From an uncultured bacterium (GTDB lineage Bacteria > Planctomycetota > SZUA-567 > JAKLDR01): a stretch of 64,000 nt of DNA. The position numbers and the translations under genes were made by a program. Below, one piece after another: positions 1-64,000 of the stretch. Under the pieces are notes generated by a model that worked only from the letters and a program-made list of their open reading frames with translations, did not search any database and was not told where the DNA came from. The first letter of the stretch is position 1; every line of letters starts with the position of its first letter. Where the stretch lies: contig CBDUSI010000004.1 in NCBI GenBank assembly GCA_965370045.1, positions 4,787 to 68,786 on the forward strand, written 5' to 3'.

Positions 1-2
1 CC

Positions 3-1394
3 AAGGGGCCCGACGATAAGCCGTTCAAATTCGGTCGCCCGGCCGTGGGCAGCGGGATCAAGGCGGGGATCGACTGCCAAGGGGTTGTCTCGCTGGGCGT
101 CAACAAGACCAACGTGCCGGGGCCGGCGCGCGGCAGGCACGGGCTCCTCGACTTCCTGGACGTGGACGGCGACCGGAAGCCGGAGATCCTGGCCTACTTC
201 GCCAGTTCGATTGACAAGTCCACCACGATTTACGCCTGCAAGCCCGACGGCAGCGCGGCCAAGGGGTTCCCCCTGAAGCTGAAAGGCGCCGTGGCGCCGC
301 GGGTGGTGGACATCAACGGCGACGGCAAGCCGGAGATCGTCCGACTCATGGGCAACCAAATCGAGGTGCTGGACCTGGCCGGCAAGCCGGTCAAGGGCTT
401 CCCGGTAAACAGCGGCGGCGGGACGTTCAAGTCCATCGACGTCGCGGACATCACCGGCAACGGCCGCATGGAGATCATCGTCTCCCGCTGGATGCAGAGG
501 GAAATCAAGGCCTGGGATGCGAAGGGCAAGGCGCTCAAGGGCTTCCCCGTGAAGTTCCCCAAGTGGCGTGACAACGTGATGTACACCATGGCCTTGGCCA
601 AGGTGGACAAGGGCTCCTCGCGGCGACACATCCTGACCATGCACGGTGGCGGGGGCCTGGTGCTGATCAACGGCTTCGGGCGCTTCGCCCGGGGCTGGCC
701 GGTGTCGGTGGAGAAGGCCGGCAAGCTCTTCTACGGGGGCGGCAAGATGGGCGCCGACCTCGACGGCGACGGCGTCGACGAGATCTTCGCGCAGGTTTGC
801 AGCAAGGCCGGCTCGCGGGACTACGAGCTGCTGGTCCTGGACCGCAGCGGCAAGCCTCGCGAAGGTTTCCCGATACCCTACAGCGTGGTCCCGGTCCGCA
901 AGAACATGCTGGGCGGCCGGTACGCGGTGACCGGTCCGGTCGTCAGCCTGGGTGACGTGGACGGCGACGGCAAGAAGGAGATCACCTGGGTCGACCCCGC
1001 GGCCTACCTCCACGCCGTCAAGGCCGACGGCAGCTCTCTGGAAGGCTATCCGCAGCCGGTGCGCCACGGCAACAAGCAGCACGTCATAACCCAGCCGATG
1101 CTCTGGGACCTGAACGGCGACAAGACCAAGGAGATCATCTACCTGGTTCACGGCGCCGACGGTGACGGGTACACGCTGCGCGTCTACGACAAGGCGGGCA
1201 ACGACATCGCGAAGGACCTGGGCCTCAAGCTTACGATAGCCGGCGTGGCCATCGAGGACGCCCGCATAGCCGACCTCGACGGCGACGGCAAGCCGGAGAT
1301 CGTCTGCTACACCAAACCCGGAAAGTTCAACCGGGCGACCATGTGGAACCGCAAGGTCATGGCCTTCAGCCTGAAGGCCAACGGCAAGAAGTAG
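3..1394 (+). CDS. FG-GAP/VCBS repeat protein, 5'-truncated at the window edge
   Basis: Repeated DxDGDGxxEI motifs (DVDGDRKPEI, DINGDGKPEI, DLDGDGVDEI, DVDGDGKKEI, DLNGDKTKEI, DLDGDGKPEI) interleaved with GxPxxGFP motifs. The frame is open upstream of 45 to the window edge. Confidence 0.85.
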   Translation, partial: KGPDDKPFKFGRPAVGSGIKAGIDCQGVVSLGVNKTNVPGPARGRHGLLDFLDVDGDRKPEILAYFASSIDKSTTIYACKPDGSAAKGFPLKLKGAVAPRVVDINGDGKPEIVRLMGNQIEVLDLAGKPVKGFPVNSGGGTFKSIDVADITGNGRMEIIVSRWMQREIKAWDAKGKALKGFPVKFPKWRDNVMYTMALAKVDKGSSRRHILTMHGGGGLVLINGFGRFARGWPVSVEKAGKLFYGGGKMGADLDGDGVDEIFAQVCSKAGSRDYELLVLDRSGKPREGFPIPYSVVPVRKNMLGGRYAVTGPVVSLGDVDGDGKKEITWVDPAAYLHAVKADGSSLEGYPQPVRHGNKQHVITQPMLWDLNGDKTKEIIYLVHGADGDGYTLRVYDKAGNDIAKDLGLKLTIAGVAIEDARIADLDGDGKPEIVCYTKPGKFNRATMWNRKVMAFSLKANGKK

Positions 1395-1411
1395 TCTCGA
1401 CCCCGCGACGG

Positions 1412-1440
1412 GCTCCGGCCGGCAGCGGGCCGGTCGGAGC
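1412..1440 (+). terminator. GC-rich stem-loop after the FG-GAP gene
   Basis: GCTCCGGCCGGC-AGCGG-GCCGGTCGGAGC, a 12-bp stem with one G-U pair. No clear U-tract. Confidence 0.35.
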
Positions 1441-1485
1441 TCTCTCCCGGGCCAGCGTTCAACAGACACAGGGGAGGGAATCGCC

Positions 1486-2661
1486 GTGCTCAAGCACTTG
1501 TCGCTGGTCGTGCCTCTCTTGGCCTGGAGCGGATTCTGCGCGGCGGCGGCAGAGCCTCGAAGCGGCGCTGCGAGACTGGCCGTCGCCGTGCGCAAGGACG
1601 TCGCACGCGCGGACGATCACAAGGACGTCGAACGCAGGGACGATCGCCCGGATATCGGTCTGCCCAGTTCTCGAGACGCGGGCCCCAAGCCGCGGCTGGA
1701 GGTCACTCGTGACGCTGCCGGGGCCATACGCAAGGCGGTAAGCTTTCTGTCGAAGCGCCAGGACAAGGACGGCTCGTTCTCCGTACGGGGCGGCCGGCAC
1801 CGCGCGGCCATCACCGGGTTGGCGGGGATGGCCTTCCTCTCGGCCGGGCACGTTCCGGGCCGGAGCCGGCACGGTCGGGTCGTCGAGCGGGCGGCCAGGT
1901 ACCTGCTCAAGATTCAGGACAAAGAGGGCTGCTTCGCCTCTCCGGGCGGGCGGACCATGCACGGTCACGGATACGCGCTGCACTTCATGGCTGAGGCCTA
2001 CGGCATGACCCGCGACCCGGGGCTGGCCCGGAAGCTGCGGGAAAGTGTGAAGGCCGGCGTGCGCTTGACCTGCCGCACGCAGAGCACCTCCGGCGGGTGG
2101 TGGTACCAGCCGGTTGCGGGCAGCCAGCACGAGGGCTCCATCACCGTCACCCAGGTGCAGGCCATCTGGGCCGCCCGGCAGGCGGGCATCACCGTCCCCC
2201 AGAAGACCATCGACAAGGCCATCGGCTACATGCGCAAGAGCCAGATGGGCGACGGGGGCATCGCCTACGCGCTCAATCGCAAGAAACTCGGCAGCCGCCC
2301 GGCCATCAGCGTGGCCGGGGTGATGGTCTTCTGTGGATTGGGCAAGCGCGAGAGCCGCGAAGCCCGCAGGGCGGTCGGCTACATGCGCCGCATGCTGGCC
2401 GGCCGGGCCCGGGCCAGGAACGGGAAAGTGCATCCCTACAACCGGCTCGACCCCTACACCACCATGTACATGGCCCAGGCCCTCTATCAGGCGGGCGAGC
2501 CCGAGTGGTCGGCGCATTACCCCGGGCTGCGCGACACCATCATCAAGGCCCAGAAGGAGGACGGCAGCTGGACCAGCGGTCGCGGGCAGGTCTACGGGAC
2601 CGCCTGCCAGGTCCTGGCCCTGGCGGTTCCCTACCAGTACCTGCCCAGCTTCCAGCGCTGA
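1486..2661 (+). CDS. Secreted prenyltransferase/squalene-oxidase repeat protein
   Basis: Signal peptide. QW-like repeats (FLSKRQDKDGSF, YLLKIQDKEGCF, TQSTSGGWWY, KAQKEDGSW). C-terminus PYQYLPSFQR, typical of the planctomycete family. Confidence 0.85.
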   Translation: MLKHLSLVVPLLAWSGFCAAAAEPRSGAARLAVAVRKDVARADDHKDVERRDDRPDIGLPSSRDAGPKPRLEVTRDAAGAIRKAVSFLSKRQDKDGSFSVRGGRHRAAITGLAGMAFLSAGHVPGRSRHGRVVERAARYLLKIQDKEGCFASPGGRTMHGHGYALHFMAEAYGMTRDPGLARKLRESVKAGVRLTCRTQSTSGGWWYQPVAGSQHEGSITVTQVQAIWAARQAGITVPQKTIDKAIGYMRKSQMGDGGIAYALNRKKLGSRPAISVAGVMVFCGLGKRESREARRAVGYMRRMLAGRARARNGKVHPYNRLDPYTTMYMAQALYQAGEPEWSAHYPGLRDTIIKAQKEDGSWTSGRGQVYGTACQVLALAVPYQYLPSFQR

Positions 2662-2676
2662 GGCCGCTCCTTCCGC

Positions 2677-2704
2677 TTGAGACCGGGCTCCGGGCGAGTA
2701 CAAT
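2677..2704 (+). promoter_or_regulatory. Putative sigma70 promoter of pabB (leaderless)
   Basis: TTGAGA-16 nt-TACAAT, ending 6 nt before GTG 2711. No SD sequence. Confidence 0.5.
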
Positions 2705-2710
2705 CCGCCG

Positions 2711-4141
2711 GTGATGAGCAGCCAAGCCCGGATACTCACCCGCCGCCTGGGGCCCGGACCGGAGCCACACCTGGTCCTGCGCGCCCTGGCGGACCGTCCC
2801 GGAGCCTTTCTTCTCGAAAGCGCCCTGCGGGGGGGGGCCGGCCGCGCGCGCTGGAGCTACCTGGGCGCCGAGCCGTTCCTGACCCTGGCCGCCAAGGGGC
2901 ACGAGACCTGGACTGCGCGGGACGGGGACCGCACCGGCCTGGGCGGCACCGCTTTCAACGAGCTGCGCCCGCTCCTCGACGGATTCAGGGCGGCTCGGCC
3001 GTCCGCGGAGGATGCTCCCGAGTTCCTGGCCGGGGCGGTGGGCTACTTCGGCTACGAGCTGGGCCGCCTGATCGAAAAACTCCCCGGCCGGGTCCCCGAC
3101 GAGCTGGGCCTTCCCGACATGCACCTGGGCTTCTACGACTGCGTCTTAGCTTTCGACCACCGGGCCGGGGTCTGGCACGCTTCGGCGGTCGATTTCGACG
3201 GGGGCAGCCCCGAGGTCCGGATTGAGTCCGCCGCGGCGCTGCTGGCCGCGCCGGCCGTGGCTGCCGCCGGCGGGTCCGAGCAGGGGGCCTCCGCGGCCGA
3301 GTCGCTGCGCAGCAACTTCAGCGCCCCGGAGTACGAGGCGGCCGTCGCCCGGGTCATCGAGTACATCCGCGCGGGGGACATCTTCCAGGCAAGCTTCACC
3401 CAGCGCTTCACCGCCGACTGGCCGCGGGGGGCGCTGGACCTCTACGAGCGCCTGCGCGCGGTCAACCCCGCTCCCTTCGCGGGCTATTACGACTTCGGCG
3501 AGGGGCAGGTGGTCAGCGCGTCGCCGGAGCTTTTTCTTCACGTGGCGGGCAGGCGCGTTGAAACCCGGCCGATCAAGGGCACCCGCCCGCGGGGCAGCGC
3601 TCCCGACGAGGACCGCCATCTGGCCGCGGAGCTGCAGGCCAGCCCCAAGGACCGCGCCGAGCTGACCATGATCGTGGACCTGGAGCGCAACGACCTCGGG
3701 CGGGTCTGCTCTTACGGCTCGGTGCGCGTCGCCGGCCACCTGGAGCTGGAGAGCTACCCGACGGTGCACCACCTGGCCTCCACCGTCGTTGGCGAGCTGC
3801 ACGAGGATCGTGACCTGGTGGACCTGCTCAAGGCGGCGTTCCCCGGCGGCTCGATAACCGGCGCCCCCAAGGTGCGGGCCATGGAGATCATCGACGAGCT
3901 GGAACGTTCGGCGCGCGGAGTCTACACCGGGGCGGTGGGCTTCATCGGCTTCGAGGGCACGACTGAGCTCAACCTGCCGATCAGGACCTTCACCGTGGCG
4001 GACGGCCGGGCGCACTTCGGGGTGGGCGGCGGGGTGGTGGCCGACAGCACCCCGGCGGGCGAGTACCAGGAGTCGCTGGACAAGGCCCGCGGACTGATAG
4101 CCGCGCTGGAGCGCGCTCCGGTGGGCGAGGTGGTTCGATGA
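2711..4141 (+). CDS. pabB: Aminodeoxychorismate synthase component I
   Basis: Chorismate-binding domain motifs: SASPELFL, TRPIKGTRPRG, KDRAELTMIVDLERNDLGRVC, FPGGSITGAPKVRAMEII. Confidence 0.9.
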   Translation: MMSSQARILTRRLGPGPEPHLVLRALADRPGAFLLESALRGGAGRARWSYLGAEPFLTLAAKGHETWTARDGDRTGLGGTAFNELRPLLDGFRAARPSAEDAPEFLAGAVGYFGYELGRLIEKLPGRVPDELGLPDMHLGFYDCVLAFDHRAGVWHASAVDFDGGSPEVRIESAAALLAAPAVAAAGGSEQGASAAESLRSNFSAPEYEAAVARVIEYIRAGDIFQASFTQRFTADWPRGALDLYERLRAVNPAPFAGYYDFGEGQVVSASPELFLHVAGRRVETRPIKGTRPRGSAPDEDRHLAAELQASPKDRAELTMIVDLERNDLGRVCSYGSVRVAGHLELESYPTVHHLASTVVGELHEDRDLVDLLKAAFPGGSITGAPKVRAMEIIDELERSARGVYTGAVGFIGFEGTTELNLPIRTFTVADGRAHFGVGGGVVADSTPAGEYQESLDKARGLIAALERAPVGEVVR

Positions 4142-5019
4142 GCGGCGGACGCGTTTATATCGACGGGGAGTGCTGCAACGAGGCCGAGGCCCGCGTGCCG
4201 GTGGCCGACCGCGGCTTTCTATACGGCGATGCGCTCTTCGAGACGCTGCGAACCTATAGCGGTGTCCCTTTCCTGCTTGAGCGCCACCTCGAACGACTGC
4301 TGGCCTCCTGTCGGGACCTGGGCATCCGCCCGCGGGAGAGCCGCGCCGAGCTGGTCGAGGCAGTGGCAGGCCTGATGGAGCAGGTCGGCCCCGAGTGCTA
4401 TCTACGCGTGGCAGTAACCCGCGGCTCGGGCTTCGGCCCCTGGCCCCGGGAAGGGGCGGGGGAGGGGCACGGTCGGACGGTGATCGTCGCCCGGCCGCTC
4501 TTGACGTATCCCGAAGAGCTTTACGCCCGCGGGCTGCGCCTGGTGACCAGCTCGGTTCCCAGGACGCAGCTCTCGCCGCTGGCCGGGCACAAGACCGCCA
4601 ACTATCTCACCTCGATCCTGGCCAGGCGGGAGGCCGCCGGGAAGGGCGCCGACGAGGCCCTGATGCTGAACACCAACGGCCGCGTCGCCGAGCTGGCCGC
4701 GGCCAACGTCTTTGTGGTGCGTGATGGCCAGCTGCTGACCCCCTCGCTGGAGGAAGGTCCCCTGCCGGGGGTGACCCGCGGCCTGGTGCTGGAGCTTGCG
4801 GAGGACATGGCGATTCCCGTGCGCGAGGCCCGGCTGGAGCCCGAGCAGTTGGCCGGCGCCGAGGAGGCATTCGCGACGAACTCGATACTGGAAATCTGCC
4901 CGGTTTCGGAACTCGACGGGCGGCGCATCGCGGGCTCGGTGCCCGGAGAGCTGACCGCCCGACTACAGAAGGCTTATCGCCAGGAGGTCGCGCGCCAGTG
5001 CGCCCCGTCCGCGCGGTAA
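4138..5019 (+). CDS. pabC: Aminotransferase class IV, probable 4-amino-4-deoxychorismate lyase
   Basis: DRGFLYGDALFETLR, PLP lysine in HKTANYL, GPLPGVTR. ATGA overlap with pabB. Confidence 0.75.
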   Translation: MSGGRVYIDGECCNEAEARVPVADRGFLYGDALFETLRTYSGVPFLLERHLERLLASCRDLGIRPRESRAELVEAVAGLMEQVGPECYLRVAVTRGSGFGPWPREGAGEGHGRTVIVARPLLTYPEELYARGLRLVTSSVPRTQLSPLAGHKTANYLTSILARREAAGKGADEALMLNTNGRVAELAAANVFVVRDGQLLTPSLEEGPLPGVTRGLVLELAEDMAIPVREARLEPEQLAGAEEAFATNSILEICPVSELDGRRIAGSVPGELTARLQKAYRQEVARQCAPSAR

Positions 5020-5708
5020 CCCTCGACGCCTACGGGACCCTCTTCGACTTCGAAGGGGATCTCCGGACGGACGCGGTCCGGGACATCCTGCACATGGCCG
5101 GCGCGCCCGAGCACAGCCCGGAGAGCTTCGCGGACGCCTGGGGAGTGAACTTCCACGCGCGCTACGAGGAATGCGGCCGCCAGGGGTGCGAGAAGTTCGT
5201 GAGCATTGCCAAGCTCACCGCGGAGGCCCTGGCCGACACCTACCGGGAGCACGGCCTGGAGCTCGACCCGGGCCGCGGGACCGAGCTGTGGCTCGACCGG
5301 TTGGGCGGGGTGCACATCTTCCCCGAGGTGCCGGCTGTGCTTGAGGCCCTCTCGCAGCGCTTCCCGCTGGCGATGGTCAGCGACATAGACGACCGGGTGA
5401 TCGCGCCTGCGCTGGAGCGCCTGGGCTGGGACTTCGAGTTCGTGTTGACCAGCGAGGGCCAGAGGTGCTACAAGCATCACCCCGATGCGCTCATCTTCCG
5501 GCGCGCCGCCGAACGGCTGGGCCTGCCTACTGAGTCGGTGGTCCACGTCGGCGACTCGCCCGCGGACGTCTCCGGGGCCAGGCTGGCGGGCATGCGCGTC
5601 GCCTGGGTGAACCGCTACGGGCGCCGGCTTCCCGAAGACTGCCCGCGTCCCGACTGGGAGATAGAGGACCTTTCCGCCCTGCCCGAGCTGCTGGAGGCCC
5701 CGGCGTGA
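4998..5708 (+). CDS. HAD-superfamily hydrolase
   Basis: Motif I VTLDAYGTLFD, motif III K in CYKHHPD, motif IV HVGDSPADVSGARLAG. Confidence 0.85.
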   Translation: MRPVRAVTLDAYGTLFDFEGDLRTDAVRDILHMAGAPEHSPESFADAWGVNFHARYEECGRQGCEKFVSIAKLTAEALADTYREHGLELDPGRGTELWLDRLGGVHIFPEVPAVLEALSQRFPLAMVSDIDDRVIAPALERLGWDFEFVLTSEGQRCYKHHPDALIFRRAAERLGLPTESVVHVGDSPADVSGARLAGMRVAWVNRYGRRLPEDCPRPDWEIEDLSALPELLEAPA

Positions 5709-6214
5709 GCAAGCAGAAGCGCAAGGCCCGGCCGACCGGGAACGAGGCGGAAGAGCCCGGACGGCGGCGGGTGGCCGTCAACAAGAAGGGTCTGTTCAAG
5801 TTCCAGGTGATCGAGAAGTTCGAGGCCGGCATGGAACTGCGCGGCACCGAAGTCAAGAGCCTGCGCCAGCGGAACGTCAGCTTCACGGACAGCTACGCGC
5901 GGTTCCGGGGCGGCAACCTCTACCTCTACAACCTGAACATCTCCCGCTACGACCCGGCCTCCTTCGCCAATCACGAGCCGACCCGCCCGCGCCGCGTACT
6001 GCTCCACCGGCGGGAGTTGGACAAGCTGATTCCCCGTTTGCAGCAGAAGGGGTACACGCTGGTGCCGATTTCTATCTATTTCAGCGGCGGCTGGGCCAAG
6101 GTCGAGCTGGCCCTGGTCACCCACAAGACCGCCGGTGACAAGCGCCGCACTATCCGTGAAAGAGAGACCAAGCGGGACATGGACCGCGCCCGCAAGCTGC
6201 GTGGACGGGACTGA
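5705..6214 (+). CDS. smpB: SsrA-binding protein
   Basis: VAVNKK...FEAGMELRGTEVKSLR, NHEPTRPRRVLLHRREL, DKRRTIRERE. Confidence 0.95.
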   Translation: MSKQKRKARPTGNEAEEPGRRRVAVNKKGLFKFQVIEKFEAGMELRGTEVKSLRQRNVSFTDSYARFRGGNLYLYNLNISRYDPASFANHEPTRPRRVLLHRRELDKLIPRLQQKGYTLVPISIYFSGGWAKVELALVTHKTAGDKRRTIRERETKRDMDRARKLRGRD

Positions 6215-6285
6215 GGCCGCCCCGCCGGCTACTTGCCCCCTCGCTTGGCCGTGACTTGCCGCCTTCCTCAGCGTGCCGGCGTCGA

Positions 6286-6359
6286 TGGATAGGCATCTAT
6301 CCAATTTTCAATCACTCATCCCGTTTCACGCACTTGCGCGCGAAAAGTTGTATGGATAG
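6286..6359. promoter_or_regulatory. Putative operator upstream of the purF-like gene
   Basis: Perfect inverted repeat TGGATAG-gcat-CTATCCA (6286-6303) plus a third TGGATAG at 6353-6359, in an AT-richer intergenic region. Confidence 0.4.
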
Positions 6360-6421
6360 ACTCGGGCGCAGTGAGAACTCTGACCGGGGGGATTGACGGA
6401 CAGTAAGGAGGTCGCAGGACA

Positions 6422-7822
6422 ATGGGTGGTTTCTTCGCGGTAGCGTCCAAGGAAGATTGCGTCGTCGACCTCTTCTACGGAACCGATTACCACTCCCACC
6501 TGGGCACCGTGCGCGGGGGACTGGCGGTCCGGAACGGCGAAGGCATCACCCGCTTTATCCACGACATCACCAACGCGCAGTTCCGCGCAAAGTTCGAGGA
6601 CGACATCGGCAAGATGAACGGCGGGCGCGGTATCGGAGTCATAAGCGACTACGACGACCAGCCGCTGATCATCGGCTCGCATCTGGGGGCCTACGCGATC
6701 GTCACCGTGGGCGTCGTGCAGAACGCCGCGGAGTTGGCCAAGAAGGCCTTCAGCAAGCGCACCACCCATTTCTCGGAGATGAGCGGCGACGAGATCAACC
6801 CCACCGAACTGGTGGCCACGCTCATCAACGGGGAGGCCAGCTTCACCGAAGGCATCGCCGCCGCGCAGGACGCGGTCGAGGGCTCCTGCTCCATGCTGCT
6901 GTTGACCGACGAGGGGATCTACGCGGCGCGCGACCGCCTGGGGCGCACCCCGGTCATTTTGGGCAAGAAGAAGGGCTCCTGGGCGGCCACCATGGAGACC
7001 TGCGCGTTCCCCAACCTGGACTTCGAGGTCGACCGGGATCTGGGCCCCGGTGAGATCGTGCGCATCACCGAGGAGGGCATCGAAAGCGTAAGACCTCCCG
7101 GCGACCGCATGCAGATGTGCTCCTTCCTGTGGGTCTACTACGGATATCCGGCCTCCAGCTACGAGGGCATCAACGTGGAGGCGTCTCGCAACCGCTGCGG
7201 CGCGGCCCTGGCCCGGCGCGACGACGTGGATATCGACATGGTCGCGGGCATCCCCGACTCCGGCACCGGCCACGCCATCGGCTACGCCTCAGAGGCCGGC
7301 GTTCCCTACCGGCGGCCCTTCGTCAAATACACGCCTACCTGGCCGCGCTCCTTCATGCCCCAGGATCAGCGTATACGCGACCTCGTCGCCAAGATGAAGC
7401 TGATCCCCGTACGCGAGCTGGTCAAGGGCTCGCGGATGCTGTTCTGCGAGGACTCCATCGTCCGCGGAACGCAACTGCAAGACACCGTCCAGCGGCTTGT
7501 CGATGCCGGGGCGGAGGAAGTGCACATGCGCCCGGCCTGCCCGCCACTGTGCTACGGGTGCAAGTTCCTGAACTTCTCGCGCTCGCGCAGCATCATGGAC
7601 CTGGCCACCAGGAAGGGCGTCAAAATACTGGAAGGGCAGGCCGAGGAGATCGATCCGGCCTACGCCGACCCGGACAGCGACAAGCACAAGGCCATGGTCG
7701 GGGCCATCTCCGACCGGCTGAAGCTCACCACCCTGCGCTACCAGCGCCTGGACGATCTGGTCGAGGCCATTGGCCTGCCGAAAGAGAAGCTCTGCACCTA
7801 CTGCTGGGACGGCGCTGAGTAG
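6422..7822 (+). CDS. purF: Amidophosphoribosyltransferase-like protein lacking the N-terminal Cys
   Basis: Ntn-type N-domain (YAARDRLGRTP), GIPDSGTGHA, PRPP motif FCEDSIVRGT, Fe-S cysteines (QMCSF, CYGC, CTYCWDG), SD AAGGAGG. Starts MGGFF instead of MCG. Confidence 0.8.
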   Translation: MGGFFAVASKEDCVVDLFYGTDYHSHLGTVRGGLAVRNGEGITRFIHDITNAQFRAKFEDDIGKMNGGRGIGVISDYDDQPLIIGSHLGAYAIVTVGVVQNAAELAKKAFSKRTTHFSEMSGDEINPTELVATLINGEASFTEGIAAAQDAVEGSCSMLLLTDEGIYAARDRLGRTPVILGKKKGSWAATMETCAFPNLDFEVDRDLGPGEIVRITEEGIESVRPPGDRMQMCSFLWVYYGYPASSYEGINVEASRNRCGAALARRDDVDIDMVAGIPDSGTGHAIGYASEAGVPYRRPFVKYTPTWPRSFMPQDQRIRDLVAKMKLIPVRELVKGSRMLFCEDSIVRGTQLQDTVQRLVDAGAEEVHMRPACPPLCYGCKFLNFSRSRSIMDLATRKGVKILEGQAEEIDPAYADPDSDKHKAMVGAISDRLKLTTLRYQRLDDLVEAIGLPKEKLCTYCWDGAE

Positions 7823-8019
7823 GTTCTTTCACCCCTGAACTGATCGGGCGCCGGTCGCGTCCCCGTGGTTACGACGTTGTCGTCATTCGGCTCCCAAGTG
7901 CCGCGCACTAAGCGAAAAGTGCGAAAACCGAGGCATCCGAAAGGCGTTTGACAGCACGTTTGCGGGTCATTAGATTGGTCAGCCGGAGGGGGAGGCGGCA
8001 CGCAGCCGCCGGGAATCGC

Positions 8020-9405
8020 ATGCCTGACGACATTGACATCGGCAAAGTTATCCAAAGCGGGTCCCGCCAGATGGACCTGGGTGATCTGGCTAAGCTGGGT
8101 CACAAGAAGGTCCGGGTTATCGACGAGCGCCGCATCAACGAACTCATTTCCCAGGCCGTCCAGAACGCCATTGAGCGCGAGGGCGCCGACTCCGCCGGAC
8201 GCCTCCGCCGCGAGGCCGCCGAGAAGGCCAAAGCGGAGCTCGAAGCCCAGCTCGCCGAGCATCAGGCCCGTCTCGACGTGGAGTCGCTGGCCAGCAAGGA
8301 GGTCGAGAAGCTCCGCGTCGAGGTCGCCGGGCTGCAGGGCCAGCTGAAGGAAAGCACCGCCGTCATCGAGACGGAGAAGCAGCGCATAGCCGCGGACAGC
8401 CAGAAGGAATTCCAGCGCCTGCTCAAGAGCACCCAGCAGGGGCTGGAGGAGAAGAAGGGCGCCTACGAGAAGGCCCTGCGGGGCATGCTCGAGCGCGCCG
8501 ACCAGTCCATCCCCAAGGAGGAGCTTGCGGACCTGCCGGTGGTCGCCGTCGGCGAGGAGGTCCAGGCCGCACATATGCTGGAAGCCCTCAACCGCCGCGT
8601 CGAGAAGCTGGGCACCCTGCTGGGGACAGCCAAGGCGGAAGTCGCCGGCCGCGACCAGGACATTGCCATGGCCGCCGCCGAGCACCATCGCCAGAAGAAC
8701 GAGATCGAGCGCCTCAAGAAGGAAGGCGAGAATCTGCGCCTGGATCTCCGCGACAAGGAGCGCCAGTTCGACGGCCGCGAGCAGGACCTGGCCGTGGCCG
8801 CCGGCGAGCGGCGCAAGCAGAAGGAAGTCGTCGAGCGCCTCGGCAAGCAGCTCGACGAGATGCGCGACGAGCTGCGCGACAAGGAGCGCCAGTTCGACGC
8901 CCGCGAGCAGGACGTGACCATGGCCGCGCTGGAGCAGCGCCGGCTGCGCGACGAGACCAAGCACCTCCGCGAGGAGGCCGGCAAGGTCGCGGAGCTCTCC
9001 GGCGAAGTGCGGCGGATGACCAGCGAGCGCGAGCTGCTCATGGCGCGCATCGAGGAGTATCGTGATCGCGAGCGCACGGCCAGCGACCAGGTCACGGACA
9101 TGGCTGGCAAGCTGGCCGAGGTGCAGACTGGCGGCACGCAGAGCAGTGGCGAGCTGATGGAAGCCATCAGCGGCATGAAGGGCTCGCTCACCGAAGAGAT
9201 CGCCCGGCAGATATCCTGGGCGCTCTCCGCCCAGAAGACCGGCGCCACCGGGATCGACCCGGGCCTGCAGCTCGAGGCCCTCTTCAGCCAGGAGATCGAA
9301 ACCAACATCGAGTCGGTCAAGATCGAGGAGCGCACGGGCAAGACCCTTACCGATAAATTGGCCAAGCTCCGCGAGGCGCGGAACCAGGGACTGGGCCAGA
9401 GCTAG
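8020..9405 (+). CDS. Long coiled-coil protein with 42-aa internal repeats
   Basis: Rich in E/K/R/L/A heptads, with host-like codon usage. Start taken at ATG 8020 (MPDDIDIG) inside ORF 7948-9405. Confidence 0.8.
   Translation: MPDDIDIGKVIQSGSRQMDLGDLAKLGHKKVRVIDERRINELISQAVQNAIEREGADSAGRLRREAAEKAKAELEAQLAEHQARLDVESLASKEVEKLRVEVAGLQGQLKESTAVIETEKQRIAADSQKEFQRLLKSTQQGLEEKKGAYEKALRGMLERADQSIPKEELADLPVVAVGEEVQAAHMLEALNRRVEKLGTLLGTAKAEVAGRDQDIAMAAAEHHRQKNEIERLKKEGENLRLDLRDKERQFDGREQDLAVAAGERRKQKEVVERLGKQLDEMRDELRDKERQFDAREQDVTMAALEQRRLRDETKHLREEAGKVAELSGEVRRMTSERELLMARIEEYRDRERTASDQVTDMAGKLAEVQTGGTQSSGELMEAISGMKGSLTEEIARQISWALSAQKTGATGIDPGLQLEALFSQEIETNIESVKIEERTGKTLTDKLAKLREARNQGLGQS
8650..8980 (+). 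repeat. 126-nt (42-aa) tandem repeat, about 2.6 copies
   Basis: Units start at 8650, 8776 and 8902 (RDQDIAMAAAE, REQDLAVAAGE, REQDVTMAALE). The first two units end with LRDKERQFD. Confidence 0.85.
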
Positions 9406-10632
9406 ATGGCGCAGGGGAGGACACCGGTGGAAAAGGAAGACCGCCAGGACGTTCAGGAGCAGCCCCCGGAAGTCGAGGACGGGACCCCGGAGAGCAGCGA
9501 GGCGGACGCCGCGGAAGGCGCCGCTTCCTCCGAGCAAGCTGAGGAGGTTACTGCCGTGGAAGAGAAGGCCAAAGAGAAAGTCGCCGCTAAAGCCAAGGAT
9601 GCCCCCAGCAAGGCCTCCGCCGGGGGGGGCGAGGACGAGCTGGCCATGGGCCGGGGGTTGGACATCGGCACCTGCAACCTGGTCAGCGCCGCGCAGCGCA
9701 CCAGCGACGAGACCCTGACCTACCGCTCGCTGCGCAACGCCTTCCTCGACGTGGACATCAACGATTTCACCAAGAAGATGCTCACCAAGCTGGGCGTGCA
9801 GTACGTTATGCACAACCGGCGCATGTACGTGCTGGGCTCGCCGGCCTTCGAGCTGGCCAACATCTTCAACCGCGATACGCGGCGGCCGATGTCCTCCGGG
9901 CTAATCTCCCCCAACGAGGCCGACGCGCTGCCCATCATCCGCCTGCTGATCACCCAGGTGCTGGGCGCGCCGGCCCGCGAGAACGAGCTCTGCTTCTACT
10001 CCATCCCCGGCGAGCCGGTCGACTCGCAGATGAACGTGGTCTATCACCGCGACATCTTCGACGGGTTGCTGCGCAAGCTGGGCTTCCAGCCGCAGCCCAT
10101 GGCCGAGGGTCACGCGCTGGTCTTCGCGGAGCTGGCCGACGACGACTTCACCGGCATCGGCATCTCCTGCGGCGCGGGCATGTTCAACATCTGCGTGGCT
10201 TACAAGACCGTGCCCGCGGTGGTCTTCTCCACCAGCCGGGGCGGCGACTGGGTGGACAACAACGCGGCCATGGTCCTGGGCATGAAGGGCCCCCGGGTCA
10301 CGGCCATCAAGGAGAAGGGCATTGACCTCATGCATCCCAAGAACCGGGAGGAAGAGGCCATCGTCATCTACTACCGGAACCTGATCAACTACACGCTGGT
10401 CAACATCAAGCAGCGCTTCGAGTCCGCCGATGGCGTGCCCACCTTCCCGGACGCGGTGGACATCGTCTGCTCCGGCGGCACCAGCAAGCCCACGGGCTTC
10501 ATTGACCTCTTCACGGAGGAGTTCAAGCGCATCGAGTTCCCGCTGGAGGTCAAGAAGATCCGGCTGGCCGCGGAGCCCCTTAACGCGGTGGCCCAGGGCT
10601 GTCTGGTGGCGGCCATGAGCGGAATGGAGTAG
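9406..10632 (+). CDS. Actin-fold (ASKHA) ATPase, salactin/volactin-like
   Basis: Phosphate-1 GLDIGTCNLV, connect-1 MAEGHA, phosphate-2 GISCGAGMFNI, RGGDWVD, adenosine loop VCSGGTS, connect-2 EPLNAVAQG. The ATG directly abuts the upstream TAG. Alternative start at ATG 9646. Confidence 0.8.
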   Translation: MAQGRTPVEKEDRQDVQEQPPEVEDGTPESSEADAAEGAASSEQAEEVTAVEEKAKEKVAAKAKDAPSKASAGGGEDELAMGRGLDIGTCNLVSAAQRTSDETLTYRSLRNAFLDVDINDFTKKMLTKLGVQYVMHNRRMYVLGSPAFELANIFNRDTRRPMSSGLISPNEADALPIIRLLITQVLGAPARENELCFYSIPGEPVDSQMNVVYHRDIFDGLLRKLGFQPQPMAEGHALVFAELADDDFTGIGISCGAGMFNICVAYKTVPAVVFSTSRGGDWVDNNAAMVLGMKGPRVTAIKEKGIDLMHPKNREEEAIVIYYRNLINYTLVNIKQRFESADGVPTFPDAVDIVCSGGTSKPTGFIDLFTEEFKRIEFPLEVKKIRLAAEPLNAVAQGCLVAAMSGME

Positions 10633-10670
10633 CGCTCGCGGATCTTTCCGCTTTGGATTCAGGGACACAC

Positions 10671-10696
10671 CGGCGGCGGCCAGCGGGCCGCCGCCG
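10671..10696 (+). terminator. Probable terminator hairpin after the actin-like gene
   Basis: Perfect 11-bp stem CGGCGGCGGCC-AGCG-GGCCGCCGCCG followed by cgctttgct. Confidence 0.5.
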
Positions 10697-10789
10697 CGCT
10701 TTGCTCCCCGAATGTCTCTTGCGAAACGGCTCCGTTCGGGCTATCCTCCGGCTTCCAGGACAGAAGCGGTTTTCCGCGGAGAGCGAGGA

Positions 10790-11827
10790 ATGAGCGAGTC
10801 TGAGAGCGCCGCCCCCCTGCGACTGGCCGTCGCCGGTCTGGGCGGGTGGGGCAAGAATGTCCTGCGGGCCTTCTCGGGGGTCTCCGGCGCCGGGGTGGCG
10901 TGCGTGTGCGACGTGAGCTCCAAAGCGTTGGAGGCCGCAACTCGCAACTGCCCGGGGGCGGAGCCCACCGCGAGTTACGACGAGGTGCTGGCGGACCCGG
11001 CCATCGACGCCGTGGTCCTGGCCACACCTGCGCCGACCCACGCGGAGATGGGCGCCAAGGCCCTGTCCGCCGGCAAACACGTCTACGTCGAGAAGCCCAT
11101 GAGCCTGCGGGCCTCCGAGGCCCGCGAACTGGTGTCACTTGCCGGCGAAAAGAACCTTCGGCTGATGGTCGGGCACCTGCTGGAGTATCATCCGGCGGTG
11201 GGCGTCCTCAAGGAACTGGTGAGCGGCGGCGAGATCGGTGATATCCACTACATGTACTGCGAACGGATCAACCTGGGGGTGGTGCGCCGGGACGAGAACG
11301 CGCTGTGGTCGCTGGCCCCTCACGATGTCTCGATTATCTTGTACCTCTTCGGCGCCGAACCGGAAAGCGTCTCCGCGCGTGGCACCTGCTGCCTGCAGGA
11401 GGGCGTGGAGGACGTGGTCTTCACGAACCTGCGCTTCGCCGACGGGCGCATGGCCCAGATTCACAACTCCTGGCTCGATCCCCACAAGAAACGGCGCATG
11501 GTGGTGGTCGGCTCGCGGAAGATGGCGGTCTTCGACGACATGAGCGCCACCGAGAAGATCCGCGTCTACGACAAAGGCGCGGAGGTCAAGCGCGGGGCCA
11601 CCGACGCCATCGAGGCCATCAGCGTGCGCCACGGGGAAATCCGCATCCCGCTGGTCCCTTCCGCCGAGCCCCTGCGCATCGAGGCCCAGCACTTCGTGGA
11701 CTGCGTGCGCGAGGGCCGTACCCCGCGCAGCGACGGCCGCTCCGGCTTGCGGGTGGTCAACGTGCTGGCGGGGGCCACGGAATCCCTGAAGCAGGACGGG
11801 GCCCCGGTGAGGATCGCGGACCTGTGA
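10790..11827 (+). CDS. Gfo/Idh/MocA oxidoreductase (WlbA/WbpB-like)
   Basis: GLGGWG Rossmann motif, HVYVEKPM, MVGHLLEYHP. SD GAGGA before ATG 10790. Adjacent to WlbB- and WlbC-like genes. Confidence 0.85.
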   Translation: MSESESAAPLRLAVAGLGGWGKNVLRAFSGVSGAGVACVCDVSSKALEAATRNCPGAEPTASYDEVLADPAIDAVVLATPAPTHAEMGAKALSAGKHVYVEKPMSLRASEARELVSLAGEKNLRLMVGHLLEYHPAVGVLKELVSGGEIGDIHYMYCERINLGVVRRDENALWSLAPHDVSIILYLFGAEPESVSARGTCCLQEGVEDVVFTNLRFADGRMAQIHNSWLDPHKKRRMVVVGSRKMAVFDDMSATEKIRVYDKGAEVKRGATDAIEAISVRHGEIRIPLVPSAEPLRIEAQHFVDCVREGRTPRSDGRSGLRVVNVLAGATESLKQDGAPVRIADL

Positions 11828-12408
11828 GCGGGAAACCCCCTTTCGTGCACGAATCCAGCTACGTTGACGACGGCGCAGAGGTGGGCAGCGGCACCAAGGT
11901 ATGGCATTTCTCGCACGTCATGGCCGGCGCGAAAGTCGGTGAGCGCTGCGTCATCGGTCAGAACGTGAACATTGGCTCGGGCGCGGTCCTGGGGAGCAAC
12001 GTCAAGGTCCAGAACAACGTCAGCATCTACGATGACGTGGAGATCGAGGACGACGTCTTCTGCGGCCCCTCGATGGTATTCACCAACGTGCTTACCCCCC
12101 GCGCGCACGTGAGCCGCAAGAGCGAATACGGCCGCACGCTGGTGCGCCGCGGGGCGACGCTCGGCGCCAACTGCACTGTGGTCTGCGGCAACCAGATTGG
12201 CCGCTACGCGATGGTCGGCGCCGGCGCGGTGGTCACCAGGGACGTTGCCGATTACGCCCTGGTGGTGGGCAATCCCGCGCGAGGGATCGGCTGGGTCTGC
12301 AATTGCGGCGAGCGCATTGTCTTCGACGCTGGCGCGGCTGCCTGCGCGCGCTGCGGCAAGAAGTACCGCCAGAAGAGCGAGACGGAAATCGAGGAGAACA
12401 ATGGCTGA
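11824..12408 (+). CDS. Hexapeptide-repeat N-acetyltransferase (WlbB/WbpD-like)
   Basis: [56 protein letters not shown] overlap with the upstream gene. Confidence 0.9.
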
Positions 12409-13522
12409 GAGCGCGAGCGGCGTCCCGCTTCTGGACCTCAAGGCCCAGTACGCGACGATCAAAGAGGAAGTCAAGGCCGCCATCGAGGGAGTGCTGGAAA
12501 GCCAGCGTTTCATCGGCGGCCCGGAGATCGAGGGGCTGGAGTCGGAGCTCGCCGGGTACTCCGGCTGCGAGTGCGGAATAGGAGTGACGTCGGGAACCGA
12601 CGCGCTGCTCCTCTCGCTGATGGCTTTGGGCGTGGGGCCCGGTGACGAGGTAATCACCACGCCCTTCACGTTCTTCGCGACCGCGGGCTGCGTCTCCCGC
12701 CTGGGGGCCAAGCCGGTTTTCGTGGACATCGAGCCGGGCGGGTTCAACATCGATCCGGCCAAAGTCGAAGCGGCGGTCACTGACAGGACCAAGGCGATCA
12801 TCCCCGTGCACCTCTTCGGCCAGTGCGCGGAGATGGACCCCATACTGGAGATTGCGAAGAAGCGCAAGTTCCTGGTGATCGAGGACGCCGCCCAGGCCAT
12901 CGGCTCGGAGTACAAGGGCCGGCGCGCCGGAGCCATGGGCACCGTCGGCTGCTTCAGCTTCTTTCCCTCCAAGAACCTGGGTGGGTTCGGCGACGGGGGC
13001 ATGATCACCACCAACGACCAGGAGCTTGCCGCGAAGCTCAAGATGCTCCGCAATCACGGCGCGAAACCCAAGTACTACCACGCGCTGGTCGGCGGGAACT
13101 TCAGGCTGGACGCCATCCAGGCCGCGATCCTGCGCGTGAAGCTCAAGCACCTCGACGACTGGAGCGCCGCACGACAGCGGAACGCCGCGCGTTACCGCGA
13201 GCTCTTCGCGGGCATGGATGCAGTCAAGTGCCCCGCCGAGCTTCCCGAACGGCGGCACATATATAACCAGTTCTCGATCCGCGTCCCGCGCCGCGACGAG
13301 CTTCGGGCCTATCTCGCCGAAAGGAAGATAGGCTGCGAGATCTACTACCCGGTGCCGCTACACGTTCAGGAGTGCTTCGCGGACCTGGGCTACGCAAAGG
13401 GCGACATGCCCGAGAGCGAGCGGGCCGCCGCCGAAGTCCTGGCCCTGCCGGTCTATCCGGAGTTGACCGGGGAGCAACAGGGCGTGGTGGTCGACGCGAT
13501 TGCTGGATTTCTGAGCCACTAA
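12401..13522 (+). CDS. DegT/DnrJ/EryC1/StrS aminotransferase (WlbC/WbpE-like)
   Basis: [51 protein letters not shown]. Confidence 0.92.
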
Positions 13523-13549
13523 GCGCCCCGGCATTCACGGAGAGCTTCG

Positions 13550-14596
13550 ATGAAGGGATGGCAGATAGCACTGCTGGTCGTGGGCTGTTCGGCGCTGGCC
13601 GGCACGGGCGTCTATTTCGCGGTCAGGAAAGACCCAGCCGCGGAGCCGCGCACCGAATCCGACGCCAAGGGCAATGGGGAAGCCTCCACCGCGAAGACGC
13701 CCAAGGGCTCCCCGCCCGCGCCGGTGCTTACCGGCAGGAAGGGCAAGACTTACCGCCACGTGGCCGGGTTCACGTTCTGGTACCCGGACGGGTGGACGGT
13801 CAAGGAGAATGGCGACGCCCTGGAGATCGCCCCGGTTGCCGGAAGGAAGACGGCCGAGGGCCCGGCGATGGTCTACGCCATCATCGGCGACAGCGTTGCC
13901 GGCCAGGGCATCAGCACGGGCGCCGACCCGCGCGTCGCCGCCTACCTGGACAAGGCGATGTTCCAGATTTCCAGAGCAACGCAATGCACGCTGAGCCGCG
14001 GCCGGGGCACCACCACCGTGAAGATGAGTTCCGGGCAGGGCGCCCTGTACGAGTGGAACGGGACTGATCATAAGCGGCAGGCGGTCCAGGTGCGGGCCTA
14101 CGCCTGCGTCCTGAAGGGCTGGGGAATCGCCCTGCTGGCTATTGGCCGCAAGGCAGGGGTGGAGGCCGCTGACCCGCGGACCCGCAAGATATTTGCCTCC
14201 TTCAACGTCGGTGCGGGACAGAAGGACGCCGCGCTGGCGGGTTCATGGCGGCTGCGCTCCACGTATTCGCTGCGCAACGAGTCGCCCTTCGAAACCGACT
14301 GGTCACGGGCGCAAATGGTTTCGGAATCGCAGAGCTACCTGCGCTTCAACGCAGACGGCACCTGGAAGCGCCTCGACAAGCACCACATGCTGGTCGGCGC
14401 CGGCGGGGTCTGGCTCGAGAGCAAGGAAGACAAGACCAGCGAAGGCACCTGGAACGCCGGGGACGGGACGCTGTTCATGTTGTGGAAGGACGGCTCTTGG
14501 AACGACTTCAAGTATCGCGTTGGCGGCGCGGGTGCCGCTCGCCGCCTGCGCCTGGTATCCGGCAAGCGCGGGGAAGTCTGGGCCCCGGCGAAGTAG
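13550..14596 (+). CDS. Membrane-anchored hypothetical protein (beta-rich; possible PsbP-like and lipocalin-like domains)
   Basis: N-terminal TM segment, FTFWYPDGWTVKE, C-terminal GSWRL...LRFNADGTW...EGTWNA pattern. Confidence 0.65.
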   Translation: MKGWQIALLVVGCSALAGTGVYFAVRKDPAAEPRTESDAKGNGEASTAKTPKGSPPAPVLTGRKGKTYRHVAGFTFWYPDGWTVKENGDALEIAPVAGRKTAEGPAMVYAIIGDSVAGQGISTGADPRVAAYLDKAMFQISRATQCTLSRGRGTTTVKMSSGQGALYEWNGTDHKRQAVQVRAYACVLKGWGIALLAIGRKAGVEAADPRTRKIFASFNVGAGQKDAALAGSWRLRSTYSLRNESPFETDWSRAQMVSESQSYLRFNADGTWKRLDKHHMLVGAGGVWLESKEDKTSEGTWNAGDGTLFMLWKDGSWNDFKYRVGGAGAARRLRLVSGKRGEVWAPAK

Positions 14597-14646
14597 ACAC
14601 CGAACGGTGCACAGCCGTCAGCGCTGCTCCTGGATCAGGAATTGCC

Positions 14647-14675
14647 TTGACGAGCGCAGGTGCGCTTTCTATGGT
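14647..14675 (+). promoter_or_regulatory. Putative sigma70 promoter with a palindrome in the spacer
   Basis: TTGACG-17 nt-TATGGT. The spacer contains AGCGCA-GG-TGCGCT. Confidence 0.5.
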
Positions 14676-14716
14676 GGGTTCGGGGGGAGAGCAAAGCGGG
14701 AGACGTATCCGCCGCC

Positions 14717-16066
14717 GTGAGAGCGATAAGGCTTCCTCATATCGTCCTGGCCGGGCTGGTGGCCCTGGCGGTGACCATCGCGGTCGCCGAGCTCTGGATG
14801 TACCGCACGCCGGCCCGCTCCGACGGCCGGGTGGAGATCACCTACTGGGAGAAGTGGAGCGGGTTCGAGTTCGACGCCATCCGCAGCGCGGTGGACGCCT
14901 ATAACGACGGGCAGGGCGGGAAGGACGGCGTCTATGTCCACTTGGTCAACGTCTCCCAGGTGGATCGCAAGACCATGCTGGCCATTGCCGGGGGGAATCC
15001 TCCCGACCTGGCCGGCAACTGGGCCATACACGTTGCGCCCTTCGCCGAGAAGAAGGCGCTGACCTGCCTGGACGGCTTCATCGCGCGCGACAAGTTTCCG
15101 CTGGAGGACTACGTCCCGCCATATTTGGAAACGTGCCGCTACGCAAAGAAGCTCTGGGCCCTGCCCATCGTGCCAGCGACCACGGCGCTTTTCTACAATC
15201 GCAAGATGTTCCGCGAGGCGGGATTGACGCGCCCGCCGCGGACCATTCAGGAGCTTGACGAGTTCGCCCGCAAGATCGACAAGTTCGACGAAGACGGCAA
15301 ACTGCTGCGCATGGGCTTCCTGCACACCGAACCGGGCTGGTGGAAGTGGTCATGGGGCTACTACTTCGGCGGGCGCATCACCGACGGGAACGGCAAGGTG
15401 CTGCCCGACCCGGCGCCCTGGGTCAAGTCCCTGGAGTGGGCGGGCCGCTACGCGGAGCACTACGGGCGCGACAAGCTGGGCAACATCAAGAGCGGCTTCG
15501 GGGATTTCGACTCGCCGCAGAACGCCTTCATAGCCGGCAAGGTGGGCATGGTCATCCAGGGCGTGTGGATGCCCAACTTCATCAACCGCTACAACCGCGG
15601 GCTGGAGTACGGCGTGGCTCCCTTCCCGTCCGAGAAGCCGCTGCCGGAGGGGCACCCCGTCACCCAGGTGGAGACCGACGTGATCACCATGCCCGCGGGC
15701 TGCCCGCATCCCGAGGAGGCCTGGAAGTTCATGAAGTGGCTGGCCGGGCCGGAGGGCGCGGGGATACTCTGCCTGGGGCAGGGCAAGCACACCTGCCTCC
15801 GAGACTTGCCGGAAGACTTCAAGAAGAAGAACCCCAACCCGCACATCGGATTCTTTCACAAGCTGGCTTTCAGCCGCAACGCCTACGTCTGCGGACGTTT
15901 CCCTATTTACTCGGAGTTCCGCCGGGAGATGGGCAACGCCTTCGACCGGGTATGGCAGAGCGAGGAGGTCGCGCCCAAGGACGCCATCAGGAACGCCCAG
16001 AAGCGGATCCAGGAGGCCCTGGACCGGAACTTTCGCAGGACCGAGCGCAGGCCGCCGGCGCAGTAG
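14717..16066 (+). CDS. Sugar ABC transporter substrate-binding protein
   Basis: N-terminal TM anchor, EITYWEKWSG, AGGNPPDL, ALFYNRKMFREAGL, FIAGKVGMVIQGVW. Start codon uncertain (GTG 14717 chosen). Confidence 0.85.
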   Translation: MRAIRLPHIVLAGLVALAVTIAVAELWMYRTPARSDGRVEITYWEKWSGFEFDAIRSAVDAYNDGQGGKDGVYVHLVNVSQVDRKTMLAIAGGNPPDLAGNWAIHVAPFAEKKALTCLDGFIARDKFPLEDYVPPYLETCRYAKKLWALPIVPATTALFYNRKMFREAGLTRPPRTIQELDEFARKIDKFDEDGKLLRMGFLHTEPGWWKWSWGYYFGGRITDGNGKVLPDPAPWVKSLEWAGRYAEHYGRDKLGNIKSGFGDFDSPQNAFIAGKVGMVIQGVWMPNFINRYNRGLEYGVAPFPSEKPLPEGHPVTQVETDVITMPAGCPHPEEAWKFMKWLAGPEGAGILCLGQGKHTCLRDLPEDFKKKNPNPHIGFFHKLAFSRNAYVCGRFPIYSEFRREMGNAFDRVWQSEEVAPKDAIRNAQKRIQEALDRNFRRTERRPPAQ

Positions 16067-16077
16067 GGGAGGGGAGT

Positions 16078-16986
16078 TTGAGCCGCCGCAAGAACCTCAT
16101 CGGGCTGCTCTTCGTCTCGCCGTGGCTCTTCGGCCTGGCGGTGCTGATCGCCTACCCGTTCCTGGCCTCGCTCTTCTACAGCTTCACCGATTACTCCGTG
16201 CTCCAGGACCCGCAATGGACCGGCGCTGAGAATATCACGACGCTGGCGGGAGACAGCGTCTTCTGGCAATCGCTCAAAGTGGTGCTGCTCTTCGCGCTCT
16301 TCTCCATACCGCTTGCGGTGGTGGCGGCCCTCTCGCTGGCCATCATGCTGTCAGCCGGCAAGCGGGGAGTGTCCGCCTACCGGGCCATCTACTACCTGCC
16401 GCAGCTGACGCCCACCGTGGTTGTGGCCATCCTGTGGGTGTGGCTCTTCAACGCCGATTTCGGGCTGGTCAACCACATCCTGCGCGTACCCCTGGACGCC
16501 ATCAACGCGATCTTCGGCTCGGAGCTGACGCCTCCCGGCTGGCTGGCCAGCTCCAAGTGGGCACTGTGGGCGCTGGTCTTCATGAGCGTGTGGCAGGTGG
16601 GGCAGATGACAGTGATTTACCTGGCCAAGATCCAGGACGTGTCCCAGGAGCTCTACGAGGCCGCGGAGTTGGACGGCGCCGGCTTCTGGAGCAAGCTGCG
16701 GCACGTCACCCTGCCGCAGATCTCCCCGATAATCCTCTTCAACGTGGTCATGGCCATCATCGGCGCCTTTCAGGTGTTCACCGAGCCGTACATCATGACT
16801 CAGGGAGGCCCGGCGCGGGCCACGCACTTCCTGTCGCTGTACATCTTCGAGCTGGCCTTCCTCGACTACCGCATGGGCTACGCCTGCGCCGTGGCCCTGG
16901 TGCTTTTCTTGGTGATCCTGGGACTCACGCTTCTGGCGCTGCGCATCGCGCGCGGGCGGGTGTATTATGCGAGCAAAGAAGGATAA
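16078..16986 (+). CDS. Carbohydrate ABC permease (MalF/UgpA-type)
   Basis: GLLFVSPWL, EAA loop LYEAAELDGAGFWSKLRHVTLP. TTG start after GGGGAG. Confidence 0.9.
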   Translation: MSRRKNLIGLLFVSPWLFGLAVLIAYPFLASLFYSFTDYSVLQDPQWTGAENITTLAGDSVFWQSLKVVLLFALFSIPLAVVAALSLAIMLSAGKRGVSAYRAIYYLPQLTPTVVVAILWVWLFNADFGLVNHILRVPLDAINAIFGSELTPPGWLASSKWALWALVFMSVWQVGQMTVIYLAKIQDVSQELYEAAELDGAGFWSKLRHVTLPQISPIILFNVVMAIIGAFQVFTEPYIMTQGGPARATHFLSLYIFELAFLDYRMGYACAVALVLFLVILGLTLLALRIARGRVYYASKEG

Positions 16987-18424
16987 GCTCGCCGAGCAGC
17001 TGCGCACCACCCGCCACGGGTGGGTGTTCCACTTCCCGCTGATAATCGGCGCGGCGGTGTTCCTGCTGCCCCTGGTCTGGATGCTGGCCATCAGCGTCAA
17101 GCCCCTGGACCAGACCATGGACCCCAGCTTCGATCCGCTGCCCCGGGCCTTTTACATCGAGACTGAGGACGGACGGAGGATACAGGTCTACCGCGAGAAG
17201 CTGTTGGCCGAGCGGCGCTCTTTGGTGAAAGTCACTCGGGCGGAATCCAAAGGTCTGACAGGTTCTACTCACTGGGTTTTGTCCAAGAACGTCGAGCTGG
17301 AAAAGGGGGTCGCCGAGCTTGATGACGGCCAGCTCGTTGAAACCGAAACGTACCGCACCCGCTTGGCAGATGGTGATCTGGTCGAAGTGGAGGTTTTGCG
17401 GGAGAAGGTGGTGGCCGAGCCGGGGTATTTGGTAAAGGTGGCCCGTGCTCAGTTCGGGCAACTGGAGGGCAGCACTCACTGGGTTCGCGCTGCGGACCTC
17501 GACGAAAAGGAAAAGGTCCTCAGTCTGAGCGATGGCCGAGAAGTCAGAGTCAAGGAAGCCCGCCTGGCAGATGGCCAATTAGTGGACGTAGAGGTGCTCC
17601 GTCGAGTCGAGGGGGAAAGCCCCCTCTGGCTGGTGCGCGAGTGGAAGGACGAGGACGTCGACACCAAGCTGGTCAGCGCGGTGCAGACCGATCCCGACCG
17701 TTATGTAGACTGCGTCAGGCCGGACCGGATCACCCGCTCGATCCGGCCGATGTGGCAGAACTATCCCACGGCCCTGCGGCGAATGAACTTCTGGAAGGCG
17801 CTCTTCAACACGCTGCTGGTCTGCGTCATGGGCGTGCTGGGGGTGACCACTGCCAGCGTACTGGTGGCCTACGGGCTGGCCTTCATCGACTTCAAGGGCC
17901 GCAAGCTGCTCTTTGTCGTGACCCTGGCCACCATGATGATCCCCTTCCCGGCGACGATGGTGCCGCTCTTCGGCCTGTTCAACAAGCTCGGCTGGGTGGG
18001 AAGCCTGAAGCCCCTGTGGGTGCCGGCCTGGTTCGGCTCGGCGTTCTTCATTTTCCTGCTGCGCCAGTTCTTCCTGGGGATCCCCAAAGACCTGTTGGAC
18101 TCCGCCCGGCTGGCGGGCGCCTCGGAGCTGCAGATACTCTGGCACGTGGTCCTGCCGCTCTCGCGGCCGGCGCTGGCCATGGTGGGCCTGTTCCACTTCC
18201 TGTACATGTGGAAGGACTTCATGGGCCCGCTGATCTACCTCAACGGCAAGGAGCGCTACACACTGTCACTGGCCCTGCAGAACTTCCACACCGAGCAGGG
18301 CGGCACTCCCTGGCACCTGATGATGGCCGCCAGCGTGGTCTTCTCGCTGCCGCTCATCGTGCTCTTCTTCCTGACCGTGAAGACCTTCATCCGTTCGATT
18401 ACCATGACCGGGCTCAAGGGATAA
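16967..18424 (+). CDS. Carbohydrate ABC permease (MalG/UgpE-type) with a large extracytoplasmic insert
   Basis: FLLPLVWMLAIS, EAA-like LLDSARLAGAS, MMAASVVFSLP. An extra ~180 aa lies after TM1. Confidence 0.9.
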   Translation: MRAKKDKLAEQLRTTRHGWVFHFPLIIGAAVFLLPLVWMLAISVKPLDQTMDPSFDPLPRAFYIETEDGRRIQVYREKLLAERRSLVKVTRAESKGLTGSTHWVLSKNVELEKGVAELDDGQLVETETYRTRLADGDLVEVEVLREKVVAEPGYLVKVARAQFGQLEGSTHWVRAADLDEKEKVLSLSDGREVRVKEARLADGQLVDVEVLRRVEGESPLWLVREWKDEDVDTKLVSAVQTDPDRYVDCVRPDRITRSIRPMWQNYPTALRRMNFWKALFNTLLVCVMGVLGVTTASVLVAYGLAFIDFKGRKLLFVVTLATMMIPFPATMVPLFGLFNKLGWVGSLKPLWVPAWFGSAFFIFLLRQFFLGIPKDLLDSARLAGASELQILWHVVLPLSRPALAMVGLFHFLYMWKDFMGPLIYLNGKERYTLSLALQNFHTEQGGTPWHLMMAASVVFSLPLIVLFFLTVKTFIRSITMTGLKG

Positions 18425-18436
18425 AGAGGTAGAGAA

Positions 18437-19528
18437 ATGGCAGAGACAATTCTCGAAAACGTCAGCAAGGTCTTCCCGCCGGACGTCATCGCGGTGAAGG
18501 ACGTGTCCCTCACCGTGCGGGACAAGGAGTTCGTCGTCCTGGTGGGGCCCTCCGGCTGCGGCAAGAGCACCGTGCTGCGCATGGTCGCGGGGCTGGAGGA
18601 ACCCACCGGCGGGAAGATTTCCATCGGCGGCCGGGACGTCTCGCACGTCGCTCCCAAGGACCGCGACGTGGCCATGGTCTTCCAGAACTACGCGCTCTAC
18701 CCGCACATGGACGTCTACCGCAACCTCAGCTTTGCCCTGCGCATGCGCCGCACGCCCAAGGACGAGGTCGACGGGCGGGTCAGGCGGGCCGCCGAGTTGC
18801 TGGGGCTCACCGAACTGCTGCGCCGCAAGCCGGCGGAACTCTCCGGCGGCCAGCGCCAGCGCGTGGCCGTGGGCCGGGCCATCGTGCGCGACCCGGCGGT
18901 GTTCCTGTTCGACGAACCCCTGAGCAACCTGGACGCCAAGCTCCGCGCCGAAACGCGCATTGAGCTCAAGAAGCTCCACCAGCGCCTCCAGGCCACGGTC
19001 ATCTACGTGACCCACGACCAGGTCGAAGCCATGACCCTGGCCGAGACCGTGGTGATCATGAAGGACGGGATCATCCACCAGACCGGGGCGCCGCTGGAGG
19101 TCTACGAGAAGCCCGCCGACAGGTTCGTCGCCGGCTTCCTGGGCTCGCCGCCCATGAACTTCCTGTCCGGCGAGCTCCAGGCCGCTGACGGCGGGCTGGT
19201 ATTCACCGACGGTGAGCTGCGCCTGCCGATCTCAAACGAGCTGGCGGCGCGCCTTTCCGATGCGAAAGCTTCCCGCGTGGAGCTGGGCGTCCGGCCGGAG
19301 CGACTCAATCCCGCCGGGAAGGGCGCGGTCGCGATTCGCGCCAAGGTCGGAGTTGTCGAGGCCCTGGGCAGCGAGCAGTTGGTTTATCTGGTCACCGGGA
19401 AGCAGGAGATCGTCGCGCGCTACGACGCCCGGCAGGCCGTTTCCCTCGGGGAGGAGATCGAGCTCTCGGTGGAGCCGGAGTTCATTCACCTCTTTGACGC
19501 GGGAACCGGGAAGAGCCTGACCGCCTAG
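18437..19528 (+). CDS. Sugar ABC transporter ATP-binding protein (MalK/UgpC family)
   Basis: Walker A GPSGCGKST, signature LSGGQRQR, Walker B VFLFDEP, YVTHDQ, TOBE tail. Confidence 0.95.
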   Translation: MAETILENVSKVFPPDVIAVKDVSLTVRDKEFVVLVGPSGCGKSTVLRMVAGLEEPTGGKISIGGRDVSHVAPKDRDVAMVFQNYALYPHMDVYRNLSFALRMRRTPKDEVDGRVRRAAELLGLTELLRRKPAELSGGQRQRVAVGRAIVRDPAVFLFDEPLSNLDAKLRAETRIELKKLHQRLQATVIYVTHDQVEAMTLAETVVIMKDGIIHQTGAPLEVYEKPADRFVAGFLGSPPMNFLSGELQAADGGLVFTDGELRLPISNELAARLSDAKASRVELGVRPERLNPAGKGAVAIRAKVGVVEALGSEQLVYLVTGKQEIVARYDARQAVSLGEEIELSVEPEFIHLFDAGTGKSLTA

Positions 19529-19534
19529 CAGACC

Positions 19535-20392
19535 GTGGACATCGCCCGACTGGAGTCACTGGCAAATCCCTGCCGGCTGTGCCCGCGGGAGTGCCGGGTT
19601 GACCGCGGGGCGGGCGAGTTGGGTTTCTGTAAGTGCACGGCGACGCCTCTGATCGGCTCGGTCGGCCCGCACTTCGGCGAAGAGGACGTCCTGGTGGGGC
19701 GGGGTGGCTCGGGGACTATCTTCTTTGCGGGCTGCAACCTGGGCTGCCGCTTCTGCCAGAACTGGTCGCTCTCGCACATGCTCGACGGCAAGGCCTTCAC
19801 GATTGACGACATCGCCCACGCGATGACCGCGCTGGCCTCGCGCGGCTGCGAGAACATCAACTTCGTCACGCCCACGCATTTCGCGCCGGCGGTGGCCGCG
19901 GCGGTCAAGCTGGCCCGGGAGTGGGGAGTGGAAGTCCCCATCGTTTACAATTGCGGCGGCTACGAATCGGTCGAGGTGCTGGAGTGCCTTGAGGGATTGA
20001 TAGAGGTCTACATGCCGGACCTCAAGACGCTGGACGCCGACTTCGCCAAGCGCGCGCTGCTGGCTGAGGATTATCCGCAGAAGGTCCGCGCGGCGCTCAT
20101 CGAGATGCAGCGCCAGGTAGGCGATCTGGTCACTGATGAACGCGGCGTCGCTCGGCGCGGCCTGCTGGTCCGGCACCTGGTCATGCCCGGGCAGACGGAG
20201 GACTCAGCCTCGTGTCTGGACTTCCTGGCCCGAGAAGTCTCGCCTGGCGCTCTGGTGAACGTAATGGCCCAATACGGCCCGCGCGGCGAGGCCGATCGCG
20301 TGGCCGGCATCGACCGACGGCCCACGGCCGAGGAGGCCGCTTCCGCTCGGGCGCACGCAAGACGCCTGGGTCTGCGGCTGGCAAGAGACTGA
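19535..20392 (+). CDS. Radical SAM protein, PflX-like
   Basis: CRLCPRECRVDR, HFGEE, GSGTIFFAGCNLGCRFCQN, LLVRHLVMPG. Confidence 0.88.
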   Translation: MDIARLESLANPCRLCPRECRVDRGAGELGFCKCTATPLIGSVGPHFGEEDVLVGRGGSGTIFFAGCNLGCRFCQNWSLSHMLDGKAFTIDDIAHAMTALASRGCENINFVTPTHFAPAVAAAVKLAREWGVEVPIVYNCGGYESVEVLECLEGLIEVYMPDLKTLDADFAKRALLAEDYPQKVRAALIEMQRQVGDLVTDERGVARRGLLVRHLVMPGQTEDSASCLDFLAREVSPGALVNVMAQYGPRGEADRVAGIDRRPTAEEAASARAHARRLGLRLARD

Positions 20393-20555
20393 CTATTCAT
20401 CTAACACGTTGCTGTACAGAGTGATATGCAAGAGGGCGGCTGCTGCTAGGCGGTTGTACGGTTGTCCGGTCATTTTGCGGGGAACTAGATCGCCGTGGCG
20501 GTGTAGTGAATATGGAGTAGGTGCTTCCGGTCCAGACCTCAGGGAGGGACTCAAG

Positions 20556-23500
20556 ATGATCTCGAGATGCTGCGGCGTATTCCGGCTGGTAATCGCGGGC
20601 GCGGTCCTCAGTTGGACGGTTCAGGCCGGTGAGCTGTCGGTGAAGCTTACCGTCAGGGAGCCAGCCGGGGTGGCCCGCAAGAGCGCGCCGGCCTGCGGTG
20701 GCATTCCGCTCCCCCGGGGCAAGTTCAAGAAGGGCCAGGATTTCGCTGTCTTTGACGGCGGCCGGGAGATTCCCGCGCAGGTGCTGCCCCTGGTGGTCGA
20801 TGAGAAGGGCTTCCTGCGCTGGGTGCTGGTCGATTTCCAGACCGACCTGGCCGCGGGCGCCAGGAAGGAGTTCGCCCTGAAGGCCGTCAAGGGCACGGCC
20901 AAGCCGGCCAGCCCCTTGAAGCTGGTGGATGACGCGGCCGGCGTGACCGTCGATACAGGACGGGTGAAGTTCACCATCGCCAGGGGGGAGCCCTTCGTCC
21001 TCTTCAACTCGGTGAAGGTCGGCGGCAAGCTGGTGGCCTCCGGCAGCCGGGTCAGCTACACCGACTGCACCATGGACAACGCCGGTGGCAAGCGCTACCT
21101 GGCGGGTAAGCCGTCCAGCATCGTGGTGGAGTACTCCGGGCCGATGCGCGTTACGGTTTGCGTGCGCGGCGGCTTCCAGGGCGACGAGCAGACCAAGATG
21201 GGCTACGTCGCGCGCTTCACCGCCTGGGCGGGGCGCAGCGACGTGCACGTCAAGTACTCGCTGTCGAACAGCAACGGGAAGCACTACTGCTATCGGCAGA
21301 TCAAGGACTCTTCCATCGAGTTGAAGCTGGCCGGGGAGGTCACGAGTACGACCCTGGGGCTCAAGGAGGCCAAAGAGGTCCCGGGCCCAGCCTGGATGCA
21401 CCAGGGGTTGCGAATGTTCGACACGTACCAGCCGATCTTCGGCCACTCCAGGGCGGGGCGATAAGCTCATCTGGACCGGCGACGGCCCGCAGAACCGGCC
21501 CCAGGGCTGGATAGCGGCCAAGGCCGGCGGCGGAACGGTGGCGGCCTGCGACATGGTATTCGCGGACGACCCGGCGCGGCGGTTGGAGACCAAGAAGGAT
21601 GCGCTGATCCTCACCGGCGTTACGGAGCGCTTCGAGGGCCACAAGGACAAGAAGTTCAAGAAGGACTTGTTCGTGGGCCGCCCCTACGGGGACAAGTGGC
21701 GCTGGATATTCGACTGCTCGCACCTCAGCTCGCAGTACGTCCTCGACTTCGCGGCCCCGAGCGGGGCGAAGGCGCTCGGCGAGTTCGGGCGCCGGGGGCG
21801 CGGTCGGCTTCACGTCATGGCCCCGCCGGCCTGGTATTCCGAGACAGAGAGCCTGGCGGTCGGGAAGTTCGGCGCCCAGAGCGACGAGCTGAAGTGCTAC
21901 GAGACCTGGGGCTGGAAGCACGATCCCGGGACAGCCCCCAAGGAGCCCAACCGGAATATACCCGTAAGGCGCTACGTCCCGGGCGCAAACAACCACTACG
22001 ACACCGAGCAGGACACGCTCGAAGGGCTGGTGCTCATGTACCTGCGGACCGGGAGCCGAAACTTCTTCACCGTTTCCCGGGCCTGGGCCAATTACGAGAT
22101 GGACCTCCAGAAGTGGCGCACCGACGGCTGGCGCTGGAAGGACGGCGGGGTCTGGTGGCACAGCGGGCCGTTGGGCAACACCCCCCAGCGCGAGAAGGAT
22201 CCGGTCACCGGCCGGCGGAACACCCTCGTCGCCAAGTGGGCCAAGGAGTTTAAGGAACCCTTCGACAAGGGTTCGGTGACCGATCTCTGGACCCAGGCCC
22301 AGTCCAAGCAGTGCTACTGCCACAACTACGGCGCGGGGCTGGCCGCCTGGTTCTGCATCACCGGCGAGCGCGACGCCTTCGAGGCCTGCATTGACTCGGT
22401 CGAACAGAACTACGACACCCAGAAGCGGGCCAGGTACCGGTCGAAGGTTCCCGGCAAGAGCAACAGCTACTCGCGCGACTTCACGCGCTCCTGCTACCTG
22501 GTCAACGGCATCCGCATGATCGCGCCGGCCGACCCCTACGTGGTCGAGGCCAGCGACTTCCTGGCGAGCGTCTTCCTCAAGCGCCCGCGGCCGGATGCGC
22601 GCGGGCTGGTCAACGGGAACAACAAGATAACCATGAAGGGCTTCGGAGCCTTCAGTGGGCTGGACAAGTTCGTGGGGCCAAAGGGTCTCGCCGAGATGAA
22701 GCGTCTGGGCGTGACCATGGACCCGGACGATGGCCACCTCACCGACCCCAAGACCGGCAAGACCTGGTACCCGATCGTCGACCCCAACCTGTGGATGTTC
22801 GTCTACCAGTCGGGGGCCATGGACACCTACTACGGCATCACCGGCAACGAGGATGCTCACGACTGGGTGGTCGCCTATGGGCAGGCCGCTGCCCGCCTGC
22901 TCTTCCAGGAGCGCCACGGTCAGCTCGGCTATCGCCGGATGATAGCTGACTTCCCGCTCCGGGGCGTGGTCAAGGACTACTTCACGTGGAACCTGCCCGA
23001 GGGCGCCAAGAACGGCGAGGGCATGAAGATCTCCGGGCGGCTGGCGCGCTTCCACCCGGACATCTGCGCGCGAGCCTACTCGCTCACGGGCGAGACGTTC
23101 CTCAAGAAGCGGGCCTACGACTACTGGTACTACGGCTCACATCGCAGCTACCAGGCCAAGCGGATGCACAAGCTCGGCGGCGTGGGCAGATGGGTGAACG
23201 TCTACAACGTCAACGACGAGTCGGTGTGCCTCTCCGGCCGGACCTTCTACGAGTGGAGCCACCCGCGTAAGGACGCGCTGCCTCCCGCGGCGGTCAAGAA
23301 CCTCAAGGTGTCGGTGGCCGGCGGGGAGGCCACGGTGTCCTTCACCGCGCCGGCCGACGCCGGCGGCGGCAGGGTGACGCGCTACCAGGTAAAGTGCTCG
23401 GACCGCAAGATCCTGGAGTACCAACCCTTCCTGAAGATATACAACGACCACAAGGAAGCCGGCTTCTGCAACTGGTTCCTGGCCGCGAACCTGAAGGGCG

Positions 23501-23637
23501 AACCCAAGCCCAAGGCACCGGGGGCCAAGGAAAGCTTCACGGTTACGGGCGTGCCCACGGGCGCCAAGTTCTTCGCGGTGCGGGCCTTCGACGACAGCTC
23601 CAACCGCAGCGGAATCAGCAACGTGTCCGGCAGGTAG
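20556..23637 (+). pseudogene. Large secreted protein (RIFT-barrel/exo-rhamnogalacturonan-lyase-like N-terminus, FN3-like C-terminus), split by an apparent +1 frameshift near 21455-21458
   Basis: ORF 20556-21464 has a signal peptide and LTVREPAGVARKSAPACGGIPLPRG. It continues in another frame as GDKLIWTGDG... into ORF 21538-23637. Removing one G from GGGG at 21455-21458 joins them. May be a sequencing error. Confidence 0.7.
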
Positions 23638-23676
23638 GCGGAGGCTACGTCACGTGGGTCGGGAAGAAACTCGCGG

Positions 23677-24273
23677 TCAGCGCGGAGCCGTCCCGCCGGT
23701 AGCGGGTTCCTCCCCGCAAATCGTCTTGTAGATGCTCTCGCGCGAGAGGGCCGGATTCCTGCCCAGCCAGGATTTCACCAGCACCGCGCCGGCCATGCCC
23801 GCCCGGCAAGTCTTGAGATGCTTGGAGTGGCCGCTGACCCCTTCGAACGCGGAGACGATCCCCCGCGCCTCGCCCAGCCGGGCAAAGGCCCTGGGCGTGA
23901 GGTCTTCGCCCTGCTTGGCGGGCTCCTCTTCGGCCTGGTCGGCAGCCTGCTTGCGCCGGCGGGTTGGGGCGGCCTTGGTGGACGCGTCAACGGCGTCCAT
24001 CTGGGGGCCGGCCACTTCGAACACATTGCGGACCAGGTTCTTGACCGCGGACCGCCGGGCGCGATCCGACATGTCTTCCTCCAGCCGCGCGGCCCGGTGG
24101 AGGATGTCCGACTTCCTGCGTCGCGACAGGTTGCCCAGGACGGCGGAGCGCAGTTCGCTCCCCGCGCCGACCAGCGCCTGGGCTATCAGGTCGTCAGGCG
24201 TCTTGAGCAGCGCGCGCTGCAGATCCGGCCCGGCAATGCGGACCAGATCGCCCTCGTCGTAGGCCTTGGGCAT
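23677..24273 (-). CDS. Protein with an N-terminal FliG C-terminal-like domain
   Basis: DLQRALLKTPDDLIAQALVGAGSELRSAVLGNLSRR resembles the FliG-C pattern (IQRVLR..D..LALALKGAS.ELR.KI..NMS.R). Confidence 0.55.
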   Translation of the reverse strand: MPKAYDEGDLVRIAGPDLQRALLKTPDDLIAQALVGAGSELRSAVLGNLSRRRKSDILHRAARLEEDMSDRARRSAVKNLVRNVFEVAGPQMDAVDASTKAAPTRRRKQAADQAEEEPAKQGEDLTPRAFARLGEARGIVSAFEGVSGHSKHLKTCRAGMAGAVLVKSWLGRNPALSRESIYKTICGEEPATGGTAPR

Positions 24274-24339
24274 GGAGACTATATAGCGCGAAAACCGGCA
24301 CGAATCAAGTGTGCGCGTTGAATGTCCTGCAGTAGGCGG

Positions 24340-25839
24340 CTACTCGCCCATCAACTCCTTGGCCAGCGCGCGGAGGTTGCCCGCGGCTTCCTTGCCGTAG
24401 CGCGCCGCGCCCCGAGCTACTTCCCAGCGGATGTGGCCCAGGGCCATCAGGCGGTTGGCCTTGATGGTCTTGATCCATTGCGCGTGGTCCTTGTGTTTGG
24501 GATACGCCGCGCAGGAGCGGACCGCCGCGTGGACGGCCGCGGCGCGTTCCAGGGGAACGTTGCCGTTGAGCACCAGCCCGCAGCGCGAGATGACCGGACT
24601 GTGGTACATGTCCGTGTAGATGTTCAGGGGCATGACCTCGTTGAGATACGCGGGACTCTCCCGGTAGACGATGGTCCAGCCCTGCGACTCGAAGAACTCC
24701 TTGCGCCATATCTTCTCCAGCGCGGCGGCCTCCTTGGGATAGAGCAGGTGAGATTGCGCGGCCTCGGCCGGGTCGGCGGGATCGCGTATCGTGGCCATCG
24801 ACCGGTCGCCCGGCAGGCGCCGTCCGGTGCTGAGCGCTTCGACCAGCCTCCCGGAGGTCCGGGCCTTGAACTCGGCAGCGCCCATGGACTTCTTCAGCGG
24901 ATTCTTCGCGAAATCCGAGATGGGCAGGGCCATGAGCGGCGCGGTGCCCCGCGCGACAGCTTTTCCGCCCTCTGCCTTGGAACCACGCGCCGGCGGCAGT
25001 TTCGCGATGTAGGTCGTCCAGAGCATGTCGCCCTTGCGGTAGATCACGAAGACGTCGTGGATGGGATGCTTTCCGGTGTTGACCAAGAGGTAGTCCTTGC
25101 TGGCACGAAAGGCCGCTCTGACCCAGGTGCCCGGCGGCAGGATAGTAACCGCGGGCACCTCGCGGGTGCGGCCCTCGTAGAAGACGTAGCGCTCGCATTC
25201 CTTCCCGTTGGACACGTACCAGGCGTCGACCTCGCGGGCGAGGCGCGCCCAGTGGTCGGCGGGCAGCTTGGCCCCCGGGAGGGTGGCACTCTTGGGGAGC
25301 TTCTTGGTGAGCGTCAGCCGGCTCCAGACCAGCTCGAAACGCTTGTCGTCGGGGACGGAAGTCAGCTTGTTTCCCCAGCGCCGCCGGCCGTGCTTCTTCT
25401 TCCAGGCCGCCCAGTCCACCGGCTTGGCCTTGGCGACCTGGGCCGGCGTGCGATAGGTGTTCACCTGCGGCCACCACGACCAGGCCCGGCCCCGGGCGAA
25501 GCGCACCTCCACGCCTACCGGCACCTTACCGGCCCGCTCCCACTGCGGGTAGAAATAGAGGATGGGCTTCTTCCGTAAGCCTGAATCCGGCGGCATATCC
25601 TTGGTGCGCTGGCCCTTCACCGGGACCGGCTTGCCGGGCTTCTTGTCGGTGTACATGTACGCCGGGAAGTCGGGCGCGGGCGGCTTGGCCGCCGACCAGT
25701 CGAACTGGTTGACGCCCCACTCATGAACGTGAAGCGGCTGGGCGAACCAGAGCCCTCCACTGGCGGCCATCCCTGCACCCAGGACCAGTGCCAGCATCAG
25801 CCCGCCAGCGGCCAGCATCTTCCTCGCGCGGAAATTCAT
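24340..25839 (-). CDS. Secreted hypothetical protein
   Basis: Signal peptide, SD GGAGG, conserved-looking motifs VHEWG, KKPILYFYP, VEVRFARG..WSWWPQ. Host-like codon usage. Confidence 0.75.
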   Translation of the reverse strand: MNFRARKMLAAGGLMLALVLGAGMAASGGLWFAQPLHVHEWGVNQFDWSAAKPPAPDFPAYMYTDKKPGKPVPVKGQRTKDMPPDSGLRKKPILYFYPQWERAGKVPVGVEVRFARGRAWSWWPQVNTYRTPAQVAKAKPVDWAAWKKKHGRRRWGNKLTSVPDDKRFELVWSRLTLTKKLPKSATLPGAKLPADHWARLAREVDAWYVSNGKECERYVFYEGRTREVPAVTILPPGTWVRAAFRASKDYLLVNTGKHPIHDVFVIYRKGDMLWTTYIAKLPPARGSKAEGGKAVARGTAPLMALPISDFAKNPLKKSMGAAEFKARTSGRLVEALSTGRRLPGDRSMATIRDPADPAEAAQSHLLYPKEAAALEKIWRKEFFESQGWTIVYRESPAYLNEVMPLNIYTDMYHSPVISRCGLVLNGNVPLERAAAVHAAVRSCAAYPKHKDHAQWIKTIKANRLMALGHIRWEVARGAARYGKEAAGNLRALAKELMGE

Positions 25840-25968
25840 GACATACCTCCCTCACCCCGCAATGCGGCATTTGCCCACTATACACGTAGACGCGCGAGCC
25901 GCGCAACGGTTTCGGCAAATCGCCGAAATCCCGGGGAACGGGCCTACGACTGCGCCCGCCGGGCCGTC

Positions 25969-25997
25969 TTGACTTGGGGCCGTTTTGCGGGTATTCT
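25969..25997 (+). promoter_or_regulatory. Putative sigma70 promoter of the GT4 pair
   Basis: TTGACT-17 nt-TATTCT. Confidence 0.5.
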
Positions 25998-26038
25998 GGC
26001 CCCTGCAGCCGGAGAAAGGGAAGGACGGGGAGCCCATC

Positions 26039-27256
26039 ATGCGTCCCATCGTGATGATTTCTAGCTGGCCGCCGCGCATGTGCGGCATCGCCACCTTCGC
26101 CGAGGAGGCCCTGGAGTTCATCCGCAAGGCCGATCCCCAGCGCCCCGCCTTCGTGATCAGCCACACCGACGGCGAGGGCGAGAACGTCTTTCCGCTCATC
26201 GACATGGACCGCGAGGACTGGTACGCCCCGGTGGTCGAGAAGATCAAGGAACTCGACCCCGAAGTGGTGCACATCGAGCACGAGTACGGCCTCTACAACT
26301 ACGTGGACAAGCAGGGCGAGGGCGACGGCAACCGCGGCTTCCTGAAAATGCTGGAGCTCCTGGCCGACTTCCCCACGGTGGTCGAGCCGCACACGATTCA
26401 CGGGCGCATGAAGGAGAGCGAGGAGGAGTTCGTGCGCGACCTCGCCGCGCGCTGCTCGGTGCTGCTCTTCAAGTGCCACTACCAGAAGTGGCGCCTGCAG
26501 TGGAACTTCGACAGCCGCGGCTGGCCCATGCCCGAGAACGTCATGATCGTGCCCCACGGTGCGCGGCCCGACCGGCGCTGGGGCATCGACCAGGCCGACG
26601 ACCTGAAGCGCGAGCTGGGCCTGGGGGATTTCGTCGGCGAGCGCATCATCGGGCTGGTGGGGTGGATCCAGTCCAACAAGCGCTGGGACCTGCTCACCAG
26701 CATGTGGGAGGAAATCTACTACGAGATCCGCGAGAAGACCGGCGAGAAGTGGCACCTGTTCGCCGCCGGCTCCATGCGCGACCCCAACCACAAGCAGGAC
26801 TACGAGAAGTACGTCGACGAGCTCAAGCTCCTGGAGCGCGAAGGCATGGCCCGCTACTTCGAGTTCGTGCCCCGCGGAGACATCTACTACAAGGTGATGG
26901 CCATCTGCGACTTCATCGTGCTGCCCTCGCTGGACGAGACCCAGTCGGGCACCCTGGCCCGGATCATCGCTCTGAACAAGCCCTACGTGACCACCGCGCC
27001 GATGGAGGGGCTCACCGCCCAGACTGTGGAGAGCGAGGGAGGGCTGCTGTTCACCACCAAGGAGGGGCTGCGCCGCCAGGTCGTGCGCCTGGCCACCGAC
27101 GAGGGCCTGCGCATGCGCATCGGCAATAACCTGACAAACTACCTCGACCAGGTAGTCAGTTGGGAGGTGGTCGCCCGCCAGTACGCGGAGGCCCACCGCA
27201 TGGCCAGCGACAAGATCCGCAAGGGCAAGCAGATTTACATCCGCCCGGAGTTCTAG
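26039..27256 (+). CDS. Glycosyltransferase family 4-like protein
   Basis: SSWPPRMCGIATF, HIEHEYG, IVPHG, LPSLDETQSGTLARIIALNKPYVTT. Paralogous to the next gene. Confidence 0.8.
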   Translation: MRPIVMISSWPPRMCGIATFAEEALEFIRKADPQRPAFVISHTDGEGENVFPLIDMDREDWYAPVVEKIKELDPEVVHIEHEYGLYNYVDKQGEGDGNRGFLKMLELLADFPTVVEPHTIHGRMKESEEEFVRDLAARCSVLLFKCHYQKWRLQWNFDSRGWPMPENVMIVPHGARPDRRWGIDQADDLKRELGLGDFVGERIIGLVGWIQSNKRWDLLTSMWEEIYYEIREKTGEKWHLFAAGSMRDPNHKQDYEKYVDELKLLEREGMARYFEFVPRGDIYYKVMAICDFIVLPSLDETQSGTLARIIALNKPYVTTAPMEGLTAQTVESEGGLLFTTKEGLRRQVVRLATDEGLRMRIGNNLTNYLDQVVSWEVVARQYAEAHRMASDKIRKGKQIYIRPEF

Positions 27257-27330
27257 CGCTTCGCGACGGGGGAGGGGACAGAGCGGGAGACGATTGGTCG
27301 GCGGATTGCTATAAGGGGGTGTCGGGATAA

Positions 27331-29583
27331 ATGGCGCGCAAGAAGGACTACCATGTTAACTCTATCGCGGTAATCGGAAACTATCTGCCGCGGCAGTGCG
27401 GCATCGGCACCTTCACCACCGACCTGTGCAACGCGCTGGCCGGGAGCATGCCGGACGGCCAGGTGCTGGCCCTGGCCATGGACGACATCGAGGGCGGCTA
27501 CGACTATCCCGAGCGGGTCAAGTTCCAGTTGCGGGCCAACGTGCAGGCCGACTATCTGCGCGCCGCGGAGTTCCTGAACGTCAACCAGTTCGACGTGGCC
27601 GTGCTCCAGCACGAGTACGGCATCTTCGGGGGAAAGTTCGGCAGGCACATCCTCCACCTGGTCGGCGAGCTGCGCATGCCGGTGCTGACCACCCTGCACA
27701 CCGTGCTGGCCGAGCCCAACAAAGATCAGCGGGACATCATCTCGGACCTGGCGGAGTGCTCCGAACGCCTGGTGGTCATGAGCCGCAAGGCCCACGAGCT
27801 CCTGCGCGACGTCTACGGGGTCCCCGAGGCCCGGGTGGCGTTGATTCCCCACGGCATCCACGACGTGCCCTTCGTGGACCCCAGCTTCCATAAAGACCAG
27901 TTCGAGTTGGAGGACCGCAAGGTAATCCTCACCTTCGGGCTGCTCTCGCCGGGCAAGGGCATCGAGAAGATGATCGAGGCCATGCCGGGCATCGTCGAGA
28001 AGCACCCCGACGCGGTCTACCTGGTGCTGGGCGCCACCCACCCGCACGTCCGGCGGGAGTTCGGCGACGCCTACCGCATCGGGCTGCAGCAGCGCGCCGG
28101 GCGGCTGGGGATGGAGGACCACGTCATCTTCCACAACTTCTTCGTGGATGTGAAGCTGCTCTGCGAATACATCGGCGCGGCGGACATCTACGTCACGCCC
28201 TACGTCAGTGAGGCGCAGATCACCTCCGGGACCCTGGCCTACGCGCTGGGCGCCGGCAAGGCGGTGGTCTCGACGCCCTACTGGCACGCCGCCGAGCTGC
28301 TGGCCGAGGATCGCGGCCGGCTGGTGCCCTTCGGGGATACCCAGGCCATGTCCGACGCGATAGTCGATCTGCTTTCCAACGACGTCGAGCGCAACGCCAT
28401 GCGCAAGCGGGCCTATCAGTACTGCCGCCCGATGGTCTGGAGCCAGGTGGCCGGGGCCTACAGGGAACTGGCTGGCGAGGTCATGAAGCAGCGGACCAAC
28501 GCGCCCAAGCCGCGCATCGAGGCCGGCAGCATACCGCGGCTCCTCAAGGAGCTGCCCGACGTCAAGCTCGGACACCTTCGCAACATGACCGACGCGGTGG
28601 GCATGCTCCAGCACGCCAAGTACGCCACCCCGGACCGCGCGCACGGCTACTGCACCGACGACAACGCCCGCGCGCTGATCGCCGCCACCATGTACGGCGC
28701 GCTCCGCGAGGACGCGGGCGTGCTGCCCCTGGTGCACACCTACATGAGCTTCATGCTCCACGCCTTCAACCGCGAGACCGGCTGCTTCCGCAACTTCATG
28801 TCCTACGAGCGCAAGTGGCTCGAGGAGGCCGGCAGCGAGGACTCCCACGGACGCGCGCTGTGGGGCCTGGGCAAGGCGGTCAAGTACAGTCCCAAGGGCG
28901 CGCTGCGCAACATGGCCACGCGCCTGTTCAACGACGCCATGCCCGCGATGGAGGGCTTCATCTCCCCGCGCGCCTGGGCCTTCGCGCTGGTGGGGCTACA
29001 CGCCTATCTCGAGGTATACGGCGGCGACGCGGCGGCGCGGCGCCTGCGGGCGCTGCTGGCCGAGCGCCTGCACCGGCTGTTCAAGGACCACGCCGACGAG
29101 GAGTGGCCCTGGTTCGAGACGGCGGTGACCTACGCCAACGCCAAGGTGCCCCACGCGCTGATCATGGCCGGGCAGTGGATGCCCGACGCGGACATCTTCG
29201 AAACCGGCATCAAGACGCTGCGCTGGCTGGTCGAGCAACAGACCTCGCCGGAGGGCAACCTGTCCACTATCGGGAACCTCGGCTGGTTGACCCGCGAGGG
29301 AGCCCGCGCCACCTTCGACCAGCAGCCCATCGAAGCCATGGCCCTGGTGGAGGCCTGCGCGGAAGCCTACCGCTCCACCGACGACGAGTACTGGCTGAAG
29401 TCCACGCAGCGCTGCCTGGAGTGGTTCATGGGTCGCAACGACCTGTCCGTGCCGCTGTATGACTTCCAGACCGGCGGCTGCTCCGACGGGCTTAACCCCA
29501 ACGGGGCCAACGCCAACCAGGGCGCGGAATCCACCCTGGCCTGGCTGGTTTCGCTGCTCACTCTGATGGAGATACTGGGTTAG
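27331..29583 (+). CDS. GT4 glycosyltransferase fused to a C-terminal (alpha/alpha)6-type domain
   Basis: GNYLPRQCGIGTFT, QHEYGIFGG, TFGLLSPGKGIE, EAQITSGTLAYALGAGKAVVSTPY. C-domain GYCTDDNARALI, EDSHGRALW, FDQQPIEA, NQGAESTLAW. Confidence 0.88.
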   Translation: MARKKDYHVNSIAVIGNYLPRQCGIGTFTTDLCNALAGSMPDGQVLALAMDDIEGGYDYPERVKFQLRANVQADYLRAAEFLNVNQFDVAVLQHEYGIFGGKFGRHILHLVGELRMPVLTTLHTVLAEPNKDQRDIISDLAECSERLVVMSRKAHELLRDVYGVPEARVALIPHGIHDVPFVDPSFHKDQFELEDRKVILTFGLLSPGKGIEKMIEAMPGIVEKHPDAVYLVLGATHPHVRREFGDAYRIGLQQRAGRLGMEDHVIFHNFFVDVKLLCEYIGAADIYVTPYVSEAQITSGTLAYALGAGKAVVSTPYWHAAELLAEDRGRLVPFGDTQAMSDAIVDLLSNDVERNAMRKRAYQYCRPMVWSQVAGAYRELAGEVMKQRTNAPKPRIEAGSIPRLLKELPDVKLGHLRNMTDAVGMLQHAKYATPDRAHGYCTDDNARALIAATMYGALREDAGVLPLVHTYMSFMLHAFNRETGCFRNFMSYERKWLEEAGSEDSHGRALWGLGKAVKYSPKGALRNMATRLFNDAMPAMEGFISPRAWAFALVGLHAYLEVYGGDAAARRLRALLAERLHRLFKDHADEEWPWFETAVTYANAKVPHALIMAGQWMPDADIFETGIKTLRWLVEQQTSPEGNLSTIGNLGWLTREGARATFDQQPIEAMALVEACAEAYRSTDDEYWLKSTQRCLEWFMGRNDLSVPLYDFQTGGCSDGLNPNGANANQGAESTLAWLVSLLTLMEILG

Positions 29584-29595
29584 TCGCGGGCGCCG

Positions 29596-31368
29596 TCAGT
29601 CACCGGGCGGAAGTCCGGGAAGCTCGCGGGCCAACGTGCCGTCGGCCCGGACCGGCCGGCCGCTGACCCAGGCGCCAGAAACGGTTTCCTCATCATCGAA
29701 ATGCAGGTACATGGTCTGGCTCGGCGCAAAGTCGTAGTAGAAGACGCGCGCCCCGTTCCGGTTCGTGGGCTCGCCTATCAGCTCGATGACCCGGTCCCCG
29801 GTAAGCCGGTGGCGCAGGCATATAGCCCCGACCTGGGCGGCCCTTTCCGGGGAAGAGTCATTCCCGAACCAGTTCTCCAATACCTGGAGCTCGTCCCCGG
29901 TCAGCTTCTCGGGGTTCTGGATTGCGGCCTCCGGCTTTCGAGCTCCCCGCAGCATCATCGGCCCGGTGACCAGCAGGCACAACCATGCCACGGCGCAGGC
30001 GGTCAGCCCGGTCAGCAGCCCGACCTTGAGCCACTCCAGGAAGGTGGCCCGGGTGCGGTAGCGCTTCTCCATCATGCCCAGAGCCACGATGTTGGCGGTG
30101 GAGCCGATCATGGTGATGTTCCCGCCGAAGCAGGCCCCGAAGAGCAGCGCCCACCACAGGGGATGCGGCCCCGAGCCGGCCAGCTGCTTGACCACCGGGA
30201 TGAAGGCGGCCACGAAGACCACGTTGTCCACGAAGGCCGAGCCCAGCGCGGAGACCAGCAGCACCGCGGGGGTCAGCAATTCCGCCCGGCCGCCCACCAG
30301 GTTGGAAAAGCCCGCGGCCATCTCCTTGTTGACGCCCACGCTCTCCAGGGTGCCGGCCACCGCGAAGAGCAGCAGGAAGAAGGTCAGGGTCCACCACTCG
30401 ACCTCGCGTTCGATGTAGTGTCGGGCGCGCTCCCGCCGCCAGATCATCAGCAGCCCCGCGGCGATCAGCGGGGCCATATAGAGCACGGCGTTGGCTTCTT
30501 CCGTCAGGCCCAGCAGCCTCTCCAGGCGGTGGTGGGCGGCGATCAGGCCGAGGGTCCCCAGGATGACGATCAGGCCCTTGCCGTAGGGCACGGTCACGGT
30601 GGGTCCCAGCCCCAGGGCGTGCCGCCGCCGGTGAACCATGCGCTCGGTGAGCTGGTTGATTTCCTTGCGATACCAGAACATCAGCAGCCCGACGGTGGAG
30701 GTCAGCGAGACCAGCATCACCGGGAAAGCCCAGATAATGAAGTCCTCGAAGGTCAAGCCCGCCTTGTCACCGATGAGGATGCCCACCGGGTTGCCCAGCA
30801 TGGTCCCCGCCGAACCCACGTTGGTGGCCATGACGCAAATTATGAGGAACGGAGTGGGCCGCACCTTGAGCGTATCGCAGACCTGGAAGATCAACGCGGC
30901 CATGAACAGGATGCTGGTCACCTCGTCCACCGCGCAGGCGGTCAGCGCCGAGACCAAGGTGGTCACCAGCACGAAACGCGGACCGGTCATGCCCTTCATC
31001 TTGAGAATGCCCTGGATTATCCAGGTGAAGAAACCCAGGTCGCGCAGCACCCCGACCACCACCATCATGCCCACCAGGAACATGATAACCTGCAACGAGC
31101 TGTGGTGCCGGAAACCCTCCAGGGTCAGCGACTTGGTCATCACCAGAGCGGCCAGGCCCAGGAAGGCGATGGCCAGCCGGAAGGTCCAGAAGAACAGCGT
31201 AGAGAGGATGATCACCAGGAAGACCGTGACCGCGGTGGTCTGGGCGGACGACAGACTCCACTGGAAACGGCAGAGAAGCGCCACGGCACCGGCGGCGGCG
31301 GCGATGACCGCCATGCGCAGCAGCATGGCGCGCAGGGGCATCACCTGGCTGTCGGCGTCGGTGGTCAT
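29596..31368 (-). CDS. ArsB/NhaD (SLC13/CitMHS-like) permease with a soluble C-terminal extension
   Basis: Many TM helices, VDEVTSIL, TNVGSAGTMLGNPVGILIG, SAFVDNVVFVA, GACFGGNITMIGSTANIV. Confidence 0.88.
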   Translation of the reverse strand: MTTDADSQVMPLRAMLLRMAVIAAAAGAVALLCRFQWSLSSAQTTAVTVFLVIILSTLFFWTFRLAIAFLGLAALVMTKSLTLEGFRHHSSLQVIMFLVGMMVVVGVLRDLGFFTWIIQGILKMKGMTGPRFVLVTTLVSALTACAVDEVTSILFMAALIFQVCDTLKVRPTPFLIICVMATNVGSAGTMLGNPVGILIGDKAGLTFEDFIIWAFPVMLVSLTSTVGLLMFWYRKEINQLTERMVHRRRHALGLGPTVTVPYGKGLIVILGTLGLIAAHHRLERLLGLTEEANAVLYMAPLIAAGLLMIWRRERARHYIEREVEWWTLTFFLLLFAVAGTLESVGVNKEMAAGFSNLVGGRAELLTPAVLLVSALGSAFVDNVVFVAAFIPVVKQLAGSGPHPLWWALLFGACFGGNITMIGSTANIVALGMMEKRYRTRATFLEWLKVGLLTGLTACAVAWLCLLVTGPMMLRGARKPEAAIQNPEKLTGDELQVLENWFGNDSSPERAAQVGAICLRHRLTGDRVIELIGEPTNRNGARVFYYDFAPSQTMYLHFDDEETVSGAWVSGRPVRADGTLARELPGLPPGD

Positions 31369-31375
31369 CTCTCTC

Positions 31376-32305
31376 CTAAGCGCGCATGACCTTGTTGATG
31401 AAATCCTGCATGGTGATGACCCCCAGCAGCTTGCGGCCGCGGACCACCAGCACCTGGCGGACCTCGCGCTTCATCATCACCTTGGCGACCTGGACTGCGG
31501 GGGTCTTCTCTTCCACGGTGGCGTAGCGGTCGCTCATCATCATGATCTCGACCACCGGGGCTTCCGCCTCGGTCTTGAGCACCTCGGCGAAGGGTTCGAA
31601 GTGCAGGATGGGCGAAAGGTCGTCCATCCAGGTGATGTAATCGGGCAGGCATACCCGCAGGAGCTCGTCCTCGCTGACCACCCCGGCGAGGTCGCCCTCC
31701 TCGTCGATCACCGGGATCTCGCTGATGCTCAGGCGAACGAACTCGTCAATGGCCTTGCGCAGCGGATCACTGGTCCTGAGGCGCGGGTAGCTGCGGTTCA
31801 TCATGTCCCGCGCGGAAACGTAGTCGGAAAGCTGCCCCCCGTTCTGGTCGAAGGCCTTCCAGACCTCCGCTGGCTCCTCCAACGCGGCGAGATGCTCGAC
31901 GATGTCCTGGTGCTGCGAGCAGGCCCGGGCCAGGGCCGCCTGGGCCTGAAGGTAGCCGCCGGGATCCTCGGCGGGAGTGAGGATCAGCACGATCAGCCTG
32001 GCGGGGTGCTCGTCGGGCGTGGGGAAAGTGATGCCCTCGCGGCTGGTGGCCACGGCCACGTGCAGGCCGGGCAGGCCCTCCAGGCGCGCGTGTGGCACCA
32101 CGATGCCCGGCGCCAGCGCGGTGGGGCCCAGCTTCTCGCGCGCCAGCACCAGGCGGTAGGCCTCGCCGATGTCGCTGAGGTCTCCGGTGACGGCAACCAA
32201 CTCCACTAGCCGCTTGATGGCCTCGTCGCGGCCCACGCCGGTAAGGTTACAGATTACCTGTTCGGGACCGAAGAGCGAGGAGAACTTGATACCCTTGTCC
32301 GGCAC
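31376..32305 (-). CDS. PTS EIIA (Ntr/Fru-type) domain fused to a CBS pair
   Basis: LAREKLGPTALAPGIVVPHARL with the conserved His. CBS motifs (IPVIDEEGDLAGVVSEDEL, VLVVRGRKLLGVITMQD). Confidence 0.88.
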   Translation of the reverse strand: MPDKGIKFSSLFGPEQVICNLTGVGRDEAIKRLVELVAVTGDLSDIGEAYRLVLAREKLGPTALAPGIVVPHARLEGLPGLHVAVATSREGITFPTPDEHPARLIVLILTPAEDPGGYLQAQAALARACSQHQDIVEHLAALEEPAEVWKAFDQNGGQLSDYVSARDMMNRSYPRLRTSDPLRKAIDEFVRLSISEIPVIDEEGDLAGVVSEDELLRVCLPDYITWMDDLSPILHFEPFAEVLKTEAEAPVVEIMMMSDRYATVEEKTPAVQVAKVMMKREVRQVLVVRGRKLLGVITMQDFINKVMRA

Positions 32306-32425
32306 GGAGGCACCTCACAGGAGTTCAGACTGTACAGCCCGGCGGCACCAATGCTAATTGGCAAACGGGCGGCGCGCAAGGACCTGTTGGATTGCGCGGG
32401 GGCCGGTCCTTCTCCATTGCAGCAG

Positions 32426-33169
32426 TCAGGGGGTCTGTGGAGGCGACGTCTCGCTGCCGGACGGCGCCGCGCCCAGCCACTTCATGCGTCCGGCGCCCCG
32501 GTAGATGAAGTATCCGGCGAAGCCGATCAGGAAGATGCCGCAGATGACGATCAGCAGCCGGTAGACGCGGTCTGTCAATAGCCGGCGGCCCCTGGAGACC
32601 GTCCAGGTCACCATCCAGTACCAGAGCAGGTCCGCGGTGATGTGCGCCACGAAGAAGACCGCTATGCCCCGCCAGCCCAGGGTGGCGGCGAGCGTGACGC
32701 AGAAGAGCCCCGTGGTGATCCACCACGCGATCCAGTAGGGATTGGCCAGGCTGACCAGCGCCCCGGAGAGCACCGCACTCGCGGCGGCCAGCCGTCGCCG
32801 GCCGGGCGCGTCCTTGTCCCGGGCCTGGGTGAGGCTCGCCGCGCTGGCCTTTCCGACGCTGCGCAGCATCAAGAACCCCATGGCCAGGAGCATGGCCCCG
32901 CCCACGAAGGCCACCGCCGCGAACGGCACGTCGCGCTTGAGAAACTGGCCCAGCCCCAGGTACACCAGCACCACCACCGTGGCTTCCAGTATCCCGTGCC
33001 CCAGGGTCAAGAGTGGCCCGGCGCGGTGACCCTGGCGAGCACCCTCGCGCACCGCGGCGACCAGCAGGGGCCCGGGCATCAGCGCCCCGGAGAGGGCTAT
33101 CACGAACGAGCCGGCGGCCAGCCCCACCAACCCCGCGGCCTCGACCCAGTTGCTGAGAAAATCGGGCAA
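32426..33169 (-). CDS. LysE-family translocator
   Basis: ALSGALMPGP, GPLLTLGHGILE, SLANPYWIAWW. TTG start after GAGGAG. The 769-aa ORF call includes an antisense shadow upstream. Confidence 0.85.
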   Translation of the reverse strand: MPDFLSNWVEAAGLVGLAAGSFVIALSGALMPGPLLVAAVREGARQGHRAGPLLTLGHGILEATVVVLVYLGLGQFLKRDVPFAAVAFVGGAMLLAMGFLMLRSVGKASAASLTQARDKDAPGRRRLAAASAVLSGALVSLANPYWIAWWITTGLFCVTLAATLGWRGIAVFFVAHITADLLWYWMVTWTVSRGRRLLTDRVYRLLIVICGIFLIGFAGYFIYRGAGRMKWLGAAPSGSETSPPQTP

Positions 33170-33304
33170 GTGTTCTCTCCTCGCGACAATTGTAACCGGG
33201 CGGGGCGGACAAGCGGGGACGTTTTTCCACTGTGGACCGGCCGCGCCGCGCGGCGTAGAATGTGCCCAGCGGGGCGCGGCGCGTCCCCGGAGGAGGAGAG
33301 GCCC

Positions 33305-34603
33305 TTGCCCGGCGAGGACCCCCACAGCGACCGCTTCTACAAGAGCCTGATCAGCGAGATACGCCGCTCGCGGCGGCCGGTGACCATCATGTTCACCGAC
33401 GTGGAGGGCTCCACGCACTACTGGGACGCGCACGGGGACGTCAAGGGCCGGCTGATGGTCGACCTGCACAACCGCCTGATCTGCCCGGTCATCACCCGCT
33501 ACCGTGGCAAGGTGGTCAAGCACGTGGGCGACGCGATCATGGCCTCCTTCACCTCGCCGGGGAACGCGCTCAAGGCAGCCATCGGGATTCAGCAGATTCT
33601 GCACCAGCGCCGCAGCAAGGAGGGCAGCCTGCTCCCCAAGGTGCGCGTCGGCGTGCACACCGGCAAGGCGCTGGTGGAGAGCGATGACGTCTTCGGCGAC
33701 ATGGTCAACGTGGCCGCCAGGGTGGGGGACTACGCCAAGGGCTGCGAGATATGCGTCTCGGGCAGCACCGCCGCCAAAGTGAAGAAGAAGGCCTTCAAGC
33801 TGGCCAAGACCGGATCGTTCCTGCCCAAGGGCAAGCGCAAGCCGATCACCATCTACGAGTGCCAGTGGCGGGCGCACCCCAGCCTGATCGACGACGTGGA
33901 CGAGCGCCGCCCGCTGCCGCTTATCCGCCGGCAGAAGCTGGAGCTCGCCGGCTACTTCCTGGCCGCGATGGGCGTCTTCTATTTTCTGTGCCACCGCTAC
34001 GCGCGCCACCTGGCGCTCGACAACGAACGCCTGGCCGTGCTGGCCCGCAAGCTCTGGGCCGCCAACCTGTCCATATCGCTTGTGCTGGCGGCGGTCGCCG
34101 CCGCGGCCCTGGGCCTCCTGGTCTGGCGAAAAGCGCGTTCCAGCCAGCTTCCTTTTCGCATACTCAAGGGCGGGTTCGGGTTCGCGGTGGCCTTCACCCT
34201 TTTCTACCTGCCGGCCGAGTTCCTGCCCCTGGACATCGGTCCCAAGTGGGACGAGGAGATTGATGGCGCGCGGCACCCCTTCGTCCGCGTCGAGCAGGAC
34301 GAAGTCGGGGTCCACCAGGAGCCAGTGCAGACCTCGCCGACGGTCGGCAGGGCCAACGCGGGCGACATCCTGATTCTCGCGACCGTGGCCGACAAGGGCA
34401 AGCGCAGCTGGTTCAAGGTGCTGCTTGACCGGGACGTGTACGGCTGGATTCCCGAGGAGGTCCCGCCCACGATTGGCGAGCCGGGCCGGCGGCTGGCGAC
34501 CATCACCGAGTTCTCGTTCAAGTACAGGGACCTCTACGCGCTGGCCGCCGGACTGCTGGGCTTCCTGTGGGGCGCGCTGAGCTTCAGAATCCGGCCGGCT
34601 TGA
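33305..34603 (+). CDS. Class III adenylate cyclase with TM helices and a C-terminal SH3b-like domain
   Basis: TIMFTDVEGST, VKHVGDAIMA, RVGVHTG, DVFGDMVNVAAR. TTG start after GGAGGAGGAG (ATG 33260 is an alternative). SH3-like VHQEP...ANAGDILILAT...WFKVLLDRDVYGWIP. Confidence 0.85.
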   Translation: MPGEDPHSDRFYKSLISEIRRSRRPVTIMFTDVEGSTHYWDAHGDVKGRLMVDLHNRLICPVITRYRGKVVKHVGDAIMASFTSPGNALKAAIGIQQILHQRRSKEGSLLPKVRVGVHTGKALVESDDVFGDMVNVAARVGDYAKGCEICVSGSTAAKVKKKAFKLAKTGSFLPKGKRKPITIYECQWRAHPSLIDDVDERRPLPLIRRQKLELAGYFLAAMGVFYFLCHRYARHLALDNERLAVLARKLWAANLSISLVLAAVAAAALGLLVWRKARSSQLPFRILKGGFGFAVAFTLFYLPAEFLPLDIGPKWDEEIDGARHPFVRVEQDEVGVHQEPVQTSPTVGRANAGDILILATVADKGKRSWFKVLLDRDVYGWIPEEVPPTIGEPGRRLATITEFSFKYRDLYALAAGLLGFLWGALSFRIRPA

Positions 34604-34616
34604 GGGGAGAGGGGAC

Positions 34617-35015
34617 TTGAGCAAGTCGCAGCGGTTCGAGTTGATGATCACGATAACTCCGGACCTGCGTACGCTGTTCTCCGCATTCGCGCGCGTGTTG
34701 GGCGTTAAGTTCAAAGAGGAGGAAGTCGCGCACATCTTCGTTGACGCTGAGACAGACCCCGAAGGGTTCGTGGACTCCTCTGAGAAGAGCTATGTATTCT
34801 ATGACAGGGGCAAGCTGGTGGTCAGGGGTGAAGTTGGCGAATATGAACCCGAAACCATAGAACTTGTCATAGAAGGGGCCAAGCGGTTTCACGGCAAGCT
34901 GTCACAGGTCTACAAGGATTTCGAATGGCTCTCAGGAGCCTGCGAACGGTCCGGCGAAGAAAACATGGCGCTCTTCAGGAAGGCAACCGCCGGCATCGTC
35001 GACTGGGATAAGTAA
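34617..35015 (+). CDS. Hypothetical protein
   Basis: 132-aa ORF with TTG start after GAGGGGA. It fills the gap between genes and is visibly more AT-rich. Confidence 0.55.
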   Translation: MSKSQRFELMITITPDLRTLFSAFARVLGVKFKEEEVAHIFVDAETDPEGFVDSSEKSYVFYDRGKLVVRGEVGEYEPETIELVIEGAKRFHGKLSQVYKDFEWLSGACERSGEENMALFRKATAGIVDWDK

Positions 35016-35076
35016 GCCGCCTGTCGCACTACTTCCCTGCGGCTTGAGCGTCGGCCCGTGGAATTCCCCCGCCCGC

Positions 35077-36483
35077 TCAGGCGATGATTTCCACCTCGCC
35101 GAGCTCGTACCAGCCATCGTCGGCGCGGCCCTCGTTGGCCAGCAGGACCCGCGGGCGGCGGTCGTGCGGACAGAGCAGCGCGGTGCGCAGCCGGTAGCGG
35201 CCGGGGGCCGCGTCCGGCGGAAGCGGCAGGTCCTTTTCGATGTGCTGATAGCCGGGCAGCCAGCCGGCGGTGCTGGCGGCCAGCTCCAGGACGTGCTCGG
35301 CCTTCTCGCTCTTGAGCCCCAGCGCCGCGGGGTATCCCGCGTACGGCGGGGCCACGCCGCGGTTCTCCCAGGTAGCTTCGACGTGCAGACCCTCACCGGC
35401 GCGCACCTCGGCTGGCCAGACCAGCCGGCGCAGGGCGATGCGGTAGCCCATGTTCCCGAGCAGGCGGTTGATCTGGGGCCAATACTCCTCGGGCACCGCC
35501 GAGGACTTCAGGTTGATCGAGGTCACGTGCCAGCGGAGCGCCTGGTCGACTATGTAATCGATGTCCCAGCCCTCGTCGAACCACTTGCCCATCACCCAGC
35601 AGGTCTCCAGCGAGACCGGGCCGCGCTTCCAGGCCTCCTGCGTCCCGGCGGCGCACAGCGCCTGGTTGTAGAAGTCGAGCATGTGGTTCCACTCGGGGTT
35701 GAAGCCGCCCATGTCTCCCCAGCAGTCCAGCCGCCAGCCGCAGCCCCGCTCGCAGGCGTAGGCCATCCGCGGGTGCTTGGAGATGAGCATGGCCTTGCGG
35801 GTCGTGGGCCAGGCCTCCAGGCAGAGGTCGATGCCTCTCTCCCACAGCTCCGGCGGACCCATGCGGCCGTCCGAGCGGTGCCACTCGCCCCAGTGTCCGA
35901 AGAGGGCCACGTCTATCATGTTGATCCGCGGGTCGCCGTCGTAGCGCTCGCCGATTGCGCGGATCATCCCCCCGAAGTGATCCAGGTAGGCGGGGTCCTC
36001 GTAGTCCGGCAGCCACTTGCCGGCCGCGCCGCCGGGCGGCGGGCCTGAGGGCCCCGCGGACCACTCGTCTATCTGCCGGCCCTTGGCCGTCCCGCCGCGC
36101 CCGACCTTCTCCTTGTACCAGTCGGGGACGGTGACCTCCCCGTTGTGGGGCATGATGCGCAGGTCGAGCTGCTGGCCGCGGGCGGCCGCCGAGCGGCAGG
36201 CGTTCTCGATGATCTCCCAGCGCACGACGCCGGGCTCGGGGTTGAGCGTCGCCCAGTACCAGCGGCAGTAGGCGATGGTGGTCTCCGGGAAGTCCGGGGC
36301 GGGGGCGGGCCGGCAGTCACCGGGCGGCGCGCCGGCATGCGGGAACTCCTCGGGGCCGAACTCTGACCACGTCTGCCCGGGAAAGAGCGGGTCGCCGTTG
36401 AAGCGCTGGAAGGTGGTGAACCCCATGTTGGGGTTCACCAGCAAGTCGTCGATCAGCTTGGGACGGGCCTTGCGCGTATCCAT
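35077..36483 (-). CDS. DUF4832-type putative glycoside hydrolase (GH42-like TIM barrel)
   Basis: LVNPNMGF, YCRWYWATLNPEPG, PDYEDPAYL, RYDGDPR, FGHWGEWH, GWRLDCWGD, LGNMGYRIALR. Confidence 0.75.
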   Translation of the reverse strand: MDTRKARPKLIDDLLVNPNMGFTTFQRFNGDPLFPGQTWSEFGPEEFPHAGAPPGDCRPAPAPDFPETTIAYCRWYWATLNPEPGVVRWEIIENACRSAAARGQQLDLRIMPHNGEVTVPDWYKEKVGRGGTAKGRQIDEWSAGPSGPPPGGAAGKWLPDYEDPAYLDHFGGMIRAIGERYDGDPRINMIDVALFGHWGEWHRSDGRMGPPELWERGIDLCLEAWPTTRKAMLISKHPRMAYACERGCGWRLDCWGDMGGFNPEWNHMLDFYNQALCAAGTQEAWKRGPVSLETCWVMGKWFDEGWDIDYIVDQALRWHVTSINLKSSAVPEEYWPQINRLLGNMGYRIALRRLVWPAEVRAGEGLHVEATWENRGVAPPYAGYPAALGLKSEKAEHVLELAASTAGWLPGYQHIEKDLPLPPDAAPGRYRLRTALLCPHDRRPRVLLANEGRADDGWYELGEVEIIA

Positions 36484-36487
36484 CGCT

Positions 36488-36521
36488 TCAGACTCCCCCT
36501 CAGACTCCCCCTAAACTCCCC
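36488..36521. repeat. 12-nt tandem repeat at a gene junction
   Basis: TCAGACTCCCCC twice, plus TAAACTCCCC. Confidence 0.7.
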
Positions 36522-37239
36522 ACGTCGCCTTGACCAGCAGCCTGATCCCCAGGAGCACCAGCAGCACCAGCATTATCTTGCGGAAGAGCTTGGGATTTAT
36601 GTACCTGTCCAGCAGCAGGCCGGCAGTGATCCCCACGGCCAGCCCGGGCAGCGAGGCCAGGTAGCCCTTGAAGACCTGCGCGGTGAGGTTCCCGTAAATC
36701 GCGTGGGTTATCAATATGACCACGTTGCAGGCCGAGAAAAACCCCTGGAGGTTGGCCTTGAACTCCTCGCGGTCCCACTTGCGGCAGCTCCCGTAGACGA
36801 TTACCGGGGGTCCGTTGGTCGAATAAGCCCCGCCGAGCAGCCCGGCGAGGAAGCCCGCGCCGTACGCCCAGGCGTTGTGCTTGAGCTCGGGCATCTTCGG
36901 CTGCGCCAGGGCGTAAAGGGCGTAGGCCACCAGCACGGCGCCCAGCAGCCCCAAGACCACGTTCTCGTTCATGCGCCTCAGGCCGTAGACGCCGATGGGG
37001 ATGCCGATGAAGGCGGTCAGCGCCAGGCGCCACATCGCGCCCAGCCGCAGGGAGCGCCGGTAGCGAATCAGGAGCACTATCTGCATGGTCCCGGAGGCCA
37101 GGGCCATGAGCGGCGCGGCCTCCCGCGGGCCAACTATGGTCAGCAGGAAGGGCATGGCCACCAGCGCGGAACCGAAGCCGGAGAGGCTCTGCGCAAACGA
37201 ACCGGCCAGCAGGACCAGGGCGATCAGCACGTACTCCAT
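36511..37239 (-). CDS. TauE/SafE sulfite-exporter family membrane protein
   Basis: FAQSLSGFGSALV, GFLAGLLGGAYSTNGPPVI. About 8 TM helices. Confidence 0.88.
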   Translation of the reverse strand: MEYVLIALVLLAGSFAQSLSGFGSALVAMPFLLTIVGPREAAPLMALASGTMQIVLLIRYRRSLRLGAMWRLALTAFIGIPIGVYGLRRMNENVVLGLLGAVLVAYALYALAQPKMPELKHNAWAYGAGFLAGLLGGAYSTNGPPVIVYGSCRKWDREEFKANLQGFFSACNVVILITHAIYGNLTAQVFKGYLASLPGLAVGITAGLLLDRYINPKLFRKIMLVLLVLLGIRLLVKATWGV

Positions 37240-37435
37240 GGGGCCGGGATTCTAGCCGCCGCCGGGCCGCGCGGCAAGCGTGCCGACTGCGCGACGCGCT
37301 CGGCGACCTGGCCGGCGACGAGGATATCCGCATCACCATCGGCAAGTCGGTATAGAGCAGCGCGTTGCTCCTCGAATCGGAACTCCCTGGATCAGAACGT
37401 CCCGCCGTTCTTGACCCACGACTGGGGCCCGCGCC

Positions 37436-37711
37436 TCAGATTTCGCCTTTTCCGCGACCTTCCGGCGGGACAGGGGAGCTTGCTTCGTGGCGGGCCTGCT
37501 CTTCACGCAGCAGCGTGACCAGTTTCTTGAGACGCCAGGCAATCAGCGCGAGCACTCCAAGCACCAGCACCAGCAGAAGCAGGGCGCCGGTCGGAAAGGC
37601 GCGCTCGCGGGGATAGGCCGCCGCCGGGGGCGCCCCGAAGGCATCGGAGCGATACCGTGCCGTGATCGCTCCGCTGGCGTCCGCCCCGGCCGCCTTCGGA
37701 CAACAGATCAC
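37436..37711 (-). CDS. Small membrane protein or C-terminal gene remnant
   Basis: GTGA overlap with the upstream gene. One TM helix (GALLLLVLVLGVLALIAW) followed by RLKK. Confidence 0.35.
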   Translation of the reverse strand: MICCPKAAGADASGAITARYRSDAFGAPPAAAYPRERAFPTGALLLLVLVLGVLALIAWRLKKLVTLLREEQARHEASSPVPPEGRGKGEI

Positions 37712-40227
37712 TCCCAGGTGATCTCAGTCCAGCCTACCCAACTAGGGGATTTTCTGGTGGTTACCCGAACCGCCGCCACCTTTTCCAGCGGAGGGTCAAA
37801 CTTGGCCCGCAACACGACACCGCTTTTGGTCGGACCAGTGAAGGTATGCACGATCTTCTCCGACCCGTCGATGAAGGTGGCCTTTACCTCGTGGATGGTG
37901 TTCCCCGCTGGCTTCTGGCTGACGGTGAGGGCCAGTCCCTTCACCAGGCTGGGTTTCTTGAAGCGAAACTCGATCCAGGCCGGCGGAAGACTTCCCGCGT
38001 TCCAGCCCGTGTGGGGATCGCCGTCGAAAGCGTCTTTCGGGGAACTCAGGGCACTGATGCCACTCGCCTTGACCTCCTTGAGTCCCAGGGCCTTCATGGG
38101 ATCTCGCATGCCCTCTTGAACCAGAATCAACTGAGCGGCCGCGGCGGCCTTCTTGGGGTCATACTTCTCGGGATTCCAGGTGTACATGGCAACGGTGAGG
38201 AGAGTGAACTCGGCATTGCGAGTGGCTTTCCCCCAACGGGTCTCCGCCTTGTTGAGGTTGGCGACGTAGCCTGCAACCTCCTTGTACAACTTGGCTTCCC
38301 GGCCCGAGAGAGGCTGGCGTTTGTTCGCGAAGCGGATGGGGTCATTGTCCCAGAAAAAGGGCTTGCGGCCCGCGGCCTCCCCGCACTTCTTCGCTCCCTC
38401 CGCGGTTACCTTCGGCGAGAATACGCCGCCATCCCCTGTCCAGAACAAAGGCACGTCCCGAGGGAGCTTGGCCTTCACTACCCCAAAGTAGCTCTGCCCG
38501 GCCTCCTTGCTGCAGAAACGGAATCCTTTCTCCGGCAGCCCCCCGTAGGGAATGGGGCACATTATCAGCCGCACGTTCGGATCCAGCTTCCGTAGATACC
38601 GATATACGGCTGCGGTTGCGCCAGCATGTATGTTGGCCGCGGATCGACCCTGCTCTGCGGTCTTGAGACTGGAATCGTCGAAGTTCACAGTGAAGCTCCT
38701 GAAACCCAGCCGGTAGCGCTCATCGTAGTATTTCAAGAGCTTCTCGCGCGAGAGTTTCGACAAAACATCCTTGCGGCCCAGGTGGGCACAATATTCGATG
38801 TGATGGGCTTTGCAGAACTTCTGGACCGCCTTCATCTGCCTCACCACCTTCTCATGGAGACTATCACGGGCGCCCTCTCCCTGGAAGTAGTTGAGCTTGA
38901 AACGCGAGGCCAAGCTGAGCACCCGCAGGACCGACTCGGTCCTGTCGAAGAATATCAGCCCCCGGCGCTTGAAGGCCGGCCAATCCTTGATCTTGACCGC
39001 GCGGACGCGCACTCCGGACCGGTCCTTCAGAGCAAGCTGCCGCAGCGACTGGAGCGCGTAGAACGCCCCGGCCTCGTCGCCGCCAGTGATTTCGATCACC
39101 GCGCCGTTTGTGGCCTTGGAGATGGAGAGCTTGTAGCCCTGCGGACCATTCGCCTCGGATCGCTTGGCGGCCTCCAGGGCCGACCCATGCCGGATCTTGA
39201 TCGTGGAGTAATTCCGGGCCCGCTGCCTGGAAACCACCTTGACGCCCCATTCCCCGGCCACCTTCCCAAGAGTGACCGCCAACCTCTCCGAGGCAGGCCC
39301 AATCAGGACGATCTCCTTGCCGAGCGGCACAAGCTCACTCCCGTAGTGAGCATTCTGCGGCTCGGGAAAGACATGGGGAAGGATGGCTGGCCCTGCGGCT
39401 GGCTTTTTCTCCTTCTCCGCCGCCCAGATGGCCTGCACGGTCGCGGGCACGCCCGCCGAGACCACCACCGCCGCGCCGATCAGCGCCGCGGCTATCTTCA
39501 CTTTCGCCCAGAACATCATTTTTAGTGCTCCTTCCGCCAGGGCCGGAACGCCCGTTCCCGTCGCCCCGGCTGCGGCACCCGCCGCGGCTATCTTCGAGGC
39601 GACCGCCAGGGACGGAAGGAGCGTTGCGGGCACGGCCCCCTGGGCCTCACCCTCCAGCAGCCCGACCAGCATCACCCCACTGAGCACCGAGCCCCGCCCG
39701 GCCAGCCGCTGGCGCAGCCGCTCCAGTCCCCGGCTGGCCCGCTTGGAAAGCGTGCCCTGCGGGCAGCCGGCCAGCCGCGCGGCCTCCTCCTGGCTGCGGT
39801 CCTCCAGGTAGCGGAGGATGACCGCTTGGCGCTGGGGAGCAGGCAGGGAGCCCAGCTCCTGATCGAGCCACTCTAGGGCTCGGTCGCCCTCCGGGCCGAC
39901 CGCCCCCTGCTGCTCGCGGGCCTGAACCATGGCCGCCTCCTTCTCGCGCTTGGCGCGCCTCGACCGAGCCTGGAGAGAGCGCAGCGAGACGTTCCGGGCG
40001 ACGCTGTGCAGCCATGCCGCCAGGTTGACCTCGCGCCGCAGGGAGCGCGCCTTCCGCGCCAGAACCACGAAAACCGCCTGGGAGGCGTCCTCGGCTTCGT
40101 GGGAGTCAGACAGCATGCGCATGCAGATGCGATAGACCATGACCCCGTGCCGGCGAGTCAGCTCGGCAAAGGCGTCCTCGTCTCGCGTGGCCGCGTAGGC
40201 GGCCACCAGCTTCGCATCTGTACGCAT
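37708..40227 (-). CDS. ECF sigma factor fused to TM, GH20b, GH84-like barrel and discoidin (F5/8-type) domains
   Basis: sigma2 DEDAFAELTRRHGVMVYRIC...EAEDASQAVF, sigma4 LPAPQRQAVILRYLE...GTLSKRASRGLERLR. TM near 39420-39500. GH20b FPEPQ...GYKLSI...GAFYALQSL...DWPAFKRRG. GH84-like FDD, CPIPYGG, FWTGDG, FFWDND. Discoidin-like AFDGDPHTGW. Confidence 0.85.
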   Translation of the reverse strand: MRTDAKLVAAYAATRDEDAFAELTRRHGVMVYRICMRMLSDSHEAEDASQAVFVVLARKARSLRREVNLAAWLHSVARNVSLRSLQARSRRAKREKEAAMVQAREQQGAVGPEGDRALEWLDQELGSLPAPQRQAVILRYLEDRSQEEAARLAGCPQGTLSKRASRGLERLRQRLAGRGSVLSGVMLVGLLEGEAQGAVPATLLPSLAVASKIAAAGAAAGATGTGVPALAEGALKMMFWAKVKIAAALIGAAVVVSAGVPATVQAIWAAEKEKKPAAGPAILPHVFPEPQNAHYGSELVPLGKEIVLIGPASERLAVTLGKVAGEWGVKVVSRQRARNYSTIKIRHGSALEAAKRSEANGPQGYKLSISKATNGAVIEITGGDEAGAFYALQSLRQLALKDRSGVRVRAVKIKDWPAFKRRGLIFFDRTESVLRVLSLASRFKLNYFQGEGARDSLHEKVVRQMKAVQKFCKAHHIEYCAHLGRKDVLSKLSREKLLKYYDERYRLGFRSFTVNFDDSSLKTAEQGRSAANIHAGATAAVYRYLRKLDPNVRLIMCPIPYGGLPEKGFRFCSKEAGQSYFGVVKAKLPRDVPLFWTGDGGVFSPKVTAEGAKKCGEAAGRKPFFWDNDPIRFANKRQPLSGREAKLYKEVAGYVANLNKAETRWGKATRNAEFTLLTVAMYTWNPEKYDPKKAAAAAQLILVQEGMRDPMKALGLKEVKASGISALSSPKDAFDGDPHTGWNAGSLPPAWIEFRFKKPSLVKGLALTVSQKPAGNTIHEVKATFIDGSEKIVHTFTGPTKSGVVLRAKFDPPLEKVAAVRVTTRKSPSWVGWTEITWE

Positions 40228-40467
40228 GACCCTTCCAAGCCTACCGGATGCTCTTTCCGTCTACAAGGTGTTCCGCGCGCGGTCCGGATTTGCGCCCCTT
40301 TTTCCGGGAAAACCGCGCCCGGCAAATACGTTTGAATTTGATTGAGCGCCGTGGGCGCTTCGAATCGGCCCCAGCGACAAAATGAGGAGGTCAGATGTCG
40401 GTGACATATTAGCGCCGCATACATTACCGATTCGATACGATATGTGAAGCCCTGTAGCCCGTTGCGT

Positions 40468-40495
40468 TTGATTGTGGAGTAGGACAGTATAGAAT
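40468..40495 (+). promoter_or_regulatory. Putative sigma70 promoter of the homocysteine module
   Basis: TTGATT-16 nt-TAGAAT, with SD AAGGAGG downstream. Confidence 0.45.
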
Positions 40496-40531
40496 CGCGT
40501 CCACTGTACCGGCTAAGGAGGAAGCGCAGTC

Positions 40532-41746
40532 ATGGCCAAGACCATTGCGGAGATCAACGAGCGCATCAAGAGCGGCAAGGCGGTGGTGGTCACCGGCGCG
40601 GAGATGGTGGACATCGTCAAGAAGGACGGCACCGCGAAGGCCGCCGAGAAGATCGACGTGGTCACCACCGGGACCTTCGGTCCGATGTGCTCCAGCGGGG
40701 CCTACTTCAACTTCGGGCACGCCACCCCTCGCTGCAAGATGCAGAAGGTCTGGCTCAACGACGTGCAGGCCCACGCGGGCCTGGCCGCGGTCGACGTCTA
40801 CCTGGGATGCACCGAGCTGCAGGAAGGCGACCCGACCAACAGCCGCTATCCCGGGGACTTCCCCTACGGCGGGGCCCACGTAATCCACGACCTGGTCGCC
40901 GGCAAGGAGGTCCACCTGCGCGCCACCGCCCACGGGACCGACTGCTACCCCAACAAGGAGGTCGATACCTGGGTGAAGCTCGAAGACCTCAACGAGGCGG
41001 TGCTGTTCAACCCGCGCAACTGCTACCAGAACTACGCGGTCTCCGTGAACGCGTCTGACAAGTCAATCTGCACTTACATGGGCCAGCTCAAGCCCAAGTT
41101 GGGCAACGCCTACTACTGCTCGGCGGGGCAGCTCTCGCCGCTCTTGAACGATCCCTTCTACCGCACGCTGGGGCTGGGCACCCGCATCTGGCTGGGCGGG
41201 GGAGTGGGCTACATCGTCTGGCAGGGCACCCAGCACAACCCCGGCGTGCCCCGCGACGAGAACGGCATCCCCAAGGGCCCGGCGGGGACCATCGCGGTGA
41301 TGGGCGACCTCAAGCAGATGAAGCCCCAGTGGCTGGTGGGCGCCAGCGTCCGGGGCTACGGGGTTTCAATGGCCGTGGGTATCGGCGCGGCCATTCCCAT
41401 TCTCGACGAGGAACTGGCGCGCACCACCGGCCTGGGCGACGCGGACCTCCGCGCTCCGGTCGTCGAGTACTCGGAGTGCTACCCCTACGGCAAGCCGCAG
41501 CCCTACGGCTCGGCCAGCTACGCGCAGCTCAAGACCGGAGAGATCGAGGTCGATGGCAAGGCCGTGCCGGTGAGCTCGCTGAGCAGCTACCCCAAAGCGG
41601 TCGAGATCGCCAACGAGCTCAAGGAGTGGGTCGAGAAGGGCGAGTTCACTCTGGTCGAGCCGGTCTTCACGCTGCCGGGACCGGACAGCGGCGCCAAGTT
41701 CAAACCCCTGCCGCAGCGTGGGCCCAGCGGCTTGCAGGAGGGCTAG
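40532..41746 (+). CDS. Homocysteine biosynthesis protein (DUF39 / MA1821-like, aspartate-semialdehyde sulfurtransferase)
   Basis: KTIAEINERIKSGKAVVVT, VDVVTTGTFGPMCSSGA, AHGTDCYP, NPRNCYQNY, YCSAGQLSPLLNDP. Confidence 0.9.
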   Translation: MAKTIAEINERIKSGKAVVVTGAEMVDIVKKDGTAKAAEKIDVVTTGTFGPMCSSGAYFNFGHATPRCKMQKVWLNDVQAHAGLAAVDVYLGCTELQEGDPTNSRYPGDFPYGGAHVIHDLVAGKEVHLRATAHGTDCYPNKEVDTWVKLEDLNEAVLFNPRNCYQNYAVSVNASDKSICTYMGQLKPKLGNAYYCSAGQLSPLLNDPFYRTLGLGTRIWLGGGVGYIVWQGTQHNPGVPRDENGIPKGPAGTIAVMGDLKQMKPQWLVGASVRGYGVSMAVGIGAAIPILDEELARTTGLGDADLRAPVVEYSECYPYGKPQPYGSASYAQLKTGEIEVDGKAVPVSSLSSYPKAVEIANELKEWVEKGEFTLVEPVFTLPGPDSGAKFKPLPQRGPSGLQEG

Positions 41747-41748
41747 AG

Positions 41749-42159
41749 ATGCGCACCAAGCGATTCGTGATGACCTTCCCGCCGGAGGAGGTCGAGCGCC
41801 CCTACATGTACAGGCTGGTCAAGGAATTCGACCTCATGCCCAACATCCTGCGGGCGACCATCAGCCCCCAGGACGTGGGCCACATGGTGTTGGAACTGGG
41901 CGGCAAGGGCCCGGCCATCGACAAGGGCCTGGAGTTCCTCAGGACCCAGGGCATCAGGATCGAGCCGCTGGGCCAGGACATCAAGATGAACGAGGAGAAG
42001 TGCATCCAGTGCGGCTGCTGCGCCGGCTTCTGCCCCACGGGCGCGCTGCGCCAGGAGAGGCCCAGCATGAAAGTGGTCTTCGAGGAAGACAAGTGCGTGG
42101 CCTGCGAGCTGTGCCTGACGGCCTGCCCCACGCGCGCCATGGAGGGCCACTTCGAGTAG
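41749..42159 (+). CDS. NIL domain plus 2[4Fe-4S] ferredoxin (MA1822-like)
   Basis: NIL motif PNILRATI, CIQCGCCAGFCP and CVACELCLTACP. Confidence 0.9.
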   Translation: MRTKRFVMTFPPEEVERPYMYRLVKEFDLMPNILRATISPQDVGHMVLELGGKGPAIDKGLEFLRTQGIRIEPLGQDIKMNEEKCIQCGCCAGFCPTGALRQERPSMKVVFEEDKCVACELCLTACPTRAMEGHFE

Positions 42160-42173
42160 CCGACGGGAGAATC

Positions 42174-42287
42174 AACCACCAAGACACCAAGACACCAAGG
42201 GCACAAAACCAGTTTTCAGTTCTCGGTTTTCAGTTTTCGGGACTACTGAACACCGAACACTCGTCTTCTTGGTGCCTTGGTGGTGAA
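42174..42287. repeat. Nested palindromic (REP-like) element between convergent genes
   Basis: Outer arms AACCACCAAGACACCAAGACACCAAG (42174-42199) and CTTGGTGCCTTGGTGGTGAA (42268-42287). Inner arms are CAGTTTT-type repeats (42210-42238) and ACTGAACACCGAACACT. Confidence 0.85.
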
Positions 42288-42297
42288 GAATCCGGCG

Positions 42298-42891
42298 CTA
42301 GAAGTTCTCGACCATTTCCTTCTCTTTCTTGGGGTCCTTCTTGGGCGCTTTGGGTTTGTCTTCGCCGCGCGGCCGGCGGGGGCGCCGCACGCGGGTGACC
42401 TCCCACTCGACCTCGCCCGACTTGAGCTTGCCGCTCCAGAGCTTGAGGCCGGGCAGGACCTCGCCGTCGCCGGGCTTCACCTCGACGGTGGCCCAGACGG
42501 TGTACTTGCCCTTGGCCGGGAAGTTCACGGTCCGGGTGCGGCAGTTGATCTCCACGCTCTGGCCGGTCTTGAGCACGGTGATCGTGGCGCCCTTCTCCCC
42601 GTCCTTCTTCTTCTCGGCGGCGGGGGCTTCGCGCTCGGGAACCGCCTTGCCCTCGGCGTCCTTGGCGTGGAGCTTGACCTCCAGCGGGGCGGGCAGCAGG
42701 ACGGTCTTCTTGCCCTCGTTTTTCACGGTAAGAATGAGCGCGTCAACGGTCCGCTCGCGACCGCGCCACCTCCGCTTAACCTTCTTCTTGGCCAGCGTGG
42801 CGGTGAGCCCCTTGGGCTTGGCGTCCTCGCCGGCCGAGGCGGTCGCCAGGGCGACCAGCACCAGCGCCGCCAGTGTCGTGGCTAATCTCAT
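42298..42891 (-). CDS. Secreted hypothetical protein (Ig-like beta-sandwich)
   Basis: ATG 42891 after AGGAGGGG, signal peptide, beta-strand pattern with FPAKGKYTVWAT. Confidence 0.7.
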   Translation of the reverse strand: MRLATTLAALVLVALATASAGEDAKPKGLTATLAKKKVKRRWRGRERTVDALILTVKNEGKKTVLLPAPLEVKLHAKDAEGKAVPEREAPAAEKKKDGEKGATITVLKTGQSVEINCRTRTVNFPAKGKYTVWATVEVKPGDGEVLPGLKLWSGKLKSGEVEWEVTRVRRPRRPRGEDKPKAPKKDPKKEKEMVENF

Positions 42892-43033
42892 ACTTCCCCT
42901 CCTGATCATCAAGGCCGTGCCCCCGGCATCCGTAATCATATATCATACAGGTGAGGCCCCCGGAGGGGCAAGGGAAAAGAGGGGGACCAAACGCGGATGC
43001 GCTTGGAGCGGAGAAAGGTCTGGGCGGTTTCGC

Positions 43034-43900
43034 TCAGCGCCCCGGCGCGGTGTGGCCCAGGGCGTCGTCGCCGGCCTTGATGGGCTCCTTGCGCTCGACT
43101 ATGGTCGCGCCCGCGAAGCTCTCCCACACGGTGGTGATCCGCACCTTGCCGATGTAGCGGTCGTTGCGATGAATGAGGAATATGGAGCCCTTCTTCACGC
43201 CGCTGTCCGTGCCCGCGCCCAGGGCCACATGGCCGGTCTTGGGCCGCACGGCGACCACCTTGGTGCGGATGTCCGGAATGCGCCCCATCTGGCGAACCTT
43301 GGGATACAGCTTCTTGAGCCGGTTAATCTTGCGGTTCAGCTCCGCGGCCCGGGCGCGCTGCTTGTCGGCCTCGGCCTTCTTGCCCTTCTTCTCCAGCTCC
43401 GCGGCGGCGGCGTTGGCCTTGTCGGCCAGGTCCCGGAGCCGGATGACCTCCTTGCGGATGAAGGCCCGGACCGCGTTGCCGGTCGTGCAGAGCTTCCTGA
43501 AGGCCTTGTCTTTCTCGATCTGGGCGATGGCCTTGCCGGCGCGGGCCACCACCTCGGCGTCCTTGCTCTTGAGCGCCGCGCGCAGCTGGGGCAGGGCCTT
43601 GAGCCCGAAGGTCAGGACCCTCTCCGAGGCGGCCTTGCGGACGCCGGAATCGTCGGAACCGAGCTCGGCGATGACCTTCGCGATGCGCTTCTTCTTCTCG
43701 GGAGTCGGCGGGGCCGTGTGCTTGAACCAGGCCTCGACGAGTTCCCGGAGACGTTTCGTGCGTTGCTCTGCGGGCGAGAGGTCGCGAGGGGGACGGGGCT
43801 TCACCCGCTTCTCGCCGGCGACTGCGGGAACAGAGAGGCAGAGGGTCAACAGCGCCAAGGCCGCCCTTATCAAGACAGGTCTCCCGAAAGGCCCTTCCAT
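43034..43900 (-). CDS. Secreted HEAT-repeat protein with coiled coil and a C-terminal beta domain (FlgT-C-like)
   Basis: Signal peptide, HEAT IAELGSDDSGVRKAASERV...LPQLRAALKSKDAEVVARA, C-terminal VALGAGTDSGVKKGSIFLIHR. Confidence 0.7.
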   Translation of the reverse strand: MEGPFGRPVLIRAALALLTLCLSVPAVAGEKRVKPRPPRDLSPAEQRTKRLRELVEAWFKHTAPPTPEKKKRIAKVIAELGSDDSGVRKAASERVLTFGLKALPQLRAALKSKDAEVVARAGKAIAQIEKDKAFRKLCTTGNAVRAFIRKEVIRLRDLADKANAAAAELEKKGKKAEADKQRARAAELNRKINRLKKLYPKVRQMGRIPDIRTKVVAVRPKTGHVALGAGTDSGVKKGSIFLIHRNDRYIGKVRITTVWESFAGATIVERKEPIKAGDDALGHTAPGR

Positions 43901-43950
43901 TTCTCTTCATTCAGTATGACCCAACTGAGCGGGGGAGTCAAGGATTACCT

Positions 43951-43988
43951 CAGTGTTCAGTGGCCAGAAAACCGACAACTGAAAACTG
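43951..43988. repeat. CAGTTTT-family inverted repeat
   Basis: CAGTGTTCAGT (43951-43961) pairs with ACTGAAAACTG (43978-43988). Confidence 0.7.
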
Positions 43989-44264
43989 TAGTCAAGTTAG
44001 CCCTCCCCCGAAAATCCCCGGAAATCTTCTCGCTGAAACCGCGCGGGTTAGATGTCTTCCTGCCTGCAAACGTGGCCATCCGGGGGCTAAGACCCCCTGT
44101 AGTAATGGACAGTGTCAGCGTTCTGAGGAGAGAGGAGTTTTCCTTCTTGGCCAAAAGTGCGAAAAATGAGAATTTCGGAGCCCGAGAATGCGCGACTTAC
44201 GGCCCGCGCCATCCCGTTTCGTGAACAGGTGCTCATAGTACTTATGAGGGGGTACCATGATTTA

Positions 44265-44291
44265 GGATTTCGGATTGCGGAGTTCGGATTT
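44265..44291. repeat. 7-nt-period CGGATT(T/G) repeat
   Basis: GGATTTCGGATTGCGGAGTTCGGATTT. A partial inverted partner AATCCGCA lies near 44383. Confidence 0.6.
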
Positions 44292-44416
44292 CCGTGGATC
44301 AGCGCAAAATGAGAATTGTATCTCGGTCATTCCGCGTCGCTTGCGGAAAGAAAGTGTGAGCCAGGAGCCGCGTATGGAGGAAAAATCCGCATAACTAATA
44401 GAGGGACTGCTTTTCT

Positions 44417-45424
44417 AACCACAGAGTACACGGAGTACACAGAGGAATGATCAGGCCGCGGACATCGATGCCAGAGCAATCGGGAGACGCTCCCCGCGAG
44501 GGAAGCCCTGCCCCCGCCTCCGTGTCCTCTGTGTCCTCTGTGTCCTCCGTGGTGAAATTGCCCTTCCCCCGCGACCTGCTCATCCACGCTGCCCGCATGC
44601 GCGCGCGGGGCATTTCCTGGGAGACAATCGCCGCGCGAACGCCGCACACCGCGGCCGACCTCGCCCGACTGCCCTTTGACCACCCGGAAATCTGGGAGCC
44701 GCTGTACCGTCGCGCCGAAAAGCTCGCGCTTCAGGAAGCCGAAGGCCAGATGTTCAAGGCGCTCAACGTGCTCCTCGAAGGCGAAAACGTCCACGCCGCC
44801 GAAAAGGCCGCAAGAGAGCTATTGCTGCATCGCAGACACATCGAGAGACGGCGTTATCAACCACCAAGACACCAAGGCACCAAGAACCTGGGGGGCGTGA
44901 ACGCGGCTGAAGCCGCTCACGAAACCCGCGCGCTCTCCCGCGACCCAGCTTCCAACTTGGTGCCTTGGTGCCTTGGTGGTGAAAAGGAAACTCCCGAAGA
45001 ACTAAGAGTCCCCATCATCCAACTGGCCTGCTGCCGCGCGCAGGGCGAAGACCTGCTTTCAACAGCGGCGGAGATCGGCCGCCATCACGAGGAAGTCGCC
45101 CGCTGGCCATTTCTTTACGTGAAAAGCTGGGACCGGCACTGGCGCACTGCGCGCCTTGAAACCGCGCGCTTCTATGCGGCCCGCGCAATCAGAAGACTCA
45201 CCGACCTCGCGTTCGACCCCGACCGACAGCTCGCCGCCCGCGCGGCGCGAACGCTCTTGATACATCGCCGGCACATGCACTGGGCTAATCAACCACCAAG
45301 ACACCAAGAACACCAAGAAGCGAAGAACTGTGCGATCTTGAACGCGGACGAGGCCGCTCGCGAAGCCAGCGCGCTTTCCCGCGACCCGAGTCCCAACTTG
45401 GTGCCTTTGTGTCTTGGTGGTGAA
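44417..45424. repeat. Array of three long hairpin elements with AACCAC...GTGGTGAA ends
   Basis: Elements at 44417-44556, 44859-44983 and 45291-45424. Arms are built of 9-nt (ACACAGAGG-type) or 8-nt (ACACCAAG-type) tandem units. Confidence 0.85.
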
Positions 45425-45454
45425 AGAGGTTGGAAATCCCGCGACGGGCCTTGA
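44447..45454 (+). CDS. Hypothetical protein with two diverged ~100-aa helical (HTH-like) modules, each followed by hairpin-derived sequence
   Basis: The modules align: AARMRARGISWETIAA...ARLPF...W...AARELLLHRRH versus ACCRAQGEDLLSTAA...ARWPF...W...AARTLLIHRRH. Codon usage is less GC-biased than flanking genes. Confidence 0.55.
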   Translation: MIRPRTSMPEQSGDAPREGSPAPASVSSVSSVSSVVKLPFPRDLLIHAARMRARGISWETIAARTPHTAADLARLPFDHPEIWEPLYRRAEKLALQEAEGQMFKALNVLLEGENVHAAEKAARELLLHRRHIERRRYQPPRHQGTKNLGGVNAAEAAHETRALSRDPASNLVPWCLGGEKETPEELRVPIIQLACCRAQGEDLLSTAAEIGRHHEEVARWPFLYVKSWDRHWRTARLETARFYAARAIRRLTDLAFDPDRQLAARAARTLLIHRRHMHWANQPPRHQEHQEAKNCAILNADEAAREASALSRDPSPNLVPLCLGGERGWKSRDGP

Positions 45455-45465
45455 GCCCGGGGCGC

Positions 45466-45493
45466 TTGCCCCCGCGCGCGCGCGACCTATAAT
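45466..45493 (+). promoter_or_regulatory. Putative leaderless promoter of the ECF sigma gene
   Basis: TTGCCC-16 nt-TATAAT, ending 6 nt before GTG 45500. Confidence 0.55.
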
Positions 45494-45499
45494 GCCGCC

Positions 45500-46219
45500 G
45501 TGGCCAAGAGACGCAAAAGCACCCGGACCATGCTGCCCGCCGCCGCCGGCGCGGACATGAAGGATCTCAATGACGAGGACCTCATGCTGCGCTGCCAGGA
45601 GGGCGACGACCTGGCCTTCGACGAGCTCTTCAAGCGCTACGAGGCGCCCACCCTGGCGCTGCTCTGCCGCCTGGTCGGCGACCGGGCCAGCGCCGAGAGC
45701 CTGGCCCAGGAGGCCTTCCTGCGCATCTTCCGCGACGCGGACAAGTACGAGTACCCCCGGCGCTTCTCCACCTGGTTCTTCACCATCGTGCGCAACCTGG
45801 CCAAGAACGAATTGCGCTACCGCCAGCGCCACCCGGCCCGCAGTCTGGAGCAGAGCTCCAGCGGCAAGCGGGAGACCGACCGCCCCGCGCTGATCAACGA
45901 GGTCCGGGCGGCCACGCGCACGCCGCTGTCCAGCATCGTCAGCAACGAGGTTCTGGACCGCGTCCACCGGGCCATCGCCGAGCTGCCCGAGGCCGAGCGC
46001 GAGGCGCTGATCCTGCACCGCTTCAGCAACCTCAAGTACCGGGAGATCGCCGAGATCGTGGGCACGCGCCTGGGCACCGTGCGCTCCCGGCTGCACTCCG
46101 CGCTCAACCGCCTGCGGCGCAATCTGGCGGACCTGGAGGATCGCTTCACCGGAGGAGGCGCCCGCGGCTCCACCAACGGAAAAGGGGAGGGGAGCGAAGA
46201 GGACCAGACCGGAGGTTGA
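45500..46219 (+). CDS. ECF RNA polymerase sigma factor
   Basis: DEDLMLRCQEGDDLAFDELFKRY, AQEAFLRIF, FSTWFFTIVRN, LPEAEREALILHRFSNLKYREIAEI. Confidence 0.92.
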   Translation: MAKRRKSTRTMLPAAAGADMKDLNDEDLMLRCQEGDDLAFDELFKRYEAPTLALLCRLVGDRASAESLAQEAFLRIFRDADKYEYPRRFSTWFFTIVRNLAKNELRYRQRHPARSLEQSSSGKRETDRPALINEVRAATRTPLSSIVSNEVLDRVHRAIAELPEAEREALILHRFSNLKYREIAEIVGTRLGTVRSRLHSALNRLRRNLADLEDRFTGGGARGSTNGKGEGSEEDQTGG

Positions 46220-46283
46220 ACGAACAAATGCCGCACCACCGGTGTAAGCAATAGCAGCAGAGCAGAAAGGCTTTGAAGCGATA

Positions 46284-47198
46284 ATGGCCAGCAAGGAATG
46301 CGACCGGCTCCGACCCTACCTGATGGACTACGTGGTCGGTGAGCTGGATCCCTCCGCGGCCCAACAGGCCGACATCGAGAAGCACCTGGCTGACTGCGAG
46401 GAGTGCCGCAGCGCCGCCGAGGAACTGCGCGGCACCGGCCGCGCCCTGGAGGCGGTCAGGACCTTCGACACCCGCCTGGACGAGGATCTCCGCAAGAATA
46501 TCACCAGCCGCGCGCGCGTCGAGGCCCAGCTGGTGCGCGCCACCCGCCAGCACGAGAGGATCGCTGAAGGGGGCTCGGCGCGGCGCGTCCCGCTTGCCGC
46601 CTGGGCGGTGCTGGTCCTGGGCACCGTCGGGGCCCTGGTCCTGGCGACGCTGATTCCCAAGCTGGACACCTTCGCCCCCCAGCCGGCCGGCAAGGTGCTG
46701 GGCTGTGCGCTTCTCAAGGGAGCTTCCAACAACGCCTTCAGGAAGGACTGGCCGGAGGGCCGCGAACTCGAACCCGGCGAGGAGATATCGGTGCCCCGGG
46801 GGGTGGTGCTCTGTCTCAAGTTGGGCGACCACAGCCGCCTGGACGTCTGCGGCCCGGCCGAGGTGCGCTTCGCGAAGGAGGGCCGGCCCCTCTGCATCAC
46901 CAAGGGCAAGGCCTACCTGGAGGCCAGGAGCAACCTGGCCGTGGAACTCGCGCCGCTCAAGAAGCTGCGCCTGTCCGCCGGCTCCAAGGTCTGCCTGGCG
47001 GCCGACCCGGTCGGCGACTGCGCCGCGCGGGTCACCGTGCTGGCCGGCTCGGCGGACTACTCGACGGGCGAAGGCGATAGCAGGCTGGAGGTGGGCAAGA
47101 CCCTGGAGGTCGACGGCCGCAGCTCCAGGGTCAAGGTCCGGGCCATGGAAGAAGCCGAGCGGGATCTCTGGCGCCCGCCGGAAGTGCGCACGTTATAG
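46284..47198 (+). CDS. Anti-sigma factor (zinc-finger HC2, TM, FecR-like)
   Basis: HLADCEEC ZAS motif, TM helix, FecR-like LKLGDHSRLDVCGPAEV...ITKGKAYLEA. Confidence 0.88.
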   Translation: MASKECDRLRPYLMDYVVGELDPSAAQQADIEKHLADCEECRSAAEELRGTGRALEAVRTFDTRLDEDLRKNITSRARVEAQLVRATRQHERIAEGGSARRVPLAAWAVLVLGTVGALVLATLIPKLDTFAPQPAGKVLGCALLKGASNNAFRKDWPEGRELEPGEEISVPRGVVLCLKLGDHSRLDVCGPAEVRFAKEGRPLCITKGKAYLEARSNLAVELAPLKKLRLSAGSKVCLAADPVGDCAARVTVLAGSADYSTGEGDSRLEVGKTLEVDGRSSRVKVRAMEEAERDLWRPPEVRTL

Positions 47199-47205
47199 CG
47201 AAGAG

Positions 47206-48186
47206 TCAGTCGCGCTGGCCGAGGACGCCGGCCTGCTCGGCGAAGTCGAAGACGATCTCGCAGGAGGGCAGCACCTCGGCCACCGTCGGGCCCCAGGGCC
47301 GCTCGCCGCGCAGTGCGGCCACCAGGGCCTCGACCTCCGCGTAGGGCCCGGCGGTGACGTCGCGGGGCTCGTCCGCCGGGACCGCCTGGTCGATGACCAG
47401 CGTCCCCTCCCGCCAGCAGCGCAGGGTGCTGCCCGGACCGAAGAAGCCGTTGGCGATGGGGAATACCGCATGGGCCCGGAAGCCTTCTCCGAAAATGTCG
47501 TAGCTCTCCTCCTGCATTCCGGCGGTGGTGACGATGTCCAGCCGGCCGCGCGCGCCGCTGGTGAAAACGTAATCCTCCTGGTACCAGCGGGCGGCCAGCG
47601 CGGGGTCCTGCTGCACGGCGAGCCGGGCGCTACTGACGTCGCCGGCGATGTAGCGCAGAGCGTCGACGCTGTGCAGGGCGGTGCCCCACACGAAGCTGGG
47701 CTCGACCCGCTTCTTGCGGATCATCGCCGCGCGCACATAGCGCACCTCGCCCTGCTCACGGGCCCAGGAGATGGCCCGGTTGAGCAAGGGCGCGAAACGG
47801 CGGTTGACCGAGACCATGTGCGGCGCGCCGGTCTCGGCGGCGACCTCAGCCAGGCGGCGGACCTCTTCCCGGCCGTTCCCCGGCGGCTTCTCGACCGTGC
47901 TGGGGATCCCCCGCCGGAATACCCGTTCGGCGGTCTCCGCCACCAGGGGCACGGGCAGCACCACGATGCAGGCGTCGGGCTTCTCGACGTCCAGCATCTT
48001 CTCGGCGTCGCGGTAGGCGCGCTCGAATCCGTACTTCTGCCGGAAGAGCGCGGTGCGTTCCGCTTCGAGATCGCAGCAGGCGGCGAGCTCTATCTCGCCG
48101 GGGTGGGCCTTCGCGTAACGGGCCAGGGAGATGGCGTGACCGATTTCCGAGTGGGTCCCGCAGCCGATGAGCGCCAGCTTGAACAT
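47206..48186 (-). CDS. Gfo/Idh/MocA oxidoreductase
   Basis: KLALIGCG, TVEKPPG, MVSVNRRFAP. Confidence 0.85.
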   Translation of the reverse strand: MFKLALIGCGTHSEIGHAISLARYAKAHPGEIELAACCDLEAERTALFRQKYGFERAYRDAEKMLDVEKPDACIVVLPVPLVAETAERVFRRGIPSTVEKPPGNGREEVRRLAEVAAETGAPHMVSVNRRFAPLLNRAISWAREQGEVRYVRAAMIRKKRVEPSFVWGTALHSVDALRYIAGDVSSARLAVQQDPALAARWYQEDYVFTSGARGRLDIVTTAGMQEESYDIFGEGFRAHAVFPIANGFFGPGSTLRCWREGTLVIDQAVPADEPRDVTAGPYAEVEALVAALRGERPWGPTVAEVLPSCEIVFDFAEQAGVLGQRD

Positions 48187-48258
48187 GGCGGCTTTATGCC
48201 GCACGGCGGGTTCGATGTCAAGACACTAAAGCCGGGACGTGCGCGGTGGGGGTGCGCG

Positions 48259-48753
48259 CTACTCGCTCGGGGGTGGCTCGGCCTGGCCCAACTCGCCATC
48301 GCCCGGGAACTCGTCCCAGGCTTCGACCTCCACGGCGTCCTCGTCGTCGCTCAGCGGATTGGACTGGTAGCCCGGCTGGCTTGCGCGGGCCACCTCCTCC
48401 TCGTAGGCGGCGATGACTTTCTGGTGGAAGAGCTCCCGGCACTCCGAGGTGATGGGGTGGGCCACGTCGGCATAGAGTTTGACCCGGCCGCGCCCGTTGA
48501 GAGCGGCGCGAGGCGCCGACAGCCGTGACCCGCAGTTGTTGCAGTACTTGCCGCGCAGGTGGTTCTTCGCGTTGCAGCGCGGGCAGCAGAAGGTCAGCTT
48601 GCGGCTGGGCATGGCCACGAAGAGCCCCGAGGGGCGGCTGATCACCTTTATGTCGCGGATAACGAAGCAGTTGTCCAGCGACACGCAGGCGAAGGCCTTC
48701 AGCTTGTTGTCCCTGCTGTTTACCAGTCGGATACGGACTGCGGTGAGTTCCAC
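48259..48753 (-). CDS. spoVG: SpoVG-family nucleic-acid-binding protein with a zinc-ribbon insert
   Basis: ELTAVRIRL...KLKAFACVSLDNCFVIRDIKVI...GLFVAMPSRK, insert CPRC...CNNC, YADVAHPI. Confidence 0.88.
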   Translation of the reverse strand: MELTAVRIRLVNSRDNKLKAFACVSLDNCFVIRDIKVISRPSGLFVAMPSRKLTFCCPRCNAKNHLRGKYCNNCGSRLSAPRAALNGRGRVKLYADVAHPITSECRELFHQKVIAAYEEEVARASQPGYQSNPLSDDEDAVEVEAWDEFPGDGELGQAEPPPSE

Positions 48754-48804
48754 AGCTAGTTTACCTTCCCGCCGGCACAAGCCGACTTATACTGCGCGGT
48801 TCAA

Positions 48805-49704
48805 TTACCCCCAACTCGCGACGGAACCGACGGCCAGAATCACACCGGAGCGCAGCTTCTCCTCAAGTTCGGCCTTCAGCCCGTCCGCCGCCTCCGGAGT
48901 CGTCAGCACGAAGACGGTTGACCCCGAACCGGAGAGCAGCGTTCCAAGCGCTCCCTCGCCTGTCAAGACACTCCTGGCGGCCGCCAAGTCGGGATAAAGC
49001 TCAAATACCGGCTCCTCCAACCGGTTGAAGAGCTCCCGGCCGCCATCCTCGAAGGCGCCTTGTTTCAGCGCCTTAGTAATAGTATGACACGAACGCCGCC
49101 CGCTTGTCAAGGGCATTCTCAGCCGGGCGTAGATATCCCTTGTGGCTACTTGACGTTGCGGAATATACAGCAAAACATTAATAGCATGGTGTACTTCCAG
49201 CGGCTCGACGAGTTCTCCCCGGCCCCGGCAGACCGCCGTCCCGCCGCTCAGGAAGAAATTCACGTCGCTGCCCAGTTTGGAGCCGATATTCGCGAGATCC
49301 TCGCGCCGCGCTCCGAGCCCCCAGAGGCGGTCGAGGCCGCGCAGGGCCGCTGCCGCGTCGCTGGAGCCGCCACCCAGCCCACCGCCGACCGGGATGCGCT
49401 TCTCCAGGTGGATGTGAATTCCCTCCTGCTCGCCGGACTCCCGGGCCAGTAGGCGGGCGGCGCGCAGGGCCAGGTTGTCCTCGTCCGCGGGCGCGGGCCC
49501 GCCGGCCACCGATATGCTGAACTCGCCCGCCGGCCGGCGCCAGAACTCCAGGCGGTCCGAGAGTCCCACGGCCTGCATGACCGTTTCGATCTCGTGGTAG
49601 CCGTCCTCGCGCTTGCCGAGTACCTCCAGGAAGAGGTTTATCTTGGCGGGAGCATCGAGCCCCAGCTCCGGCGGGCCGGAGGGGCGCTCTGGCGCGGCCG
49701 TCAT
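48805..49704 (-). CDS. ispE: 4-diphosphocytidyl-2-C-methyl-D-erythritol kinase
   Basis: APAKINLFLEV...DGYHEIET, KRIPVGGGLGGGSSDAAA, GSDVNFF, LSGSGSTVF. Confidence 0.95.
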   Translation of the reverse strand: MTAAPERPSGPPELGLDAPAKINLFLEVLGKREDGYHEIETVMQAVGLSDRLEFWRRPAGEFSISVAGGPAPADEDNLALRAARLLARESGEQEGIHIHLEKRIPVGGGLGGGSSDAAAALRGLDRLWGLGARREDLANIGSKLGSDVNFFLSGGTAVCRGRGELVEPLEVHHAINVLLYIPQRQVATRDIYARLRMPLTSGRRSCHTITKALKQGAFEDGGRELFNRLEEPVFELYPDLAAARSVLTGEGALGTLLSGSGSTVFVLTTPEAADGLKAELEEKLRSGVILAVGSVASWG

Positions 49705-50966
49705 TTCCTGACCTTCTTGTCCTTCTTGACCTTCTTGCCCGGCGCTTCGCGGAACTCAGGCGGCGGCTCCTCGTCCTCGTTGTACTCCGCGGGAGGCCAC
49801 CACTCCAGCGTTCGGCGCTTGCCGCGCTTGCGGAGCGTGCCCCAGCGGGTGAGGTACCCGCGCGCGTCGAAGTGCACGTAGCTCCTGCATGACTCCGGGC
49901 CGTCGAAGGCGTAGACGCCGGTGCCCCCGGTGCGGACCCGCCCGGCCTTCTCCAGCTTGCGCAGCGAGTGGCCGATCACCAGGCCGTCCTTCTCGTCGAC
50001 CTTGCCGTCGCCGGTGATGTCGTCGCAGACCTCGTCGCCGTCCTCGTCTATCATGACGTCGGCGGCGTCGCCGTAGATGTGCCGGCTGAAGATCCCCCCG
50101 CCGACCCGGCGGTTGTAGTAGGGCGCGCGGAAGGCGCTGTTGACCGCCAGGCGCTTGAACTTCACTTTTCGCGCAAGGAGTTCCCGGCTGAGCATCTCCA
50201 TTTTGTAGATGAAGTGCCGGTTGGGCGGGAACCACGAGGTATGCCGGCGCTTGGGCTTCTTCTTGTTCTTCTGGGTGATGAAGCCGACCATCTGTCCGAC
50301 CGTCACGTGTGGGGCCATGAGCAGCTTCTCGTTCTTCGGCGTGATTCTCATCCAGAAGCGCGGGGGGTTGAAGAGGTGCTTATGCTTCCTGACCCGCCAG
50401 CTCTTGGCCTTCTCGGGATTGGGATAGGTGCCGATGACATGTTTGCCGACCTTGACCCGCCACGCGCCGGTCTTCTTCGTCCGGGTGATCTCGGCCTCGT
50501 GGAGGATGACGATGGGGAAGACAACCTTCGTCCCCGGATTACCCTTGTCCGCGGCGGATGGGGGATAGAAAGTCAACTTCAGGCTGAAGCTGTCGCCGGA
50601 AACCTGGGGGCTGAAGAGCTCAATCCCCCCGCCCTTGAGTTTCGTAGTGGTTCCCCCCGCCTTCTTCCACCTGCCCCGGTCGGTCAGTTGCCAATCGGGA
50701 GGCCCGCCGCCCGAGGCGGGGCCGACCAGCGTCACCTTGCACGCCGGCGGGAGGCACAGCAGGTCGCCCGACCAGAAGCGGCCGGAAAGCTCCGGGACGC
50801 CCGCGATTTCGACTTTGAGGATCGTTCCGTGAGAAGACGTGAGGGTCGGTTTGACGGGAGCCTTCCCGGCGGGGGGCTTCACGGGCGGTGCGGCCGGTTC
50901 ACCGCCCAGCGGGCAGCCGGCGGCCAGGAACAGGAGCAGCGGAACGAGGCCCAGTTGGCGCAACAT
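49701..50966 (-). CDS. Putative lipoprotein with a C-terminal peptidase M15-type Zn metallopeptidase domain
   Basis: Lipobox LAAGC, NSAFRAPYYN, SRHIYGDAAD, YVHFDARG. Confidence 0.75.
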   Translation of the reverse strand: MLRQLGLVPLLLFLAAGCPLGGEPAAPPVKPPAGKAPVKPTLTSSHGTILKVEIAGVPELSGRFWSGDLLCLPPACKVTLVGPASGGGPPDWQLTDRGRWKKAGGTTTKLKGGGIELFSPQVSGDSFSLKLTFYPPSAADKGNPGTKVVFPIVILHEAEITRTKKTGAWRVKVGKHVIGTYPNPEKAKSWRVRKHKHLFNPPRFWMRITPKNEKLLMAPHVTVGQMVGFITQKNKKKPKRRHTSWFPPNRHFIYKMEMLSRELLARKVKFKRLAVNSAFRAPYYNRRVGGGIFSRHIYGDAADVMIDEDGDEVCDDITGDGKVDEKDGLVIGHSLRKLEKAGRVRTGGTGVYAFDGPESCRSYVHFDARGYLTRWGTLRKRGKRRTLEWWPPAEYNEDEEPPPEFREAPGKKVKKDKKVRK

Positions 50967-51136
50967 GTCTCTATTCTGGGCGGGGGGGGAGGCGATGTCC
51001 AGCGTTTTCCGGGAAGGGGTGCAACCTGGAGCGGGCATTTCCCATTGAAAGGCCGCACCTGACGGATAAGCTTAACGTTAGCTCCTCCAGACCGTCCGGA
51101 GGAGCGCGCTGTTAACTGGCGGAAAGGGAGAGATTT

Positions 51137-52213
51137 CTGGCCACGGGAGCGAAAATCAAGCGCCGCAGGACCCGCCGGGTGCGCGTCGGGCCGCTGGTTA
51201 TTGGCGGCGGCGCGCCGCTGTCCGTCCAGAGCATGACCAAGACGCCCGCCGAAGACGTGGCCGGAACCGTGAAGCAGGTGAAACTGCTAGCCCGCGCCGG
51301 CGCGGAGCTGGTGCGCCTGGCCGTGCCGGACCTCGCCGCCGCGGCGGCTTTCGCCAAAGTCAGGAAACGCAGCCCGGTCCCCCTGGTGGCCGACACGCAC
51401 TTCGACCCGCGCATAGCCCTGGCCGCCCTGGAGGCCGGAGCCGACAAGGTCCGGGTCAACCCCGGAAACACCCGCAAGGCGACCCTCAAGGACTTCGCGC
51501 GAGAGAGCGCCCGCCGCAAGGTCCCGGTGCGCATCGGCGTCAATTCCGGATCGGTCTACCACCGAAAGGGCAAGAGGCGCGACCTGGCGCGGGACATGGT
51601 CCGCGCGGCGCTTTCTGCGGCGAAACGTTTCGAGGACTGGGGCCAGCGGAGCATCGTGCTTTCAATGAAGGCGCCCAACGTGACCGACACCGTGCGCGCC
51701 TACCGACTGGCGTCTGAGAAGAGCGACTACCCGCTGCATCTGGGGGTCACCGCCGCGGGTCCGGCGGACCTGGCCGCCGCCAAGAGCCATGCGGCGCTGG
51801 GAGCCCTGCTGCTCGACGGCATCGGCGATACTCTGCGTTTCAGCTACACTGGCGACCCGGTCGCGGAGGTCGAAGCGGGCATCGCGCTGCTCCGCGCCCT
51901 GGGATTGCGGCGCGACGGTCCCGAGCTGATAAGTTGCCCGACCTGCGGGCGCTGTCGGGTGGATCTCGAAAAGCTGGTTGGCAAGGCGCGCCGCGCGTTG
52001 CGAGACCTCAAAACGCCGCTGACCGTCGCGGTGATGGGCTGCGTGGTCAACGGCCCGGGCGAGGCCCGGGACGCGGACGTGGGCATGGCCGGCGCGGCCG
52101 ACGGCAGCATGGTGCTCTTCGCCGGCGGGAGGCGCTTGCGGCGCATCAAGGGCCAGGCTGCTGCCATCCGCGCGCTGGTGGCCGAGGTCAAGAAGAAGGG
52201 GCGGGGGAAGTGA
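51137..52213 (+). CDS. ispG: (E)-4-hydroxy-3-methylbut-2-enyl-diphosphate synthase
   Basis: IGGGAPLSVQSMT, VADTHFD, RIGVNSGS, GIGDTLR, SCPTCGRC, MGCVVNGPGEA. The conserved N-terminal KIKRRRTR lies upstream of GTG 51179, so a CTG start at 51137 is inferred. Confidence 0.93.
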   Translation: MATGAKIKRRRTRRVRVGPLVIGGGAPLSVQSMTKTPAEDVAGTVKQVKLLARAGAELVRLAVPDLAAAAAFAKVRKRSPVPLVADTHFDPRIALAALEAGADKVRVNPGNTRKATLKDFARESARRKVPVRIGVNSGSVYHRKGKRRDLARDMVRAALSAAKRFEDWGQRSIVLSMKAPNVTDTVRAYRLASEKSDYPLHLGVTAAGPADLAAAKSHAALGALLLDGIGDTLRFSYTGDPVAEVEAGIALLRALGLRRDGPELISCPTCGRCRVDLEKLVGKARRALRDLKTPLTVAVMGCVVNGPGEARDADVGMAGAADGSMVLFAGGRRLRRIKGQAAAIRALVAEVKKKGRGK

Positions 52214-53361
52214 AGCGCATCGCCGTCCTGGGCTCGACCGGCTCAATCGGCCGGAGCACGCTGGAGGTGGCCGCCGCTCTCCCCGGCGAGGTGGAGGTCG
52301 CGGCCCTGGCCGCGGGCTCCAGCTGGGAGAAACTCGCCGCGCAGTGCCGGGAGCTGGACTCCACCCCGCTGCTGGCCATGGCCGACGCGGGGGCCGCGGT
52401 CAGGCTCGAAGGCGAGCTGGGGCTGGCCGCCGGCGCCGTGCGCGTGGGCGTCGAGGGCGTGGCCGAGCTGGCCGCGCACCCGGACGTGGACCTGGTGGTT
52501 ACTGCCATGGTCGGCGTCGAGGGGCTGCGGCCGACTCTCGCCGCGGTGGAAGCCGGCAAGAGCGTCGCCCTGGCCAACAAGGAGCCGCTGGTCGCCGCCG
52601 GAGAGCTGGTGGTGGCCGCGGCGAAGAAGAGCGGCGCGACGATCCTGCCGGTGGATAGCGAGCACAGCGCGCTCTTTCAGCTCTTGCAGTGCGGCCGGCG
52701 GGAGGATCTGGTCCGGGCGACGCTCTGCGCCTCCGGCGGTCCCTTCCGCGAGTGGCCCGCCGAGAAGATCGAGATCGCCAAGGTGGCCGACGCGCTCAAT
52801 CATCCCACCTGGAACATGGGACCGAAGATAACCGTGGACAGCGCCACGCTGATGAACAAGGGCCTGGAGGTCATCGAGGCCCACTGGCTTTTCGGCCTGC
52901 CTTTTGAGGCCATCGACGTGCTGGTGCAGCCGCAGTCCGTGGTGCACGCCATGCTCGAGTTCTGCGACGGCACCATGCTCAGCCACATGGGCCTGCCGGA
53001 TATGCGCGTGCCCATCCAGTACGCGCTGACCTGGCCGGAGCGCCGGGCGCGCCCCGGCCCGGGGATGACCCTGACCGACCTCAGCGGTTTGAGCTTCCAT
53101 CGCCCCGACACGACGCGTTTTCCCTGCCTGGAGCTGGGCTATCGCGCGGGGCGGGCGGGGGGCACCGCCGGCGCGGTGCTCAACGCCGCCAACGAAGCCG
53201 CGGTGGGGCTTTTCCTGGCCGAGAAGATCCCCTTCGGGCAAATACCGCGGCTGGTGGCCACAGCCCTTGATCAATGCGAACCTGGGGCCGCCGGCAGCCT
53301 CGAAGCCGTGCTCGCCGCCGACCGCCGGGCGCGCGAGTTCGTGGAACGGAGTGCAAGCTAA
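52210..53361 (+). CDS. dxr: 1-deoxy-D-xylulose-5-phosphate reductoisomerase
   Basis: VLGSTGSIG, LANKEPLV, PVDSEHSA, HPTWNMGPKITVDSATLMNKGLEVIEA. Confidence 0.96.
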   Translation: MKRIAVLGSTGSIGRSTLEVAAALPGEVEVAALAAGSSWEKLAAQCRELDSTPLLAMADAGAAVRLEGELGLAAGAVRVGVEGVAELAAHPDVDLVVTAMVGVEGLRPTLAAVEAGKSVALANKEPLVAAGELVVAAAKKSGATILPVDSEHSALFQLLQCGRREDLVRATLCASGGPFREWPAEKIEIAKVADALNHPTWNMGPKITVDSATLMNKGLEVIEAHWLFGLPFEAIDVLVQPQSVVHAMLEFCDGTMLSHMGLPDMRVPIQYALTWPERRARPGPGMTLTDLSGLSFHRPDTTRFPCLELGYRAGRAGGTAGAVLNAANEAAVGLFLAEKIPFGQIPRLVATALDQCEPGAAGSLEAVLAADRRAREFVERSAS

Positions 53362-55245
53362 GTGCTGACGCCACTGGAACCTTACTGGCTGATGGTTGTG
53401 CCCACCCTGGGCACCATGGTGGGGCTGGGCTTCCTGCTCTTCATCCACGAGTTCGGCCACTTCGCGGTGGCCAAGCGCGCGGGGGTTAAGGTCGAGATCT
53501 TCTCCCTGGGCATCGCCCACTTCATCTTTTCCTGGACCTGGAACGGGACGGTCTACGCGTTGAGCTGGCTGCCGCTGGGCGGCTACGTGCGCATGGCCGG
53601 GCAGCAGGACCTGGCTCCTCCGCCTAATCACAAGCCCAAGCCCTGGGAGTACGGCGCCAAGAAGCCCCTGGTGCGCATGGCCATCATCGTCGCCGGGGTG
53701 ACCATGAACTTCATCGGCGGGTGGCTGTGCTACTCGGCCTCGTTCGCGATCGGCCGGGACGTCGACCCGCCCTGGATCGGCAAGTTGGACATCGAGAAAC
53801 CCGGTCACAAAATGGCCCACGACGCGGGTTTCAGGAGCGGCGACAAGGTCCTGGAGGTGAACGGCGACCGGGTCTACACCCGCGTGGGCCTGGACATGCG
53901 CGTGGCCCGCATCACCCCCAAGACGGAGATAGAGCTGCTGGTCGAGCACCGCGACGGCAGGAAAGAGACCGTGCGCGTCAGGACGCTGCCCCGAATGAAG
54001 GGCATCTCGACCCTCACCATCCTCGATCCGGAGCTCATGCCCTGGAAGTGGGAGACCTTACGGGCCGGTTTCACCGCCGAGCCCGTAATGGTCATCACCC
54101 CTCTGCCCGAAGAGCTGGAGAGTAAGGACTTCCGGGAATGGGCCAAGGTCTTCAAGCCGGCGGACATCATCGAGTCCGCCAATGGCAAACGCTGTCGGAG
54201 GCCGGCGGACTTCGACGAGGTGCTTCGGCACTGCGGCGGCCAGCCCATCCGCTTGAAGGTGCTGGGAGTCGACGGGACCAGGCGGGAAGTGCTTCTGGCC
54301 GTCCTGGGAGCGGACCTGATCGGAGTGAAGTTCGCCGCGGCCGAGGGCCCCGCCACTGTAGTGGGACTGGAGCCGGGCTTCCCGGCGGACAAGGCGGGCA
54401 TCAAACCGGGGGACCGGCTCTACCTCGGCAAGGGACGCAAGTCCACTTCGGTTGAAGAGTTCAAGGCGGCGGTGCAGCGGGCCAAGGGTCGGCCCATCGC
54501 CATCACTGCGGTCAGTCCCGGCGGCGAGGAGCGCCTCCTGCGCATCGCCCCCAGAGGCGTGTGGTTCTCCGACCCCGGTGGCAAGCGCATCACATACTAC
54601 AAATCGCCGATGGGCTTCGCGCAGATCGTCAGGAAGGTCGACCCCGACTCGATGGCCGAGCGCAAGGGGCTCAAGCCCGGCGCCATCCTCCGCACGATCG
54701 TGCTGGCGCGCGATCCGGCGGCACCGATATACGCGACCTGGGCCCACAAGGAGGAGGAGTACGGTCCCCATAAACTGGAGCTCCGGGAAGAGGGCTCCTC
54801 GATCACCTGGAGAAAGCGGACCCAGATCAGGCTGGATCTGGGCGTGGGCGAGTCACTGGTTGCCGGCTGGTCGGAGACCACCGAGACGCTGCTGAGCACC
54901 ACGGTCATCCTGCGCAAGGTGATGAACCGCGAGGTCAGCCCCGGGAAGACGCTCTCCGGGCCGATCAGCATCGTGCGCGTGGCCTACCAGTCGGCGCAGA
55001 AGGGCTTCGGGCGGATGCTCTGGCTCCTGGGGCTCATCGGAATCTCGCTGGCTTTCTTCAACCTCCTGCCCATCCCGGTGCTCGACGGCGGGCACCTGGT
55101 ATTCCTGGGCTACGAGGCCATCTTCCACCGGCCGCCGCCGCCCCGCGTGGTGGAGATCGCCCAGTACACGGGACTGATCCTGATACTGTGTCTCTTCGTT
55201 TTCGTGTTCGGCAACGATATCTTCAGGTGGGTACAGGGCAGGTAG
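53362..55245 (+). CDS. rseP: RIP metalloprotease RseP with multiple PDZ domains
   Basis: HEFGH, LPLGGYVRM, AGVTMN, NLLPIPVLDGGH, several PDZ-like segments. Follows dxr. Confidence 0.9.
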   Translation: MLTPLEPYWLMVVPTLGTMVGLGFLLFIHEFGHFAVAKRAGVKVEIFSLGIAHFIFSWTWNGTVYALSWLPLGGYVRMAGQQDLAPPPNHKPKPWEYGAKKPLVRMAIIVAGVTMNFIGGWLCYSASFAIGRDVDPPWIGKLDIEKPGHKMAHDAGFRSGDKVLEVNGDRVYTRVGLDMRVARITPKTEIELLVEHRDGRKETVRVRTLPRMKGISTLTILDPELMPWKWETLRAGFTAEPVMVITPLPEELESKDFREWAKVFKPADIIESANGKRCRRPADFDEVLRHCGGQPIRLKVLGVDGTRREVLLAVLGADLIGVKFAAAEGPATVVGLEPGFPADKAGIKPGDRLYLGKGRKSTSVEEFKAAVQRAKGRPIAITAVSPGGEERLLRIAPRGVWFSDPGGKRITYYKSPMGFAQIVRKVDPDSMAERKGLKPGAILRTIVLARDPAAPIYATWAHKEEEYGPHKLELREEGSSITWRKRTQIRLDLGVGESLVAGWSETTETLLSTTVILRKVMNREVSPGKTLSGPISIVRVAYQSAQKGFGRMLWLLGLIGISLAFFNLLPIPVLDGGHLVFLGYEAIFHRPPPPRVVEIAQYTGLILILCLFVFVFGNDIFRWVQGR

Positions 55246-55248
55246 AGC

Positions 55249-56523
55249 ATGGCCAGGAAGAAGAAGGTCCGCCGCGACACCGAGCGGCTCAGGAAGGCGG
55301 AGGTCGAACGCGCCCGGGAGGTCACCGAGATACTGCGCGAGGAGCGCGGCGAGGTGACCGGCGAAGTCATCGACATCGCCGCGCGGGACACCGAGCGCTC
55401 CCCCGACAAGCAGGAACTCCTGGACCGCGAGCGCTCCAAGCGGGAGAGCTTCTACTCGGACCTGATCTACAGCCTCTGCAACATCCGCTACGTCGAGCAT
55501 GAAGCCCGTCTCCTGTGGGTGAACCTGCTGGCCCACAAGACGGAGATGAGCGACCGGCTGGGCCGCAACGTGGGCATCCGGGTGGCGGCCCTGGACTACT
55601 TCAAGAACATCGTGGGGATGCTCGACGAGGTCAAGATCGTCGGCGGATCGGAGTTCGTCGAAACCGAGCGGCTGGCCGTAACCGACGGGCTGACAGGGGC
55701 TTTCAACCACCGGTACTTCCAGGACCGCCTGGAGAGAGCAGTCACGCGGGCGCGCGAGCTGTCGCAGCCCCTGTCCCTTTTAATGATTGACATCGATTAC
55801 TTCAAGCAATACAATGACTTAAACGGCCACATTGCTGGGGATGTGGCCCTCCGTGAGATGGCTGCCATCCTCCGCCGCTCGGTCAAGCGCGAGGACACGG
55901 TGGCGCGCTATGGCGGGGAGGAGTTCGCCCTGGTCCTGTTCGAGACCGACAGGACCGAGGCGCGCGGGGTGGCTGAGCGGCTCCGCAAGGCCGTCGAGGA
56001 GGTCGACTTCCCCAACGAGCGGGTGCTTCCCGGCAGGCACCTGACGGTTAGCGTGGGGCTGGCCAGCTTCCCGGATGACGCGACCGAGCGGGCCGCGCTG
56101 ATTGCCCGGGCCGATCAGGCCCTGTACACGGCCAAGCGCTCCGGGCGAAACCGGGTGTGCTGGCGCTTGGACGACTGCCGGGAAACCGAGCGCATCGCGG
56201 CTGCGCAGTTGGGCGCCTTCTGGCGGCCAGAGAACGCCGCGGAAGGGGAGATACACCGCGCCCGGGTGCGGGACATCTCCCCACAGGGCGCGGCCCTCTC
56301 GGTGGAAGCCGCGCCCGCGCCCGGTGAGTTGATGAGGCTGACGCTTACCGGAGACTTCGTCGGCCGGCAACTGGAGGTTCCCGCGCGGGTCCTCTGGAAG
56401 CAGACCGTGCCCGGAGCCGGGAGCCTGATCGGCGTCGGTTTTGAGCCGCAGGTTGGCGGGGTCCGCGAGGAGCTCAAGAAGCTGGTTTCGGACGCGACCG
56501 GCGGCGACGGGACGGAGAAATGA
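55249..56523 (+). CDS. Diguanylate cyclase (GGDEF) with a C-terminal PilZ domain
   Basis: TDGLTGAFNHRYF, DIDYFKQYND..GH..GD, RYGGEEF, AKRSGRNRV. PilZ motifs RETER and DISPQG. Confidence 0.92.
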   Translation: MARKKKVRRDTERLRKAEVERAREVTEILREERGEVTGEVIDIAARDTERSPDKQELLDRERSKRESFYSDLIYSLCNIRYVEHEARLLWVNLLAHKTEMSDRLGRNVGIRVAALDYFKNIVGMLDEVKIVGGSEFVETERLAVTDGLTGAFNHRYFQDRLERAVTRARELSQPLSLLMIDIDYFKQYNDLNGHIAGDVALREMAAILRRSVKREDTVARYGGEEFALVLFETDRTEARGVAERLRKAVEEVDFPNERVLPGRHLTVSVGLASFPDDATERAALIARADQALYTAKRSGRNRVCWRLDDCRETERIAAAQLGAFWRPENAAEGEIHRARVRDISPQGAALSVEAAPAPGELMRLTLTGDFVGRQLEVPARVLWKQTVPGAGSLIGVGFEPQVGGVREELKKLVSDATGGDGTEK

Positions 56524-56556
56524 AGGAACAGGCGAGGGGGATGGGAGCGGGAGAGC

Positions 56557-57684
56557 ATGCCTGAAAAAGGTCAGGAACTCTTCGACATCATGGATGCGGC
56601 CCTCAAGCGCCAGCGCGAGGGTGTTGACGCCACGCAGAAGCGGCAGAAGACCACGCCGGCCAAGCCCAGCGCCCGGCCCGTGAGCCCGTCGGAGATAACA
56701 CCCCAGCCAACCCAGCCGGCCCCTTCGGGGTCGGTGACTCAGGTGCAGCCCATTGCGCCGGTGGCGCCGATGGGCGGACCGCCGCCGCAACCTCAGCCCG
56801 CAGACTCCGGGCGAGTCTCTTCGGTCTACACGGAGCGCCTCAGCAGGGTCCCCGACTCGGCCCGCACCGCGCCGGCCGCCGGGACGCTCAGCCCCGGCGA
56901 GGTGCTGCGCGGCACGGTCTTCACCAGCCAGAAGCCGATTCCCGGCAGCGAGGTCATCGAGCCGGTTGTCGCACCGGACGGCCCGCCGCAGCCCGCCTCG
57001 GTGCGGGTACCGGGCTCCAGCGTGCTGCGTCCGCAGGGCGGACCGATAAGCACGGTGGGTTCGACCATGAGGCCCTCGGGCATATCCGGCGTTTCGACGG
57101 TGTCCGGGGTCCAGTCCGGGGTGTCCGGCCCGCAGCGCAGCGCGGCGATGGCCGGGCAGGGCAGCAAGGCGGGCATCTTCATTTCCACTGAGTTGGCCGT
57201 GCTGGCGGTCATCGGCATGACCCTGGGCCTGGTTTGCGCCTTCTTCCTCGGCTGGCGCGTCGGCGGACGCGCGAAGGATACCATGAGCCCTCCCCGCAGC
57301 ACCCGCAACGGCAAGACGAACGGTGAATCCAACGGCGACCTCAAGATCCTCGACCCCAATGGCATGCAACACGTCAACGTGGGCGACAAGCCCAAGACGA
57401 ACGGCAAGCGTCCGGTTTCGGTTTCGAAGTCCGGGACGGGGAAGTGGACCGTGGAGGTCATGAGCTACGCCAGGGAGCGTCCGGCCAAGGCCATGGTCGG
57501 AAGGCTGGCGCGCGACTACAACGTCACCGGCGCGCGCATTGAGCGCCGCGGCCGGAACTTCGCCGTGTGCATAGGCCGGTACAAGAGAGCCGACGACCCC
57601 GAAGCCCTCAGGGTGAAGAGGGCCATTATCGCCAAGAACCCCCGAACCTTTAGCGGTCCGACGGGTATCGTGAAGCTGCGGTAA
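56557..57684 (+). CDS. Pro-rich membrane protein with a C-terminal SPOR-like domain
   Basis: Low-complexity N-terminus, TM LAVLAVIGMTLGLVCAFFLGW, C-terminal WTVEVMSY...AKAMVGRL...FAVCIGRY. Confidence 0.65.
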   Translation: MPEKGQELFDIMDAALKRQREGVDATQKRQKTTPAKPSARPVSPSEITPQPTQPAPSGSVTQVQPIAPVAPMGGPPPQPQPADSGRVSSVYTERLSRVPDSARTAPAAGTLSPGEVLRGTVFTSQKPIPGSEVIEPVVAPDGPPQPASVRVPGSSVLRPQGGPISTVGSTMRPSGISGVSTVSGVQSGVSGPQRSAAMAGQGSKAGIFISTELAVLAVIGMTLGLVCAFFLGWRVGGRAKDTMSPPRSTRNGKTNGESNGDLKILDPNGMQHVNVGDKPKTNGKRPVSVSKSGTGKWTVEVMSYARERPAKAMVGRLARDYNVTGARIERRGRNFAVCIGRYKRADDPEALRVKRAIIAKNPRTFSGPTGIVKLR

Positions 57685-57748
57685 GGAGCGACGGAGCTTG
57701 CCCCCCAAGTCACGCCCGGAAGCGACGGCCACCGCGCACTGCGTGCCC

Positions 57749-58600
57749 ATGCGCCCGGAGTGCGTGCCCTGCGCGCTCAAGAGCGCGCTGACCGCCGTCC
57801 GCCAGGTCTCCAGCGACGACTGGCTGGCTGCCAAGGTCCTCCAGACGGTGATGGCTGACATGCCCGAGGTGGACCCCGAGCGCAGCCCGGCGGAATACTC
57901 CATGGAGGTGCTGGGCAAGGCCCTCAAGGTGGCCGGCAACGCCGATCCCTACAAGGAGGAGCGCGCCCGCCAGAACGCCGCCGCCCGCGAACTCCTGCCG
58001 CTGGCCGAGAAAGCCCTCGACGGCTCCGACGACCGGCTGGAGACCGCCGCGCGGCTGGCCCTGGCCGGGAACTGCTTCGACCCGCTGCTCGAAGAATTCG
58101 ACCCCGCCGAGTACCTGGAGCGCGCCCTGTCCGAGAAGTCCGCGCGCTTCGACTACGCCGACTTCCGCCAGGCGGCGCGCGCGGCCGAAAGCATCGTCTA
58201 CGTTCTGGACAACTGCGGCGAGGCGGTCTTCGACAAGCTGCTGGTCCGCGAGCTGGCCGGCAAGGACCGCTCCATCAGCGTGGCCGTGCGCCACTCGCCG
58301 GTGCTCAACGACGCCACCCGCCAGGAGGCCGAGGAGCTGTCCTTCAGCGACGAGAGCACCATCATTGATCCCGGCAAGGCCATGCTCGGCGTGGTGCTCA
58401 GTTACGCCTCCGCGCAGTTCCGCGAGACGTTCAAGTCCGCGGACATGGTCATCGCCAAGGGCCAGGCCAACTACGAGACGCTGGCCGCGGCCGAGCGGGA
58501 CATTTTCTTTCTCTTACAGGTCAAGTGCCAGGTTGTGGCCCAGCATCTGGGCCTTGCGTGCGGCGATGCCTGCCTGGCCTACAGGCGTTCGGGAAGCTAG
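57749..58600 (+). CDS. ARMT1-like / DUF89 damage-control phosphatase
   Basis: PECVPC, ADPYKEER, ALAGNCFD, YVLDNCGE, PVLNDAT, KGQANYETL. Confidence 0.85.
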   Translation: MRPECVPCALKSALTAVRQVSSDDWLAAKVLQTVMADMPEVDPERSPAEYSMEVLGKALKVAGNADPYKEERARQNAAARELLPLAEKALDGSDDRLETAARLALAGNCFDPLLEEFDPAEYLERALSEKSARFDYADFRQAARAAESIVYVLDNCGEAVFDKLLVRELAGKDRSISVAVRHSPVLNDATRQEAEELSFSDESTIIDPGKAMLGVVLSYASAQFRETFKSADMVIAKGQANYETLAAAERDIFFLLQVKCQVVAQHLGLACGDACLAYRRSGS

Positions 58601-58619
58601 AAACACGGAGAGGGGCACC

Positions 58620-58922
58620 ATGAGTCTGCATTCGAGTCTCAAGAAATCAAACGCTGCCGGCGGGCACCGCAACGTGCTCACGCGCGAGGAGCGTCTGGCC
58701 AAGCTCGCCGACGAGGAGAAGTGGGGCGAGAGCACCGACTCCATCTACGGCCTGCCCAAGGTGCGCAGCATCAAGCTGCGCGTCAAGAAGAAGCCCAAGA
58801 AGAAGGACGTCGAGGGCGAGGGCGAGGCTGTGGCCGGTGAGGAGATCGCCGGTGCCGCTGACGCCGCAGCCGCTCCCGGGACCGCTGCGCCCAGCGCCGG
58901 AGGGGCCGAGAAGAAGAAATAG
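58620..58922 (+). CDS. PVC-type small basic protein
   Basis: MSLHSSLK....GGHRNVLTREERL...KW.....IYGLPKVR matches the Chlamydiae/Verrucomicrobia/Planctomycetes small basic protein pattern. Confidence 0.85.
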   Translation: MSLHSSLKKSNAAGGHRNVLTREERLAKLADEEKWGESTDSIYGLPKVRSIKLRVKKKPKKKDVEGEGEAVAGEEIAGAADAAAAPGTAAPSAGGAEKKK

Positions 58923-59033
58923 CGCTTCGGCCGGGGCCAGCTGGTTCTCACGCAGAAGGGGATAGTACATGTCCGCCGAGGCCGCCGAGCGGGTGCGCCG
59001 CGCGCTGCTGGATGAGTCGCTGGGGGCCGCATC

Positions 59034-60158
59034 GTGATCTCGAAGCGGGCCCGGAACATGGACTTCTCCGGCATCCGCAAGGTATTCGACCTGGCCAGGG
59101 AGGTCGAGAACCCCCTGGACCTCTCCATCGGCCAGCCGGACTTCGACGTGGCCGACCAGCTCAAGGCCGTCGCCCTGGAGGCGCTGGAGGCCGGCAGGAA
59201 CAAGTACGCGCCCACCATGGGGCTGCCGGAGTTCCGCGAGGCGGTCGGCGCGCACCTGAAAGACCGCTACGGCCTGGCGCCCGGGGAATTCCTGATCACC
59301 GCTGGCGTCTCCGGGGGCTTGGCCCTGTCCATGCTCGCGCTCCTGGAGCCCGGCGACGAAGTGCTGGTGCCCGACCCCTACTTCGTGAGCTACAAGCAGC
59401 TGGCGACGCTCAGCGGAGCGAAGCCGGTCTTCTACGATATTTACCCCGACTGGCGGCCGGACGCCTCCAGGATCGAACCGCTGGTCACCGAGCGGACCAA
59501 GGTCCTGCTGGTCAACTCGCCGAGCAACCCCACCGGCGCGGTCATCGCCGAGGACGACCTCAAGGGACTCGCCGATCTCGCGCGGCGGCACAACCTGACA
59601 GTGGTCAGCGACGAGATCTACGACGATTTCTTTTACGACGGCGAACCGGTGCCGAGCTTCGGTACGCTCTATCCGCAGACGGTGGTGCTCAACGGCTTCT
59701 CCAAGAGCCAGGCCATGACCGGCTGGCGGGTGGGCTGGGCCGCGGGCCCCAAAGAGATCATCGCGGCCATGGCCAAGATACAGCAGTTCACCTTCGTCAC
59801 CGTGCCGCCGCCTTTCCAGCTGGCGGCCGCCCACTCCCTGCGGGCGGGGGGCGCGCCGGCCGCGGGGCACCTGGAAGCCTACCGCGCCAAGCGCGACCTC
59901 ATGCACGGGCTCCTGGCGCCCCGCTTTGAGCTCGAGCGGCCCGCGGGAGCCTTCTATGCGTTTCCACGGGCGCCCTGGGGCACGGCGCGGGAGTTCGTGG
60001 CCGCGGCCATCGCGCGCCGGGTGCTGGCCATTCCGGGGTCGGTGTTCTCAGAGAAGGACAGCCATTTTCGCCTGTCCTTCGCGGCCAATGACGAGGTCAT
60101 AAGAGAGGGCTGCGGGATTCTCTGCGAGCTGGCCGAACGGGGGCAATCGAAGGCCTGA
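59034..60158 (+). CDS. Aminotransferase class I/II (aspartate aminotransferase-like)
   Basis: SGIRKVFDLA, LSIGQPDF, VNSPSNPTG, SDEIYD, GFSKSQAMTGWRVGW. Confidence 0.92.
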   Translation: MISKRARNMDFSGIRKVFDLAREVENPLDLSIGQPDFDVADQLKAVALEALEAGRNKYAPTMGLPEFREAVGAHLKDRYGLAPGEFLITAGVSGGLALSMLALLEPGDEVLVPDPYFVSYKQLATLSGAKPVFYDIYPDWRPDASRIEPLVTERTKVLLVNSPSNPTGAVIAEDDLKGLADLARRHNLTVVSDEIYDDFFYDGEPVPSFGTLYPQTVVLNGFSKSQAMTGWRVGWAAGPKEIIAAMAKIQQFTFVTVPPPFQLAAAHSLRAGGAPAAGHLEAYRAKRDLMHGLLAPRFELERPAGAFYAFPRAPWGTAREFVAAAIARRVLAIPGSVFSEKDSHFRLSFAANDEVIREGCGILCELAERGQSKA

Positions 60159-60269
60159 CCCTTGAGCCCTGCCGTCAGCAGGGCGTTCGCTGAGAGCTGA
60201 GGACGGTCCTGGAAAGGGCTGGCAAAGACGCTTTCCAGGCGCTAGAATTCCGCGCGGGAGCGTCAGGCA

Positions 60270-60977
60270 ATGAGCACGAAACTGGTTGACAGCCGCACCG
60301 GCCGGGAGCACCTCGTAACCGAGGAAGGCACCACTATAGGCCGCCACGCGGACAACGTCATAGCCCTGCCCGGCCGGGCGGTGAGCCGCTTCCACGCCGA
60401 GATCAGCCTGGGTGAGCCGGGCTGGGTGCTGGAGGACCACGGCAGCACCTACGGCACCTACGTCAACGGCGAGAAGGTCGAGGGCGTGGTGCCCGTCAAG
60501 GACGGCGACAAGATACGCCTGGCGGTTTCGCGCTCCTCGCCCGAGGGCGAGTTCAACTTCGTGTTCCGCTGCGAGAAGAGCGGGGTGGGCACGCGCGTCA
60601 AGCGCGCCGCCCGGGCCATCGTCGGCCGCAAGAAGGTGGACCTGGGCAGGCTGATCTTCGAGCGCAACGAAGGCGTGCTGCTCGTGCGCATGAACGGGAT
60701 ATTCCGCCGTCGGGAGGTCGACGCTCTGGAGAAGGGCATCGCCAAGCAACTCGCTGAGGGCGATCGCAACGTGGTCCTGGACCTCGGCGCGGTCATCTAC
60801 ATGAACAGCTACGGCCTGGCCTGCCTCGTGAAGCTGGCCTCCCGGCAGCGGGAACGTGGCAAATCCCTGCGGGTCTTCAGCGCCGCGGGCACCGTGCTCA
60901 AACTGCTGAAGATGGTCGGTTCGGAAAGCCCCATCGAACTCAAGGCCAGCGAAGAGGAGGCCCTCCAGGGCACCTGA
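60270..60977 (+). CDS. FHA domain plus STAS domain protein
   Basis: FHA IGRHADNVI...VSRFHA...LEDHGSTYGTYVNG. STAS VVLDLGAVIYMNSYGLACL. Confidence 0.88.
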   Translation: MSTKLVDSRTGREHLVTEEGTTIGRHADNVIALPGRAVSRFHAEISLGEPGWVLEDHGSTYGTYVNGEKVEGVVPVKDGDKIRLAVSRSSPEGEFNFVFRCEKSGVGTRVKRAARAIVGRKKVDLGRLIFERNEGVLLVRMNGIFRRREVDALEKGIAKQLAEGDRNVVLDLGAVIYMNSYGLACLVKLASRQRERGKSLRVFSAAGTVLKLLKMVGSESPIELKASEEEALQGT

Positions 60978-61092
60978 GCGCTTCGCCCCGCCGTTGTCTT
61001 ATTTGCCCACTCGGCCGGGGCAGTGCCTTTGGCCTTGACGCGAAGCCGCCGGGGAGCGATATTCGAACCTGAGAGGCCGTCAGGAGACGCTC

Positions 61093-62592
61093 ATGTCCGC
61101 TCCGGGTATCCGCAGCCTGGTCGACGTCTGGAACGAGTGCGTGCGGCGCTTCCCGCGCCGTGTCGGGGTGCGCGCGGCGGGGAGCGTCTGGAGCTACGCG
61201 GAACTCGGCGCCCGGGCCGGCTCGCTGGCCGGGGCGCTGGTAGAGCGCTTCGGCGTGAAGAAGGGCGACCGGGTCGGCATCTACATGGAGAACTCGCCCG
61301 AGTTCTTCCTGGCCTACTGGGCGGCCCACCTGGCCGGCGGGATCGCCTGCGCGGTCAGCCCCCGGCTGGGAGAGCGCGAGGCCGCCTACGTGCTCCGCAC
61401 CACGGCCCCCCGCGTCGTATTTCACGACGACGGCGCCCCACCGCCCGTCGAGAAGGACGTAGTCGCGCACTTCCTCTCCCGCGAAGAGCTTGCGTCACTG
61501 GCGGACGAGGGGCTTCCCCCGCCGGCCGCGCCGGATACCGCCGGCGGCGACCTGGCCGTCCTGGCGCACACATCAGGAACCACCGGCGAGCCCAAGATCG
61601 CCGAGGTCACCCACGAGAATCTGCTCTTCAACCTGCGAACCGCCATCTTCGCCCACTCGCTGCGCCACGAGGACGCGATTCTCCTGGGCGTGCCCATGTT
61701 CCACTGCACGCCGCTCTACAGCCTGATGCCCGCGGCCGCCTACCTGGGCTCGACGCTGGTGATCACCGCCGAAACCAGCGCCGTCAAGCTGGCCCGCGTC
61801 GCCGCGCGCGAGGACGCCAGCGTCTGGTTCGGCGTGCCGACTACTTTCCACCAGCTGGCCGCCGCGCCGGGGCTGGAGGAGGGGGCGCTCGACGGACTGC
61901 GCCTCCTGGCATATGCCGGCAGCCCCATGCGCCCGGACACCATCCGGCGGCTGAAGGCGCGTTGGCCGCGCCTGGCGCTGCACAACTTCTTCGGGCTTAC
62001 CGAGACCATCTCCATGACCCACGTCCTGCCGGCCTGCGACGCGCTGGAGCGCGCGGACTCGGTAGGCAAGACGCTGCCCGAGGTCTACCTGCGCATCGTT
62101 GGCGAGGACGGCAGTGAGGCGCCCCGCGGCGAGGTCGGCGAGCTGTGTTTTTACCGCTCGAACGTCATTGGCGCTTACTGGGCCAAGCCGGAGCTGCTGG
62201 AGCAGTCCTTCGACGGCGACTGGTTCCGCACCGGCGACCTGGCCAGCGAGGACGCCGACGGCTACCTCTACATGAGGGGCCGCAGCAAGGACATGATCAT
62301 CGTCTCCGGCGAGAACGTCTACGCCGCGGAGGTCGAGGCGGTGCTGGCCCGCTGCCCCGGCGTCTCCGACGTCGCCGCCGTCGGCGTCCCCGCCGAGGGG
62401 GTGCGCGCCTCGCTCGGCGAGCTGGTCAAGGCCGTCGTGGTGCGCGCGCCTGACGTCCAGCTGGCCGAGCTCGACGTGAAGCGCTTCGCCTCCAAGGAGC
62501 TGGCCAGCTACAAGGTGCCCCACATCGTGGAGTTCCGCGACGAGCTGCCCCGCAACCCGTCGGGCAAGGTGCTCAAGGAGAAGCTGAGATGA
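61093..62592 (+). CDS. AMP-dependent acyl-CoA synthetase (class I adenylate-forming enzyme)
   Basis: HTSGTTGEPK, FGLTET, WFRTGDL, GRSKDMII.SGENVY, LPRNPSGKVLK. Confidence 0.92.
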   Translation: MSAPGIRSLVDVWNECVRRFPRRVGVRAAGSVWSYAELGARAGSLAGALVERFGVKKGDRVGIYMENSPEFFLAYWAAHLAGGIACAVSPRLGEREAAYVLRTTAPRVVFHDDGAPPPVEKDVVAHFLSREELASLADEGLPPPAAPDTAGGDLAVLAHTSGTTGEPKIAEVTHENLLFNLRTAIFAHSLRHEDAILLGVPMFHCTPLYSLMPAAAYLGSTLVITAETSAVKLARVAAREDASVWFGVPTTFHQLAAAPGLEEGALDGLRLLAYAGSPMRPDTIRRLKARWPRLALHNFFGLTETISMTHVLPACDALERADSVGKTLPEVYLRIVGEDGSEAPRGEVGELCFYRSNVIGAYWAKPELLEQSFDGDWFRTGDLASEDADGYLYMRGRSKDMIIVSGENVYAAEVEAVLARCPGVSDVAAVGVPAEGVRASLGELVKAVVVRAPDVQLAELDVKRFASKELASYKVPHIVEFRDELPRNPSGKVLKEKLR

Positions 62593-63971
62593 TCAGGCAA
62601 CTGGCCGCCGCGATTCTGGGCTGCGCACTTCTCTCCGCCGCCGGTTCCGACGGCGAGGGCGGGGAGGAGCGCCGGAAGGAGATCACCTTCTGGCACATCC
62701 AGAACAAGGACCCCATGAAGGGGGTGGTCGCGGCCGCCGTCAAGCGCTTCGAGGCTGCGCATCCCGGTTTCTTGGTGAAGGTCACCGCCCTGGAGAACAA
62801 CGCCTTCAAGGACAAGCTCAAGGTGGCCATGGCCGCGGGCTCGCCGCCGGACGTCTTCCACACCTGGGGCGGGGGAATGCTGGCCGCCGACGCCGGGGCT
62901 GGGCGGGTGCTAGACCTGAACGGGCGCGTGGGGGCCGCGCACCTGGCCAAGCTCAATCCCGCGGCGCTGGAATTCTGCCGCTCGAAGGGCAAGCTCTACG
63001 CCCTGCCCGCCGACGTGGCCGCGGTGGTCTTCTGGTACAACAGGGAGATATTCAAGAAGCACGGCGTGACACCGCCGAAGACCTATAAGGAATTCCTGGC
63101 CGTCTGCGGGAAGCTCAAGGCCGCCGGGGTCACGCCCATAGCCCTGGGCAACACCAAGATGTGGCCCGGCGCTTTCTGCTTCATCTACTTCTCGCTGCGG
63201 CTGGGTGGGATGCAGCCCTTCCGGGACGCGGTCGCTCGCGCACAGGGTCCGGGCTTCGAGCACGAGTCCTTCATACGCGCCGGCGCGCTGGTCCGCGAAC
63301 TGGCCAGCAAGGAGTATCTCTCGCGCGGCTTCAACGGCATTGACTACACCCAGGCCCGGGGGCAGTTCTTCGACGGCAGCGCGGCAATCATCCTGATGGG
63401 GCCCTGGATCCTGGGTCACGCGCGGACGGGCGCGCCGGAGGGTTTCGTCGAGAAGATGGGCTGCTTCCCCTTCCCGGCGCTGGCGGAAGGGAAGGGCGAT
63501 CCCACCGCCGTCGTCGGGGGAGTCAATGCCGCCTATGCGGTGGCGGCGAGATGCAAACACCCCGCAGAAGCCGCGGCGCTGCTCCTGGATCTCACCTCCG
63601 TCCGGACCGCGGAGGCCTGGGCCAAGACCGGGCGCATCCCGGCGCTGAAGACGGAAATCGCCGCGCCGCTGCTGCCTCCCGAGACCCGCGAGGTGGCGGC
63701 AATTCTGGGCGCGGCCAAGAGCATTCAGCTCTACTACGACCAGGCCCTCCCGCCGGACATGGCCGTGCTCCACAAGAGCACCACGCAGGGGCTGTTTGCC
63801 GGCACCAAGACCCCGGAGGAGGCCGCGCGGCTCATGGAGCAAAAGGCCGGCGGCGTCCGGGCGGGGTCGAAGCTGGTCGGCACACCGGTTTTTCTGGCGC
63901 TTCTGGTGCTGGTCGCGATCGTCCTGGGGCTCAAGCTGCGCCGGCGGCGCGGAGAGCGCGCGGCCAAGTGA
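62589..63971 (+). CDS. Sugar ABC substrate-binding protein with a C-terminal TM anchor
   Basis: EITFWHIQ, AAGSPPDVF, FWYNREIFKKHG..PPKTY, GVTPIALG. C-terminal VFLALLVLVAIVLGL followed by KLRRRR. Confidence 0.85.
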   Translation: MIRQLAAAILGCALLSAAGSDGEGGEERRKEITFWHIQNKDPMKGVVAAAVKRFEAAHPGFLVKVTALENNAFKDKLKVAMAAGSPPDVFHTWGGGMLAADAGAGRVLDLNGRVGAAHLAKLNPAALEFCRSKGKLYALPADVAAVVFWYNREIFKKHGVTPPKTYKEFLAVCGKLKAAGVTPIALGNTKMWPGAFCFIYFSLRLGGMQPFRDAVARAQGPGFEHESFIRAGALVRELASKEYLSRGFNGIDYTQARGQFFDGSAAIILMGPWILGHARTGAPEGFVEKMGCFPFPALAEGKGDPTAVVGGVNAAYAVAARCKHPAEAAALLLDLTSVRTAEAWAKTGRIPALKTEIAAPLLPPETREVAAILGAAKSIQLYYDQALPPDMAVLHKSTTQGLFAGTKTPEEAARLMEQKAGGVRAGSKLVGTPVFLALLVLVAIVLGLKLRRRRGERAAK

Positions 63972-64000
63972 GCGCGATTGCGGGACGCTCCCGGCGGGCG

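What the first reader, a model, noticed from the sequence alone, without database searches (positions are those of the whole stretch)
44417..45424. Regularly spaced hairpin array separating two diverged protein modules (cassette-like architecture)
Seen: three 125-140-nt inverted-repeat elements start at 44417, 44859 and 45291 (spacings 442 and 432 nt). They are separated by ~300-nt spacers encoding two homologous but highly diverged ~100-aa helical modules. Element 1 uses 9-nt unit arms and elements 2-3 use 8-nt unit arms, yet all have the same ends AACCAC...GTGGTGAA. The loops of elements 2 and 3 are clearly homologous (AACGCGG...GCCGCTC.CGAA.CC.GCGCGCT.TCCCGCGACCC). The whole array is read through in one ORF. 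Inference: hairpin-bounded units that were duplicated or shuffled by a structure-recognising recombinase or HUH enzyme, or a REP-like family domesticated into coding sequence. No cognate enzyme lies in the window.
Basis: partly seen in the sequence, partly recalled or inferred. Interest (0 to 1): 0.75.

Follow-up and report, generated by a model that had tools for sequence, protein, structure and literature searches.

The report
Translated hairpin repeats in terminase-like gene
The three hairpins are small palindromic repeats read in frame as floppy linkers of one gene that encodes two small-terminase-like DNA-binding modules. This gene is one of about 35-50 copies in an uncultured planctomycete, and such genes hold most of the genome's hairpins of this kind, an association I found in no paper.

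Summary
Three 125-140-nt palindromes (44417-44556, 44859-44983, 45291-45424) have arms of tandem 8/9-nt units and alternate with two homologous ~100-aa helical modules. One ORF (44447-45454) runs through all of it.

The locus is not unique. It is one copy of a ~1.2-1.9-kb dispersed unit (leader plus two-module gene). There are 52 matches in this genome and 33 in the only other species that has it, and none in 39 other genomes of the class.

The modules are real coding sequence (dN/dS 0.11-0.17). They fold confidently and belong to a superfamily whose members sit directly upstream of large-terminase genes. The hairpin-encoded stretches are predicted disordered.

What varies between copies is the hairpins, not the modules. 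At least nine unrelated repeat types occupy the same junctions, always in frame and stop-free. They are exchanged between paralogs and differ between positional orthologs. About 72% of such hairpins lie in or beside these terminase-like gene families, which cover roughly 3% of the genome.

No linked recombinase, target-site duplication or empty site was found. Best reading: Rickettsia-RPE-like "coding palindromes" confined to a multicopy small-terminase-derived gene family that evolves in concert. The module-shuffling reading is not supported. The function of the protein is unknown.

The parts
42174..42287 (.). Solitary intergenic hairpin E0 of the same family. It has CACCAAG-unit arms, and its loop holds a nested hairpin of TGTTCAG/CTGAAAAC units. 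It lies between convergent genes.
43950..43988 (.). Small array of TGTTCAG/CTGAAAAC-type units at the left edge of the repeated block. It recurs in other copies.
43997..44255 (+). Conserved non-coding leader of the repeated unit. It starts TTAGCC and ends CTCATAGTACTTATGAGGGGGTAC, and is 82-91% identical between copies. Its role is unknown; it is presumably a promoter and 5' UTR.
   Evidence: no sigma-70 consensus found
44256..44300 (.). Short array of GGATTTCG/GGATTGCG units. This slot is variable: other copies carry other hairpins here.
44302..44414 (+). Second leader-like unit, a diverged duplicate of 44159-44240. It is present in only some copies.
   Evidence: (D8)
44417..44556 (+). Hairpin E1 with 9-nt-unit arms. 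Its loop carries the ATG (44447) of the gene. The same loop occurs in other copies with different arms.
44447..45454 (+). Gene of family F1, 335 aa: loop and 3' arm of E1, then M1, E2, M2, E3, then RSRDGP and the stop.
44555..44857 (+). Module M1: a helix-turn-helix followed by two long helices, ending LLLHRRHIERRRY. Its fold resembles a small terminase.
44859..44983 (+). Hairpin E2 with 8-nt-unit arms, read in frame as a disordered linker (QPPRHQGTK...LVPWCLGGE).
44981..45292 (+). Module M2, a paralog of M1, ending LLIHRRHMHW.
45291..45424 (+). Hairpin E3 with 8-nt-unit arms, read in frame as a disordered C-terminal tail.
45440..45454 (+). Conserved right end of the unit: CGCGACGGGCC (read as RDGP), followed by the stop codon. 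The copies diverge within 0-20 nt after it.

Best explanation
The array is a single protein-coding gene and not a set of cassettes. It belongs to a genus-restricted multicopy family that I call F1.

Shown:
- F1 encodes two tandem, anciently duplicated small-terminase-like DNA-binding modules (HTH_23-type helix-turn-helix plus a helical hairpin).
- The N-terminal extension, the inter-module linker and the C-terminal tail are encoded by small dispersed palindromic repeats. Their arms are tandem 8/9-nt units of the form C-R-C-N-R-A-G, with outer ends AACCRC...GYGGTGAA.
- Together with a ~260-450-nt conserved leader, the gene forms a 1.2-1.9-kb repeated unit that lies between host genes.
- The modules are under purifying selection.
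- At least nine repeat types fill the same junctions, and the frame is always kept.
- Hairpins inside genes have lengths divisible by three. Solitary hairpins do not.
- Hairpins are far more alike between paralogs than the modules that flank them.
- Copies cluster by genome even though their loci are shared between the two species.

Predicted, not measured: the repeat-encoded stretches are translated as disordered segments.

Inferred:
- The hairpins spread and are replaced by homologous copying between the dispersed paralogs. This would be gene conversion or template switching nucleated at the near-identical palindromic arms. A transposase encoded nearby is not needed.
- Selection for a full-length two-module protein with its C-terminal RSRDGP end removes out-of-frame or stop-containing variants.
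- Palindromes flanking a module probably also mediated the original tandem duplication.
- The protein most likely binds DNA as an oligomer, as small terminases do. No large terminase was found in these two draft genomes, so packaging by a resident partner is unlikely and its role is unknown.
For: Coding status:
- dN/dS is 0.11-0.17 for M1 and M2 among paralogs.
- All 22 full copies in this genome have an open frame running M1-linker-M2-linker to ...RDGP, with one exception, C59.
- There are no internal stops in about 80 matches across the two species.

Frame constraint:
- The M1-M2 gaps are 111, 123, 126, 165, 177, 183, 186 and 198 nt, all multiples of 3.
- 36 of 42 in-gene hairpins have lengths of 0 mod 3. 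Solitary ones split 5/11/8 over the three classes.

Linker diversity: at least nine repeat types fill the same junction. No copy lacks one; the shortest linker, 99 nt, is itself a strong palindrome.

Structure: the hairpin-encoded stretches have pLDDT below 50 and the modules about 90.

Exchange between copies:
- Synonymous divergence in the type-A hairpin is 0.185, against 0.50-0.55 in the flanking modules for the same pairs.
- Copy C102 has group-A modules but a group-B hairpin.
- The same loop occurs with different arms, and hybrids with non-complementary arms exist.

Concerted evolution: the tree needs only 2 changes of genome label, against 10.8 expected. Yet at least 6 of 14 loci are positionally shared with the sister species. 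These positional orthologs differ in module group and in linker type.

Enrichment: 62 of 86 hairpins lie within 700 nt of F1 or F2 genes, which cover about 3% of the genome by my estimate. At least 3 more lie beside F3 genes.

Terminase link:
- A profile of the modules finds 945 clusters.
- Sampled members hit HTH_23 and several small-terminase PHROGs.
- Two members overlap the start of a gene carrying Terminase_6C.
- Foldseek's best matches to M1 are small terminases at TM about 0.5.
Against: - Translation through the hairpins has not been observed.
- Gene conversion is inferred from patterns only. Both assemblies are fragmented drafts that break at these repeats. No conversion-tract test on complete genomes was possible.
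- Occupancy of both junctions is 100% in all copies, and the same is true in the related families F2 and F3. That is more than a passive-passenger model predicts, and it hints that the hairpin has a role of its own.
- The similarity to small terminases is weak for the window protein itself. It has no Pfam, PHROG or PDB sequence hit, and Foldseek E-values are about 0.04-1.
- Arm matching above the shuffled level (13.25 against 11.72 of 16 positions) could reflect common descent and not selection for pairing.
Confidence: 0.68

Rival explanations
1. The hairpins are functional cis-sites of the protein encoded around them. The small-terminase-like modules would recognise the tandem 8/9-nt units or the cruciform, much as phage small terminases recognise pac sites that lie inside or beside their own gene. 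The pairing of module and hairpin would then be the working unit of an undescribed system, for example a packaging decoy, phage interference or self-copying.
For: - A hairpin follows the module at the same relative place in three related families: F1 (both modules), F2 and F3.
- None of 60 distinct linkers is empty.
- 72% or more of the hairpins lie in about 3% of the genome.
- Five unit types each occur with matched arms.
- The modules are homologous to true small terminases.
- An invariant basic motif, HRRH.ERRR, abuts each hairpin.
- Earlier notes of this scan (unchecked) report a similar two-module ORF with a heptad hairpin at the junction in another genome.
Against: - There is no binding evidence.
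- Some linker types are only weakly palindromic, with z from 0 to -2.5.
- Hybrids with non-complementary arms persist.
- About 20 hairpins sit far from any such gene.
- No large terminase was found in either genome.
Confidence: 0.15
2. The hairpins are recombination sites for a structure-specific enzyme (a Y1/HUH transposase or a tyrosine recombinase) that excises, duplicates and shuffles hairpin-bounded modules as cassettes.
For: - Each module is bracketed by inverted arms. For example, 44964-44980 and 45292-45308 are 94% complementary across M2 (I8).
- One Y1_Tnp gene is present in G000 and two in G001. G000 has eight tyrosine recombinases.
- Hairpins are replaced with fairly sharp borders.
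Against: - The order M1-M2 is invariant in about 80 copies, and no excised, inverted or extra modules were seen.
- No recombinase lies in the window or beside the copies that I examined.
- No target-site duplications were seen.
- The loci are stable between the two species.
- The ends AACCAC/GTGGTGAA lack the GTAG/CGTC tags described for REPs (title and abstract of PMC3733652, listed).
Confidence: 0.07
3. The hairpins act at the RNA level inside the mRNA. They might pause ribosomes between the two modules, serve as processing or stability sites, or mask the start codon that sits in the loop of E1. Under this reading a stable stem is required, whatever its sequence.
For: - Unrelated palindromes fill the same junction, which suggests that structure matters and sequence does not.
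- Predicted stems are very stable, from -60 to -85 kcal/mol with z down to -10.
- The ATG of the window gene lies in the E1 loop next to the arm.
Against: - Several linker types are barely structured.
- There is no U-tract that would make a terminator.
- Rfam gives no hit.
- No expression data are available.
Confidence: 0.08
4. The long ORF is an accident of high G+C, and the region is a non-coding mosaic of repeats.
For: - The genome is 67% G+C, so long spurious ORFs are common.
- No family is known for the protein.
Against: - dN/dS is 0.11-0.17.
- AlphaFold2 is confident on both modules.
- The frame is kept across at least nine linker types.
- The modules are homologous to 945 protein clusters.
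Confidence: 0.02

Closest known systems
Rickettsia palindromic elements (RPEs): ~150-bp palindromic MITE-like repeats inserted in frame in protein-coding genes (review PMC10969869)
   Same: Both are dispersed palindromic repeats of about 110-150 bp that occur between genes and also in frame, without stops, inside ORFs. In both cases they add peptide segments that the protein fold tolerates. Here those segments are predicted to be disordered.
   Different: RPEs sit in many unrelated metabolic genes. Here, every in-frame copy found lies in three related small-terminase-like multicopy families, at module boundaries, with every junction occupied. The arms are tandem 8/9-nt units, and several unrelated repeat types replace one another at one site. 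The host is a high-G+C free-living planctomycete and not a reduced intracellular genome.
Phage small terminase (TerS), HTH type (Sf6 gp1 3hef/4dzj, phBC6A51 2ao9, NV1 7joq)
   Same: Each module has an N-terminal helix-turn-helix followed by two long helices. Small terminases are the best fold matches. A profile built from the modules retrieves small proteins that overlap the start of large-terminase genes.
   Different: Two modules are fused in one chain. There are about 35-50 chromosomal copies (52 matches to the gene). No large terminase was found in either draft genome. The window protein itself matches no terminase family model.
REP elements with RAYT (Y1/HUH) transposases
   Same: Both are short dispersed palindromes, mostly extragenic when they are solitary. 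A Y1_Tnp gene exists in this genome.
   Different: REPs are 20-40 bp with GTAG/CGTC tags and flank their RAYT gene (PMC3733652, title and abstract). These elements are 110-180 bp, have other ends, and show no linkage to the Y1 gene.
Cyanobacterial STRR (short tandemly repeated repetitive) heptamer arrays
   Same: The arms are short tandem units of 7-9 nt. Several unit variants coexist in one genome. Opposed arrays can pair.
   Different: Here the units are 8-9 nt, the arrays come as inverted pairs around a 70-100-nt loop, and most are translated inside one gene superfamily.
Integron gene cassettes with attC hairpins
   Same: A structured imperfect palindrome follows each coding unit.
   Different: There is no integron integrase. 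The units are fused into one ORF and their order is fixed. No cassette turnover of the coding parts is seen.

Membership tests
RPE-like coding palindromes (MITE-type repeats translated inside genes) | Multicopy dispersed palindromic element of about 100-150 bp | tested here: met
   86 paired hairpins are present in the genome, against 28 single arrays in a shuffled genome. The ends are shared.
RPE-like coding palindromes (MITE-type repeats translated inside genes) | Copies lie in frame and without stops inside genes that are under selection | tested here: met
   The frame is open in 21 of 22 copies. dN/dS of the flanking modules is 0.11-0.17. 36 of 42 in-gene hairpins have lengths of 0 mod 3. 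Translation itself was not observed.
RPE-like coding palindromes (MITE-type repeats translated inside genes) | Insertions occur in many unrelated host genes | tested here: not met
   All in-frame copies found are in families F1, F2 and F3. The ORFs that span solitary copies look spurious.
MITE in the strict sense | Target-site duplication, and a parent IS that shares the terminal inverted repeats | tested here: not met
   No direct repeats flank the 24 solitary copies. No longer element carrying a transposase shares the arms.
REP/RAYT system | A Y1 (HUH) transposase gene flanked by its REPs, and REPs of 20-40 bp with a GTAG/CGTC tag | tested here: not met
   The single Y1_Tnp gene is at C2:66728-67024, and no hairpin of this family was detected beside it. 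The elements are 110-180 bp and have AACCAC ends.
Small terminase (TerS) | Sequence membership in a terminase small-subunit family model | tested here: not met
   Pfam, PHROGs and NCBIfam give no hit for the window protein or its modules. More distant superfamily members do hit TerS PHROGs and Sf6_terminase.
Small terminase (TerS) | Helix-turn-helix plus helical oligomerisation fold | tested here: inconclusive
   The M1 model has pLDDT 86. Its best PDB and BFVD matches are small terminases, but only at TM 0.4-0.6 and E 0.04-1.
Small terminase (TerS) | Gene lies directly upstream of a large-terminase gene | tested here: not met
   This holds for homologs P0055 and P0086. It does not hold here: PF03237, PF03354 and that TerL protein find nothing in G000 or G001. 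The drafts are 88% and 77% complete.
Integron cassette array | IntI integrase and variable cassette content and order | tested here: not met
   No tyrosine recombinase lies on the window's contig. The M1-M2 order is invariant.
Known RNA families | Match to an Rfam covariance model | tested here: not met
   No hit at E <= 1 in 41000-47000.

The most novel reading that the evidence does not exclude
Small-terminase-derived DNA-binding modules and hairpins with tandem-unit arms form one undescribed system. The protein would recognise the 8/9-nt unit arrays or the cruciform encoded inside and beside its own gene, as a pac-like cis-site. That interaction would drive either the copying of hairpins between loci or interference with phage packaging. 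It would explain three observations: every module in three families is followed by a hairpin, most hairpins live in these genes, and the families evolve in concert.
Probability: 0.15. Interest if true: 0.85.

Novelty: new variant of a known kind. Interest (0 to 1): 0.6.

Why it matters
It shows that translated palindromic repeats are not a peculiarity of Rickettsia. They also occur in a large, G+C-rich, free-living genome.

Here they are almost confined to one multicopy gene superfamily derived from phage small terminases. That is a far tighter association between repeat and gene than the accepted picture of random insertion followed by tolerance.

The locus also offers a compact natural system for three questions:
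- how palindromes are copied between dispersed paralogs;
- how disordered protein linkers arise from repeat DNA;
- what dozens of orphan terminase-like DNA-binding proteins do in genomes where no large terminase was found.

If the protein does bind its own hairpins, this would be a new kind of self-referential genetic element.

Tried and rejected
- **Rfam** on 41-47 kb: no hit.
- **Family and structure searches.** Pfam, PHROGs and NCBIfam on the ORF and its modules gave nothing. PDB sequence profiles gave nothing for the F1 family profile. The profile of the wider superfamily matched only designed alpha-repeat proteins.
- **Empty-site search.** I searched the sister genome with the joined flanks of 14 copies. 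No alignment crossed a junction. Right flanks matched for 9 copies and always stopped at the element end. Two loci lack F1 in the sister genome, but they carry other repeats or are not syntenic, so neither is a clean empty site.
- **Target-site duplications** around solitary hairpins: none.
- **Linked enzymes.** The Y1_Tnp and integrase genes that exist are not linked to any copy that I examined. No large terminase was found.
- **Leader.** No sigma-70 consensus promoter was found. The predicted fold has only one covarying pair in 70, which is uninformative.
- **ORFs spanning solitary hairpins** look like spurious high-G+C frames.
- **Module shuffling.** The grouping of M1 and of M2 is congruent across copies, so I rejected this idea.
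- **Literature.** Searches found no description of these elements.

Full report
**1. Observation**

- The window holds three palindromes at 44417-44556, 44859-44983 and 45291-45424. All have the ends AACCAC...GTGGTGAA.
- Their arms are 25-29 nt long and 86-96% complementary.
- E1 is built from 9-nt units. E2 and E3 are built from 8-nt CACCAAGR units.
- The unit dimer occurs 10 times in the window against 0.23 expected by chance.
- E2 and E3 share 79% identity over 116 nt.
- Predicted folding energies run from -60 to -76 kcal/mol.
- The two ~300-nt spacers encode homologous modules (30% identity, E 4e-8).
- One ORF of 335 aa (44447-45454) spans everything. Its ATG lies in the loop of E1.
- A fourth copy lies between convergent genes at 42174-42287.

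**2. The locus is one copy of a dispersed unit**

- The window's genome (G000) is a draft of 4.46 Mb in 210 contigs with 67% G+C.
- tblastn finds 33 M1 hits and 28 M2 hits. M2 always follows M1.
- Coverage by other genomic copies spans about 43950-45454 and has a sharp right edge.
- The unit has this layout:
  - a conserved non-coding leader (43997-44255, 82-91% identical between copies);
  - a variable slot holding small unit arrays, and in some copies a second leader-like piece;
  - the gene;
  - a conserved end, CGCGACGGGCC (read as RDGP), followed by a stop within 0-4 codons.
- Copies are 1.15-1.9 kb long and lie between unrelated host genes in either orientation.
- Here the unit ends 12 nt upstream of the -35 box of an apparently leaderless ECF sigma gene.

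**3. The gene is real and the hairpins are read**

- dN/dS among paralogs is 0.11-0.17 for both modules.
- In 21 of 22 full copies one frame runs M1-linker-M2-linker-RDGP.
- About 80 matches in two species have no internal stop.
- The linkers belong to at least nine unrelated repeat types:
  - CACCAAG, CGCGGAG or CACAGAG arms with an 'NAAEAARE'-type loop;
  - the same arms with a nested TGTTCAG/CTGAAAAC hairpin;
  - the 'QSTDDTDHTD' type;
  - the 'QRTQSTQRE' type;
  - the 'LPERG..ICQGGQK' type;
  - the short 'SRGDMYRKS' palindrome;
  - the 'NRNRRCTQ' type;
  - the 'TYPSSV' type;
  - and others.
- The M1-M2 gaps are 111 to 198 nt long and are all multiples of three.
- 36 of 42 in-gene hairpins have lengths divisible by three. 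Solitary hairpins split 5/11/8 over the three residue classes.
- In-frame length is therefore imposed by selection in the coding context. It is not built into the element.
- AlphaFold2 gives pLDDT of about 90 for both modules and below 50 for all three repeat-encoded stretches.

**4. The hairpins turn over; the modules do not**

- For the same pairs of paralogs, synonymous divergence is 0.185 in the type-A hairpin and 0.50-0.55 in the adjoining modules.
- Copy C102 carries group-A modules but a hairpin nearly identical to those of group B. Identity drops within about 12-30 nt of the hairpin ends.
- The E1-type loop occurs with CACAGAG, CGCCAAG or CACCAAG arms. It also occurs in hybrids whose two arms do not pair.
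- Across 108 hairpins, 80 have the same unit type in both arms. Complementarity (13.25 of 16) exceeds that of shuffled partners (11.72 +/- 0.17). This may reflect descent as much as selection.
- Module order and the grouping of M1 with M2 are congruent in all copies.

**5. Distribution and history**

- In a database of 5.8 billion protein sequences the family has 42 members, none with a Pfam domain.
- Among GTDB species representatives it occurs in only one other genome, an uncultured Planctomycetia MAG that I call G001. The counts are 33 matches in G001 and 52 in G000. It is absent from 39 other genomes of the class.
- The window's own locus is shared with G001. The flank is 84% identical, and the contig breaks in the last hairpin.
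- Of 14 other copies, the right flanks of 9 match G001 and the match ends exactly at the element.
  - At 4 of these an F1 gene is adjacent.
  - At 2 more the contig ends in hairpin arms.
- No empty site was found.
- Positional orthologs nevertheless differ strongly in module sequence, and even in major group and in linker type.
- In a tree, the copies cluster by genome: 2 label changes against 10.8 expected.
- The predominant linker types are species-specific.
- This is the signature of concerted evolution, or of in-situ replacement, at stable loci.
- A genome of another genus (G002) has only a lone hairpin upstream of the orthologous sigma gene. Another (G003) has none.

**6. Association with terminase-like genes**

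- A second family, F2, has 17 hits of its C-terminal domain in G000. It has an M-like N-module ending LLTHSRW or LLLHQRH, then an in-frame hairpin at the same relative position, then a helical piece and an unknown 150-aa domain.
- A third family, F3, has 7 copies. It encodes a single module with a consensus promoter, and its ORF ends inside a hairpin. F3 matches M1 and M2 at E about 5e-4.
- Of 86 paired hairpins, 62 lie within 700 nt of F1 or F2 genes, which I estimate cover about 3% of the genome. At least 3 more lie beside F3 genes. The rest are intergenic.
- A profile of the modules finds 945 protein clusters, mostly proteins of 100-230 aa.
- Of 50 sampled members, 28 match HTH_23. Several match small-terminase PHROGs, Sf6_terminase or Terminase_5.
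- Two sampled members overlap the start of a gene with a Terminase_6C domain.
- Foldseek's best matches for M1 are small terminases (2ao9, 3hef, 7joq; TM about 0.5), but the E-values are weak.
- No large terminase was found in G000 or G001.

**7. Mechanism**

- Best supported is a multicopy gene derived from a small terminase. Its disordered segments are made of palindromic repeats. These repeats are copied between paralogs by homologous processes, and selection keeps them in frame.
- No Y1/HUH or tyrosine recombinase gene lies in the window or beside the copies that I examined, and no TSD was seen.
- The universal occupancy of the junctions, and the recurrence of the module-hairpin pairing in three families, are not fully explained by passive carriage. 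They keep open the reading that the hairpin is a cis-site for the protein.

**8. Comparison with known systems, and novelty**

- The nearest described phenomenon is the Rickettsia palindromic elements, which insert in frame in genes (PMC10969869).
- Three things differ here: the restriction to one gene superfamily, the tandem-unit arms, and the replacement of one repeat type by another at a fixed site.
- REP/RAYT systems, strict MITEs and integron cassettes each fail a defining feature (see the membership table).
- Literature searches found no description of these elements.
- Earlier notes of this scan (unchecked) report similar hairpins in other phyla, and the F3 family in this same genome.

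Noticed in passing
G000 contigs outside the window (e.g. C30:28845-29123, C30:31822-32107, C40:6627-6905, C75:12908-13191, C99:11156-11424): A classic MITE-like family of about 275 bp, with 25-33-nt terminal inverted repeats CTAGCAGGCCGTTGAAAAATGGAGC and about 20 copies. It is unrelated to the tandem-unit hairpins.
   Followed up: no
G000 C5:31512-31994 (minus strand), C42:13499-13981 and five more: A single-module terminase-like family, F3. It has a textbook TTGACA-17-TATAAT promoter, and its ORF ends inside a CACCAAG hairpin. It is homologous to M1 and M2 (E about 5e-4). It appears to be the family described in earlier notes on this genome.
   Followed up: partly
G000 C121:10625-11623, C6:13278-14276, C13:46708-47799 and others: Family F2: an M-like module, an in-frame hairpin, a helical piece, and a conserved 150-aa C-terminal domain (PKGPDWKAILPWQ...GWGPNSRASPN). 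The C-terminal domain has no Pfam or PHROG match and has 17 hits in the genome.
   Followed up: partly
window 45466-45502: The ECF sigma gene appears to be leaderless. Its -35 box (TTGCCC) is at 45466, TATAAT is at 45488-45493 and the GTG start is at 45500. Several other copies of the unit also end just upstream of a TATAAT-like box of the next gene.
   Followed up: no
window 42210-42262 (loop of E0) and 43950-43988: A second kind of tandem-unit pairing (TGTTCAG / CTGAAAAC units). It nests inside CACCAAG hairpins and also stands alone at the left edge of the unit.
   Followed up: no
L054:1501-3259 and L058:1801-3568 (metagenome contigs): Small-terminase homologs of the module overlap a large-terminase-like gene of about 440 aa (Terminase_6C). 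In the stretches shown they have non-phage neighbours (peptidase C14/FGE-sulfatase, phosphoribosyltransferase). These may be orphan terminase pairs.
   Followed up: no
G000 C203:392-874 and C49:11860-12381: Two of the eight tyrosine-recombinase genes lie within 50-1600 nt of hairpins or of an F1 fragment. This could be coincidence. The contigs are short.
   Followed up: no
L022 (G001:C195) positions about 820-1300: The site where G000 has an F1 copy is filled in the sister species by other tandem-unit arrays (CCGCAGATT and CCCGAAC heptamers) and an F3-like gene. This suggests that one terminase-like family can replace another at the same locus.
   Followed up: partly
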